A DNA stretch of 64,000 nt from Mobula hypostoma. Its lineage: Eukaryota. The notes under the pieces are model-generated. The model worked only from the letters and a program-made list of their open reading frames with translations. It was not told where the DNA came from and searched no databases. Of the stretch, positions 1 to 64,000 are shown in pieces. The position numbers were made by a program, and so were the translations under genes. Numbering within the stretch: position 1 is the first letter of the stretch; every line of letters starts with the position of its first letter. The stretch is taken from the NCBI RefSeq assembly GCF_963921235.1, contig NC_086108.1, positions 50,904,001 through 50,968,000 on the forward strand. Direction: 5' to 3'.

Positions 1-154
1 CACGTTATATATTAATGAGCTGGATAGCAGAATTGATGGCTTTGTGGCAAGTTTGCAGATGATACAAAGAGAGGTGTAGAGGGGCAGGTGTTGTTGGTGA
101 AGCAGGGAGTCCGCAGAACGGCTTGGGCAGGCTAAGAGAATCAGCAAGAAGTGG

Positions 155-725
155 CTTATGGTTTGGTCTGGGTACGAGAGCGAGGAATAAGCTAATGTTT
201 GGCTATTTCTGGAATGCACTTGGAGACAATTCAAAGCAGTAGAACCAAGGGGAGGCAAACGGAGGCGATGCAGAGTCTAGACACCAGGGTTCAGGCCCAA
301 GAATGTATTGAAGCAGCGGGAGCTGCATCTGAGAGCAAGAAACGACCTAAGGTTTGGATGATTTAAGCACTGGGCCAGATTGAAAAGGTCAGGGTGTCGG
401 GGCTGGAGATGAGGCATGGACCGGTTCAGCTTGCTGCTCGGAGAGGTTTACATGTCTCTGCACTGAACTGAGGCTGTGGCCTGCATCTGAATCCACTGCA
501 GCGATGACGGGCTTCATGGCTGTTGACTCACTTTCGTGAACTTCAGTTCTGAATGTTATTTGCTTACCTTTATTACTTACACTTTTTCTGCACATTGGGC
601 GTTTGATGGACTTCTTTTCTTTTAATGGATTCAATTGGGTTTCTTTGTTTTGTGCCTGCCTGTAAGGAGATGAATCCCAAGGTTGTACAAAGTATACAAG
701 TTTTGATAATAAACGTACTTTGAAC
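155..725 (+). mobile_element. Non-coding non-autonomous retroelement inserted in CR1
   Basis: Interrupts the CR1. Ends in gataataaacgtactttgaac, a LINE-like 3' end. Confidence 0.5.
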
Positions 726-1372
726 ATGGAATACCATGTTGGAAAGTGTACAGTCATTCACTTTGGTGGAAGGAATAAATGCATAGACAATTTTCTAAAT
801 GAGGAGCAAATTCAGAAATTGGAAGTGCAAGGGAACTTTGCCTAAAGGTTAACTTGCAGGTTGAGTCATAGTAAGGAAGACAAATGCAATATTAGCATTC
901 ATTTCCAGAGCACTAGAATATAAAAGCAAGGATGTATTGCTGAGGCTTTATAAGGCATTGGTCAGACTGCATTTGGAGCATTCTGGGCAGTTTTGGCCCC
1001 CATATCTGAGAAAGGATCTGCTTGCTGGCATTGGAGAGAGTCCAGAGGAGACTTACAAGTAGGATCTCAGGAATGGCCAGGAATGAAAGAATTAACATAT
1101 GAGCAATATTTGATGGCTGTACTCACTGGAGGTTAGAAGAATGAGGTGGTATCTCATTGAAACCTACTGAATATTGAAAGGCCTAGATAGAGTGGACGTG
1201 GAGAAGATGTTTTCAATAGTGGGAGAGTCTAGGATCAGAGGGGCAGCCTTAGAATGAATGCATGTCCCTTTAGAACAGAGATATGAAAGAATTTTTTTAG
1301 CTAGAGGGTGGTGAATCTGTGGAATTCATTGCCATCGACGGTTGTGGAGGCCAAGTCATTGGGCATATTTCA

Positions 1373-2315
1373 AAGGTTCATTTATTATCAAAGTATATAA
1401 CTCTGAAATTCTTCAATTCTTTGTGTAGCCATGTAACTAAGAAAGAAAAGAATGCATGATCACCAACCTCCAAATCACAGCTCCCTGCAAAAAAAAAAGA
1501 ACAAAAATGTAACAGGCACATTGACCCCCAAATCCCTCTTAGAACACAAAAAAATAAACAAAACACATCAGGCACATTGACCCTCAAATCCCCCTCCCCA
1601 CACAAGAAACCAGGAAAAAAAACACATCATATAAAAATGATAAGACTGAAAAAAAGAGTCTATAGTCAAAGTCCACATCCAAAATGCAGCAAAAACCTGG
1701 GCAACACATCCAGGTGGAGCAGCAAGCTTTCCTGTCTCTGGTACAGAGCAACTGATCAAAAATTAAGCAGCCCTCTGTACTCACTCTAATGCTTCAACCT
1801 CCCTTGTTGTTTTAGTTGGTGAACAATGGAAGCTATAATCAGCAAAATGGAGCCAAGCATCAGCCTCGTGCCCCATCCTGCGGCCTGCCCAATTCAGGGT
1901 TTTTGCATGCTACCTGTCTCCTGAAATCTCCTCAGAGACTGCAGAGTGCTGGAACCCGAACGATATCCAAACTTAGGCACTCACCTTGATGCTTCAATCA
2001 CCTTTCTTGCTTTAATCAGCAAACAACGGAAGCTATAATCAGTGGAATCTGGTCAAACATCGGCTCAGGTGGCATCCTGCAACCTTCTCACCACAAGGTT
2101 CACTCACACTGCCTCCGCCTCTTGGAGCCCTCTCAGAGACTGCAGAGCACGGAAACACCCAAACAATCTCCTAACAGCAAAACACAGGCTCCAACAGTTC
2201 CAGAATCCCATTCAAAACCAGAAACAAATGTAACAAGACATAAAAGAAGTGAAAAAGATGGTTTTATCCAGAAGAAGTCAGCCAAAGGAGCATTGTATGT
2301 AGGCGTCATCTTGAC
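1373..2315 (-). mobile_element. Non-coding non-autonomous retroelement with an internal ~200-bp duplication
   Basis: Minus strand begins caagatgacgcc and ends gataataaatgaacctttgaa. Interrupts the CR1 3' region. Diverged repeat units at about 1789-1975 and 1989-2180. Confidence 0.55.
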
Positions 2316-2699
2316 CAGAAGGTTAACAGGTTCTTGATTCAAGTAGATGTTAATAGGTTCTTGATTAGTAAGGGTGTCAAAGGTTAGGGGGAGGAGGCAG
2401 GAGAATGGAATTGAGAGGAAAAATAAATCAGCCATGATCAAATTGCAAAGGAGGCTCAATGGGCTGAATGGCCTTATTGTTTTATTGATACTGCTTTAAA
2501 TTAAGGAGGTTTTGCATTCACTTTGGTTTAAACCAAGGTCCAGTCATCGCTGAGTTAATTCAATTGGCCCGCCTTCCAGACGAGTGCATGTTACCAGTGT
2601 TGGTTTTTACTAATCCCAGATACAAAACAACACGAGTGAAACAGGACCCTGATTACCTACTTCATACTTAATTAAAAGTGATGACAAATGTTATCTTTC

Positions 2700-4030
2700 G
2701 TGCTATCAAGCGACACTCACTCTTCAATAATTGGCTCACCAATGCCTAAGTTTCAACCCATCCAGAGGTGAGATGAGGTGAGAATGACTGGTCTCAACAT
2801 TAAGGAAGAATTAGATTGAGAGTGTCATCTAGGAGTCCTGGTAAAATTAAAGTCAGTTGGAATCCCAAAGGACAAATGTTCCAAAGATAGAAATCATTTG
2901 ATACTGAAGGGAAGATGTTTGTGGTTGTTGAAGGCCAGTCGTCCCAACCCCAAAAACTCATTGCAGGAGCCCTCAGGAAAGCACCCCAGACCAATCAACC
3001 TCAGCTACTTCATCAGTGAGCCTCCTTTTATCATAACGTCAGAAGCAGCTATGTTTTATGATGATTGTACTGTGTTCAATGCCACATTGAAGTCCTCAGT
3101 GAATGAAATGGACAATGCCTGCAAATAGCAAGACCTAAACATTCAGCGCTGATATGTGGCAAGTAAAATTCACATCAGAAAAGTGCCAGTCAACAACTAT
3201 ATCCAACAAGGAGTCTAATGATTGAGTTTGGCATTCAATGACATTACTATCTTTGAGTCTCTCTCATGATCAACATCCTGGGGTTACTGTTGACCAGAAA
3301 CTCAAATGAACCAGCCAAATAAATACTAGTCAGAGACTGGATATCTTGTAGTGACTAACTCGCCTTCTGACACCACAGACTTTTCCATTATCTTCAAATC
3401 ATGTCTGAAGCGTAATAGAATTCTCTCCACTTTCCTGGATCAGATCAAGTCTCTCAACCTTAGGATGTTTGCCAACATCCATACTGCTTGATTGCCATCT
3501 TATTCATCATCTTAAACATTTGTTCCTTCCTCCGACAGTATGTAGTGTTTACAGTATGGCCATCTACAAAATGCACTCCTAATTACACTGATAACACTTC
3601 CCAAACTTGCCGGTGGGGGTAGGGGGGAACCTTAGGGGTTCTAACATTTAACTGTCGTTCATTCTTTGGGGCATTCCTCTGTTTTTGTGGATATTTGCGA
3701 AGAAAAAGCATTTCAGGATGTATATTGTATACATTTCTCTGACATTAAATTGGACCTTTGAACCTTTGACCTTCTGACCTCTAACATCAAGAAGGCAAAA
3801 GCAATTAGTGAATGGAAAATCCATCTCCTGCAGATTACCCCATAAATTTTGCACTACCCTAACTTTTCAATATACTGTTATTCTTTTATTATGGCTGGAC
3901 TCAAATCCTGGAACTTTTCAATAGCATAATGAGAATACTCAAAAAAGCAGCTCATCACCACCTCAGGGACAATTAGGGGAATAAATGTGGGTTGTATCAT
4001 AATGTGCTGATCTCAAATAAATGAATTTAA
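2700..4030 (+). mobile_element. Old CR1/L2-group LINE 3' remnant
   Basis: Decayed RT C-terminal text (ggggttactgttgaccagaaactc) and a 3' end ggacaattaggggaataaatg. Heavily mutated. Confidence 0.5.
3612..3770 (+). mobile_element. 5'-truncated copy of the 51743-52487 retroelement
   Basis: Near-identical to about 52345-52487; ends in a (cctttgaa)2 tail. Confidence 0.8.
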
Positions 4031-4734
4031 AAAAAGGATAGATAGCGACAAATCATTAAGATCCTACGTTGCAGATAAAGTGAAAAAATAAATCAGGTTT
4101 ATGTAAAGGCAAGGCCACCACAAGGTTTTAAAGTAGAGTCAGGAAGAATGGAAATAAGTGGATATGACATTCAGCCTTTAAGTCTTTCCTATTCTTGTAA
4201 AATAATTAATAATGAGATATGGTCAGAATATTCTGTTGCAATTAGGATGTGATCTCCAAAGGCTCTTACCCTGTTAACTTAAGAAACTGCATTTTCTGCT
4301 TTCTAAACTTATGTAATAATTAAACACCAGGTATACAATAGCTATGATTTTGCATCATGCTTCCAGCTTTTTGAGGTAACTGCAGCATTTTACTGTGAAA
4401 GTAAACCTTACTTAACGGAGACTTCCATACATCGGCCATTTGCTAATTGAATAGAAAAACACTCTCAAGTTAAAATATTGATATCAATATTACTTGGATG
4501 GTTGATTTCATGGCAATTAAGTTTACTTAGTTTCTGTGATATATAACATGAGATTGTTACTGATTAATGATAATATTCAGATTAATTTGAAGAGGATTTT
4601 GCATGACCATAATGTATAACTATGGCAAATATTTCATATTAAGAAATCTGATTGTGAAAACAGAATGTATATTAGGTGCCTCTCAAATGTGGCAAACTAT
4701 AACAGATACTAGTGCTCTGATTGATGATCAGAAG

Positions 4735-5250
4735 CAGAATAGGTTTAGTATCACTGGCACATGTCATGAAATATGTTGTTTTGCAGCAACAGTACATTGC
4801 CATACATAATAAAAAAAACTATAAATTACAATAAGTATATACAACGTAAGTAGTGCAAACAGAGAGGAAGAAAATAGTAAGGCAGTGTTTATGGGTTCAT
4901 TGTCAATTCAGAAATCTGATGGTGGAGGGGGAAAATGCTGTTCCTGAAATGTTGAATGTGTGTCTTCAGGCTCCTGTACCTCCTCCTTGATGGTGGTAAT
5001 GAGAAGAGGGCATGTCCTGAAAGATGGATGCCACCTTCCTGAGGCATTGCCTTTTGAAGTGCCCTTGATGCTGGAGAGGCTAGTGTCCATGATGGAGATG
5101 GCTGAATTGGCAACTTCCTGCAGCTTTTTCTGATCCTGTGCAGTGGCCCACCCATACCAGACAGTGATGCTACCAGTTCGAATGCTCTCCATGGTAGATC
5201 TGTAGCAATCTGTGGGAGTCTGATGACATACTAAATTGTTTCAAACTCCT
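4735..5250 (-). mobile_element. Rex1/Babar-type LINE 3' fragment
   Basis: ESIRTGSITVWYG and PSRRRYRSLKTH..FRNS remnants; homologous to about 41820-42350. Confidence 0.75.
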
Positions 5251-7799
5251 AAGGATTCTATTCTAAGTCTGAGAAGTTAGTGATTGCAGCGCTCAAGGAT
5301 CAATCAAGAATATGGCTTCTTATTTTTGCAGCGCTACTTGCTGAGACTCGTGACTTTGACTGAGAAGCATCAGTGAGCCACCTTGGGAGATTGAGTTCCA
5401 TCAGTGCAGGTACGCAAGAAAATCTAAAGGCAAATAAATAATCTGATAGGAAATCACTTCAGTCATTTTGTGAATAGTATCTTTCTTTTCAAAAGTGTTC
5501 TATGTAAAGTTATAATGTTCATCCAGTCTCTCCACCTTTAAAAAAGCTGATGGTTCCTATTACATTTGTTGTGTTTATTGTGAAATGAATAACTTCTTTA
5601 ATTGAGTGTAAATGGAACATCTCCCCAGAGCAAATACTGTCACAACTGTGTTAAACAGTTATATTTTGGGCTGACACATTGCATCTTTTATACCTTGCCC
5701 CCTATCCAAACCATCTCACTCCTATTAGTGACCTCAACAACATACAGTAAATCAAAATACCTTGCTCCAGTAAGGATTTCCAAGTAAAACTGCTTTCAAG
5801 CAAATAAAGACAGCTTTTAAAAAAATGAATCAACATCTTTCAGAACATGAGTTTGTGTAATGGGGTTGTAAAACAATTTGTGGAGTCATGTTCACTATTA
5901 CCTCCGGCCAATTGGACTGTCACATCATGGAGACAAACTAAAGGAAAATAACTGGTTATGACATACTGTAATTTGATGAGGGGCAAACACCCAGAGCTCC
6001 ATAACCAATCTCTTCAACTTACATTGACTCACCTGTCAGAGCCTTTCAAGCTGGTTCTGTTTATCTTTTTAAAACTTCAGTTTTCCAGGATTTTCTTCCT
6101 TTTATTTTTTTCACTTTAATGTACACTCACCAAGACACTTGAATGTACAACGTTTATGTAGAAAATTCAACAGTCAAGTCTATCAGCGCTTATAATTCCC
6201 TCACAAAAATTATTCGTTGATGGTGTGTAATGTTATTTTGGAAATGACTGCAGTGAGGATGTTACATCAGAACGTCTGTTACAATAAACACAAATATTTA
6301 CCCCTAAACTAGATGCAAAAGGGAAAAGCCAATCGGGAAAATAGTTCTTACTATCCTTACACTGTATCGTTCAAGTATTCCTTATGTGTTTCCATTGAGT
6401 TTATCGGGAAGTTAAAGTTTAGATAATGCAAGAGTAAGTATATTAGTAAAGATGTGAAGGAGAGAAGACTGACAAAAGAAGAAAGAGAGAGAATCAAGGA
6501 GATGGATAAGAAGAGGAAGCATGCAAGAGAAGTGTAAGAAAAAAGAGTGAAAATGTGGCAGAAAGGAGCATAGAGCAAAAAGGGAAAGAGAAAAAGTTGA
6601 AAATAGAAACAAATTGAGGTGATCAAAATAAAATAATAAATAGAGAGAAGGTATGTAATAATTGTGCAAAGGCAGACATCACCAAGGGACTAGAGATATA
6701 TTAGATTGTTTACTGTTACAGCTAATCCATTAACACTCCATCAACCTACATACACTTCATCACATCTGACAGGTGCATTTGTCAACAGGTATAGTCTAAT
6801 TTGAAGTATTCAATCTGCTTTAGTCAGATTGATTAATTTTAAGTGCATGACGTTGTGGGTTAGTGAGAAAAGACACCACAAATCCCTGGAATTGTGCAGC
6901 TTGTAGTCACTGCTCACTCTCACTCTCCATCTTTCCATACTCTCAGCATACCATATTAATTTTCTTCTATTTCTTAGAGCACTTGTTTTAAATTATTGAC
7001 TTCTTTAATGTTCTGAATGGATATTTGCTACTAATACATTTTCTAAAACATACTAATAAAAGACAAAAATATGTGACTACATTATGTAAGGAATATTTGT
7101 AGGTATTTAAAAATGGCCTGAAGGGAACATTTGTCTATCGTCTGAGAAGTACAGAAGGTTTTTGAATAAGATAGAGAAGTAACTCTACACCATAGTTCTA
7201 GACATAACCAAGGCAGAGACAAGGCACAAACTTAGTGTTCGAGAAAATATCACTAGAACAGGTGGTAGAACCAGAAAACTTCATACACTATGTAGATAAC
7301 AGCAGGGTGTCAAAGAACCACACAAGCGATTTGCACAACTCACTCAGTACTAATCTAAAATTCTTATTCTGTACGGACTTCTAACTTAAAGAGGCTGATA
7401 TACAAAAATGAAGAAATAATGCTTTATTGTACAAATTTTTAATCAGACCTCATTTGGAGTACGGTGCTCAGTTCTGATCTCTGAAAAGATTTGCAGGCCT
7501 GGTAAATAGTATTAGCTCAGAGCTACTAGATTGGGAGTGAAGATTAAAGCCTTCAAATGTGATCCCAGGTTCGATAAAGTAGTTTGTATTTTAAGCTTCG
7601 AAGGCAGATGGCACTCCAATCATCGTCAGTCCTCTTGGTCATCTCTTCAACATTGTCAGTAAATGATTTTCCATTCTTAAACAGTTCTTGATTTCTAAGT
7701 GCAAATAAATCTGGTCTCTTGGAATCACTTCCAATTACATCCCATCACTGATACATGGTTCACTGGTCTGTACTTCTATGGGTAATCCCTGCTCCCTTA

Positions 7800-10090
7800 A
7801 CTAAAGGTACAACATTGGCAGTCATGCAGTATCTCAACTATGACTAACTAAGATAGGAAAATATCTAACAGGGCCTCAGAAATCTCCTCCTTACTTTCCA
7901 CCACATTTTAGGAAACACTTGGTCAGTCCTCAGGGATTAATCCACCCCTATGCATTTCAAATCCTCTACCACCTCTGCTTCATAATGTTAATCTGTTCCG
8001 GGATATCACTGTTCACTCCCCTGAACTCACTAACTTCTGTGTCCTTCTCCATTGGAAATACCAAGTGAAAATTTTACATTTAAGACTTTGTCCATCAGAT
8101 GAGCTACTAAGGGAGGTAAAAATGGTTACTAATCAGGGAGAATGTCACAGCTACATTCAAAGAAGACATAGTGTAGGGCTCATCTACTGAGGCAGTATGG
8201 GTGGAACTCAGAAGTAAGAAAGGTGCAATCACTCGCATTAGGATAATATAGACCTTCCAATAGCCACAAGGAGATGGACGAACAGACAGAGGAAAGACAT
8301 AAAAGAAACAGTATTGTTGTAATGAGTGACTTTAGTTTCCCCAATATTGACTGACATTTCCTTGGTGCAGGGGGTTCAGATGGGGTAGATTTTCTTTGGT
8401 GCATTCATGAGAGTTTCTTGAAACGATACCTGGATAGTCCAACCAGAGGAGAGACCATACTGGACCTTGATTTGTGTGTTGAGCCTGGCTAGGTCATAGG
8501 CCTTTCAGTCAGGTGCACTTTGGGAACCGCGATCTCAGCTCTTTAGGTTTAAGACAGTTATGAATAACAATAACTCTGGACCTGTAAAGTACTAAACTGG
8601 GGGGGGGGGGGGAGTAAATTACAACATTATTATACATGATATTATTTGAGAACAACTGTTATCAGGCAAATCCACATCTGACATGAAGGAGTTGTTTAAA
8701 AACCAAGGAGGCAGAACAAGGATGGAAGAACGACAGATGATGGGGAGGTTAAGAATATAGTCAATAATGACTACAAGCAATAATGAGACAGGGCCCCTGC
8801 AGAAAAGAAAGCAGGAAAGAACTTAAACAGCGGATCAGAAGGGCCAAAATAAATCGTGAAATTAGCAAGTCTTTAGCAAGTAGGATTAAGGAAAATCCCA
8901 AGGCATTTTATTAGAAATAAGAGGATAACTAGGGAGAAGGTTGGATCATTCAATGACAAAGGGGGGAATTTATGCTTGGAGTCAGAGAACATGGATAAGG
9001 TGCTAAATATTCTCAAAGACATGAGGAACACTGTGAGGAGTATGGTGCATGCTAATAGGTTAGGGCATTTTGAGATCAAGGAGGAGGTGTCACTGCATCT
9101 GTTGAAAGGCATCAGGGTGGTTAAGTCCCCAGGCCCTGATGACATTTATCCCAGGTTATCAAAAGGAGCAAGAAAGAAGATTGCGGGGAACTTGACAAAG
9201 ATCTTTATTACCTCACTTACAGAGAGGGTCCCAAAAAATGGAGAGTGGCCAATGTTGTTCCCTTGTTCAAGAAGAGAAATATGGATAATCCTATAAATAA
9301 TAGGTCAGTAAGCTTACATCAGAGAAGCCATTGGAGAGGATTCTTAAGGGTAGGGTTTCTGTGCTGATTAGGCCCAAATCTGTTCCAATATCTTATGGAA
9401 AGTATACAGTTAAGGGTAAGACCCTCAACAGCATTGATGTTCAGAGTGATCTTGGAGTTCAAGTCCATAGCTCACTGAAAGTGGCCGCACAATAGGTAGG
9501 GTGATAAAGAAGGCCTACAGCATTTTTGACTTCACTGGTCAGAGCACTGAGTATAAGAATAAGAAAGTCATGATGCAGCTATATAAAACTTTGATTAGGC
9601 CACATTTTGGAGCATCGCGTGCAGCTCTGATTGTTCAATCACATGCAGGATGCAAAGGCTTTGGAAAGGATGCAGAAGAGGTTTGCCAAGATGTTGCCTA
9701 GATTAGAAGGTGTGAACTATAAGGAGACAAGCTTGGTTTGTTTTCTCTGAGCATCAGAAGCTGGATGGATAATAGATAATATGAAATTTTGAGAGGCATT
9801 GATACGGTGGACAGTTGGCATCTTTTTCCTAGGGTAGAAATCGAATATATATTTAAAGAGGAAAATTTTAAAGGAGATGTGTGGGGCAAATTTTTTTATA
9901 CAGAGAATGGAAGGCCTGTCAGGAGCAATGCTGGAAGCAGGTATGAAAGTGGTATTTAGTAAGTTTTAGGTCCATGCAGAGTATGGAAGGATTGATCATA
10001 CACTGGCTGAAGAGATTTACTTTAATTTGCTATCATGTTCAGCATGGACATTGTGATCCAAAGGGTCTGCTGTTGTGCTGTACTCTTCTG
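7800..10090. mobile_element. Degenerate CR1 ORF2 remnants (minus fragment about 7800-8095, plus fragment about 8110-10090)
   Basis: KSPGPDDIYPR, EYKNKKVMMQLYKTLIRPH remnants and a CR1-type 3' end near 10085. Confidence 0.75.
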
Positions 10091-10299
10091 AGTTATTCTT
10101 TAAAATCACTTTTCATTTTAAATGTCAAATTATGACACTGAACATTTCACATGTTTGTCAGGAATTATGTTCAAAGACAAAACATTCATGCATTAATTAT
10201 TTTAAAAACAAATTGTCGCTTGCTGGCAGTGCCTTTTGTTGAAAAGGTAGTGCAACCTATATGTTGTCATGTGAATGATGAGATTACCTTATGATTTTA

Positions 10300-10504
10300 C
10301 ATCAAGCAGTAGTAAATCAAGGCAACTGTACTCACTGGTAAACCTGTACAGTTTATAAACCGGAAAGCTACCCACCATGGATCAGACTGAAGAAGCCTCT
10401 CGGATCAGTGGTGAAACATCTTCTAGACACCACAGCAAGTCCAGTTACCTTGATTTACTACTGCTTGATATACGATGACCTGAATGACTGAGAACCTTCG
10501 TTGA
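10300..10504 (+). mobile_element. 205-bp Penelope-like mini element with inverted repeat and hammerhead-like motif
   Basis: 12-bp TSD CTTATGATTTTA (10288-10299 and 10505-10516). 27/28 inverted repeat at 10301-10328 vs 10442-10469. CTGAAGA...GAAACATC at about 10387-10420. Confidence 0.75.
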
Positions 10505-11446
10505 CTTATGATTTTATGTTAAAAGTTCAATAGCGACTATGCCTTTAATGCAGTCAGTACATCTATCAATGAACTTTATGTCTAAGTTGTCATGCAGAGA
10601 TTTGCTAATAAGGTTTCACAGTTGCAGACTGCTGACATTATTGGCCATTCAGATGGACCTACTCTGTTCCTTTCCTTGCCGCCTTTAATTGTGCTCATTT
10701 GCAAATCTAGTCCTTTTGAAATGAAGTGATAGTTAGTCTCAGTTATCATTGGAGTTTAAAGTAATCTATGTATGAACAATCTCTAATAATCTCCACATAT
10801 TTGCTAACCATTACCAGGCTAATGTTAAAGGACAGACTGACTGAATGTACTTTCAAGCGGAGTTATTTGACTGACTGCCTCTTGTACTGAGATTGAGAAG
10901 AAAATAATTTCAGTGATTGTGTTAAATCAGTTTGTGCACCAAAGTAGTTGCACAGCTCTTTACTAGACTGGCAACAATAATGCAAGTGAATCCCTTGACG
11001 ATCTGGTCACCTGTGAACTCTCTGGGCACTGGATACATAGGGTTAACCCACTTTGCAACACAACCACACAGCATAAGGACACCAGTACTGTGGATGGCAT
11101 GAGGACCAGATGATGTTGATATTCAACAAATTGAGTGGAAGTTTTGGAGCTTAATAAGACTTAACATCTAGAAATAAGTTTGCACTGGCCCACATCTTGC
11201 CAGCAGTAAAGATGACAAGAATAAGCGCATTTAACCTAATACCAGGATAACTGGATAGACTGACCTATATGATGCTCCTGATGTCACAAATGATTTTCCA
11301 GCTTATCCCCTGTTGGTCTAATAGCATTAAGTATTCAGTCCTAATTGTGCAAGATTGTGCTTGCACCTGGTGGTGTAATGGGTATTGAGTGAAAATACAT
11401 TTACATAGTACCTAAATATTTGAGCGCTTTAATGATTTGGAAAAGG

Positions 11447-11590
11447 TAGAGAGGGAGGTGAGGGAGAGGGAGGTGAGAGAGCGGGGGGGGGTTAGGGAGA
11501 GGAGGTGAGGGGTGAGGGAGGGGGGAGGGAGAGAGGGATGAGGGGGAGGGGCTGAGGGAGGGGGGAGAGGGAGGTGAGAGAGGGAGAGTG
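11447..11590 (+). repeat. G/A-rich low-complexity tract (GAGG/GGGA-like)
   Basis: Near-pure purine run with many G tracts, directly visible. Confidence 0.9.
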
Positions 11591-11699
11591 TGTGTGTAAG
11601 GGGTTGTATTATTAATCAGGGACAATAACACAAGCTGCATGCAGAGGGGACATCACTCACTGTGCACACAGATAGAACTGAAGAATAAGAAAGGTTCCA

Positions 11700-13620
11700 T
11701 CACGTTGATGGGAGTATGAGTATACTTCAGACTCACAAATGCCTCTGGGACGTGGATGAATGGAAATGCAGAAAGATTAGGGAAAATGCAAAAACATGGC
11801 TATTGTAGTGAGTGACTTCAGCATCTCTAATATAGACTCAGACCACATTTCAAGAGGTTTAGATGCAGCAGAACTTGTTAGGTGCATCCAGGAATGTTTT
11901 TAAATCAATATGTAGTGGAGGAGCCATATTGGACTTGCTGTTGGGAAATTAACCTGGCCAAGGTGACTTGCTTTCAGTTTGAGAAAAGAGAACAGTGACC
12001 ATAACTCCTTTAAATGTGAGTAAGAACATTGTGGAAGAATATGAAATTGGAACAGGAGAAATTTGGAAACAGGTTTATTATCACTGTCTTATATATAAAG
12101 TTGTTGTTTTGCATCAGTACTATAGTGCAAAGACATGAATTTAGCCTCAGTTACAAAATGAATACCAAAGAAAGAAGAAATGAGTAGGGTTCATGGGCTT
12201 GTCAGAAATTTGATAGCAGAGGTGAAGCCGCTGTTTCTGAATCATTGAGTATGGGTCTTTGAGCTGCTGTAGCTCCTCCCTGTTAGTAGTAACAAGGCAT
12301 CTTTCAGATGGTGAGAGCCCTTAGTAATGGATGACATCTTCTTGAGGCATCACTTCTTAAAGATGTCCTCGATGACAGGGAGGTTGTGAGCATGTTGAAG
12401 CTGGCTGTGTCTATGACACTGTGCAGCCTTGCAATCCAGTGCCTTCAATAGCAGTCTGGGAAACAACCAGTTAGAATGTTCTCCACCATAAATCTGGGAA
12501 ACAATCCAGTGCCTTCAATAGCAGTCTGGGAAACAATCGGTTAGAATGTTCTCCACCATAAATCCATAAAAACTTGCAAGTCTTTGACTGCATACCAAAT
12601 CTCCCGAAATTCCTAACAAATTAGTTTTTGGGGAACTTTCTTTATTGTTGAATTGTGTGTTTGGCCCAGGATAGATTCGCTGAGAAGTCCACACCCAGGA
12701 ACTTGAAGATGCTCACCCTTTGCACAACTGACCCCTCAATGAGAACTGGTGTGAGTTCTCTTAATCTCCCCTTTAATGAAGGCCACAATCAATTTCTTAG
12801 TTTTGCTCATGTTAAATAAGAGGTTGTTGTTGTGACACTACTCAACCAGCAAATCTATCTTATTCCTGTATGCCTCCTCACCACCATCTGAGCTCTTACA
12901 ATTGTGTCACCTGCAAATTTATAGATGTCATCTGAACTATGATGAGCCACACAGTCAAGAGAGTAGAGCAGTGTGCTATGCATGCATATTCGAGCTACAC
13001 CTCAGTTGTTAGGAACTAGTGAATTTTATAAAGCTGTTTTTGGGCAAGTCCACATCTGGCATGGAGGGTTTTTAAAGATCAGCTGTACAAAGTACAGGAT
13101 GGATACCTTTCAGGAGGACAAGGATGACAAGAAAAAGAGCCTACATAAGGTTAGGAAGCTAAAAAAAAAAATCAAATGGAGCCCTCGAGGATTATAAAGC
13201 TAGAACTCATGAAGACAAATAGAACAGCTGGTAGGAGGAACATGAAAAGCCCTTGGTAAGTAGGGTTGAAGAAGACCCCAAGGTATTCTATGCATACATC
13301 AAAGGTAAAAGCTTAACTAGCAAGGGGTTTGGACTATTGAAGATTAAAGGAGGGAACATGTGCTTGGAGGCAGAGATCCTAAATAAGTAATTTGCATCAG
13401 TATTTACCAAGGAGAAGGATATGGAGGAAAATGAGATGAGTATGGAGCATGGTTAAGTTTGGTTAAGAATACCAAGCAGGATAAGTCTCCAGGGCCTTTT
13501 GGGATATACTCCAAGTTATTCAAAACAGCAAGAAATTAGATTGTTAGGGCCTTGACTAAGATCATTCTGCTTTCTTTAGCTACAAGTGAGGCCCTGATGA
13601 GCTAGTGAAGGAAGAAAGGA
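11700..13620. mobile_element. Degenerate CR1 remnant (+) interrupted by a Rex1-type fragment (-, about 12070-12990)
   Basis: CR1 endonuclease-region remnants resembling 29100-30170. The inner fragment is homologous to 41820-42660 and starts with acaggtttattatcactg. Confidence 0.6.
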
Positions 13621-13869
13621 ATGGCAAGCTTATACTGATTGGTTACAATGGGAGGAGCTTCATTGCTAGGAAAATCCATTAATCCTGGTTACCACCTTAT
13701 CTTGGTCAATCTCTAATTCTTATATTCATAAAAGTATGGCATGTATTAAATGCCTGTTATGCTTATTAGTAATCACAAGAGGGCAAACTTATTCTACGTT
13801 CATCAATGTTCTCTCGTAAGCAGCATTTAAGTTGCTTTCCATGCTTTTCTTTCTAGTCACCAAGATTCC

Positions 13870-14485
13870 ACTCATTGTTTCAGGCAGCATCTGTGGGGAG
13901 GAAAAGGCCTGTTCACATTTCAGAACAAAGATGTTCTGATGGATCTTCCACCTGCAAGGTTACTGTTTCTCTTTCCAGCTTTGCTGCCTGACTTGCTAAG
14001 TGTTTTCAGCATTTTTGATTTTTACTCATCTCTCTAGTTTAAAAAAAAATCATTCACTCAATATTTTCCATTTTTTGTTGATCACAGGGAATACGGCAAA
14101 GGTCCTGTTTATACAAATAAGTGGCTTGCTGCCATGTCAGGGAATATGAATAATGAACTGCACACTGTGGGACCGTGTAGACTTCCCTATTTTGAATTAT
14201 TCCAGTGCATTAAAGTATATAAAATGATTAATGGTTGTGGCAATCAATTACCGGGGGCCTGTAGAGCATAAACTCACCCAGAAAATAATGCTATACGTTC
14301 TGTCCAAGTGTTAAAGCATGCAAGTAATGATAGTTCCTTTTTTTAAGCAACACATGCAAAATTCATCAATCCTGAAGTGTTTCAGCCTGAAGCACTGACT
14401 ATTTATTCCCCTCTGTAGATGCTGCCTGACTTGTTGAGTTACTCCAGCATTTTATGTTTTGCTCCAGATTTCCAGCATCTGTTCA
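13870..14485. mobile_element. Two old degenerate PLE terminal-repeat remnants (about 13870-14015 and 14375-14485)
   Basis: gatgctgcctgacttg.tgagt...ccagcat motif, similar to the PLE tail at 36090-36165. Confidence 0.5.
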
Positions 14486-14774
14486 GGCCCCCTTTTGGCA
14501 TGTGAGGAGGTCCAGAGAGCATGTTTATTTTTGCTTCCTATTTTCTGAGTATGAAATCAGTCTATATATTTGCTGAGAGAATGCAGGAGTCATCTGCTGA
14601 AGATAAAGGAGCCTGGAACAAAGTTGTTCTGATGGCAGTGGCTGCATTAGTGATGGACCAACATTGATGAACATGGATGGAATGGGTTTGTTTACAATAA
14701 GTTCGTGTTCCATAAATATTTTTGATTATTGACACCACAGATAAAGGAACCCCAACCTACAGTACCAAGTTAGG

Positions 14775-15270
14775 TCCCTCAACTATAGAGAAAGTGCAAA
14801 GGAGATTTACAAGGATGTTGCCTGGATTGGAAAGCATGTCTTAAGAGAGTAGGTTCAGTGAATTTGGCCTTTTCTCCTTGGGATGACAGAGGATGAGAGG
14901 TGATCTGATAGAGGTGTATATTATGATGAGAGGCATTGACTGTGTGGATAGCCAGAAGCTTTTCCCAGGGCTGAAATGGCTATCACAAGGGGCATAGTTT
15001 TAAGGTGCTTGGAAGGAGGTACAAGGAAGATGTCAGAGATAAGTTTTTCCACACAGAGAGTGGTGGGTGGGTGGAATGCACTGCCAGTGAAGGTGGTAGA
15101 GGTGGGTACAATAGGGTCTTTTAAGAGACACATAGATTGGTACATTAGAAAAATAGAGGGCTGTGCAGTAGGGAAATTCTAGACAGCTTCTAGAGCAGAT
15201 TACATGGTCAGCACAACATTGTGGGCCGAAGGGCCTGCAATGTTCTGTAGATTTCTAAGTTTCTATGTAA
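14775..15270 (+). mobile_element. CR1 3' fragment
   Basis: SFSTQRVVGGWNALP motif; gggccgaagggcctg...ttctatgt 3' end. Confidence 0.85.
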
Positions 15271-15766
15271 CAGGTAGAGTAAATTAGTCTAAAACTATGG
15301 TGGAGTATGTGGCAGGGAAGGGTTGGATTGATCTTGGAGTAGGTTAAAAGGTCAGCACAAAGAGCCTGTACTGTACTGTAATGTTCTAGTTTCCACCCTT
15401 TCATGAACCTCAGTGGTAGCCCATGAAGGCACCTTGATTTTTAATTTTTCTCAACCATCCGACTGACACTGCTCCCTCTCCAACAAGGCCAAAAATAGAA
15501 AATGTTCGGGAAGAATGCAAACCAGTCTGTTCTGAAAATCATGACCTGTAATTTCAACACCAACTATTAGAAGGTCTTGTCTTTCTCTGGAACATTTTCT
15601 TACAAAATCTTATTTTTAAAGTTACAAAGTCTTATATTACAGCTCTTTGTAAAGAAACATTACATCATGATTTGTATTATATAACAGTATTACCAATAGA
15701 CATAATTGACCTTGTAATGAAATTGACCATTTTTCAGATACCTTTCCATTGCTCACCTGTCCTAGA

Positions 15767-15839
15767 ATGAACCGCGGACAAAGCTGGGATGAAGATGTGG
15801 AATCCGAAGGAAATCTTGAATTATCAGCTTCTAATACAG
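15767..15839 (+). CDS. PDC: Phosducin, first coding exon (MNRGQSWDEDVESEGNLELSASNT-G)
   Basis: Acceptor ttttcag ends at 15737, ATG at 15767, donor CAG|GTAAT at 15839/15840. Phase 1 joins the next exon to give [11 protein letters not shown], the conserved phosducin N-terminal motif. Confidence 0.88.
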
Positions 15840-16664
15840 GTAATCTAATAAATTTGACGTGTTCTATTGGGTTGTTCCATCACATTGAGATTAGAGTCAT
15901 CATGCTGTGGTACGTCGAGTTTTTAAAACATTTTAAACTGCATCACTGAGGCCAAGTAGGTGGGAAAAACTAACCAACAGTTGAACCTCTGAGCTTTCCT
16001 TTTATTTTTAGTTTCAGAATAACCAACAGGAGATTGAAAATAAGGGGTTACATATCATTATTTTTTAAAGATATTTTTGACTTCCATTGACCAGCCTATT
16101 CCTGTAGGTGTACTTTGGTTTCTGGTAGAGGTGGTGTTCAATTCACTTGCCTCAGGAGTACTAGGGCAATGAACAATGAACCTGTTAGTGAATTTCAGTG
16201 CTCTCACATGATCTCCTTTATTATAAATAGAGCCGTGAATTCCATGTGGATATTACCCAAAGAATATAGAATTAAATCAAATACTCTGAACTCAAATTTA
16301 TAACTGTAACTGATAACCATTTGTTTATCCTAATATAGAGTAGCTTTTCCTGGATTTCATAGCAATGGTACACCAGTATACTTTCTCAACCTTTCAATAA
16401 TTTATTCTTTACTTGATCTCTCTGTATATACATCCCCTTTAGAAATTAGCTTTCTAAATTACATTGCCCTTTCTCATCCTTCCTATCAAAACTTAACAGT
16501 TCAGAATTTTTCATCCACATATTCCACCAGCCTGTCTGTTTCTACTAGGTCTATTGCTATCCTCTAATTATTATAATTGGAGAATTTGAATTCCCAAAGT
16601 TATTAAGTTCAGCCATGTATATCTGATGTGTTCGATGTTGTTGCGATAACAGGAGCTACAGGGA

Positions 16665-16935
16665 GGTCCTGATGATGAAGGTCATGTCCTTTTCTCATTA
16701 GTACTATCAGGGAGGAAGTACAAGAGCCTGAAAACACACACACTCAACACTCTAGGAGAACTATTTCCCCTCCACCATCAGATTTCTGAATGGTCCATGA
16801 CACTACCTCACCATTTTGATCACTTTTTGCATTACCTATTTTTAAATAATATTCCTTATTGTAACTTTTTTTTAATGTATTGCACTGTACCACAAAACAA
16901 ATTTCATGACATATGCCGGTCATAATAAACTTAGA
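16665..16935 (+). mobile_element. Rex1-type LINE 3' end fragment
   Basis: Reverse-complement homology to about 4740-5030. Confidence 0.65.
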
Positions 16936-17276
16936 ATTTAAGGTAAAGCAAATGAAAAGCTTGCGTGAACATTACCATTAGTGCTATTCCTCGGCATTTT
17001 TCTTTCACATGGCCATTGATTTCCTCCCTAATTCCCGTGCCACAAGCATACTTGAGGGGTAATTTACAACAGTCAGCTAAGCACAGGTAGCACATGAGGT
17101 CGCATTCAAACTAGTGAGTTGAGCAGCAGCATCACTATCTGCTACATCATTTTGCCACTCTTGGTGCTGGATTTTGTTACTGTGTCATACAATTTTGTAT
17201 AACTACACTGGGGCAATGTTATTAGTAATGTGCACATGTCTAGCAGAAAACAAAATTAAAACAGTTTCATTTCTAG

Positions 17277-17434
17277 GTCCAAAAGGAGTGATCAATGACT
17301 GGAGGAAATTTAAACTAGAAAGCGAGGACCATGAAATTTCTTCAGATAAAAAGCAACTCCTTAGACAACTGTCATCACCATACCACTCTTTTAGTAAGGA
17401 GGACAAGGATACTCGAAAGAAATTCACTCGAAAG
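17277..17434 (+). CDS. PDC: Phosducin, second coding exon ([35 protein letters not shown]...KKFTRK)
   Basis: Acceptor tttctag|, donor AAG|GTGAG. Contains the diagnostic [16 protein letters not shown] motif. 73+158 nt = 77 codons, in frame. Confidence 0.96.
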
Positions 17435-18679
17435 GTGAGCAAAAACAGGAAAGATAATCAATTACAAAGCAAAGAAGATTTAAAATTAATTTGATAAACT
17501 GAACATGTTGATTTGTAGAAGTGGAGAACAAATTTGGTTAAAAAATGCAGAATGCAACACATTCCAAAGAGAAAGAGGAGGATGAGAGAGTGTACCTACA
17601 CCAATTACAACATATAGGCAATCAGAATGAAAGGAATTATATTAATTATATATTAAGGATCTACCACCTTAATAAAGGAATCATGCAGCCAACTAGAAGG
17701 CAGTTAGAGGAAGAAATAAGGGAAGTAAACCAGTAGTAACCTCAAGTGCTTTGTGGAGTTTAAGTGTTCTTCCTGTGACTGGTTTTCTTTCCTAGGGCTT
17801 CAGTTTTCTCTCAGATCCCAAAATCATGCCAGTTAGTAGATTAATATACCAGTGCAAATTATCCCAAGTGAGTAGGTGAGTTGTAGGGTAAGGAGGAGTT
17901 GGTGGGAATATGAGGAGTGCATAGGGATTGAGAAAATGGGAATGGAATTGCTCTACGAGCCACTGATGGACTTGATGACTTGAAATTGTCTCTTTATTAA
18001 TTCTTAGGAAAATACGGAAATACAGAGCAGCAGTTATAGAATAAAAGGACAAAAGGAAGAAACAGAACAAGGAATAATGAGAATTCTATTATTTTGGGGG
18101 TCTATTTTCTTAGTACATAAATCCTAGCAAAATAATCATTCTTAAATACAATAATGGGTAGTAAATTAAAATATACTGGAAAATTAAAATCAGCAGAACG
18201 TTTTGTTGATTATGGCATTGTAAGGTTCAAGATTACAATGAGTAAGATTATTAAAACACCAAGAGATGTAAAACACTTGTGTAACTGACATATAATGAAG
18301 ACATTACAATAAGAACAAGGAGTACAACTGGGATAGTCCATTTAACTTTTCAAGACTACTGTCATTTTAATAGGATCATAGCAGATTTTTAAAATCAACA
18401 TCTCTTTTTTTGTGTTAACCTTGGGTCCTCCAATTCTCTTAATATCTAAAACTCTATAAATCTCTCTCAAAAGTATGTTCAGTAATGGATCCCCAATAGC
18501 CTTCTGGAGGAGTGAATTCCAAAGACCCACTCTTGTCTGGTTGAAGAATTTTCTTTCCAACCCTGCCCTAAATGGGTCCCTTTGTTCAATATAACCTAGC
18601 TAGAGGAAACTGTGTATGTGAGGGTAGATGTGGAGTAGTAAGAACTTCGTACTTTGCAATGAGATCACCTCTATTTCTT

Positions 18680-19365
18680 TTAAACTCAAAGTAAGCATAC
18701 AGGTACAGCAGGCAGTTAAGAAAGCTAATAGCATGTTGGCCTTCATAACAAGCGGAGTTGAGTATAGGAGCAAAGAGGTCCTTCTGCAGTTGTACAAGGC
18801 CCTGGTGAGACCCCACCTGGAGTATTGTGTGCAGTTTTCGTCTCCAAATTAGAGGAAGGACAGTCTTGCTATGGATGGAGTGCAGCATAGGTTCACTGGG
18901 TTAATTCCAGGGATGGCGGGAATGTCATATGTTGAAAGATTGGAGCGACTGGGCTTGTATATACTGGAATTTAGAAGGATGAGAGGGGATCTGATTGAAA
19001 CATATAAGATTATTAAGGGATTGGACACACTAGAGGCAGGAAACATGTTCCCGATGTTGGGGGAGTCCAGAACCAGAGGCCACAGTTTAAGAATAAGGGG
19101 TAGACCATTTAGAACGGAGTTGCAGAAAAACTTTTTCACACAGAGGGTTGTGGATCTATGGAATGCTCTGCCTAAGAAGGCAGTGGAGGCCAACTCTCTG
19201 GATTCTTTCAAGAAAGAGTTAGATAGAGATCTTAAAGATAGCAGAGTCAGGGGATATGGGGAGGAGGCAGGAACAGGGTACTGAGTGTGGATGATCAGCC
19301 ATGATCACAGTGAATGGTGGTGCTGGCTCAAAGGGCTGAATGGCCTACTCCTGCACCTATTGTAT
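18680..19365 (+). mobile_element. Well-preserved CR1 3' fragment in the last PDC intron
   Basis: ORFs 18628-18852 and 18871-19284 carry YKALVRPHLEYCVQF and FFTQRVVDLWNALP; CR1 3' UTR present. Confidence 0.9.
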
Positions 19366-20103
19366 AAACCCATGTAATCTCTTGTGCTTACTTTAACCTG
19401 GTATAACAAACCTTCCATTCAAGGATTCAACCAAAGCAACAAAGCACTCTTCCTTTAGAAGTATATCCTTCAATGAATAAGATCAAGCCTGTATACAATA
19501 TTCCAATGTTGTTTCATCAAGCAGGAACACATTTAGTCTTTACTCTTGCAGTGTAATCCTTTCACCATAGAGGCCTATATGCAGTTTGCTTCCTAATTGC
19601 TCACTTCATCTCAGTTAATTTTAAGTAATTCATAGAAAGGGCTCCTGGGAACACAAAACATCTTACACCTCTCACCATTTTAAAAACTACAATCAGGAAA
19701 GAAGTTAAGAAAATAAAGCACAATAATATTTTTTAAAGAATAAATAAATATATTATACAAATAAAGGTAAATCTTTAAAAGAGTAAACAACAATGTACCA
19801 AGAAAATGCCACAAACAAGAAATCAGATTATTTGTCACTGTGGATGCTTCAGTGAATTAAATAGTCTTGAATCAAAAAAGGAAAATAAGCATTTTTGTAT
19901 TAAAGACAAGGCAGATACTGTACAAACAAAAATCCAGGAAATAATTTGAAATTCAAGAATGAGCAAGTCAGCACTAAAGCAATTAGACTTTTATTCCTGA
20001 ATGATACTGATGCCTTAGGCAATTCACAATGAGTTACATCTTCCCATGATAAATTAACATTCTTTTGCAAAGCTTTTGTTTTCTTTTTATCCTTCTGAAA
20101 CAG

Positions 20104-20631
20104 ATGAGTGTACAAGAATATGAAATGATTCAAGATGAGGAAGATGAAGCTTGCCTTCGTAGGTACCGCAAGCAATGCATGCAAGAGATGCACCAGCAGC
20201 TAAGCTTTGGCCCCCAGTTTGGAATGCTTTATGAGCTTGAAAGTGGGGAGCAATTCTTGGAAGTGATTGAAAAGGAATTGAAAAAAACTACAGTGATGGT
20301 GAATGTTTACGAGGACAGAGTGAAGGGATGCGAGTCTTTGATTAACTGTTTAACATGCCTTGCTTTGGAATATCCTTTGGTTAAGTTCTGTAAAATAAAG
20401 GCCTCTAACACTGGAACTAGTAACCGCTTCTCTGATAATATTCTACCAGCACTATTGGTGTACAAGGCAGGAGAACTAATTGGCAACTTCCTTCACATTA
20501 CCGAGCAGCTGGGTGAAGAATTTTTTGCGGTGGATGTTGAAACTTTCCTCAATGAATATGGCCTTTTGCCAGAAAGAGAATTCACTGCTTGTGAAAATGC
20601 TAGTGATGGCAGTGATGTAGATATTGAATGA
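20104..20631 (+). CDS. PDC: Phosducin, last coding exon, thioredoxin-like domain ([26 protein letters not shown]...[16 protein letters not shown]...SDVDIE*)
   Basis: Pyrimidine-rich acceptor ending aacag at 20103. The ORF is clearly phosducin family. Spliced product is 77+175 = 252 aa. Confidence 0.96.
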
Positions 20632-20889
20632 ATGTTAATACAGTGGAGCCCATCTCACATCAGTCCCAGGTACATAAAAGCTTAAAAACTATGCACATTT
20701 TGATGCATACTTGCAATAATATTCCAATGCCTCTGTAATTCACTGATTTCTATATGTGGATTTACTAGTATATATACAAACACATTAGAAGGAACAGATC
20801 ATAGTTACTTGATTTACTGTTGTGCAGTATTATCTGAGCTTCTGCATACACATTCCCCCAGGAGCTTGATTTTCCTGTACTACACAGAT

Positions 20890-21172
20890 AGGGCAGCATG
20901 GTAATGTAATGGTTGGCACAACACTTTACATTATCAGTGACCTTGGTTCAATTCCTGCCGCTTTCTGTGAGGAGTTTGTACATTCTCCCCATGACTATGT
21001 TGGTTTCCTCTGGGTGCTCGAGCTTTCTCCCACAGTCTAAAGATGCACTGTTCACAGGTTAATCGATTTATTGTAAATTGTCCCATTATTAGGCTAGGAT
21101 TAAATTGAGGATTGCTGAGTAGCTCGAAGGCCTGGAAAGGCCTATTCTAGCTTGATAATTAAATAAATAAAT
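20890..21172 (+). mobile_element. tRNA-derived SINE (V-SINE/HE1-like)
   Basis: A-box-like tggtaatgtaatgg, B box GGTTCAATTCC, central gagtttgtacattctcccc...tttcctctgggtgctc domain, (taaa)n tail. Second copy at 53830-54110. Confidence 0.8.
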
Positions 21173-22747
21173 CCCTAGCTTTTTATAGTTAATGACAACA
21201 TCCTACATCTACCTTGGGTAGAAAAGTCTGAAGATTCACAACTCTGGAAGAAGATAATTATCTCAATTTCATCAGTCTTTTATTTTTAGATTATGTCTAC
21301 ATGCACTCTTGGCTTTTCCTTTACCTTTCTTCGCTCTCTTAAATAAAAAGAAAATTAATTATTATGCATTGCACATTAACTGCTACAATACTGTTATTCC
21401 ATGATCTAGAGTAAACTCCATTAAGTCTGCTCTGCCACTAAGTATGATCAGACAAATACCTCTTTCAACACTCTCTCTCTGTGTACCCTTTCTTGTGAAA
21501 GCCTAAATTATAAAACTTTGGTTATCAAAACAAAATCTTCAAAATTGAGTGCAGAGCTCGATCTATGATTTGACCATTAAGTTGTTACAATAGCTTGTTC
21601 ATTACTTCCTTGTTTCCATTTCAGATACACTGTGGAGTTCTGATGGGAAAAAACTCTAGTGAACCACAATGGAAAATTTTCATGGCACTTTGTTATTTCA
21701 GACTACAACACTGTCATGAAAGCTTCAGGAAACCATGAATGAGTGAGGGTAGAAATTTGTCTTTGACAATTGCATAACATTATTATTCTCAGCTACAGAA
21801 CCTGACATTTAATTCCACCGACTCCAATAGAATTAAATAATTAGAGGTTGCTATATTGAGTCGTAAATCCCTTATCCACCAACTTACACCACTGCCTAAA
21901 GTACATTTCTAGCCCTTGGTCTCATCAATGAAAATTTGAATTTGATAATAGGAACATCTTGTAATTTGGAAAAAAAGGTGAAAAGGTAGAAATGGACTTC
22001 ACTGTATTGGTCAGTATTAACTGAGTGTAGCCTTTGTTCTACTTCCCCCCCCCCCCACCCCGTAAAAACTATTGCTTGCCTCTGTAAACAATTCACAAAT
22101 GTCATCTAAGAAATAGACTAGTTTTATTACAGTGCCCTTGTTTAAATGATATAGAAACTTGAATGAATAGACCTAAAATAATTAAATGCTACTATATATT
22201 TTAATACATGTGGAATTGCTTTACAGAGAAATTTAGTTTAACATTGATGTATTAGGAAGTTGAAATAAATTGAAATAGTAAATAAATGGGAAACATTTCA
22301 TATATAATCTGAGGATAGTGAGAGTAGATATCTTTGATCTAGTGCTAAGATCCACTCTATAGATATCTACCATAAAGCAGCCATATTTTTTGTTGCAAAT
22401 TGTCTCCCACTCTGTACATTTCCAAACATTTCTCATTTTTACATTGTATAATATAATTTTATTATAGAAAATATTGTGTCTTTTGTTCATTAAAGGCTTC
22501 AAATTACAATAGCAATATAATAAAGATGAAGTCTTTAGCAGTACATGCCTGAAACGTCTGTTCCAAAAAATTCTTAATAGTGATAAAAGAAACATAACAT
22601 GGCTTCATACTATACAGGAAACTATGAGAAAAGTAGTTACCTGAATTCATACCTGTAATCAAGTTCTGGGGGCACAGATTACTTGTATGCAAGACTGTAA
22701 TTCTTCCACATTATATCTTTGATATTTGAAAGAACATCAAGTAATAA

Positions 22748-23516
22748 AAGTGGATTCTGGTTAACTGGGTAATCAGTTAATTGGAACAGCCGCTTATTTG
22801 GGACAGCTCTTAAGAACAAAAACTGAGAAAATAGCCAGGACACTATGCAGCTTAATTGAGACAGGAGACTGTTGATGAATAATTTCTAACTAGTGTCAAT
22901 CCTGTGAACTTGTGCAGCCATTAGATACTACACTGTACTTAGAGTGAATTTTTAAAATAACATCAATTGCATGTGTTGTGTTCAAAAAGCTGTGATTTCC
23001 ATCACTGATAGTTGGCAAGAAATAAGCAGCAAGACAATTCAGACTGTTTTGCTCACTGTAGTTTTAAGCATCAGGCTTAGAGATGCCAGAAATGGCCAGG
23101 AGTGAAAATGAAACAATTTTACAACTTCAACAAGTTAGGAACTAAGAAGAATTTGAAGGTATCAACAATCATCAAAAGCATTGTATGAAGGAGATAGTCT
23201 ACTATCTGCACTAGGTGTCTGTGCTGACTTTGTTTATTTGCAGTCTATCAAAAGATCATGGCAGCATACACTGGATCAATTCTTCCACCAATGACTATTA
23301 GAAACTAATAGTTTTATAGTACTGTAGTGGTATTGGTAGTGTTCTAATTTGTCCTGCATCTTATTTAAATATATTAATTATTGCTCAGTTATAGTTTTTT
23401 TATACAAACATTGTACATTTTAAACTATTTCCAAAAAAACTTCAGCTAATTAGTGCAACCGCATATTGACCAAAATGTACTGGTCCTGATGTGTCCTAAT
23501 TAACCAGAATCCACTG
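22748..23516. mobile_element. Tc1/mariner superfamily (Tigger/pogo-like) non-autonomous DNA transposon
   Basis: TIRs agtggattctggttaa / ttaaccagaatccactg followed by TA. Second copy in opposite orientation at 55575-56377. Confidence 0.8.
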
Positions 23517-23534
23517 TATTTAGTCTACAGCAGA

Positions 23535-24448
23535 GGAGACTACGCTCTGTCAATGATTTAGATAGTGGAATTGATGCCTTTGTAGCAAAGTTTGTGGATG
23601 ATATGAAGATAAGTGGAGGGGTTGGTAGTGCTAAGCAAGCAATATGATTGCAGTAGAACTTAGGCAAATTGGAATAATGGGCAAAATAGTGGCGGAAGGG
23701 GTAGTGTTGGGAAATGTATGATAATGCATTTTGGTAAATGAACAATAGTGCAGACTATTACCTAAATAGGGAGGTGCAAATGGACTTGGGAATCCTCATG
23801 CAGGACTCCGAGAAGGTTAATTCACCGATTGAGTTTGTGGTAAAGGCGGCAAATGCAATGTTGGCATTTATTTCAAGGGGAATAGAGTATAAAAACAAGG
23901 AGATAATGCCGAAGCTTTGTAAAACACTAGTCAGGCCGCACTTGGAGTATTGCCAACAGTTTTGGGCCCCTTATCTCAGAAAGGATGTATTGTCATTGGA
24001 GAGAGTCCAGAGGAGGTGCATGAGGATGATTCCAGGAATGAAGGGGTTAACATATGAGGAGCTTTTGGCAGCTTTGGGCCTGTACTCACTGAAATTTAAA
24101 AGAATTTCATTGAAACCTACCAAATGTTGAAAGGACTAGATAAGGTGGATGTGGAGAGAATGGTTCCTCAAAATTGAGGGGCGTTTTAGAACAGAAGTAA
24201 GAGGAGGAATTTTTTTTTAGCCAGAGAATAGTGAATCTGTGGAATGCCTCGCCACAGATTGTGGTTGAGGCCAAGTTCATGGGTATATTTAAAGCAGAAG
24301 TTGATAGATTCCTGATTGGTTAGGGTATCAAGGGATATGGTGAGAGGGCAGGTGTATGGGGTTGAATGGGATTTGGGTTCAGCCATAACAAAATGGCAGA
24401 ATGGACTCAATGGGCTGATTGGCCTAAATCTGCTCCTATATCTTATGA
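23535..24448 (+). mobile_element. CR1 3' fragment
   Basis: ORF 23738-24130 has LVRPHLEYCQQFWAPYLRKD; CR1 3' UTR ends cctatatcttatg. Confidence 0.88.
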
Positions 24449-25054
24449 AGAGAAAATCCAGCCCTATTGCCCAATTCAAATCAGTAATGTAGAAAATGAT
24501 TGTAATCTAGAAATATTTCTTCTGATCTTAAAACATACATATAGAATGCTGATCAGAGGTGAAACACTTCTTTTAAATCATCAGAAATAAACAAGTATGG
24601 AACAGAAAAGTTAAAAGAGACACTCAATATTACAAAAGATTCTCCTAATAGAACCAGGGAAAGATATTTTTACTCTTCTGTAAACCCGTAACAAAAGGTC
24701 ATTAATACATTTCATATTACATAAGATTGCAGGTGGATTGAATGTCCCACAGGAATAATAGCATAATTAATCCATAAATTTGTAAAATAAAAAGTCACAA
24801 AATGTAAAAAGCCAATTTAGATGGATACAGAGAAAAGTGGAAAATGAGGTTAAATGAAAAAGTCCTTTCAGAGAACCTGTTGAAAAACATCTTCAGTGAA
24901 GATGTAAGCTTCTACTTTGTTTGTAAACAGATTAAGTGCATGGACATGAATGGTTGCGCGTGGATGTGCTTTAACAGGATTCTGTGTATTTCTATGGAAT
25001 TTGGAAATGGATAATCAAAGGAAACCATCTGAAAATGAGATTCTTTACACCAAG

Positions 25055-25733
25055 TTCACGGTGGAGGAGGAGGAGACGATGGCAGCGTGACTGCAGTGCG
25101 TGCGGCCATTTCGGTGGTGATGTCTGTTATCTGTCGGGGACCGTGCACAATTCTGATTTGATGGAGACGGACGTGAGAGTGTGGAGGAACATCTGGAAAA
25201 CTTCTGAAATGTCCGCTTCACTGCCGCTGCTACTGTGTGGTAACCGGAATCTCCGGAGCAGAAGGCCCCGAAATCCTCAGCTTTGCATGTTTCGGCGGCT
25301 GGGGCAAGGTCGAAGGTGCTCAGTAGAGGATGGCACTCAGGAGGCTGTATCGGAGAGGCTGGTCGGAAGCTCGAATTTTTTGGACGGATGGACTCAGTGT
25401 CGGCTGTGGTCAGCTGTTTCCAAGTTGACGGTGCCTAGAGGTTTATGGCAGGGAGTTTCTCCTTTTTGCCGCCTGCTATCGTGGACTCAGGAGTCTATTG
25501 ACTCGGGGACTTTGAGACTTTATTTACCATGCCCATGGTTTGTTCTTCATCAAATTATGGTATTGCTTTGCACTGCTGTAACTATATGTTATAATTATGT
25601 GGTTCTGTCAGTGTTAGTCTTTGGTTTGTCCTGTTTTCTGTGATATCACTCCGGAGAAACATTGTATCATTTCTTAATGCATGTATGCATTTCTAACTGA
25701 CAATAAAGAGGACTGAGTGTTCTCATAATCTAA
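25055..25733 (+). mobile_element. GC-rich non-coding non-autonomous retroelement with taatc tail
   Basis: A homologous 5'-truncated inverted copy at about 59563-60016 ends in (taatc)n. CpG-rich relative to flanks. Confidence 0.8.
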
Positions 25734-26769
25734 AAAAAAGTAATGGTGCACCTTAATAATTCCTACTTTTCAAGGTTAATGGAATTGCATTAGTGTCAAG
25801 CCTGTGATGATACAAATATGAGGCCAAAATTCCAAGAAGAAGTCAGAATAAAACACATCTTTAGGATTAGGCACTAAACTTGTTCTCATATCCTGTTCCA
25901 ACATTTTGAATAACTTTAATTATTCCACCTATCCTGACCAACTTTATCCTTTAGTCGACATTGCTGAAACTTTTGGTTATTTGGTCAATGGTTGTTCACA
26001 TGGGCATGGTATATGCAAACTAGATGCCATATAATCCACTACTGCTTTTAGCTAGCTAGAAAATAATTCAGCTACCGTTAAATTCGGTAGCAAACTCAGT
26101 CTAATGATCAATATTAACCTTTGTTCTCCTGAATTCATCAGAGATATTAACAACCTGTACTAGACATCCTCTCCACATCCACTTATCAAGGCCTTTCAAC
26201 AATATTAGGGAGATCTCTTAGGCTACATGAGCAACAGCAATCTTGCTCCTCCTGAATTCATCAGTGATATTAACAACCTGCATTCGGCACTGTGAGCATA
26301 ACACAAACTTTCCTTTCACATGATCTTTCAAATTAATTGACAAGATTAATGACATCATCATCTTTCAGGCCAACATTTCCAGCATTGAAAATTTACTGAT
26401 GCTTAACTTGCCCAAATGGAACTGACATTCTGGAGATAAAATTAATAAGGAGCCAATTTTCACCCAATTTGGTTAAGAGTGAGCTCACTGCTGACTTCAG
26501 ATGTGAAAAAATAACATTGCTTTAGATTGATTTGCAACTCCTAGATGAAGGTCCTCTCAAGTGATCTTGGCCTCAGCAAAATTATAAACAATCTTCTGGA
26601 AGAAAGAAATCTTATCTTGTATATACACAATTATTCATGTGAAACATTGTTTCCACAGCTTTCCAATGATTCACTAAATAAATCCTCCCTCTTTTCCTTG
26701 GGAGCATACAGAAATCCAATGAGAATGGTGCCCTTCTTGTACTAACTGTCCTTACTTGACTTAAAGTAC

Positions 26770-27475
26770 CTCCTGGTCCCTTGGGAATCGTACTGCAGTA
26801 ATCTCTTAAGGTTAACTTTCAGGTTGAGTTGGTAGTAAGGAAAGCAATGCAATGTTAGCATTCATTTTGATAGGATTAGAATATAAAAGCAAGAATATAA
26901 AGCCACAGCTTTATAAGGCATTGGTCAGACTGCATTTGAAGTAGTGTGAGCAGTTTTGGTCCTTTATATAAAAAAAGGGTGTGCTGGTATTGGAGAGCAT
27001 CCAGGAGAAGGTTCAAAAGACTTATTCTGGGAATAATGGGTTATCAAATGATGGCTCTGGGCCTGTACTCGCTAGAATTTAGAAGAATGATGGTGATCTC
27101 ATTGAAACCTATTGAATTCTGGAATGCCTAAAAGTGGATGTGAAGGTGTTTCCAATAGAGGGCGAGTCTAGTACCAGAGGGTACAGCCTCAGAATACAAA
27201 GATGTCCTCTTAAGAACAGGGATGAGGAGGAACTTCTTTAGCCAGAGGGTGGTGAATCTATGGAATTCATTGCCACAGAGGGCAGTAAAGGCCAAGTCGT
27301 TGGGTATAATTAAAGCAGAGGTTGATAGGCTCTTGATTAGTAATGCCATCAAAAGTTATGGAAAAAGGCAGGAAAAATGGATTAAAAGGGATAATAAATT
27401 AGCCATCATGGTATAGAGGAGCAGTCTTGATGATGGCCTGAATGGCCTAATTTTGGTCCTACATCTATCGTTTTA
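26770..27475 (+). mobile_element. CR1 3' fragment
   Basis: RRNFFSQRVVNLWNSLP motif and CR1 3' UTR. Confidence 0.85.
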
Positions 27476-27854
27476 TTTTCCTTTGGTCTAAATCTAGTGA
27501 ATGCCACTAGTGGAAGATAATTTACTCTACCAAGTTATTGAGTAAATGAAAATCTTTAGAAGCAACTCACTGCCTGTTAGCAGAACCACAGTCAATTTGA
27601 ATTTTGTAACCCTATTCTAACCTGTGAAAGCAGCAAATGAGACGACTATTATATCGATAATGAACAATCCTTGCCTAATTAACACATTTCTGTCACAAAT
27701 TTAACACCTGCACACACAAAGAAAATACCCAGAACCTACAAGACTCAGCACTAGAGGCACATTTGTATCTAGGAAGCTTTGGACATATTCCCTTCGTGTG
27801 GTGCACAAAAAAAAGGACGACAGAAAGGAACTTTGAAGCTAAAGAATTAACAAA

Positions 27855-28900
27855 CAGGTGAGGGTTGTCAAAGTATACAGCAGGATACAGATCAATTGGA
27901 GAGATGAGCGGAAAAATGTAGATTTGAGTTTAATCCGAACAAGCGTGAGAAGGTACACTTTCGAAGGTTAAGTTTAAGGGGACAATAAGCAGTAAATGGT
28001 AGGATTCTTAGAAGCACTTAAAGGAGATATTGGAATGCAAGTCCATAACTTCTTGGAAGTGGGTACACATATATATAGGGTGGTAAAGGCATAGTCGTCA
28101 GTCGGTGTGATGAATATAAAAGTCATGAGGTCATGTTGCAGCTGTATAAAACTGGCCCAGCCACATTTGGAATCTTGTGTGTGGTTCTGGACATCATATT
28201 AAGGGAAGGATATGGAGGCTTCGGAGAGGGTTCAGAATAGGTTTGCTAGAACGTTGCCTGATCTAGAGAGCATTAGCTATAAGGAGAGTTTGGATAAACT
28301 TAATTATTCTCACTGGAGTACTGAAAGCTAGGTGAAACCTGACAGAAGCACAGAAAATTATGAGAAACATAGATTGGGTAGATAGTCAAGAGTCTTACTC
28401 CCAGATTGGAAATATCAATTAATGAAGAGCAAAGATTTAAGGTGAAGGGGAAGGAGATATGTGGTATGTAGTGGAAATATCCCAGGAGCCCACCACTTTC
28501 GGTGAAATTATGAACTTGTCCAGTACACTTCCTTTGATATTACCCTGTCTCACTTTAAATATATGCCCTCTAGACATTTCAGCCCTGGAAAATGGAAGTT
28601 GGATGTGTATCTATGCCTCTCATAATCTTATAAACCTCCACCAGGTCTCCCCTCAGCCTCTGCCATTCCACAGAAAGCAGCCCAAGTTTGTCCCATCTCT
28701 CTTTATAGTACCTGCCTTCTAATCTAGAAAGTATCTTGGTAAACTTCCTCTGTAACCCCCTTCATTGCCTCCACATCCTTATAATGGGGCAATCAGAAAT
28801 GAAAGCATCCTTTAGATGCATGTTTAATAATTTAATAGTTTTATAAAGCTGCAGATTAACTTCCTGACTCTTGAACTCGGTGCCTTTACTAATAAAGTTA
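27855..28900. mobile_element. Old CR1 remnants (plus about 27855-28460; minus about 28520-28900, continuing at about 31595-32058)
   Basis: Decayed RT C-terminal text. The minus copy is split by the young CR1 at about 28901-31594. Confidence 0.6.
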
Positions 28901-31594
28901 AAATTCCAGGGTTCCGATGTGATAGAGGCAGAGGAATGAAAGGTGGAGGGGTAGCATTGCTTGTCAGGGAAAATGTTACAGCAGTGCTCAGGCAGGACAG
29001 ATTAGAGGGCTTGTCTACTGAGTCCTTATGGGTGGAGCTGAGAAACAGGGAAGGTATGGCCACATTAGTGGGATCATATTATAGACCACCCAATAGTCAG
29101 CGAGAATCTGCAGAGAAACTGCAGGAAACATAAAGTTGTGGTGGTAGGGGATTTTAATTTTCCACATATTGATTGGGACTCCCATACTGTTAGGGGTCTA
29201 GATGGGTTAGAGTTTGTAAAATGTGTTCAGGAGAGTTTTCTAAATCAATATATAGAGGTACCAACTAGAGGGGATGCAGTATTAGATCTCTTATTAGGAA
29301 ACGAGTTAGGACAAGTGACGGAAGTGTGTGTAGGGGAGCACTTTGGTTCCAGTGATCATAACACCATTAGTTTCAACTTGATCATGGATAAAGACAGATC
29401 TGGTCCTAGGGTTGAGGTTCTAAACTGGAAGAAGGCCAAATTTGAAGAAATGAGAAAGGATCTAAAAAGTGTGCATTGGGATAGGTTGTTCTCTGGCAAG
29501 GATGTGATCGGTAAGTGGGAAGCCTTCAAAGGAGAAATTTTGAGAGTGCAGAGCTTGTATGTTCCTGTCAGGATTAAAGGCAAAGTGAATAGGAATAAGG
29601 AACCTTGGATCTCAAGGGATATTGCAACACTGATAAAGAAAAGAGAGTTGTATGACATGTATAGGAAACAGGGAGTAAATAAGGTGCTTGAGGAGTATAA
29701 GAAGTGCAAGAAAATACTTAAGAAGGAAATCAGGAGGGCTAAAAGAAGACGTGAGGTTGCCTTGGCAGTCAAAGTGAAGGATAATCCAAAAAGCTTTTAC
29801 AGGTATATTAAAAGGATTGTAAGGGATAAAATTGGTCCTCTTGAAGATCAGAGTGGTCAGCTATGTGTGGAACCAAAAGAAATGGGGGAGATCTTAAATG
29901 GGTTTTTTTGTGTCTGTATTTACTAAGGAAACTGGCATGAAATCTATGGAATTAAGGGAAACAAGTAGTGAGATCATGGAAACTGTACAGATTGAAGAGG
30001 AGGTGGTGCTTACTATCTTGAGGCAAATTAAAGCGGATAAATCCCCAGGACCTGACAGGGTATTCCCTCGGACCTTGAAGGAGACTAATGTTGAAATTGC
30101 AGGGGTTCTGGCAGATATATTTAAAATGTCGGTGTCTACGGGTGAGGTGCCGGAGGATTGGAGAATGGTTCATGTTGTTCCGTTGTTTAAAAAAGGATCG
30201 AAAAATAATCCGGAAAATTACAGGCCAGTAAGTTTGATGTCGGTAGTGGGTAAGTTATTGGAGGGAGTACTAAGAGAATCTACAAGCATTTGGATAGACA
30301 GGGACTTATTAGGGAGAGTCAACATGGCTTTGTGTGTGGTAGGTCATGTTTGACCAATCTATTGGAGTTTATCGAGGAGGTTACCAGAAAAGTGGATGAA
30401 GGGAAGGCAGTGGATGTTGTCTACATGGACTTCAGTAAGGCCTTTGACAAGGTCCCGCATGGGAGGTTAGTCAGGAAAATTCAGTTGCTAGGTATACATG
30501 GAAAGGTAGTAAATTGGATTAGACATTGGCTCAATGGAAGAAGCCAAAGAGTAGAGAACTGCTTCTCAGAGTGGAGGCCTGTGACTAGTGGTGTGCCACA
30601 GGGATCAGTGCTGGGTCCATTGTTATTTGTCATCTATATCAATGATCTGGATGATAATGTGGTAAATTGGATCAGCAAATTTGCTGATGGTACAAAGATT
30701 GGAGGTGTAGTGGACAGTGAGGAAGGATTTCAAAGCTTGCAGAGGGATTTGGACCAGCTGGAAAAATGGGCTGAAAAATGGCAGATGGAGTTTAATACAG
30801 ACAAGTGTGAGGTATTGCACTTTGGAAGGACAAACCAAGGTAGAACATACAGGGTAAATGGTAAGGCACTGAGGAGTGCAGTAGAACAGAGGGATCTGGG
30901 AATACAGATACAAAATTCCCTAAAAGTCGCATCACAGGTAGATAGGATCGTAGAGAGCTTTTGGTACATTGGCCTTTATTAATCAGAGTATTAAGAGCTG
31001 GAATGTTATGATGAGGTTGTATAAGGCATTGGTGAGGCCAAATCTGGAGTATTGTGTTCAGTTTTGGTCACCAAATTACAGGAAGAATACAAATAAGGTT
31101 GAAAGAGTGCAGAGAAGGTTTACAAGGATGTTGCCGGGACTTGAGAAACTCAGTTACAGAGAAAGGTTGAATAGGTTAGGACTTTATTCCCTGAAGCGTA
31201 GAAGAATGAGGGGAGATTTGATAGAGGTATATGAAATTATGATGGGTATAGATAGAGTGAATGCAAGCAGGCTTTTTCCACTGAGGCAAGGGGAGATAAA
31301 AACTAGAGGACATGGGTTAAGGGTGAAGGGGGAAAAGTTTAAAGGGAACATTAGGGGGGGCTTCTTCACACAGAGAGTGGTGGGAGTGTGGAATGAGCTG
31401 CCAAATGAGGTGGTAAATGCGAGTTCTTTTTTAATATTTAAGAATAAATTGGACAGATACATGGATGGGAGGTGTATGGAGGGATATGGTCCGTGTGCAG
31501 GTCAGTGGGACTGGGCAGAAAATGATTCGGCACAGCCAAGAAGCGCCAAAAGGCCTGTTTCTGTGCTGTAGTTTTTCTATGGTTCTATTTCTAT
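28901..31594 (+). mobile_element. Young 5'-truncated CR1 LINE, ORF2 (APE endonuclease C-part + RT) broken by frameshifts
   Basis: Overlapping ORFs with [42 protein letters not shown] and KFADGTK; ttctat-repeat tail. Confidence 0.95.
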
Positions 31595-32400
31595 GCTGTC
31601 TGCCTACTTTACCATTCTACCAACCTGTGCAGTCACTTTCAGAGAGCTGTAAACTAGGACCCCAACATTCTTCTGTACCTCAACACTCTTAAGGGTCTTG
31701 CCATTAATTGTTTACTGTCTCTTTACATCTGCTCTCTCGAAATACAACACCTTATACTGGCTGGATTAAACTCCATCAGCAATTCACCACCCATATCTGC
31801 AACTATATTCTATTTCCTAAACTATCCATATTGCCATGATCTTAGTACCATCTGCAAACCTACCAACTCACCCATCCACATTTTCTTCCAAGTCACTATT
31901 ATATAACATTACTACGAACAACAGAGGTCCTAGTACAGATCCCTGCAGACATGACGAGACACAGACCTCTAGTCAAAATAAGTTCCACTGCCACCACCCT
32001 CTGATTTTTATGGACATGCCAATTTTGAATTCAAACAGCCAAGTCACCATGGATCCCTTACTTGTTAAAAACAGTCTAGAATCTTGCAACCTCAAAAAGA
32101 TGTAAGATTATGATCAGAAAGAGTTAGAAGCAAATGATTTGTTTACACTGAAATTAAAATTTTCCAATTTTAGCAGCTCCAGGAACAATATAAAGTTGGT
32201 TACACTTTTTTAATAAATACAAGTTATCAAGTATTGCAGTCCATACTGATCAATAAAAAAGTGATACTACCAGACTACAAATGGCAACAAAATCTTGCTG
32301 TTAAGTGTTTATTCAAATGGAGCTGAGGATACAGTTTCAGACAAAAAAAGTTCGGGAACTGGATCTTATAAGTTCCTTGAAAATGGAGATCAATCATAGC

Positions 32401-32412
32401 TCAAGTTGATTC
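32401..32412 (-). CDS. ODR4: ODR4 candidate terminal exon coding part (EST*), followed by 3' UTR
   Basis: Strong acceptor ctctttttattttcttacag| then GAA TCA ACT TGA. Phase 0 matches the 37227 donor. Minus-strand AATAAA near 32310 and ATTAAA near 32210. Confidence 0.6.
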   Translation of the reverse strand, partial: EST

Positions 32413-32972
32413 CTGTAAGAAAATAAAAAGAGGTGAGTTCCAAATTCTCTACATGTTCAACAAATTTTTGTAAAACTTCCATAAATGTTAATGCTTTTAA
32501 TAAATGCATATTACTTTGCCAATGCTGCATGGCCAGTTTAGGACTACTGGTTCTCAATCCCAACCACACAAACAGAAGTCAAACTTTCATATTTCAGTTA
32601 ACTTTCTGCAGAGGAATCTGTTAACTTTTATGGTAAAAAATACCAGATGGTGCAGTGATAATTTTAAATGCAGAATTACTGAAATGTTAGTCCAATCTTT
32701 CGTTTATGACCTTCCACTTCTTTCAGGTACCTGTATAAACAGTAGTTCAGGTGTTTGTGAATGCCATGACAGAACACAGGACAAACACTATAAATCATGT
32801 CAAAGAATGCATTTGGATATTTAATAGACTGTTCTTGTGGGCACTCTGCCCAAAGGCACCAACCACCAAAACACTGTACCAAAATGATTAACCAAAAAAA
32901 TATGAAATAACAAGCAATATAACAAACAATGCTTAACCAATAAATTAATATGAAAATTATGAACTCAGATTG

Positions 32973-32984
32973 GTGCGCGCGCGC

Positions 32985-33028
<44 letters not shown>
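32973..33028. repeat. (GC)n/(GT)n microsatellite
   Basis: gtgcgcgcgcgcgtgcgtgtgtgt... directly visible. Confidence 0.97.
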
Positions 33029-33030
<2 letters not shown>

Positions 33031-33290
33031 GTAAATCAAGAGTTTGCTTATCTGTGATGAGTTTAAGATTCAGAGGTGGAAAATGCATGCAATATTTATT
33101 TTGCTGGCGTGAAATTCTGCAATCTAGTTTTTACAAACAGAAATTTTCAAAGTGTTATTCCAAATCACATCATCTTTTGAAACTGGCATGCATTTATGCT
33201 GTATCTCATTGATACAAGTACATGATATGGCTAAATCAAACTACAAGTTAGGAACTGGAAACTGTGCAAAACCAGTTTGATGGTCAATTA

Positions 33291-36177
33291 ACACACATCA
33301 AAGTTGCTGGTGAACACAGCAGGCCAGGCAGCATCTCTAGGAAGAGGTGCAGTCGACGTTTTGGGCCGAGACCCTTCGGCAGGACTAACTGAAAGAAGAG
33401 CTAGTAAGAGATTTGAAAGTGGGAGGGGGAGGGGGAGAACCAAAACGATAGGAGAAGACAGGAGGGAGAGGGATGGAGCCAAGAGATGGACAGGTGATTG
33501 GCAAAAGGGATATGAGAGGATCAAGGGACAGGAGGCCTAGGGAGAAAGAAAAGGGGGAGGGGGGGAAAACCCAGAGGATGGGCAAGGGGTATAGTGAGAG
33601 GGACAGAGGGAGAAAAAGGAGAGAGAGAAAAAGAATGTGTGTATATAAATAAGTAACAGATGGGATAGGAGGGGCATTAGCGAAAGTTTGAGAAGTCAAT
33701 GTTCATGCCATCAGGTTGGAGGCTACCCAGACGGAATATAAGGTGTTGTTCCTCCAACCTGAGTGTGGCTTCATCTTTACAGTAGAGGAGGCCGTGGATA
33801 GTCATAGTCATACTTTATTGATCCCGGGGGAAATTGGTTTTCGTTACAGTTGCACCATAAATAATAAATAGTAATAAAACCATAAATAGTTAAATAGTAA
33901 TATGTAAATTATAGCAGGAAATAAGTCCAGGACCAGCCTATTGGCTCAGGGTGTCTGAGCCTCCAAGGGAGGAGTTGTAAAGTTTGATGGCCACAGGCAG
34001 GAATGACTTCCTATGACGCTCTGGTGTTGCATCTCGGTGGAATGAGTCTCTGGCTGAATGTACTCCTGTGCCCAACCAGTCCATTATGTAGTGGATGGGA
34101 GACATTGTCCAAGATGGCATGCAACTTCGACAGCATCCTCTTTTCAGACACCACCGTCAGAGAGTCCAGTTCCATCCCCTCAACACCACTGGCCTTACGA
34201 ATGAGTTTGTTGATTCTGTTGGTGTCTGCTACCCTCAGCCTGCTGCCCCAGCACACAACAGCAAACATGATAGCACTGGCCACCACAGACTCGTAGAACA
34301 TCCTCAGCATTGTCCAGTAGATGTTAAAGGACCTCAGTCTCCTCAGGAAATAGAGACAGCTCTGACCCTTCTTGTAGACAGCCTCAGTGTTCTTTGACCA
34401 GTCCAGTTTATTGTCAATTCGTATCCCCAGGTATTTGTAATCCTCCACCATGTCCACCCTGAGCCCCTGGATGGAAACAGGGGTCACCGGTACCTTAGCT
34501 CTCCTCAGGTCTACCACCAGCTCCTTAGTCTTTTTCACATTAAGCTGCAGATAATTCTGCTCACACCATGTGACAAAGTTTCCTATCGTAGTCCTGTACT
34601 CAGCCTCATCTCCCTTGCTGATGCATCCAACTATGGCAGAGTCATCAGAAAACTTCTGAAGATGACAAGACTCTGTGCAGTAGTTGAAGTCCGAGGTGTA
34701 AATGGTGAAAAGAAAGGGAGACAACACAGTCCCCTGTGGAGCCCCAGTGCTGCTGATCACTCTGTCGGACACACAGTGTTGCAAGCACAAGTACTGTGGT
34801 CTGCCAGTCAGGTAATCAATAATCCATGACACCAGGAAAGCATCCACCTGCATCGCTGTCAGCTTCTCTCCCAGCACAGCAGGGCGGATGGTGTTGAACG
34901 CACTGGAGAAGTCAAAAAACATGACCCTCACAGTGTTCGCTGGCTTGTCCAGGTGGGCGTAGACACGGTTCAGCAGGTAGACGATGGCATCCTCAACTCC
35001 TAGTCGGGGCTGGTAAGCGAACTGGAGAGGATCTAAGTGCAGCCTGACCATAGGCCGGAGCAGCTCCAGAACAAGTCTCTCCAGGGTCTTCATGATGTGG
35101 GAGGTCAATGCCACCGGTCTGTAGTCATTGAGGCCGCTGGGGCGCGGCGTCTTCGGCACAGGGACAAGGCAGGACATATCAGAATGGGAATGGGACGTGC
35201 AATTAAAATGTGTGGCCACTGGGAGATCCTGCTTTCTCTGGTGGACAGAGCGTAGGCGTTCAGCGAAACGATCTCCCAGTCTGCGTCGGGTCTCGCCAAT
35301 ATATAGAAGGCCACATCGGGAGCACTGGACGCAGTATATCACCCCAGCTGACTCACAGGTGAAGTGTCGCCTCACCTGGAAGGACTGTCTGGGGCCCTGA
35401 ATGGTGGTAAGGGAGGAAGTGTAAGGGCATGTGTAGCACTTGTTCCGCTTACAAGGGAAAGTGCCAGGAGGGAGATGGGTGGGGAGGGATGGGGATGGGG
35501 GCGAATGGACAAGGGAGTTGCGTAGGGAGCGATCCCTGCGGAAAGCGGGGGGGGGGGAGGGAAAGATGTGCTTAGTGGTGGGATCCTGTTGGAGGTAGCA
35601 GAAGTTACGGAGAATAATATGTTGGACCCGGAGGCTGGCCTCCTCTACTGTAAAGATGAAGCCACACTCAGGTTGGAGGAACAACACCTTATATTCCGTC
35701 TGGGTAGCCTCCAACCTGATGGCATGAACATTGACTTCTCAAACTTCCGCTAATGCCCCAACTCCCCATCGTATCCCATCCGTTATTTATATATACACAC
35801 ATTCTTTTTCTCTCTCTCCTTTTTCTCCCTCTGTCCCTCTCATTATACCCCTTGCCCATCCTCTGGGTTTCCCCCCCTCCCCCTTTTCTTTCTCCCTAGG
35901 CCTCCTGTCCCATGATCCTCTCATATCCCCTTTGCCAATCAACTGTCCAGCTCTTGGCTCCATCCCTCCCCCTCCTGTCTTCTCCTATCATTTTGGATCT
36001 CCCCCTCCTCCTCCCACTTTCTTACTAGCTCTTCTTTCAGTTAGCCCTGACGAAGGGTCTCGGCCCAAAACATCGACTGTACCTCTTCCTAGAGATGCTG
36101 CCTGGCCTGCTGCGTTCACCAGCAACTTTGATGTTTGTTGCTTGAATTTCCAGCATCTGCAGATTTCCTCGTATTTG
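33291..36177 (-). mobile_element. 5'-truncated Penelope-like element (GIY-YIG endonuclease region) with ~500-bp inverted terminal repeats
   Basis: 13-bp TSD TGATGGTCAATTA (33278-33290, 36178-36190). Arms 33291-33793 and about 35637-36140 are inverted copies. CKRNKCYTC and VIYCVQCSRCGLLYIGET..R motifs; C-terminus IHGLLYCKDEATLRLEEQHLIFRLGSLQPDGMNIDFSNFR*. Confidence 0.92.
33798..35173 (-). mobile_element. Young 5'-truncated Rex1/Babar LINE (RT domain) nested in the PLE endonuclease
   Basis: LVPVPK..LNDYRPVALTS, QFAYQP, FFDFSSAFNTI, GAPQGTVLSP and KFSDD motifs. 3' end aataaagtat(gactat)2. One frameshift near 34025. Confidence 0.92.
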
Positions 36178-37211
36178 TGATGGTCAATTATATGCCCAGG
36201 ACAAAGATAATCTACAGGTAATTTTCAAAGGTTATTTGAAAAATAAAGACAGAATATTAAGTATCCAGGTTTCCTGACATTTCAGAGTCGAGTGTTAAAG
36301 TATGCTTTAAGGACACAAGAGTCTGCAGAAAAACCTCACTTAGAGGCAAACTGGAAAAATATGCTGTGAATTTTGCATGGAATATTAGATACCCAGAATA
36401 GTTTTTCAATAATAAGCACCAAATAACTGTATGCAAATAGATCTGAGTCCAATGCTTTAGAAGATGAAAATAAAAACAGAACAATTAGGAATGCAAGTGG
36501 GTTAGAGTACAACAGTAAGAAAAGCTTAATGAAATTCCACAGGGCTTTATTAGGACTATTCCTAGAATACTCTGTGCAATTTTGGTCTCCATATCTGGAA
36601 AAACACTTGGTATGTAGTTACAAAAGCAAAGATCTAAAGATTTGATTCCTGGGACGAGGAAGATGCTTCATCAAGAAAAATTAAGGAAGCCTGGCCTATC
36701 ATGCATGACATCTCAATGCAGTGGAATGAAATGTGAAACACAAACTTTTGAGGTGAGCTGACAGATTATGGGGGCATAATCTAAGGCTAGGATGTTGGAA
36801 AAGGAATATCTGTTTACACCTTGTGCTACAGATTACTGGAATTTTCCGCTTCAGAGAGTTGTGGAGATTGTCATTATAGTGATCAGACAGTAAAATGGAC
36901 TTGGGGCACAGGATCACTCATGATCTTATACATGGTACATAGCAGACTTAGTGCTTATGAATTACTGCTGTGTCAATTTCTTACACACTGACATTTATAA
37001 AGAAACACTTGGTAAAACCATATGGAAAGCAAAGAAATACTGAAGATGATAGAAATCTAAAATGAAATGGATAATGTTGGAAATACTCAACAAGTCAGGC
37101 AGAAACTTTCCACAAATGTTGCCAGGCCTCTAGCACTTTGTTGTAGTTTTGATAAAATAAATAATCTATACAGACCAGCAATTTTAAAATATAGCTTAAC
37201 TTATAATATCC

Positions 37212-37294
37212 TTAAATGAGACTTACAGCAATGAAGTAATACAAAACAGAGACTGCTACTGCGAGGACTCCAACACCTGCTGCTGCTGCGATAC
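37212..37294 (-). CDS. ODR4: ODR4 C-terminal transmembrane exon (GIAAAAGVGVLAVAVSVLYYFIA, reading through to VSLI* or spliced at 37227)
   Basis: Acceptor tttgtgctttgtgtcatag|. Hydrophobic tail-anchor helix resembles the known ODR4 C-terminal TM. Internal GCT|GTAAGT donor at 37227/37226; TAA at 37214-37212. Confidence 0.85.
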
Positions 37295-37839
37295 CTATGA
37301 CACAAAGCACAAATGAAAAATAGGATATGAAAGAGCTGAATCATGATTCTGAATGGCAATTAAAAGGATGAAGGTGGGGGTTGGTGTGTGTGAAGAAATT
37401 AAAATATAGGAATATATATCAAAGTACTGATCCCTTGCAAACTGAATTTAATCTTGAACTGTATTCTCCTTATTAAAAATGCACAAAGGTTGTTCTATTA
37501 AGTATGATATTCCTAAATGGCCACTGCAGCACAAATGGAAGAGCTGCGGCCAGCATGACTTCCCATATACATTTCCAGTATGCCATTTCATGTGATTTGA
37601 ATAATTTATCTTTTATATTAGATCAATACATATAAATTCAATACAGTGAAAAAAAATTGAGGAATACATTCAATTCAAACAATAAATAAGCAATGAGTAC
37701 CAGGAAGAAAAGGTCAAAACTGTTTAGCATTTTTGAAACATTTCAGCAAAAGGAGTATTAAGACTATATTAACATATTTCTATAACCTTATTATCTCTGA
37801 AGGACAGATTTGGTGCAGGCATTAAACACCAGAGAACTA

Positions 37840-38256
37840 CACACTGAGCAGTTTATCAGGTACACTTGTTCATTAATGCAAATCTCTAATCATCCAATCA
37901 TCTGGCAGCAACTCAACGCATAAAAGCAGCAGAAGCTGAGTTGTCGTTCAGTCCGAACATTAGAATGGGGAAGAAATGTGATCCGAGTGACTTCAATCGT
38001 GGAATGATTTTTGATGCCAGAGTGGTTCAATTATCTCAGAATCTGCTGATTGCCTAGGATTTTCACACAGCCATCTTCCAGAGTTTACAAACAATGGTGC
38101 AAAAAGCAAAAAAAAGTGGTGTGCAGAAGAGCATCTCTGAGGGCATAACATATCGAAACTTGAAATGAATGGGCTACAGCAGCAGAAGATCATGAACATA
38201 CACTTAGTGGTGACTTTATTAGGCACAGAAGGTAGCTAATGACATGGCCACCTAGT
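37840..38256 (+). mobile_element. Degenerate Tc1-like MITE
   Basis: Homologous to 49548-50044, with a decayed MGKKCD..DFNRGMI HTH remnant. Confidence 0.7.
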
Positions 38257-38341
38257 ACAGTAATATAAAAAATATAATTATGCTTATAATCTTTCATACC
38301 CTTCAGATTTTAGAATATTTTAACCAAGTTAGGTTAGACCA

Positions 38342-38622
38342 GACTCATAGGACACCACAGCACAAAAATACGCCCTTTGGCCCATCTAGTCTGTGCCAAA
38401 CCATTAATTTACCTAGTCCCCTCCCATCCAGGTACCTATCCAAATTTTTCTTAAATGCTGAAATCAAACCTGCATCCACCATTGCACTCAGAGCTTGTTC
38501 CACACACGCACCACATCCTGAGTGAAGAAGCTTCCCCTCATGCACCCCTCAAACATTTCATCTTTCACTCTTAACCCATGACCTCTAGTTGTGGCCTCAC
38601 CCAACCTCAGAGGAAAAAGCCA
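38342..38622 (-). mobile_element. CR1 3' end fragment
   Basis: AFKKNLDRYLD remnant; homologous to about 46790-47118. Confidence 0.8.
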
Positions 38623-40091
38623 TATACAATAATTGTTTGGGTGTTGTTAATTTTCCCCATTTCACCTGGGATGGTATCCATGTACATTATTTCTGATGGG
38701 AAAAATGTCAAAGAGACTTTGTTTGTGAAAATATCATAAGCTGGTTAAGGTACAGAGGAAAAACACAATCATTTGGAAAACAGTGCAGTGTCTCTGTAAG
38801 GCTCCAGCATGAAGGCCACCAACCATATTTAAAGAAATCAAGTTATTTTTGCTAACTTCCAGCACTTCTCAAAGTTCAATATATCCGAAGGGAAACCGGT
38901 CTGATCGGTTTTGTTACTGTCTCTGACACAAATTATCTGGTGGAAAGTATGTGTGATACAATTGGATTGCCTCTGAATATACAGGTTGCTTGGAAACTTG
39001 AAGGAAAACGGAAACGACAGGAACTTGGCACAAGACCTTATGAATAAAAGGGCACAGGGAAAACTTATACCACTTCACTGAGCAGCAGCACATGAACTCC
39101 TCTACTTTAACACTGTTGCTGCAGACTCTGTAACTGGCAAAAACACGGTCACTCTCACTTTTTACACTATGTGATCCTTTCAGGCTGCACTCATCATGGC
39201 ACCACTGCTTGCAGTACCATGTTGTATCAAAAAGCACAGTCAGCCTCTATAAACTAAGTTCATAGAAATGCAAAAGACAGTATGAGATTTGCCCAAATGG
39301 ATTCCCTTTGGAGCGAAGTACATTGATGACTTTGATAAACTTAAAGAAAAACTTAAAGCTTTAATAAATAACGCAACTTTGTTGACATTGGTATTTACTA
39401 AGATTTGCTCTGTTGTAGACCAGTTAGCTGATATCTTGACTTGTATGTCATTACAGAGCAAGCATAAGGTAGGATCAGAACTTCAGATGGCAGACAAACT
39501 CCATGAAATTGTGTATCATCTTTCAGTTTGCCTCTCCAAAAGGTCACCAACTGCCTTGTTCTTTAAAATGATCATTTCCTGCTATAATGTCTCATTTAGT
39601 GTACAATGGCATGTCAAAGGATACAACTTCAAATTGTTCTTCATGGTCCTGATATTCCAGGCCCTGAATTTCATATTGTGAAATAAAATTTGCACCCCAG
39701 GCTTTACAGAGCAGGATCTGATTGAGCAGCAAAGGGGTCCATAACAACTGAAGTTCTGGCTCTGCTACATGGATATTAATGTTTACTCATTTGTAAGCAC
39801 ACGTATTGCTGTCTGGCATAGTTTAGTTGTTCACTTGTGTGCATACTACGCAAGTTCAGTCACTGGATTCCTTGCCCATTACCTCCCTCCTGGCTTGTTA
39901 CTTTCATTCTTGCCCTCCTTCTTGCCACAGTCCAATTGCTTTCTACAGAGCCTTGCTATAATACCAGGCACCATTGCTGATCCCTGGTATCTGAACGCAT
40001 CCTTGACACTAGCTCTAGAAATAAACCTAACCATTTTCCAGGTCTTGGCCCAGCTAGACATCTAATCGAGTTTCCAATCCATAGATTTTAC

Positions 40092-40154
40092 CCTTGAATT
40101 TAAAGCCACCATCTGCAGTTTCCTCTTCTTCTTTGACAACTCTTTGATCTTGAT
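40092..40154 (-). CDS. ODR4: ODR4 candidate 63-nt linker exon (DQDQRVVKEEEETADGGFKFK)
   Basis: Acceptor tgttttgttttaag|, donor AGG|GTAAAA, phase 1-1. Purine-rich exon-like composition; acidic linker before the transmembrane helix. Confidence 0.68.
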
Positions 40155-40809
40155 CTTAAAACAAAACACATAGCATTCTAATTAGTCAAAAAAAGCTTTG
40201 TTCCCTATGCAAACATAGCTCAAACTTCTTTAAGTATACTTGTCTATGGATAATCTTTGCATGCTGGGTAATTATTAAATAAACAAAGCATTACTAACAG
40301 CAGAAAATATTTAAACTTTCATAATTAATGAGGAACAACTCAATTTTGAACTCTCTCAATATACAGAAGCTATCTAGTCATACTGTATTTCCTCAGGACT
40401 TAAGATGTATTCAAGTTTTGAATATATTTGACCATAAATTCAGTGGCGTTTTTATGCATTTGATGTAATTTCAAATTATATTTACATGTTGTACCACACT
40501 ATATAATAAGGCTATAAAAACTTGCAATAAAACATTTTTTGAATTCCATGATATTCCATGATAGTGTGTGTGAAGCGCAGATTCAAATATCGCTGTGATG
40601 ATTGTACGTTCTAGTACTAATTGTTTGGTGACAATAAAGTATAAAGTATTCATAAGTATTGGAAGAAGAATAACTTGCTTTATGAGGTTTGTTTTCTCCA
40701 CTTATATTCTTTTGATAAATGCCATTTCGCATTTCAAGTCTATGCTGGCTCTCAGATAATTTATTTTTCTTGTAATTTATTCTCATATAGTTTACTGAAG
40801 TGTTCATAC

Positions 40810-43800
40810 CCAAGATACATGCTTCAGATAGATGGGTAACCATTAGGAGAGGCAAGAGGAGTAGGATGTTAACACAGGGTTCCCCTGTGGCCATTCCCTT
40901 CAGCAATAAGTGTGCCCCTTTGGATACAGGGGTGGGAAGTGGGGAAATGACCTACCAGGCACAGCAGAAGTTAAGTCAATAGATTTGTAACCAGCTCCAA
41001 GGCTCAGCAGGGAAGGGCAAAGTCAGACTGAACATTAATGAATCGAAACTCGCTAGTTAGGAGAACAGAGAGGAGATTCTATGCCTGCCAGAGGCACTAA
41101 GATGGTGTGGTTTCTCCCAGGTGCTAAGTCGAATACGTGTCAGAATGGCTATAGAATATTCTCAAGGAGAGAGTGAGCTGCCAAAAGTCGTGTTGCATGT
41201 TAGCACCACTGACATAAGATAGAATGAGGGAAGAGGTACAGCGCAGTAAGTATAGAGAGCTAGGAAAGAGGCTGATAAGCAGGACCTCAAATGTAGTAAT
41301 CTCAAGATTACACCTGCTGCCATGTGCTAGTCAGGACCGGAATAGAACGACAGAACAGATGGATGGATGAATGAATGAATGAAATGGCTGAGAAACTGCT
41401 ACAGGGAGCAGGATTTCAGACTCTTGGATTATTTGAGCCTTTTCAGAGGAAGGGATAACCTGCACAAGAGGGATAGGTTGAACCCTAACTGTGGAGGGAA
41501 CTAATATCCCAGCCGAGTGTTTCACTAGTGCTACATGAGAGGGTTCACACTGGTTTAGTAGAGGGACAGGAACCAGAACACCAGGATTAAGAAGCAGTAA
41601 GATATCATGACCAGTAAGATAGGGCAGGAGCAATGTCACAGAGGGCAATGCCACAGCTAAAGTATATGTACTTTAATGCTAGCAGTATTAAAGGTGAGGG
41701 TCATGAATACATTAGTACATGGAACTATAACATTATGGCCATAACAGACACAAGGTTGAGAGGGGCACAGAAATGAATGCTTAATATTCTAGAGTTTCAA
41801 TGTTTCAGAAAAGATAAATGAATCAGAATTAGAATCAGATTTGCTTTCAGACATATTGTGAAATTTGGTGTTTTGCAGAGCAATACAGTGGAATACATAA
41901 AAATGTTTATAAGTTACAATAAGAAGTACAAACATAAAAAAGTAAGAGAGCAGAACAATGGGGCAGTGTTGATGGACTATTCAGAAATTTGATGGTGGAG
42001 GGGAAGAAGCTGTTCCTAAAACATTGAGTATGTGTCTTCAGGGTCCTGTATTTCCTTCCTGAGGATAATGAGAAAAAGACATGTCCTGGATGGTGAGGGT
42101 CCTTAATGTTGGATACTGCCTTTAGCCATTGACTTTTGAAGATGTCCTCAGTGGTGGGGAGGCTAGTGCCCATGATAGAGCCAGCTGAGTTTGTAATTTT
42201 CTGCAGCTTTTTCTGATCCTTTGTATCGGTTCCTCCATACCAGATGGCGATGCAACCTGTTAGAATGCTGTCCACTGTACATCTGCAGAAATTTGCGAGT
42301 CTTATATACCAAATCTCTTCAAACTCCTAATGAAATAACTGCTGGCATGCCTTTTTCCTAATTGCATCAATATGTTGGGCCCAGAATAGACTCCTCGATG
42401 AGGACTGATATATGTTCTGCCAACTTCTCCTTCCTTCAGTCAACAATCATTCCTTGGTCTTACTGACTTTGAGTGTAAGGTTGTTGTGGTGTCACCATTC
42501 AACCAGTCAATCTATCTTACTCTTGGACACCTGTTCGTCATCATCTGAGATTCTGCCAACAGCAGTTGTGTCATAAGCAAGTTTATAAATGGCACTTGCT
42601 TGGCCACACAATTATGAGCGTAGAGAGCACAGAGCAGAGGGTTAAGCATGCATCTTTTAAGGGAAACCTGCATTGTTTGTCAGCGGAGATGTTATTTTCT
42701 ATCTGAACTGTCTGTGATCACCGAATGAGGAAGTTAAGGATCTAATTGCAGAGGGAAGTCCAAAGGCCCAGGTTTCAAATCTTGTTGATTAGTACTGACA
42801 GAATAATAGTATTGAGCGCTGAGCAGTAACCAATAGACAGCACCCTAATGAAGGCTTGCTAATTTCTAGGTCGTCCAAGGCTGAGTGCAGAGCCAATGAG
42901 ACTGCATCTGCTGTAGACCTGTTGTGGTGGTAGACAAATTGCAGTGGGCTTTGATCCTTACTTAGACAGAAGTTACTTTTAAGCATTACCAACCTCTCAA
43001 AGCACTTCATCATAATAGACGTGAGTGCTACTGGGTGGTAGTCATTGAGGCAGCTCACTCTGCTCTTCTTGAGCACTGGTATGATTGATATCCTTCTGAA
43101 GCAGATGCGAACCTTCAACTGCAGTGAAAAAATTGAAGACGTCCTTGAACACTCCAACCAGTAAGCTGCATGGTTTTTTGGTTTCTGCCAGGTACGCCAT
43201 TGGGGCTTTGAGAGCTCATCCTTTTGAAAGGTGTTCTGCCATTGGACTCTGATAACACAGGGTTGCCACGACGCTGCAGGGAACTGCACAGATAGAGTTT
43301 TGTTCTCCATCTCAAAGCATGCATATAAAGAGTTCACCTCATCAGGGAGTGAAGCACCCCAGCCATTTATGACGTTAGGTTTCGCCTTGCAGGAACCTAA
43401 CCATGCTGTAGCTAACAAGCATCCAATTCTATCTCCAACTTCACTTGGAATTGCTTTTTCACTTTTAAGATAACCTTGGCAGTTTCCCTGCCAAAGATCA
43501 ACAGATTTTTTAAACATTTTAAAACTATGTTGCTTACTGAAGTATCCACAGCTGTGACTGTAGATTTCAGATGTATTAGTCTTAAACAGGAATATTTGAT
43601 GATTCCCTTTGGAGCCGCACATAAGAGAGTCGCCACTACCTGATGTCATCTTGACAAGGTTGGGGAGGGAAGTAGGACAATATCACAGCCACACTCAGAG
43701 TGGACATATGGAGAGGGGTCATCCACTGAGTCTACACAGGTAAAACTCAAAAATAAGAATGGTGCAATCACTTACATGGGATTATAATATGGAACCTCCA

Positions 43801-44020
43801 AGAGTGGAGGTTGAGGGGAGATCTGATAGATGATTGTAAGATTATGAGAGGCATAGAGAAGACAGCCAGTATATTTATCCCAGGGTTGTATGAGTAATAC
43901 CAGAGTGCTTTCATTTAAGGTGAGAAGGGGCAAGTTCAAAGGAGATATGAGAGGCAAGTTTTCTTTTACACAGACAGTGGTGGGTAGCTGGAATACACTG
44001 CCAAGCAAAGACTGTTGAAG
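40810..44020 (+). mobile_element. Degenerate CR1 (ORF1/esterase-like and early ORF2 remnants) split by a Rex1-type element
   Basis: WVTIRRGK...PVAIPFSN CR1-ORF1-like remnant. Endonuclease start near 41660; resumes at about 43660. Confidence 0.6.
41820..43655 (-). mobile_element. Internally deleted Rex1/Babar-type LINE with both ends
   Basis: 5' end caagatgacatc. CLNDYHPVALTSIMMKCFERLV, QFVY..NRSTADAV and SILTGCIAIWYG remnants. (gattct)n-like tail at 41820-41838. Confidence 0.8.
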
Positions 44021-45916
44021 CTGCAACATTTTGCTCAATGGCAGGCTAACTGTCATTCAGCAACAGCTTTAACTGATTCAATTAAGAAACTGATTCAGTT
44101 CAAGAAAGCCACCACAAAAATAGGCAAAATATGCAAACTAAATTCTGATCCATTTTCACCCAGGTGCCTTGTGTTTCAACATTGTGAGCAGAAACAGATA
44201 AATTGGGTGAAACATACTATTCTCAGTCTGGTGAAAATCTCTAAAGTTTTCATATTTTGATAAAAAGAAGATGAGGGGAAAACATTTCAATTATACAAAT
44301 GCTTGAGTTATTCTTCATAAATTAAGCACATTGTATATTTAGTGGAGGAAAAGGTATTGTGAAAAAGCACACTCAGAACAGATTTTGACAATTCAGCATT
44401 TGAATGACAAGTCAACATTGCAAGGTAAATGTGCATGCAAACATTTTATATTTATTTGGAATCTGAAAAAGGAATAAAATTTATTAACCAAGTATTTTTG
44501 AAGAAATGGCATGAAGGTTAGATAATTCGAGTTGGGATAAGGGGACGGAAGATCTGTTTGAAAGTGTGAAAGAACAAGTGGAAACATTTTAAGCATGCTG
44601 AATTAAGGGTTGGGTACTCTCAGAAATTTCAGCTCTTTTGTTGCAGTGTTCCAATGAAAAACAATAAATAGACTTGGAATGCACAACCGTTTTCACATAT
44701 TAAAACTTATTTACAAGGAGGGCTAGAAAATGGCTTGCAGGATAAAGTTGCAATAGCAGATGAAAAGGGGCCTGTTTTGTCTCAAAGAACTGATGAGCTT
44801 GAAGAGTGTTGCTACATGTAGGGATGGTAAGTATAGAGATTGGGACACCAAGGGTATCACAGTGATGAAGAAATGTAAGTAATAAACTACCCTTTCAGCC
44901 TCTACCTCTACCCCTTATTCCAACACACAGGCTTGTTACACATCTTTATGATTCCACCGAACTACTATCACTGCTGTGCTTGTCTTTGGGTGTATCATTG
45001 TGATTGTAAGAGAAAGGTAGGATAAAGTTTCTCAATTGACCTAATTTCTTACAGAGGATAAAATGAAGTCATAAGTAATCTGTAAAGTGGAGCATCAAAT
45101 GAGTTACCTAAAAGGTAAAGTATCAATTAAGGGTTTAATTATTCCAAGACTGAATGGTAACAATATTCTCTTCTGAGTAGGTAGATGTAGTAAATGTCAA
45201 AATACACAGATTAATAGTGGGATTACAAATATTGGAATATTTTTGTCAAATTAGTGCAACAATATTTAAGTATATTTGGGTTCCCAATGAAGCTGTTGTG
45301 TGACCTGTTTTATTTCCTTAAGATTTGGAGACTTTCCTGTTCTCCAGAGTGCCATTCCAGGATCACGTAGCCATAAGATATAGTATCATTCCCTATTCTT
45401 CTCTGAACTTCCAGAACAATAAAACATGGTACTTTATAAGAAATAAGGCTAGTGTTAAATATATTAAGATAGTGAAGATCTAGAGCCCTATTGATCAATT
45501 TCCTTCTTTTCTCCCATGAGTGCCAGATTCCCAGTTTGTATTAAAATTAGAATGCCAGCATAGGTAAAGTCAAATTGTTCTATGTGTGAAGCATACTGGA
45601 GAATGACCCTCTTAGTGAACTATTGTTTCACATTATGACCTTCTCCAACATAACCCATAAAATCAGAAATACAGCCTATATCACTTTATGGGAAGATAGT
45701 CTTTAGGTTAAATTTTAAGCCGAACATCAACTTGTATGAAAATAACCACACAGCAGGAAAACAAAACTGCATTTTTCTTCTTGCTATTTTGCCATAACTA
45801 TAAAAACAATAATTTCCCTTCAGATTACATTTTTCCCCATTAAATACTGGAATGTAGAGAAACTATAAACATATCTCCAATTTTTTATACTTAAATTACA
45901 TTCATTTTAATTTTAC

Positions 45917-45943
45917 CTTGGACAGGTTCGACCCCCATCTCTT
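45917..45943 (-). CDS. ODR4: ODR4 candidate 27-nt microexon (E-EMGVEPVQ)
   Basis: tttctttttttct tract, then ctgtag| acceptor and AAG|GTAAAA donor. Frame-preserving, phase 1-1, no stop. Confidence 0.55.
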
Positions 45944-46787
45944 CTACAGATTTTGCATTCAGTATATAGAAAAAAAGAAACAAATATTAGACATCTGGAA
46001 ATCAGAAAAGAAATAAAAGGACAACAATGAACTAAGATAGTTAAATAATGACATGAGCTTGGGTAATAACAGAACTTTGGCCTGAGAAAGGATGTAAAAC
46101 AGGATGATCAGCTACAGTCTGTGTTATGTACTCTACCTTATTTTCTTTTCTTAATTTGGAGTGCAACGACTAAAGAATCACATACCAGCCATTTTCAGAA
46201 GCTAGAAGTTCTGGCGAATGTTTTTGTTTAAGTATTTAAAATATACAAAAATCTCACAGTCCTAGTACAACTAATAAACAAAACAGTTAAAAAATTGTAC
46301 AATGTACAATGAAAATGAAGAACAATTAACAGTTTTTGTTACAGCCCAGGCTATTTCCCAATGTCATTTTCCGATGCTGCCAACTGAAACATCATCTGTG
46401 TTGTGTTGTGAGCCTTTTATGAACCAAACAGTATCCATAAAGCTGTTATGTAATTTCACCAGAGCTAAAATTCCACCATTTTATCACTAGACTTTTAAAA
46501 ATCAGGGCTAGTACAGGATGCCTCATACATAAGAAGCAGAGTGCAAAACACATGTTACAGATTAAATTACACATCTTTCTTTGGGCAACATAGGTGTAGA
46601 AGTAAAACAACAAAATAAAACATACTGTTGTTTTTCATCTGCATGGATATTTTGGGATTTGAAGTTGTGTCTGATAATGAATTAAAAATAACACTGATGT
46701 TTTAATTTTGTTGGCAGATCCCATTACAGTCACCAATGTCCATATAATCATACTGGTCTGAAAATATAGTGGATATGAATGAAACTT

Positions 46788-47118
46788 ATAGAGTCATGGA
46801 AAAGTACAGGACAGAAACAGGTGCTTCAGCCCATCTAGTCTGTGCAGAACCATTTAATTTGCCTACTTCCATTGACCTGCACCAGAACCACAGCCCACCA
46901 TACCCTTTCAAACTTCTCTTAAAATGTTGAAATCAAGCTCGCATGCACCACTAATGCTGGCGGCTTTTTCCAATCTCACGACACTCTGAGTGAAGAAGTT
47001 TCCTCCCATGTTCCTCTTAAACTTTGCACCTTTCACCCTCAACCCATGACCTCTAGTTGTAGTGCCACCCAACCTCAGTGGAAAAAGCCTGCATTTACCC
47101 TACATTTACTCCTCATAA
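46788..47118 (-). mobile_element. CR1 3' end fragment
   Basis: Homologous to 38342-38622 and to the 3' end of 28901-31594. Confidence 0.8.
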
Positions 47119-48244
47119 AAGAATTTGAGTACATTGATCTAACTGTATATGTAATTGACTCATACAACTTATCATCACTCTTTTAGTTTAACAAACCACA
47201 GATATCTTTCTCAATTGCTGTTTTACACTATTTGCTTTATGTATATTTTTTCCTTAAATTGGGATCACAAAGAATTGCATCAGAGGTTTAACAACATTAT
47301 TTGTGCTGCTGGTTTAACATAATTCACCCTCACTTCATGCAAAATTCAAAACAAGCAACAAAAGCAGAAAACAGTCTTTGCGGTATTTGGTTTAATGTTC
47401 ATGTTAATAGTGAATGTGGTTTTCAAAATAGAAAGGTCGCTGAACTGAGTCTCAAAAGCAACAACATCAGCATAGGTGGAAATCTGAGACCTGATTACAG
47501 ACTGGTAATTCATTAAAAGATCAACAAGGAAAGCAACTGATTTAATATTTCCTTGCACTTGACTGGTCATATGTAATTTAAATCATTAACATGTAGCATA
47601 ATTTAACTGGCTGGTTCAATATGCCAAGACTTTTCAATAGTTTTGTTTTCTTCAGGATTAATATTATGTCATGGACTGAGAAAAGTAACATCAATCTCCC
47701 AAAGTCTACTGTGAAAGCTACTTGAATGATGGCTGTTAGGTCAAATTTATATGATTAAGTTCAAGATATGCACTGGGGCCCAGTTATTTAAGCTCCTCAT
47801 AACAATCACATAGGAAGGAAACTAATCACTAATTTTCTCTTCACTCAGGGTCTTTGGTTGACTTAATTGAGACAATGATCTTTAATCAACATCAATCTGC
47901 TGAATTTGACTTTAAGGATACAAATGAAGTGCATGAAAAGCCAATTGTAACAATATGCTTTTTCAAAATGCAATATGTCTGTGATGCAAGTTCTCTGATA
48001 ATAATTCAGCATTAGGATGAACTGATAATGTGATGCTGACTGGACTTTCATATTCAGATGTCTGTTGCTCACTTGCTGAGGAGTTGCTTGGTACTTCTTT
48101 AATTCTAAAGATTTTTTTTAAACTATCAATGGGAATATAGGAAAATGTTTCATCTTCAAATGTGAGAAATTTAAGTCTCATAACTTGTAATTGCAATATA
48201 TTGAAATGCTCAATTTTGTGTCAAGCTAGAAACAGCATAAAAAC

Positions 48245-49032
48245 AATGAATTCACCAGATTGAATGCCCTGTCTCAAGAAATTCCTCATCTCTGTTATAA
48301 ATGGCTGTCCTTCTATTCTGAGGTTGTGCCCTTTGGTCCCAGACTCTCCCACTGTAGAAACATCCTCTCCATGGCCACTCTTTTTAGGCCTTTCAATATT
48401 TGATAGGTTTCCATAAGATCCCACCCTACCGTCATTTTTGTAAACTCCAGTGAGTATAGGCACAAAGCCATCAAAGCTCTTCATATGTTAACCCCTTCAT
48501 TCCCAGAACCATTCTCATGGACCTCCTCAAAAGGATCCTTTCTAATGCCAGCAGATCTTTTCAAAGGGGCCCAAAACTGCTCATTATACTTCAAGTGCAG
48601 TTTGTCCAATGCCCTATAAAGCCTCAACATTACATCCTTACTTTTATATTCTAGTCCTCTTGAAATGAATGCTAACATTGCATTTGCATTCCTTAAACAC
48701 CAACTCAACCTTCAAGTTAACCTTTAGGGAATCCTGCAGGAGACTCCCAAGTCCCCTTACATCTCTAATTTCTGAATTTGCTCCCCAATTAGAAGTAGTC
48801 TGCGCCCTTATGCCTTCTACCTATGTGCATCATCATACACTTCACTATACTAATCTCCATCTGACAGTTCCTTGTTCATTTGACTAATCTGTCAAAGTCT
48901 TTCTGCAGATTCCACGCTTCCTCAACACTACAGTCCCTATAAAAAGTATCTACCCTTCCATCTATTTTTGTATGCTCTACAAACTTGGCCACAAAGCCAT
49001 TCATTCTATCATCTAGATCACTGACATATAAC
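48245..49032 (-). mobile_element. CR1 RT C-terminal fragment
   Basis: NAMLAFISRGLEYKSKDVMLRLYRAL remnant. Confidence 0.85.
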
Positions 49033-49547
49033 GTGGTTTACACTCACCAACTGATACATTCTTCTAACATCTATGACACTTACCTTCTGAAATCAAAACA
49101 TAAGAGTTATAATTCTAAACAACTTCCTATTACCCTTATTATTTTGACTGGTGAAAATTGTATCATAAAGGCAGTCATGTTCACAATTATTCTTTTTGTA
49201 ACCAATAAATTACATGTAATGCTTTTATTAATTGGAAAATCAACATAAACCTAATTCATATGCGATATGTTCACTCAGAAGATCACAATGCCATTTTCTA
49301 TGATTAAATGATAGAAACAAGGTTGTTCTAGTTTCTGTAATGCTGTGCAAAAAAATACAGTTCAAAAAGATAAATCAAAGACTTATTAACAAGACCGATC
49401 AACACAAGATAGTAACAGACCAAGAAGTTAAAGAATTTCCAGTAGTTTGAAATCACTACTTGACTAAATGAGATTATGTCTCACAGAAACTTACAAAGGC
49501 AGGAAAACTTAGCCAAAGGACCAACTCAGTTCAGTTAAAACAATATA

Positions 49548-50044
49548 CACTCATTGGCCACTTTATTAGGTACACTTGCACAAATATCTAACCAGCCAAC
49601 CATGTGGCAGCAATTCAATGCATAAAAGAAGGCAGACAAGATCAAGAGGTTCAAAGGTTCAGACCAAACGTCAGAATGGGAAAGAAATGTGGCTTTGACC
49701 ACGGAATGATTGCTAATGCCAGATATGGTGGTTTGAGCATCTCAGAAACTGCTGATCTTCTGGAGTGTTCACGCACAACAGTCTCCAGAATTTACAGAGA
49801 ATGGTGTGAAAAACAAAAAAAAAAATTCATTGAGCGGTGGGCAGTTCTGTGGGTGTTAATCAGAAAGGTCAGACTGGTTCAAGCTGACAGGAAGGCAACA
49901 GTAACTCTAACTACGTGTTACAATGGTGGTGTGCAGAACAGCATCTCTGAATGCAAAATATGTTGAATTTTAAAGTGGATGGGCTGCAGCAGCAGAAGAT
50001 CATACTGGTTCAACTCCTGTACCTAATAAAGTGGCCACTGAATG
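49548..50044 (+). mobile_element. Tc1-like non-autonomous DNA transposon with transposase HTH remnant
   Basis: 27-bp TIRs CACTCATTGGCCACTTTATTAGGTACA / TGTACCTAATAAAGTGGCCACTGAATG flanked by TA. MGKK...GLSISETADLLECSRTTVSRIYREW remnant. Confidence 0.92.
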
Positions 50045-50994
50045 TATGTAGTTCAGACTTGAAGTATAAATAACTATCAGTTTGCTAAAAGCTATTGTTT
50101 TCATCAAAAGATCAACTCATGGCTGGACTTTCAATCAGAATGCATCAACGATCCATGACCTGTTTGACAGAAATACAAAACCTGTACAGCAATGGATTTC
50201 GGATATCTAAGAAAAAGATCCTTACATATTGTTGCTTTCCAAAATTTACTTCAGTTATTTTGCGAGCTGTTTCTAAATTATCCGACTGTTTTTGCCATCT
50301 CTGATAACTGCCATAATTTTTACTGCCTGTCTGCCTTACTTTCTCTGAGCTTATAGATTGCTTTTCTAACCTTTTGCCTTTATCTTGAGAGCTAACTTCC
50401 TTAACTTCAATTTCCAAAATAAGCTCCCCATTGGCTGGTCATGGTTTACTCTTTCGTTACCTCATCCCCCAAAACAGATGTGGTTCATGAATAGATGCAC
50501 ATTTTAACATAATTATATAATTACTTCAGGAATGTATGCACTTGGGAAATCATCTCTATTTTTCTTTGCTGCAGTTTTTAACTGACCCTGTGTTTACATT
50601 TGATATGGACAATTTGCTAAAAGATGATATACCTCCAACATTTTAACAATGATGTCATTGGATGCACTCATAAAATGACAAATATGCAGCATTGTGCATA
50701 AAAATCATCTAATTTACCCAGAGTTGAGTCATTTAATAGTTTCCAGCTCCAATCCAAAACACATTCTCCTTAATTAGCTTCAACTAGTATCTCTGAACAC
50801 TTTATGGCAAATTCTTCTGCTAATAACAAATTCAATAGTTAATGTGAATAAAATATGATTCTGATATTAATCAGTCATTTTATTGTTGTTGGTGTCATAA
50901 TGCTATAATCACAAGTAACTACACTATTATAACTGGAGACCACAATATGCATGCATTGCAGGAAAAACATTCACAATATAATTGCATAGCTTAC

Positions 50995-51183
50995 CCAACA
51001 TGATTTCTTCTGTCCTATCCAGTTGTGCTGGGTGCAGATCATAATCCAACAACTCTTTAAAACGATCTTCCAGGTCCTTACTTCCCTCAGTTGAAAAGCC
51101 ATAATCACAAAAAGCAACACTAGAAGGTAGAACTGAGGCAAACACCCTATGTGGAGCTTTGATGTTTGCAGAATCACCAGCAT
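50995..51183 (-). CDS. ODR4: ODR4 internal exon (DAGDSANIKAPHRVFASVLPSSVAFCDYGFSTEGSKDLEDRFKELLDYDLHPAQLDRTEEIML)
   Basis: Acceptor ttttatttttcaacag, donor G|GTAAG, 189 nt, phase 1-1. The P.RVF...V..CDY.F..E....RF.E.LD pattern is recognisable as the ODR4 C-terminal domain. Position next to PDC fits known synteny. Confidence 0.88.
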
Positions 51184-51742
51184 CTGTTGAAAAATAAAAC
51201 ATGGAATTAATACTTAGATGTGCAGCATTGCCTCACTTCAAAAAAGATTCAAAACAAAAAATTATGTATTTGAAGCTAAATACATAATTTAGTTGTTGCC
51301 GCCTGGGATTTCAAAAATTGGACAAGCAGAGGAAATTCACAAGCAGCACTGGAGGAACTCGGCAGGTTGGGCAGCATCTATGGAGAGAAAAGGTCAGTTG
51401 CCGTTTCTGTCAAGATCATTTCTATTTTTATGTGGCTCCAAAAGAAGAGGACATTTTATTCTTCCACCAGTATAGAGGATCATAATTCAATTGTTTTAAA
51501 TAAATCTCTGCTAAATTGCTTTAGTTCCATTAGCTCATGCTAATGAAAATCACAAAAACACGTAATCTTACATATAATGATGGAAGTTGGCACCAAAGAC
51601 ACACGGGTGTTCAAGAAAGCGAGTGTGCAGTCTACAACAAGAGAATCAGGACAAAACTGCCAGTTCAGTGGAACATACATCCAGGGAGAGGTAAAAGGAA
51701 TAAGCGACGCTAAAGGAATAAAAGAGGTGGAGCGGAGTAATG

Positions 51743-52487
51743 ATGGCGCTGAACGGCAACTCCTTTGCTTGCATCTTCGGAAACAGCTCTATTTCCATCT
51801 TTAATATCTTTCTTTGGAAGACCCTGACCTGGAGTTACATGCTGACTTCGGTTCTTTGTGGGAATGAGACCCGCTCTTGGGATTTCATAACTGACCATTG
51901 AGTCCAGCTCGGATTTGGAAGCCAAGGATCTCAGGGCTCTGGAGACAGGCGGATCTAGGGTTGGTGTCACTGCAGGAAACCTGTGCGTCGCTGGGATATC
52001 TGCTGTGTGCCTGGAGACCTGAAATCTTTGAGATCTTCTGGCACAGAGCTCGAAAAAGGCAACGTAACAGACTTTTAACATCGTAAACCAGCGAGTTGTT
52101 TGTTATGTCTCCCTGCTCACTGGGAAAATGGGACACCTCCTTCTCCCTTATTAGGGAGAGAGCCAGTGGTATGTCGTATACTGGGTGAAAGGCAAAATTT
52201 CTGGGGTAAATACAAGTCTGTGTCTTTGCTATTGCTTTGCTCGTGCTTGAGTGCTTGGTGGTAGGTGCCGATGCTTTTCTTTTTTTTTGCTGGTGGGGGT
52301 GAGGGGGATTGTTGCTCGCTGCTGCTTACACGCAGGAGGGAGAGGAGCTGGGGGGGATTTTAGGGTTCTAACATTTAACTGTCATTCATTCTTTGGGGCA
52401 CTCTATTTTCGTGGATGGCTGCAGAAAAAAAAGCATTTCAGGATGTATATTGTATACATTTCTCTGATATTAAATTGGACCTTTGAA
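51743..52487 (+). mobile_element. Non-coding non-autonomous retroelement
   Basis: Starts ATGGCG, ends attaaattggacctttgaa. Its 3' ~150 bp recurs at 3612-3770. Confidence 0.75.
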
Positions 52488-52651
52488 ACTACAGGAGAAA
52501 GGAAAATAAAATGAAGAGTGTGACAATGAGTGGAAAATTAAATAAAAACCATAACCTGTCTGTTATGATTCAGTGCTATATATTTTTTTGTAACCCAAGC
52601 TAGGTTATGGACTTCTGCATTTAATCCAGGCTGATACTACAGTGCCAAGCT

Positions 52652-53785
52652 AAGGAGGTTAGTTAGGAAAATTCAGTCGCTAGGTATACATGGAGAGGTG
52701 GTAAATTGGATCAGACATTGGCTCAATGGAAGAAGCCGAAGAGTGGTAGTAGAGAATATTGCTTCTCTGAGTGGAGGCCTGTGACAAGTGGTGTGCCACA
52801 GGGATCAGTGCTGGGTCCATTGTTATTTGTCATCTATATCAATGATCTGGATGATAATGTGGTAAATTGGATCAGCAAATTTGCTGATGATACAAAGATT
52901 GGAGGTGTAGTAGACAGTGAGGAAGGTTTTCAGAGCCTGCAGAGGGACTTGGACCAGCTGGAAAAATGAGCTGAAAAATGGCAAATGGAGTTTAATACAG
53001 ACAAGTGTGACGTATTGCACGTTGGAAGGACAAACCAAGGTAGAACATACAGGGTTAATGGTAAGGCACTGAGGAGTGCAGTAGAACAGAGGGATCTGGG
53101 AATACAGATACAAAATTCCCTAAAAGTGGATAGGGTCGTAAAGAGAGCTTTTGGTACATTGGCCTTTATTAATCAAAGTATTGAGTATAAGAGCTGGAAT
53201 GTTATGATGAGGTTGTATAAGGCATTGGTGAGGCCGAATCTGGAGTATTGTGTTCAGTTTTGGTCACCAAATTACAGGAAGGATATAAATAAGGTTGAAA
53301 GAGTGCAGAGAAGGTTTACAAGGATGTTGCCAGGACTTGAGAAACTCAGTTACAGAGAAAGGTTGAATAGGTTAGGACTTTATTCCCTGGAGCGTAGAAG
53401 AATGAGGGGTGATTTGATAGAGGTATATAAAATTATGATGGGTATAGATAGAGTGAATGCAAGCAGGCTTTTTCCACTGAGGCAAGGGGAGAAAAAAAAA
53501 CAGAGGACATGGGTTAAGGGTGAGGGGGGAAAGGTTTAAAGGGAACATTAGGGGGGGGCTTCTTCACACAGAGAGTGGTGGGAGTATGGAATGAGCTGCC
53601 AGATGAGGTGGTAAATGCAGGTTCTTTTTTAACATTTAAGAATAAATTGGACAGATACATGGATGGGAGGTGTATGGAGGGATATGGTCCGTGTGCAGGT
53701 CAGTGGGACTAGGCAGAAAATGGTTCGGCACAGCCAAGAAGGGCCAAAAGGCCTGTTTCTGTGCTGTAGTTTCTATGGTTCTACG
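52652..53785 (+). mobile_element. Young 5'-truncated CR1, same subfamily as 28901-31594
   Basis: Near-identical to about 30461-31588; KFADDTK intact; ttctatggttcta tail. Confidence 0.95.
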
Positions 53786-53829
53786 GTAAATGCTGATTGG
53801 CCATCTTCGCATGAAGCACTAAACTAAGA

Positions 53830-54110
53830 AAGCGTAGTAGTTAGCATAACGCTTTACAGTACCAGCAGCCCAGGTTCAATTCCCACCGCAGCCTGTTCTC
53901 CCTGTGACCATCCCAGTTTCCTCTAGATGCTCCAGTTTCTTCCTACATTGCAAAAACATGTCACTTAGGAGGTTATTTGGTCATTGTGGATTGTCCTGTG
54001 ATTAGGCTAGGGGGAAATCAGGGGTTGCTGGGCATTGCCGCTTAAGGGGCAAGAAGGGCCTATTCTGCACTGTATATCTATAAATCAATTAATCAATAAA
54101 TACATAAATA
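53830..54110 (+). mobile_element. tRNA-derived SINE (V-SINE/HE1-like)
   Basis: B box GGTTCAATTCC and homology to 20890-21172. Confidence 0.78.
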
Positions 54111-54284
54111 ACCACTATCCACCCCTTCAACTCTACCACAATATGTTCAGGTGACTGTCCCAGTGACTTCACATTTAAAACACAGAAAAGTCCAGTACAG
54201 GTATAGAACCAGGACTGAGCATGATGCCAGATTAACCTACTCCCTTTTGCCTGACAATTCTAGTTATTTCTACTCTGAGTGGAT

Positions 54285-55572
54285 ATGCAGATGTTTCCAT
54301 TAGTAGGAGAGTTGAGGATCCAAGGGCACAGCCTCAGAATAGAGACAGTCATTTAAAACTGAGATGAGAAGGATTTTCAGAAGGCCTTTGACTAAGTGCC
54401 GTACCTGGCTACTTAGCAAGGTAAGTGCCCAAGGTACTGTAGGAAAGATACTAGCATGGTTAGAGTATTGGCTGATTGGCTGGAAGTTCGGAGTGCGAAT
54501 AAAGGAGGCCTTTTCTGGTTGGCCACTGGTGACTCGGTGTTCCACAGGGGTTGGTTCTGGGACTCCTTTTTACGTTGTACGACAATGATTTGGATGATAG
54601 AATTTATGGCTTTATGATCAAGTTTACGGTGAAAGCGCAGATAGTGTTGAGGAAGCAGGGAGGGTGCAGAAGGACTTGGACAGATTAGAAGGGACAAAGA
54701 AGGGGCAGATGAAATACAGTGTTGGGATATGTATGGTCATGCAGTTTGAGACAAGGAATAAAAACATAGACTATTTTCTAAATGGGATGAAAATTCAAAA
54801 ATCCAAGGTGCAAAGGGACTTGGGAGTCCTCATGCAGGATTCCCTAAAGGTTAACTTGTAGGTCGAGATGGCGGTGATGAAGTCAAATGCAATGTTCACA
54901 TTTGTTTCAAGAGGACTAGAATATAAAAAGGATGTAATGCTAAGGCTTTATAAGGTACTGGTGAGGCCTCACTTGGAGCAGTTTTGGGCCCCTTATCTAA
55001 AGGATGCACTGATATTGTACAGCGTTCAAAGGAAGTTCGTGAAAATGATTCCAGGAATGAATGGCTTATCATATGAGGAGCATTTGATGGCTCTGGGCCT
55101 GTACTTGCTGGAATTTAGAAGAATGAGGGGAGATCTCCAAGAAAACTATCGAACATTAGAAGATCTCAGAGTGGATGTGGAGATGATGTTTTCTTTAGTG
55201 GGGGTGGGAGTCTAAGACCAGAGGGCACAACCTTAGAATAGAGGGGCATCTGTTTAGAACAGAGATAAGAAGGAATTTCCTTAATAAGAGGGTGGTGAAT
55301 CTGTGGAATTCGTTGCCACTGGCAGCTGTGGAGACCTGGTCATTGATAGGTTCTTGATTAGTCGGGACATGAAAGATTACGGGAAAGCAGCAGGAGAATG
55401 GGGCTGAAAGGGAAATATATCAGCCATGATCATATGGTAGAGTAGACTCAATGGGCCAAATGGCCTAATTCTGCTCCTTTGTCTGAAGGTTTTATGGAGT
55501 CTTTCAGCCAGAGGCTGGTAAATCTGCAGAATTTGTTGTCATAGAGGGCTATGGAAGCCAAGTCATTGGATG
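54285..55572 (+). mobile_element. Nested CR1 fragments
   Basis: LYKVLVRPHLEQFWAPYL remnant. A second CR1 3' piece is interrupted by the MITE at 55575 and resumes near 56380. Confidence 0.75.
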
Positions 55573-55574
55573 TA

Positions 55575-56377
55575 CTGTGGATTCCAGTTAATTGAGATAC
55601 ATCGGGACCAGTAAAGTTTGGCTCAATTAGGCAGCTGCCCCAATTAGCCAAAATTTCTTGAAAATAGTTAAAAGAAAAAAAAAGGCAAACTACTGTTTAA
55701 CTGAGTAACATACTATGTATTTAAATGAAGTACAAATTAAAACACTACCAATACCTCTACAGTACTACAAAACGGTATATTAGTCCCTAATAGTTATTGA
55801 TGGAGGTATGCATCCACCGTGCTCTTTTGATTGAGTGTAAATAAATAAGATCAGCGGAGGCACTTGGTGCAAATAATGGACAACCTTCTTACAAGGTTTT
55901 AGTCAATTGCATCCCCCAAATCTTCATTTTCATTGTAACATTTAAGATGATTCTTGATACCTTCATAATTCCTAACTTGTTGAAGTAGTGAATCATTTCC
56001 CTTTCACTCCAGGCTGCTTCTGGCATCTCCAAGCTTGAAAATTGAAACCGCAGGTGAGCGAAACAGTTCTCAATCGTCTCCTTGCTTACTTCTCGCCAAC
56101 GATCAATGACAAAAATCATTGCTTTTTTAACGTGAACATGTGCAACTCACACTATTTAAAAACTGGTTGCAGGGCAGTATGTAATGGCCACACAAATGCA
56201 CATGACTGTTGCTAGCCAGAAACTATTCACCAACAGTCTCCTGTCCCAATTAAGACATTAGCATCACAAATAAATGGAATTCCAGCTATGTTCTCAATTC
56301 AGTTTTTGGTCTTTATGAATTGTCCCAAATAATCAGCTGTCCTTTTAACTGATGGCCCAATTAACTGGAATCCACTA
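55575..56377. mobile_element. Tigger/pogo-like non-autonomous DNA transposon inserted at TA in a CR1
   Basis: TA|CTGTGGATTCCAGTTAATTG ... CAATTAACTGGAATCCACTA TIRs. WREVSKETIENCF resembles the pogo/Tigger transposase C-terminal W..V...TI.NCF motif. Confidence 0.82.
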
Positions 56378-56978
56378 CATTTAAAAAAAGAGACTCTTGA
56401 TTGGTCAGAGGATTAAGATTTATGAGGAGAAGGTAAGTAAATGAGGTTGAGGAAAAAGAAGTCACGCTTCACTGAACTGCAAAACAGACTTGATAGGCTG
56501 AATAGCCTAATTCTGCTTTTATATAAAATGCTGAACACTGCAGCACAGAAATGGGCTCTTCAGCCCACGATACAATGTCAAGCTAATTAAATAAGTAATT
56601 AAATGTCTAACTAAACTACTCCCTTCTACCTACATAATATCCAAATCCCTAAGTACATTACAGCTGCACATCTCTGAGCTGCTTAAGCACTTCTACTGCA
56701 TTTCAACCTAACTAGAATAGTCAGCTGGTATCTTTTTCCCAACTAGAATAGTCAGCTAGTATCTTTTTCCCAGGATTGAAATGTGTCATATCAGAGGACA
56801 TGTATTTAAGGTGATAGGCGTAAGCTCAAAGGACAGAAAATGGTGGGTGTTTGGAATCCACTGCTCAGGAGTGGTTGTGCAGCCAAATACTGTATTGAGC
56901 AACCTAATTGTTGTGCATCATGCAACCCAAACACACAGAAAGTGATGATGCACAATTTTAAATGCAGTTGTCGGCATT

Positions 56979-57071
56979 AGTCCTGACGAAGGGTCTCGGC
57001 CTGAAACGTCAACTGCACCTCTTCCTAGAGATGCTGCCTGGCCTGCTGCGTTCACCAGCAACTTTTATGTG
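56979..57071 (+). mobile_element. 93-bp PLE-derived insert beginning with a minimal hammerhead motif
   Basis: 10-bp TSD TGTCGGCATT (56969-56978, 57072-57081); matches the PLE arm at about 36043-36137. Confidence 0.88.
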
Positions 57072-59286
57072 TGTCGGCATTTAAGTGTACCCTTATTTAA
57101 TCACTGATCTTCACCCTACCACAGAATCTTTCTCTTCTTCCCTCTCTTCTTTCTCAAAATTTGTTAACTTTCATTGTTTCTATCTCTGATGGAAGGCCTT
57201 CAACCCAAAATGTTGCTTATTTTGCTCACAAAGGATTTTGTTTGATCTACATTTGTTTTAATTTATATTTTCAACATTTACAATATTTTTCTTAAGTATA
57301 GGTACCTCTTATTAGTTAAATACACAAACTATCACTACTGTGACAGTTCCATATGAATGTGTTGACAAACTTATACAGCTTGACTGAGAAATTAGCTTAA
57401 GTGGTGTAGCTTAATTCAATGTAATGCAATTGAATGCACATTTTTCTGCCGTGAAACTACTTCCTGATCATTTCTTACCAGTTTGGATCTTCTGGCATTG
57501 GTTATGCATCTATATCATACCTAATTTCTAGATTGCTACCTGTGCCACATGACAGTAAGGGTAGAAACAGGATGATTTGGCAGATAAAAGCATGGCCAAG
57601 AAGCTATGCAAGGGGCAGGGCTTCAGGTTCTTGGATCATTAGATTCTCTTCTGGGGCAGGCATGATCTATACAAAAGCAATGGAGGGTGAACAGCTTTAA
57701 GTTCCTCAGCATAAACATCACCGAGGATCTCACGTGGTCTGCACATACCACTGTGTGGTGAAAATGACACAACAGCGCCTTTTCACCTCAGATGGTTAAG
57801 GATATTTGATGTGGGTCCTAATCCTAAGAACTTTCTCCTCTAATATATTTTTATTGAAGGAATGACACAATACAGAATACATAATGGATTACATTAACCT
57901 CCATTTTGCTTTTGTATCTTACCCCTAAACAAACCTCCCCTCACCCGCCCTCCCCGAACATACCATGGCAGCTAATGTATTTACAATACAACCATTCACA
58001 AATACAAGTAGGGACATTTCACAGCCATATCCCCACACTACTTCAAGACGAAGGCCCACACACATCCACAACGTGTCAGATAGTCCAAAGTACACTCATA
58101 CTACAGTTCATCAACCATCCTGTGAGGTAAACCATATGCGTGTTAAAAGGGAGGCAACTTCCCAAGTACAATCAAATGCCCTCAACTAGTAAGTAATTCC
58201 TTAAGACTCCCAAAACATGACAAGAAAGGTCCCCCTTTCCAGTACAACTTTTCACAGACCCCCTCAAAGTGAATTTAATCTTTTCTAATTTCAGAAAAAA
58301 ACATTACGTCCTCTAACCAAGCAGCAGCAGATGGGGGAGTGGCAGATTTCCAGACCAGCAAGATTCTCCTACGGGCCAATAGCGATGTAAATGCAATGAT
58401 ATCCGACTGGCTTGCATTTAAACCCAAAACATCATCTGCCACACCAAATATAGCTATAAGCGGGCAAAGTCTCAGTGTCACCCCCAAAACCTCACTGATA
58501 ATTTTAAAAACTAGTGCCCAATAGCCATCAAGCTGAGGGCAAGACCAAAATGCATGCACTAAACCAGTTGGAGAGAAGGAACACCTATCACAGCCAGCGT
58601 CTGTCCCGGGATATATGTCAGCAAGCCTGGCTTTACTTAAATGTACCCTGTGTAAAACTTTAAATTGTATGAGCCCCAGTCTAGCACATGATGACTAGGA
58701 ACGAATCCTATTCAATGCTTTTGCCCAATATTCCTTAGCCAGATCCATACCAAGGTCATCCTCCCACCTAGTCTTAGTTTTGTTTAGATCTTGAACTCCC
58801 AAAGACATCAGCTGAGAGTATAGTACAGAGATCAGCCCTTTATTATTAAAGTTAAGAGTGAGTTTTTCCCACAACATAGCAGGTGGCAGATCAGGAAAAG
58901 AGGGAAATTTTTCCTTGACAAAGTGGCAAATCTGCAGGTATTTTAAAAAATGATTATGCGGAAGGCCATGCTTACTGCACAGGTTATCAAAACTATCAAA
59001 TATGTTATCAGTGTACAAATCCTTAATACGCATAAGACCGTTCAAACCCCATTGTCTAAAAACTGAATCGAGCGTGGAGGGAAGAAATAGATGGTTTCTA
59101 TGAATGAGACCCAAAACTGAAGCTGGTGTGAATTTATAGTGGCAGCGAAATTGATTAAAAATTTTGAGGGTGGAAAGCACGACCGGGTTAGATGTGAATT
59201 GAGAGGATTTCAATGGTAAGGAAGAATACACTAAAGCTGAGAAACAAGGAGTGGCAAGACCGTGTCTCAAGCAGGCACCAGTTTGT

Positions 59287-59320
59287 GTCCTGACGAAGGG
59301 TCTCGGCCTGAAACGTCGAC
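59287..59320 (+). ncRNA. Minimal type I hammerhead ribozyme motif (PLE-type)
   Basis: GTC-CTGACGA-AGG(GTCTCGG)CCT-GAAA-CG-TC^GAC. Complete core CUGANGA/GAAA/GUC, stem I GUC/GAC, stem II AGG/CCU, loopless palindromic stem III (ACGU). Predicted cleavage after 59317. Confidence 0.75.
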
Positions 59321-59417
59321 TGCACCTCTTCCTAGATGCTGCCTGGCCTGCTGCGTTCACCAGCAACTTTTATGTGTGTTGCTTGAATTTCCAGCATCTG
59401 CAGAATTCCTGTTGTTT
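59287..59417 (+). mobile_element. 131-bp PLE-derived insert nested in L1 ORF2
   Basis: TSD ACCAGTTT(G/A)T (59277-59286, 59418-59427); matches the PLE arm at about 36044-36177. Confidence 0.88.
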
Positions 59418-59562
59418 ACCAGTTTATATCTGGCCGGTGGAGCCAAAATAATACCTTTTGAATGTTCGATGCCCAGTAATGATGAATAAAGCTAGGAAGG
59501 CCCATTCCACCTACGTCACAACCTCTATGGAGAGTGCGCTTATTAACCCTTGGGAACTTATT

Positions 59563-60016
59563 TTAGATTAGATTAGATTATGAGGACACTCAGTCCTCGT
59601 TTATTGTCATTTAGAAATGCATGCATTCATTAAGAAATGATACAATGTTCCTCCAGAGTGATATCACAAAATAAAACAGGACAGACCAAAGACAAACACT
59701 GACAAGACCACATAATTATAGCATATAGTTACAGCAGTGCAAAGCAATACCACAACTTGATAAAGAGCAGACCATGGGCATGGTTAAAAAAAAGTCTCAA
59801 AGTTCCGATGGACTGCTGACAGTCCCCGATAGCAAGCAGCAGAAGGGAGAAACTTTCCCTGCCATAAATCTCCAGGCGCTGACAACTGTCGATGCATTGG
59901 AAGCACCCGGCCACAGCCCACTCTGAGTCCGTCCAAAAACTTCGAGCCTCCGACCGGCCCTTTGACACCAAGCACCATCTCTGCCCAGCGCTTCGACCCT
60001 GTCCCGGCCGCCGAGA
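59563..60016 (-). mobile_element. 5'-truncated copy of the 25055-25733 retroelement nested in L1 ORF2
   Basis: (ttaga)n tail at 59563-59580, then tgaggacactcagtcctcgtttattgtc, the reverse complement of the 25700-25733 end. Confidence 0.85.
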
Positions 60017-63000
60017 CCCAAATAAAGGAGGTTACAGCTTGGTCGACTGATTTGAAAAATAACTTGGATAAGAAAACTGGCAAGCACTGGAACAAATAAA
60101 GAAATATGGGAAGTATAGTCATTTTCACTGATTGAATTTTCCCAGCTATAGTAAGGGGTAAACTACGCCATCTCTCAAAATCAGCCTTCATTTGGCTAAC
60201 CTGAGGCCTGTAGTTAGCTTCAAACAGAGATGTAAAAGAGCGAATAACGTGTATTCCGAGGTATACAAAACCATCTTGAGGTAAAGGAAAAGGCAAAGAT
60301 TCCTGTTGGATCTGCAGGGCCAAGTTATTAATGGGAAAGCATTTGCTTTTTTGAAAGTTCACTGTATAGCCAAAGAAGGCTCCAAATTGACCTAATAATG
60401 ACACAATAGCAGGACTGCTACCTACAGGGTCGCTAACATAAAGTAAGAGGTCATCAGCATATAGGGATACACAGTGTTCCATGTCCCCTCTCCTAACACC
60501 TTGAAATAATGTAGTTGACTTAAGTGCAATAGAAAGAGGCTCAATTGCAATTGCAAAAACAAGAGGGGACAATGGGCAGCCTTGGCGAGTGCCACGTGTT
60601 AATGGGAAATAGATCAAAATTAATTTGTCTATATACACGCTAAAGGCAAGTGATATAATAGCTTAACCCAGGCTACAAATATTCCGCCAAATCCAAATTT
60701 CTCCACAACACTCAACAAGTATACCCACTCCACTCTATCAAACGCCTTCTCCGCGTCCAAGGAGATAACAACCTCCAGACTCGGAGAAACACTGGGTGGA
60801 TACACCACATCAGCCAGTCGACAGATATTAAAAAAGAATGGCGATTTTTAATAAAACCTGTTTGATCATCTGAGATTATCTTGGGAAGTGGGTGTTCTAA
60901 ATGGCACGTAAGCACTTTAGCCAAAATGTTCACATCCACATTCAAAAGTGAGATGGGGGCGATATGGTCCACATTGAGTCGGGTCCTTGTCCTTCTTAAG
61001 AAGAAGTGAAATAGATGCCTGTGAAAGAGTAGGGGATAAGGAACTGTTCTCCAAAGATTCCTGAAACACTTCTAGAAGGACCAATATGAGCTTATCCTTA
61101 AATTTCTTATAAAATTATATCGAATAACCATCAGGACCTGGGGACTTACCACTCTGCATAGCCATAATGGCATTATTAATCTCTTCCTGCCCAAGAGCCC
61201 GATCTAAATTCTCCACCTCCTCTGGTTCAAGAGTTGGTATTTCCAAATTATCTAAAAAATGTTCCATATTTGTTATATCTGAGGGAAACTCTGAGGTATA
61301 CAGAGAGGAATTAAAAGTTGCAAAGATGTTATTAATCTCTTTTGGATTGCTTGTCAAGTTTTGGTGCATGTCTCTTATCTGGGGAATAAGTCGTGATGCA
61401 GCTTAACGCTTCAACTGATGAGCCATAAGCTGGCTCGCCTTGTCACCTTATTCATAATAGAGGCCACGTGTCTTAAGAATTAGTTGTTCTGATAGGTTTG
61501 TAGATAGAAGATGAAACTTCGCTTGCAAATCAGCTTGGCTTTTATATAATTCCACAGTGGGTGCCTCAGAATATTGCCTATCCAGGTCCAAAATAGATTG
61601 CAATAACAGTTGCATTTCCTTCCTACGCTCTTTATTGGCATGTGAAGTACAAGATATTATTTGAACCCTCAAGTAAGCTTTTAAAGTTTCCCGAAGTAAA
61701 GAGTACGATACCGACTCAGTTTTGTTAGTCTCGAAGAATGCGTCAATGTTAGCTGATATGTAACCACAAAATTTCTCATTGGAAAGCGAAAGGGGGTTAA
61801 GTCTCCACAGAGGCCGTTCTCTAACGTTTAAAGGAAAACAGGTCCAGTTTCACAGGCGAGTGAAGAGTATAGCAGTATACTCAATTTGTCTAATCATTGG
61901 TATCAATGAGCTATATATAAAGAAATAGTCCAGCCTGGAATAGGAGTGGTGAACATGAGAAAAGAAAGAGAATTGCCTAACTGATGGATTCAAAAATCTC
62001 CAAGGATCCATATAACCATTTTGTTGTATAAACATCAAGAAGGCCATTGCCATACCAGAAAATGTTCCCCTAGAGCTAGACCTATCAAGCAGTGGGTCAA
62101 TAGCACAGTTCAAATCTCCTGAAAAGATTGGCTGGTGTGTATTCAGGTTAGGTATTAATGACAAAACCTTATTTGCAAAGTGGACGTCATCCCAGTTAGG
62201 GGCATAAACATTTATCAAAATGACAGGTATCTGAAAGAGAGATCCAGAGACTATAATAAAGTGACCATTAGGGTCACTGATTACATCAGATGGTGTAAAC
62301 TGCATTCTTTTGGTGATTAGAATTGCCACCCCCCTGGACCTGCTATTAAATCTGGAATGAAAAACCTGACTAATCCATGCTTTACGAAGTCTATTATGGT
62401 CTTCCACTCTTAAATGTGTGTCTTGTAAAAACAGTATATCTGCTTTTAATTGTTTCAGATGAGAGAAAACTTTAGCTCTTTTAACAGGACCATTGAGCTC
62501 CTTTACATTCCAAGAAATAAACCTCACAGGGTGGCCTCCGTCAGCAGCACTCATGTTAACCATATCAAAAGACACACAGGGCCTACAATCCAAAACAGTG
62601 CGAGGGCACAAGTTGCACACAATAATGCACAGTGAAAGGAAAGTCTGACCAATCCGTAACACACAAAAGAATAAGCTGCCATGGTAATCCCCCAAAACGC
62701 TCCCCCCACCCCTTTACACAAACGACAAAAAAACTCAATTAACCCCCGAAACCTAGATCTACCTCCCAACTGAGGATGATTGCAGGCATTACCAAACAAA
62801 AAACTTCCAAAGCATTCGCCATACAACCAAACTTTCAATCTGATCTAGGGTGGCTCCCCTCCTTAAAATTTATTCCATCACTTATTCTACCTTTAATATA
62901 TATAGGCTAAAGATGACACAGGCCAAGCATTAAAAACAAAAAAAAAACTAGGAAACTAAACGCCAGAGATACAAATCCCAAATATTTACATTTTTCTGGT

Positions 63001-63054
63001 TGAAAGTTTTTGTTAATCAGATTCCGCAGCACAGCAGTTCGACCTGATCATGTT

Positions 63055-63981
63055 TTACAAACTAAACTGGAAAAAATGAACAAAGAAGTGGATTGCGAAA
63101 ATTAACAGTTTGTCTCGGCATGAGGCCCCTTCCATGCTGCATGAATAACCTAAAAAAAGTAATTGCTCTTCTCGTTCTTCTTCTCCCCAGCGCGAATGGT
63201 AAAACTCTTTGGCCACCTCTGGTGTATGGAAATAATGCTTTCTACCTTCATGCACGACCCGGAGCTGGGCAGGATACAAGAGGCCGAACCTGACCCCTTT
63301 CCCGTAAAGCAGGGATTTCACCTCTTTGAAAGCTGCTCGTTTTCTCCCCAGCTCCGCACTAAAATCTTCATGAAAAAACATACGATGTCCACGGAAATAC
63401 AGCTCCTGCTTCTGTCTATTGATGATGCGTTGCTTATCTTGAAAGAAGTGAAAGAGAACCAGGAACGTTCTTGGTCTCGTTTGCTTGGCTTCAGAGACAC
63501 TGGATGGTTTAGGCCCGAGTCGGTGAGTACACGAAAGTACGAGAGGACTTGGGAAGAAATTTGTCCCCAGCACTTCGTCAAAAAACTCGGTCATAAATTT
63601 AACAGGGTCCAAACCTTCCAAATTTTCAGGAATGCCGACCACTCTCAAATTGGATCTCTGTGACCGATTTTTCAGGTCATCTAGCTTTCCCTTCAGAAAT
63701 GCATTTTCGCTCTGCAATCCTGCAATGGCGGCTTCGGCGCTCATCAGTCGGTCACTGCAATCATTCAGGTCATCTTCAACCTCACAAATGCGTTCGTCGC
63801 ACGACTTGTAATAAGACATAATTTGTTCCATGGTAGCATTCACTGGTGACAAAGCATCTTCAAGTTCTCTTTTTAGGGCAGAATGCACCGCTTGCGTCAT
63901 GTCAGTAAGAAGTACCAAACGAAGCCTTTCCAATTCATTGGGCAGTGCAGGTCCAGGTCCAGCAGCGTGCAACGGAGCCAT
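63055..63981 (-). CDS. L1-type ORF1p (coiled coil + RRM + CTD), open over ~300 codons
   Basis: Heptad-rich N-half followed by NLRVVGIPE and FGLLYPAQLRV motifs typical of vertebrate L1 ORF1. True start may be upstream. Confidence 0.8.
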   Translation of the reverse strand: MAPLHAAGPGPALPNELERLRLVLLTDMTQAVHSALKRELEDALSPVNATMEQIMSYYKSCDERICEVEDDLNDCSDRLMSAEAAIAGLQSENAFLKGKLDDLKNRSQRSNLRVVGIPENLEGLDPVKFMTEFFDEVLGTNFFPSPLVLSCTHRLGPKPSSVSEAKQTRPRTFLVLFHFFQDKQRIINRQKQELYFRGHRMFFHEDFSAELGRKRAAFKEVKSLLYGKGVRFGLLYPAQLRVVHEGRKHYFHTPEVAKEFYHSRWGEEEREEQLLFLGYSCSMEGASCRDKLLIFAIHFFVHFFQFSL

Positions 63982-64000
63982 TACTGTAACATCAGCTTTC

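Follow-up and report, generated by a model that had tools for sequence, protein, structure and literature searches.

How the insertion of a Penelope-like element (PLE) is completed, and what part its hammerhead plays, are open questions: the 3′ ends of insertions have been explained, while the 5′ ends are assumed to be random. A 93-bp insert (mini A) in a stretch of 64 000 nt from Mobula hypostoma (the window) raises the question of whether a 5′ end may be defined as well. An earlier note on this DNA had claimed that mini A and a second insert (mini B) start almost together at the 5′ strand of hammerhead stem I, and that their ends are defined at both sides rather than randomly truncated.

Two short inserts and their parent element

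The two inserts and their flanks are as follows.

56969..56978, no strand: left target-site duplication of mini A, 10 bp
56979..57071, plus strand: mini A, which by identity to the PLE arms is a solo copy of the terminal repeat's 3′ end with the short end point
57072..57081, no strand: right target-site duplication of mini A
59285..59417, plus strand: mini B, 133 bp, long-tail type with a 2-nt internal deletion, recognized by its duplication and by identity to the arms

Mini A is 93 bp long, has AGTCCTGACGA as its first letters and lies between exact copies of a 10-bp repeat; the coordinates and the perfect repeats reported earlier were verified. Among random pairs of 23-nt windows, 8 nt or more were shared in 0.56% of trials. 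The insert is 92–94% identical to the PLE arms and 97% identical to mini B. Its junctions are ambiguous by microhomology, since the duplication closes with the same 2 nt (TT) that lie upstream in the element and opens with the same 3 nt that continue the element; the true limits are 56977–79 to 57071–74.

The 8-bp duplication of mini B (59277–84 / 59418–25) differs from that of mini A, and its host site is a minus-strand remnant of an L1-like LINE. By this duplication mini B starts at 59285, with 2 nt preceding GTCC. The two inserts are therefore independent, as the earlier note had it, while the distance of ∼1 nt between their starts becomes a spread of ∼2 nt. The target of mini B (59277–59286) also contains the CAGTT that the element has immediately 5′ of helix I, 2 bases out of register. 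We consider it very probable that both minis are short target-primed reverse transcripts of a very abundant Neptune/Nematis-type ray PLE.

A large insertion of this PLE lies elsewhere in the window.

33291..36177, no strand: large PLE insertion whose arms are inverted, the 3′ ends facing outward on both sides, in a 13-bp duplication (33278–90 / 36178–90)
33291..33793, minus strand: left arm, with the ORF end, the 3′ UTR, a hammerhead from 33386 and the short 3′ end
33683..33811, minus strand: C-terminal end of the PLE ORF, separated from the remainder by a LINE insertion
33813..35165, minus strand: LINE fragment within the PLE endonuclease, RVT_1 plus ALKBH8_N
35166..35639, minus strand: PLE ORF fragment, C-x4-C-xx-C linker and GIY-YIG endonuclease
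35637..36177, plus strand: right (inverted) arm, 5′-truncated within the endonuclease coding region, with a hammerhead from 36043 and the long 3′ end

The LINE fragment at 33813–35165 is presumably Rex1-like; a search for a duplication of at least 6 nt at its ends found none, and in contigs of run X1 the PLE family sequence runs across the insertion point (row 33805). The translation of the PLE ORF contains GVIYCVQCSRCGLLYIG, a C-terminal GIY-YIG with two cysteines inside the motif, and the linker before the endonuclease contains the CX2-5CxxC motif, here C-x4-C-xx-C, that marks Neptune/Nematis. A Pfam search of the window's own endonuclease fragment gave no match; relatives at 56–89% identity match Pfam GIY-YIG with scores just under the cut-off. 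The closest of the 15 protein matches were Mobula and Hypanus gene models (82–89% identity), which points to a ray-like cartilaginous fish as the host; P0003 was rejected as an unrelated chance match. The RT is missing from the window copy and lies upstream in ray and shark relatives (RVT_1 with E = 0.008 in one). Judged by its linker and endonuclease, the parent is an endonuclease-bearing PLE, probably of the Neptune/Nematis type. At least 60% of the sampled words of the arm were found in public runs of five organisms.

Other features of the window include an exon-like frame with a strong Pfam Phosducin match (20053–20631, E 9e-85), a LINE 3′ region with an RT-like frame that occurs as two copies of 1.1 kb with 93% identity (30462–31587 and 52654–53783), and near-perfect local tandem duplications of 31 bp (56710–56772) and ∼65–70 bp (12432–12564), the first of which sits 200 bp upstream of mini A.

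The hammerhead motif and the two 3′ end points

The first part of mini A is a candidate ribozyme.

56979..57014, plus strand: minimal type I hammerhead motif, with topology as in the available text of PMC4209133; helix I 5′ strand 56979–82, CUGACGA 56983–89, stem II 56991–93/57000–02, GAAA 57003–06, predicted cut after 57010, helix I 3′ strand 57011–14 with a C.A mismatch

The motif has the CUGANGA and GAAA cores, a UH cut site, helix I and helix II pairing and no loop III. It resembles the min-HHRs of metazoan PLEs (Cervera and De la Pena 2014, PMC4209133), as far as the available text describes them, in being type I with a helix I of 4–5 bp, an extra base before stem II, no loop III and a palindromic 15.2–16.2. 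It differs from the examples given there in that stem II is 3 bp rather than 6–8 bp; also, both minis have G.U for the conserved G10.1–C11.1, and mini A has a broken helix I pair. No Rfam match was observed in the window at the gathering score, nor at E ≤ 10 over 56900–59500, and folding of eight sequences gave no significant structure (z from −1.1 to 0.55). The motif is a min-HHR by sequence, and its designation as a ribozyme is based on motif topology.

The ribozyme cores are intact in both minis and mutated in both arms. The stem I mismatch noted earlier in mini A is real: the core-proximal helix I pair is C.A there and C–G in the three other young copies, a CG>CA change such as CpG decay gives. 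Since this mismatch adjoins the cut, self-cleavage of the mini A copy is doubtful. In the contigs of run X1 the family majority at 33362–33363 is CCCG before AAAC, and the variant that turns the conserved G10.1–C11.1 into a G.U makes up 47% of contig depth at 33363; it could represent CpG decay or a subfamily.

With the count beginning at the A of AGTCC, the 3′ ends fall at 93–96 (mini A), 96–97 (left arm), 134 (mini B) and 135 (right arm), so the four young ends form two groups, 38–42 nt apart. The ends of the minis had been said to match the two end points of the big PLE, and they do, mini A pairing with the left arm at the short end and mini B with the right arm at the long end. The letters quoted for the short end were inexact: the end point of mini A matches that of the left arm, but near it mini A reads TTTTATGTG where the arms have TTGATGTG. 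At the short 3′ end at least 463 contigs of run X1 end loose, with a median of 255 nt of other sequence, and the loose-end consensus tracks the tail for ∼10 nt only.

PLE insertions are known to carry an optional tail extension of 30–40 bp (Craig et al. 2021, PMC8557442), and in the anole PLE two internal RT start sites give this tail, with uncut RNA as the main template (Frangieh et al. 2024, PMC11167929). The two end points, ∼40 nt apart and just downstream of the hammerhead, agree with the tail described in these papers, which comes from two internal RT start sites. The likeness extends to the copying of an uncut ribozyme, an AT-rich target edge, an inverted 5′-truncated partner arm and a variable duplication length; the features of PLE insertion products found here are duplications of 10, 8 and 13 bp, the tail and the inverted truncated partner arm. 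Defined 3′ ends, as claimed earlier, are thus supported and already published. Two differences from the available account of Frangieh et al. (PMC11167929) are that the PLE studied there is Poseidon, while the window element has a Neptune/Nematis linker, and that a preferred 5′ boundary at helix I is absent from it. The 3′ half of the interpretation is already known, and the 5′ half is plausible.

The minis also recall animal non-LTR retrozymes (Cervera 2020, PMC7229834; Li et al. 2026, bioRxiv 10.64898/2026.07.22.740005), which in the text available are short, non-coding, of PLE-repeat origin and dispersed as monomers, with a type I hammerhead. Retrozymes are built of tandem units with a ribozyme in each, whereas the minis are single copies bounded by helix I and by the tail sites; a search for a tandem array at either mini found none, and the tandem organization of retrozymes does not apply. 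Many solo copies of min-HHRs have been ascribed to truncated PLEs (PMC4209133, available text); what differs here is that the end points of solo copies are analysed.

Where the 5′ ends lie

Both young minis (2/2) start within ∼2 nt of helix I; in a post hoc test under five null models, the chance of two 5′ ends within 2 nt is 0.14–1.3%. Older copies in the window were inspected as well.

14368..14485, plus strand: old relic of a sister family, with similarity from about helix I; the sequence upstream is unlike the pyrimidine-rich UTR
13881..14018, no strand: old inverted relic pair; the apparent starts are helix I (13933) in the plus arm and a point within the motif (13926) in the minus arm

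Two of the four older relics appear, by eye, to begin at helix I (14368 and 13933) and the two others inside the motif; the pair at 13881–14018 was read by eye from matches with weak E-values of ∼0.1. No adjacent duplication was found at the old relics. The pair presents head-to-head hammerhead relics of another family, 6 nt apart, with tails outward.

In run X1 at least 343 contigs end loose at 33386, the start base of mini A, ∼23 times the mean row (∼15). Agreement among these loose ends is 0.39, compared with 0.32 for random flanks and 0.55–0.60 for rows of family divergence; their median length is 81, compared with 62–69 in family rows and 255 in the flank row. Their consensus starts purine-rich, like the UTR of a sister family, and by calculation a fixed sequence present at 10% already suffices to imprint a loose-end consensus. 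Sister families are abundant, with rows of at least 454 and at least 405 contigs just after the stop codon. A mixture calculation with assumed distributions gave an estimate of 18–51% true junctions among the loose ends at 33386. The peak is confounded, as sister subfamilies diverge at the same base. Depth has no step at the boundary (7.13M in the boundary bin and 7.21M in the next one upstream, a poor measure according to the tool's own note), so most copies run on upstream. None of the six X1 rows listed is a loose-end row at the ribozyme cut site.

A pattern scan for further copies gave none in viral contigs, none in genome contigs, and none, then seven, in metagenomes; the seven matched over 24–34 nt only and were rejected as chance. 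Raw-read runs X21–X23 yielded 11, 4 and 11 reads, which all fell on stretches of low complexity and were unrelated. In the literature within the scope of our search, most subscription papers and Figure S2 of Frangieh et al. lying outside it, we found no account of 5′ ends that cluster at helix I; the supplement text of that paper (PMC11167929), as far as available, gave no matches, and Figure S2 may show the 5′ ends of genomic copies.

The earlier claim of a defined 5′ end is therefore suggestive, and upheld only in part: two clean minis, two old relics and a contig peak speak for it, while the peak is confounded and most depth continues upstream. The start at the ribozyme edge may be a real preferred boundary. 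The minis would otherwise coincide by chance and ascertainment, with the contig peak lying where sister subfamilies stop matching, and we regard such random 5′ truncation as rather unlikely. There are just two clean cases, picked post hoc, and whole hammerheads catch the eye; the smooth depth, the family-like consensus and the short median of the 33386 row agree with truncation at random, and heavy 5′ truncation is the PLE norm (PMC8557442, available text). What it has to accommodate is the low chance of two ends within 2 nt (0.14–1.3%), the agreement of 0.39 and median of 81 at 33386, which point to some unique flanks, and the two old relics that also begin near helix I. For the present, mini A remains an ordinary truncated PLE copy. 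The copies are so many that the genome could show if a preferred 5′ boundary exists, and whether RNA start, endonuclease or splicing sets it.

What may set the 5′ boundary

Our best guess, held tentatively, is that the 5′ boundary reflects run-off at the 5′ end of the PLE RNA next to helix I. The GIY-YIG endonuclease would nick the target, and RT would start inside the RNA at either of two sites ∼40 nt apart, resulting in short or tailed 3′ ends, as has been shown for the anole PLE and as we infer here. The template RNA would be uncut, since the entire hammerhead is copied. The 5′ end of some PLE RNAs would be at helix I or slightly upstream of it, most simply owing to a start site in the terminal repeat, and RT from the tail site nearest the RNA 5′ end would exhaust the template after ∼93 or 133 nt; the cDNA would then be joined to the target through microhomology over a few bases or through untemplated bases. 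Cleavage by the ribozyme was rejected as the source of the 5′ ends of the minis, the predicted cut being 32 nt downstream of the start.

Run-off is favored because the terminal repeat is where PLE promoters are located (PMC2377424, PMC8557442) and because the length of the PLE product in vitro is determined by where the template stops on its 5′ side (PMC11167929), all according to the available texts. The unmutated left arm has at the boundary both a TT/A site (the slash marks the boundary) and an initiator-like YYANWYY whose +1 is the A of AGTCC; the latter pattern matches 8 of 503 arm positions and is low in information. Against run-off, the CAGTT overlap of mini B with its target hints that the cDNA ran a few bases further, the right arm is truncated elsewhere (35637), the start site of the D. 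virilis PLE is ∼120 nt upstream of helix I (PMC4209133, PMC2377424, available text), and the junction is uncertain by 2 nt. The stronger proposition, that ray PLE transcripts begin exactly at helix I and that internal initiation at 5′-proximal tail sites routinely runs off, we hold to be somewhat doubtful.

The boundary could instead be set at integration, if cDNA were trimmed, or annealed to the nicked end of the target, where the element's own TT/A resembles the target edge of the endonuclease. At the right edges of all three duplications TT precedes an A or a T, to within one base, and CAGTT/AG is the reading of the element at its boundary; TTA occurs at 6 of 503 left-arm positions, 33386 among them. 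TT in mini A and CAGTT in mini B are in common with the upstream sequence, and for the anole enzyme a preference for ATT and cleavage of its own ORF-pLTR junction DNA have been described (PMC11167929, available text). These resemblances come from three target sites in a genome that is 60% AT, mini B carries 2 extra bases, and sister families seem, by the run X1 consensus, to have CC and not TT before AGTCC. A boundary set in this way is in our opinion distinctly unlikely.

The sequence upstream of helix I has a further property.

36021..36047, plus strand: region upstream of helix I, with a pyrimidine tract and two YAG sites, exon starts 36041 and 36045

Six ray gene models, which are predictions available as protein sequences only, contain this frame: three enter it at V-SPDEG, one enters three codons later, one at an internal site, and one starts at a Met inside it. 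Judging from these proteins, ray gene models seem to use the stretch immediately upstream of the ribozyme as a splice acceptor. The sense strand of the PLE repeat is apparently exonised in ray STARD3NL, SIRT3, METTL8 and RNF180 models (P0001, P0002, P0019, P0021, P0022), three of these five entering at one and the same codon shortly before helix I, and cryptic exons may arise recurrently from the repeat.

If a 3′ splice site ended at helix I, the minis could derive from spliced PLE or host–PLE RNAs. The pyrimidine tract with YAG at 36041 and 36045 fits such an origin, the models entering at V-SPDEG (3/6) are consistent with the first acceptor, and 53 residues inserted at one point of the METTL8 model are absent from two orthologues. 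Mini A is readable as starting exactly at 56977, and there is a precedent in the D. virilis PLE, whose intron ends at helix I (PMC4209133, available text). On a spliced template RT should have entered the upstream exon, but there are no extra bases in mini A and two in mini B; also, a GTRAG donor is absent from the available arm, the gene models are protein-level predictions, and the arm has 11 YAG sites. We regard splicing as an improbable source of the minis.

The earlier note had suggested RT stalling at the ribozyme fold or a discrete master RNA, and neither fared well. Stalling on the fold, or on a protein bound to it, would agree with a boundary at the last base of the structure and with the protein-assisted ribozyme of the anole PLE (PMC11167929, available text). 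However, RT moves 3′ to 5′ on RNA, meets the 3′ strand first and would halt downstream of the ribozyme; the minis contain all of it, so the motif was already unwound when the boundary base was reached. With a helix I of 4–5 bp and no stable monomer fold, stalling is very improbable. We give equally little credence to a separate non-autonomous master of fixed length (SINE-like or a retrozyme monomer), despite two letters common to the minis that differ from both arms and the existence of PLE-repeat-derived retrozyme monomers (PMC7229834; Li et al. 2026, available text), since both letters are frequent family variants (47% of depth at 33363; TTTTATG in two of four ray gene models of the subfamily), mini lengths vary with the parent's two start sites, there are no tandem units, and retrozyme units span from cut site to cut site.

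Should ray PLE transcripts indeed begin exactly at helix I and RT routinely run off there, the PLE would produce discrete ribozyme cassettes of 93 and 133 bp, with both ends defined and without a master gene of their own. The internal-initiation model would be extended to the 5′ end, and the RNA start would be mapped from DNA alone. Some of the solo min-HHRs that are so numerous in the genomes of animals would then be explained.

Follow-up and report, generated by a model that had tools for sequence, protein, structure and literature searches.

A short Penelope-like terminal-repeat insertion and a pile-up of related copies that begin at the 5' foot of its hammerhead motif

The insertion at 59287..59417 of the window, by which we mean the whole 64-kb stretch of DNA that was analysed, consists, on its sequence, of the terminal repeat and the tail of a Penelope-like element (PLE) of Neptune type. 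We regard it as probably a single short retro-copy of that repeat, a dead offcut made by the family's own enzyme, which stopped at the foot of the hammerhead. The insertion is one of tens of thousands and ordinary in kind, solo truncated motifs having been known since 2014 (PMC4209133). Many of the copies are young, so that the genome records where copying starts and stops and offers a handle on what PLE hammerheads do. This record holds no trace of the cut site, as in vitro work on an Anolis element predicted, and it holds a strong stop at the 5' edge of the ribozyme. The shared 5' edge likely marks where the copied RNA begins. If the hammerhead edge is indeed the RNA start, it would explain the solo minimal hammerheads that fill animal genomes and would provide a concrete route from PLEs to tandem retrozymes.

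We numbered positions from window 59287 (the G of GTCCTGA) as +1, with negative numbers lying upstream in the parent element and the predicted cut falling after +31 (59317). The insertion is 131 bases long, lies on the plus strand and has target-site duplications (TSDs) on both sides, within an L1-type LINE. In all 11 L1 relatives examined, of 39 listed besides the window itself, the site was empty and carried a single ACCAGTTT(AT). Because ACCAGTTT stood only once at every empty site examined, the TSD is real, whether read as 8 bp exact plus 2 extra bases or as 10 bp with one mismatch; the first-pass annotation, made from the sequence alone, had correctly described a 131-bp insert with a TSD. 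The extra GT at 59285-59286 is either a junction addition or the mutated part of a 10-bp TSD. The insertion and its site comprise the following features:

58695..59572, minus strand: 3' part of ORF2 of the host L1-type LINE, with further reverse transcriptase (RT) and endonuclease pieces at 59784-60662 and 61850-62713
59277..59284, plus strand: left TSD copy, ACCAGTTT, from the sequence; single at the empty site in 11/11 L1 relatives
59285..59286, plus strand: extra GT, neither TA (parent) nor AT (target)
59287..59320, plus strand: minimal type I hammerhead motif, from the sequence, a descriptor scan with shuffles, and energies
59321..59381, plus strand: remaining pseudo-LTR, extending to the nearer of the two common 3' ends (in full-size copies, about +96 to +100), from the 3'-end histogram of 190 copies
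59382..59417, plus strand: optional PLE tail of about 36 nt, to the second common 3' end (+131 to +139), from the 3'-end histogram; continues into the ORF in full-length elements
59418..59425, plus strand: right TSD copy, from the sequence and the empty-site comparison

In the hammerhead motif, stem I pairs GUC (59287-59289) with GAC (59318-59320) over 3 bp, the core CUGACGA (59290-59296) is followed by one extra A (59297) before helix II, and stem II pairs GGGU (59298-59301) with GCCU (59306-59309) over 4 bp around the loop CUCG. GAAA (59310-59313) then leads into the palindromic, loopless ACGU (59313-59316), with C17 at 59317. The core nucleotides C3-A9, G12-A14, A15.1-U16.1 and H17 are all present. 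A minimal-hammerhead descriptor matched the window once, at this copy, and matched none of 200 shuffled windows; together with the sequence, this bears out the earlier description of the first 34 nt as a type I hammerhead motif with a complete core and a loopless palindromic stem III. The 59287 copy retains 3 of the 5 stem I pairs of the parent repeat (UAGUC/GACUG), and its 10.1-11.1 pair in stem II is G-U, not G-C. It therefore departs from PLE-type hammerheads in helix I (4-5 bp) and in G10.1-C11.1, features found respectively in the parent repeat, with its 5 bp, and in the C form, with its G-C.

The annotation had also stated that these nucleotides fold as a hammerhead, which holds for the motif match and not for fold prediction, where the minimum free energy structures contained no hammerhead. 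It was absent from the predicted structure of the 131-nt insertion (z = -0.16), and a 36-nt piece favoured an inactive long hairpin (z = -0.71). For the loopless type such a failure of the programs is expected, but the fold then rests on the motif. An Rfam search of the insertion returned no hammerhead match at E <= 5, and the loopless type evidently lies outside the Rfam models. By nearest-neighbour energies, which ignore the tertiary core, the double-hammerhead fold scored -8.7 kcal/mol in the 59287 copy, -11.5 in the T form of the parent and -16.7 in its C form, and the inactive dimer folds scored -27.5, -30.3 and -34.1 kcal/mol, respectively. Being solo and having lost two of five stem I pairs, the 59287 copy would be a poor candidate for self-cleavage.

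Older related families, compared by eye and very close to one another, retain the core and both stems and vary at N7 and in loop II. Their stem changes were one-sided (U-G/U-A), and no two-sided changes were seen by eye in these families, which are too close for a covariation count. At position +23, U at 11.1 is the commoner state across the family (97 T vs 54 C among 165 copies) and is carried by L247 and L254, the loci with a long ORF. Core mismatches included CUGCUGA (A6 to C) in seven copies (L203, L239, L378, two copies in L439, L471 and L200). The A6-to-C copies belong mostly to one older related group; the change is expected to impair catalysis, yet that group evidently amplified.

The insertion is, as the annotation had it, the best preserved ribozyme copy in the window, since each of the three others has a defect in the core or in stem I. 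The copy at 56980 has lost the pair adjoining the cut site, the copy at 36046 carries G12A and G16.2A, and the copy at 33385 carries A6C and G12A. The 59287 copy is a solo monomer between its TSDs, the nearest same-strand copy being 2.3 kb off and damaged. The related features of the window are:

56977..57074, plus strand: second short copy, tail-less, with its own TSD, starting at the same edge (-3); G to A just after the cut site
33291..36177, head-to-head inverted: longer 5'-truncated copy of the same PLE family; both hammerheads with core mutations
about 33794-35168, minus strand: unrelated RT element inside the inverted arm of the PLE copy (Pfam RVT_1 + ALKBH8_N)

The endonuclease-coding end of the 33291-36177 copy lies at 35169-35637 on the minus strand, and the unrelated RT element fuses with its frame to give a spurious 575-aa ORF. 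Of the PLE ORF, the 33291-36177 element has just the endonuclease end, and that interrupted, so it cannot have done the mobilising itself. The proposal that the insertion was mobilised by the PLE family seen there thus stands for the family's machinery and falls for that element itself. Elsewhere in the window, 10380-10430 on the plus strand holds a degraded hammerhead-like motif from a different family, with a CUGAAGA core, a longer stem II and GAAAC, which is probably the terminal repeat of another PLE. A coding exon of a phosducin-family host gene lies at 20053-20631 on the plus strand (Pfam PF02114, E 9.5e-85), and a tRNA gene search of the 64-kb window found none.

We then characterized the parent family in the 3.48-Gb genome, which contains 36,227 exact matches to a 35-mer of the repeat and 61,631 + 22,310 exact matches to two subfamily 24-mers (83,941 marker matches). 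The coding piece at 35169-35630 had 150 scored matches besides itself, at 88-93% identity, and 20 of those places were retrieved for a long-frame search. One of them, L247 (G000:C22:58786414-58793369, minus strand), is a nearly complete element; it spans about 3.6 kb and is bounded by 10-bp TSDs. Its open frame of 1,042 aa matched RVT_1 (E 3.6e-5) and, at its C-terminal end, a GIY-YIG domain (E 0.0027), both below the curated Pfam cut-offs, and contains the RT motifs DKG and YIDD and a CX4CxxC linker at residue 909, between RT and endonuclease. A comparison of the L247 ORF with solved structures gave no match. Linkers of the CX2-5CxxC type mark the Neptune and Nematis clades (PMC8557442), and the linker together with the vertebrate host would place the family in Neptune rather than Nematis. 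The repeat is the 3' pseudo-LTR of an L247-type element, and the insert equals its last 131-133 bases, confirming the annotated PLE terminal-repeat hammerhead with PLE tail. Pseudo-LTRs from partial tandems, inverted partners and the optional tail are all present in the parent family, and the 3' ends of 190 copies fell at about +96 to +100 or at +131 to +139. Directly before the hammerhead, in the segment from -22 to +1 (window 36013-36044), all long copies have TACTAAC/TACTCAC, resembling a branch point, together with a pyrimidine tract and two AG acceptors, and a YAG is kept at the same place in older related families.

The start points of copies were examined in an unbiased sample, taken as the first 100 listed places of two anchors downstream of the ribozyme (91 + 99 analysed) and drawn from the first 5-16 Mb of one contig. 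Forty-six of these 190 copies start at -8 to +7, or 2.4% per nt at risk compared with 0.19% at -31 to -400. This 12.4-fold pile-up (p about 1e-27) appeared separately in the two subfamily samples (12.4x and 11.9x), was 9.2-fold among the 116 non-inverted copies and was sharpest at +1; the contrast is conservative, since some upstream "ends" are subfamily divergence. The pile-up is also broad: 17 of the 46 copies start at +2 to +7, and a further 21/190 start at +8 to +19, inside the ribozyme. Half of the pile-up copies (23 of 46) are tied to inversions. Its breadth and this share of inversions fit a structure-linked stop as well as an RNA end. Among the non-inverted pile-up copies, 15/23 had a TSD of at least 8 bp. 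The family thus contains a recurrent, length-defined unit with TSDs, represented by the 46/190 copies and having two 3' ends.

Genome-wide, we counted matches to a 22-24-base anchor preceded by two non-parent letters. Such starts numbered 3,006 at +1, 623 at -3, 708 at -5 and 532 at +32, the cut site (raw counts, for which the anchors differ). Inspection of 30 loci for each position found plain starts in 20 (+1), 11 (-3), 12 (-5) and 7 (+32), and only 3 of those last 7 were plain by eye. Within the unbiased sample, 182/190 copies pass the cut site, and only 6 begin at +29 to +36. We also analysed 90 of 395 matches in which the repeat runs into the ORF; in 63 of these junction loci the sequence continues upstream past the cut site, and a start at +28 to +45 occurs in none of the 90. 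The 5' end of L247 itself lies at +38, 6 nt after the predicted cut site, the sole such case against 0/90 junction loci. Since copies run through the cut site without an excess of starts there, the ribozyme cut is invisible in the DNA record. The missing footprint agrees with dispensable cleavage, and a template that was cut and religated into a circle would look the same.

Several other sources of the 5' edge were considered and rejected. A start at the first splice acceptor (-3) or at a TCAGT initiator-like site (-5) is contradicted by the 623 and 708 starts there against 3,006 at +1. Copies of spliced RNA with a shared upstream exon would not account for it, as no common exon or leader preceded the starts. 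Among 220 non-standard upstream flanks, 7 rows matched the sense strand of the element, and a GT-AG joint occurred only in L316 (2 rows); no second GT-AG joint was found among the 90 junction loci. Transduction of host exons at the 5' end was dismissed because, of 119 copies with a start at -1 to +3, only 7 showed a distant duplication; six of these enclosed family sequence and one was a weak 11-bp match, and 26 of the 119 had no TSD of at least 9 bp. A stable cDNA hairpin as the cause was likewise set aside, being weak at about -2 to -3 kcal/mol. In assembled contigs of sequencing runs, whose run type is uncertain, there was no pile of molecule ends, and no acceptor splice joint among the joints listed. 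Four of those runs had loose ends at +1, but contigs cannot show RNA starts, and we counted none of these contig observations as evidence. A literature search found no report of a 5'-end pile-up at PLE hammerheads, with most subscription papers, figures and bioRxiv supplements outside its scope.

Short tandem arrays gave a second view of the 5' edge. They were found by script at 15/90 junction loci, and by eye at L267 and L304, and consist of the repeat plus 47-308 ORF bases rejoined to the repeat. In the 12 arrays compared, units differed by 0-5 of 88 bases (0-3 in matching two-unit arrays) against 6.0 for random pairs, a background that is generous because array loci are a young subset. By eye, the start of the outer unit and the inner junction lie no more than 2 nt apart in L290, L301, L313, L496 and L500, and no more than 7 nt apart in L273 and L275. 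Two passes that end at one point suggest a physical RNA 5' end. Three arrays depart from a single linear end (L303 and L299 run far upstream of the junction, and L268 has unlike units), L304 stops 20 bases short, and L267, L315 and L316 repeat one junction, as a circle would.

The position of the putative RNA end can be narrowed by the base before the hammerhead. A(-1) is retained at five inner junctions, and no inner junction starts at +1, compared with 5 unbiased copies at -1 and 11 at +1 (p = 0.012, from small numbers and chosen post hoc). Genomic joints peak at +1, which is one base further in than the proposed A(-1) start. RNA polymerase II typically initiates at a pyrimidine-A step. In D. 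virilis Penelope, a promoter inside the pseudo-LTR has been shown (PMC2377424). From the double stops of the arrays, the retention of A(-1), the pyrimidine-A step and this internal promoter, we infer that an RNA start near A(-1) is somewhat favoured, with a structure-linked stop holding a smaller but substantial share of the probability. Three arrays (L268, L303 and L502) have independent junctions within 3 bases of one another, at -124 to -126, in a pyrimidine run 125 nt upstream of the hammerhead. These junctions possibly reflect a second RNA start, at a distance similar to that of the D. virilis Penelope start site.

L316 (G000:C2:157815726-157818369, minus strand) has 310-bp units with four hammerheads inside one 13-bp TSD. 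Its repeated joint, the only such case, runs without overlap from a donor-like GT, 153 nt inside the ORF region, to the AG acceptor at -3, which is what rolling reverse transcription of a spliced circle would produce. Other short arrays (L315, L267, L273, L275, L290, L297, L301, L304, L313, L496 and L500) consist of the pseudo-LTR and the first 47-282 bases of the ORF region. Most of them hold two intact hammerheads 200-440 bp apart and are candidates for newly born retrozymes.

On a broader reading, which we hold tentatively and at somewhat less than even confidence, the element RNA would begin at the hammerhead foot, and reverse transcription starting inside the 5' repeat would mass-produce ribozyme cassettes of 95 and 133 bp (about 20,000), each a full copy of the initial part of the RNA; by jumping from the 5' end back to that RNA, the enzyme would build tandems with two or more intact hammerheads, so that retrozymes would be born from a PLE without cleavage being needed. 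A less probable, still credible alternative places the cause of the pile-up in the copying step, where +1 to +34 would form a long hairpin and the enzyme would drop off, fold back or be trimmed at its foot, which would also yield the inverted copies. The 36-nt RNA does favour a hairpin closed at +1, the ends do spread from +19 to -8, 23/46 pile-up copies are inverted, and self-priming at inverted junctions has been proposed for PLEs (PMC3846280). Against this, the mirror hairpin in cDNA is weak, at about -2 to -3 kcal/mol, and for the RNA hairpin stability does not exceed that of shuffles (z = -0.71). Moreover, non-inverted, TSD-flanked copies pile up too (9.2x), and both stops of L313, L273 and L275 lie outside the hairpin, at about -9 to -16.

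Next, we asked whether the short copies form a lineage of their own. The retrieved DNA held 446 copies, including 199 short copies (start at -8 to +7) and 172 long copies (start beyond -100). Short and long copies carry the same variants: the 13 commonest five-site haplotypes are all common to both, and none with n >= 4 is private to the short copies. The tail is present in 106/199 short and 89/172 long copies. Short and long copies do differ at +8, +9 and +23, at least in part because many short copies were picked by exact patterns. The 59287 copy differs from L002 only by a 2-nt deletion near 59334, in the 59321..59381 part, which occurs in no other of the 446 copies. An apparent private 5' end, GTGTC, shared by 29/30 best matches, proved to be query bias; GT precedes 356/3,006 of the +1 starts (11.8%, about 1 in 9), its chance share. 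In 106 unbiased long copies, the core and stems were intact in 63, and mismatches fell mainly at CpG sites, those of the core included, a pattern as in neutral decay after insertion.

These comparisons bear on the annotated inference of a non-autonomous mini-retroelement. As an independent SINE-like or retrozyme-like element, it would be transcribed as a unit, keep its ribozyme under selection and be moved in trans by the PLE. Copies of such shape are numerous (46/190, which would scale to about 20,000 for the 83,941 marker matches) and have sharp ends and TSDs; in rotifer PLEs, pseudo-LTR sequences suffice for mobilisation in trans (PMC3846280), and non-autonomous PLE derivatives have been described (PMC8557442). 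We nevertheless consider this reading unlikely and do not retain the inference, given the shared haplotypes, the lack of a haplotype private to the short copies or of a shared 5' leader, the GT start at its chance level and the occurrence of the 59287 deletion once in 446 copies. In addition, the starts of 17/46 copies at +2 to +7, and of a further 21 copies at +8 to +19, cut into stem I or the core, which means that there is no selection for a complete ribozyme. A SINE-like contribution may exist, since haplotypes would also be shared by copies made in trans from solo repeats that are transcribed.

That the 59287 copy is a monomer from a true retrozyme cycle of dimer cleavage, circle ligation and reverse transcription is very improbable, even though the family makes short tandem arrays (15/90 by script and two by eye) and L316 has four hammerheads at 310-bp spacing within one TSD, because a cleavage product would begin at +32 and the copy begins at +1, there is no excess of starts at +32 (532 vs 3,006, with about 3/30 of those checked plain), the arrays contain 47-308 nt of ORF absent from this copy, and its double-hammerhead fold reaches -8.7 against -27.5 kcal/mol for the inactive dimer, tertiary core ignored. 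The retrozyme-like lineage of the annotation, represented here by a solo monomer and showing no excess of copies that start at the cut site, accordingly found no support.

Under the preferred reading of a dead offcut, the family's RT-endonuclease would have started copying at the outer "tail" site, leaving off at the 5' foot of an uncut hammerhead. The endonuclease target was an L1 copy, which acquired the observed 8-bp duplication. The 3' end is one of the two standard ends of the family, which would correspond to internal reverse-transcription starts, as work on the Anolis PLE suggests. Stops show no excess at the cut site, and the template would have been uncut there or re-ligated. Stops at -8 to +7 show the 12-fold excess, and many template RNAs may begin at about A(-1), with the enzyme running off after 95-133 nt; we rate this a little above even, and stalling or trimming lower, at roughly one case in three. 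With a stem I of 3 bp, no tandem partner and no upstream sequence, the 59287 copy would neither cleave well nor make progeny.

The motif closely resembles the minimal PLE hammerheads described by Cervera and De la Pena (2014, PMC4209133), of which most are single and probably related to truncated PLEs. Like them, the 59287 copy has a loopless palindromic helix III, an extra base between 9 and 10.1 and a location in a terminal repeat, and helix I is where a splice-acceptor-like signal ends, both in this family and in D. virilis Penelope (PMC4209133). Its helix II of 4 bp and helix I of 3 bp compare with 4-5 bp in the S. mansoni families, and G-U at 10.1-11.1 is the commoner pair in this family, whereas G-C is highly conserved in that survey (PMC4209133). 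The copy number is also far higher here, with 36,227 exact 35-mers against about 9,000 motifs in Xenopus (PMC4209133). In the same report, single minimal motifs did not cleave and dimers cleaved weakly (PMC4209133); dimer cleavage of small PLE hammerheads is also credited to Lunse et al. (as cited in PMC6765202), and 1/9 Xenopus dimers cleaved in a recent study (10.64898/2026.07.22.740005).

A further close parallel is PAc, a Poseidon element of Anolis, which could insert in vitro without hammerhead cleavage and for which none of the RNA-seq reads in the data reported ended at the cut site; its self-cleavage needed the element's protein, and the optional tail was tied to two internal reverse-transcription starts (Frangieh et al. 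2024, PMC11167929). PAc and the present family share two 3' ends about 36 nt apart and a cut site without a footprint (PMC11167929). They differ in the CX4CxxC linker of Neptune/Nematis type, found here and unlike PAc, and in the 5'-end pile-up at the hammerhead, which the searched text and supplement text on PAc do not report (PMC11167929). Neptune-clade PLEs (Craig et al. 2021, PMC8557442) share with this family an RT with a C-terminal GIY-YIG domain, the CX2-5CxxC linker, partial tandems, an inverted 5'-truncated partner, a 30-40-bp tail and heavy 5' truncation. Non-LTR retrozymes are defined by a tandem arrangement in which two or more successive units carry a hammerhead, and they are expressed as circles (PMC7229834; 10.64898/2026.07.22.740005), and solo retrozyme "monomers" are described by Li, Clavereau and Pollet (2026, 10.64898/2026.07.22.740005). 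The 59287 copy resembles retrozymes in being short and non-coding, with a type I hammerhead, kinship to PLE pseudo-LTRs and long TSDs (Cervera and De la Pena 2020, PMC7229834; 10.64898/2026.07.22.740005). It differs from them in being solo and of minimal type, with no lineage of its own (PMC7229834; 10.64898/2026.07.22.740005). Instead of being bounded or processed at the cleavage site, it starts 31 nt upstream, and the tandem arrangement of retrozymes is seen only in its rare relatives (L316, L315, L273, L290 and others).
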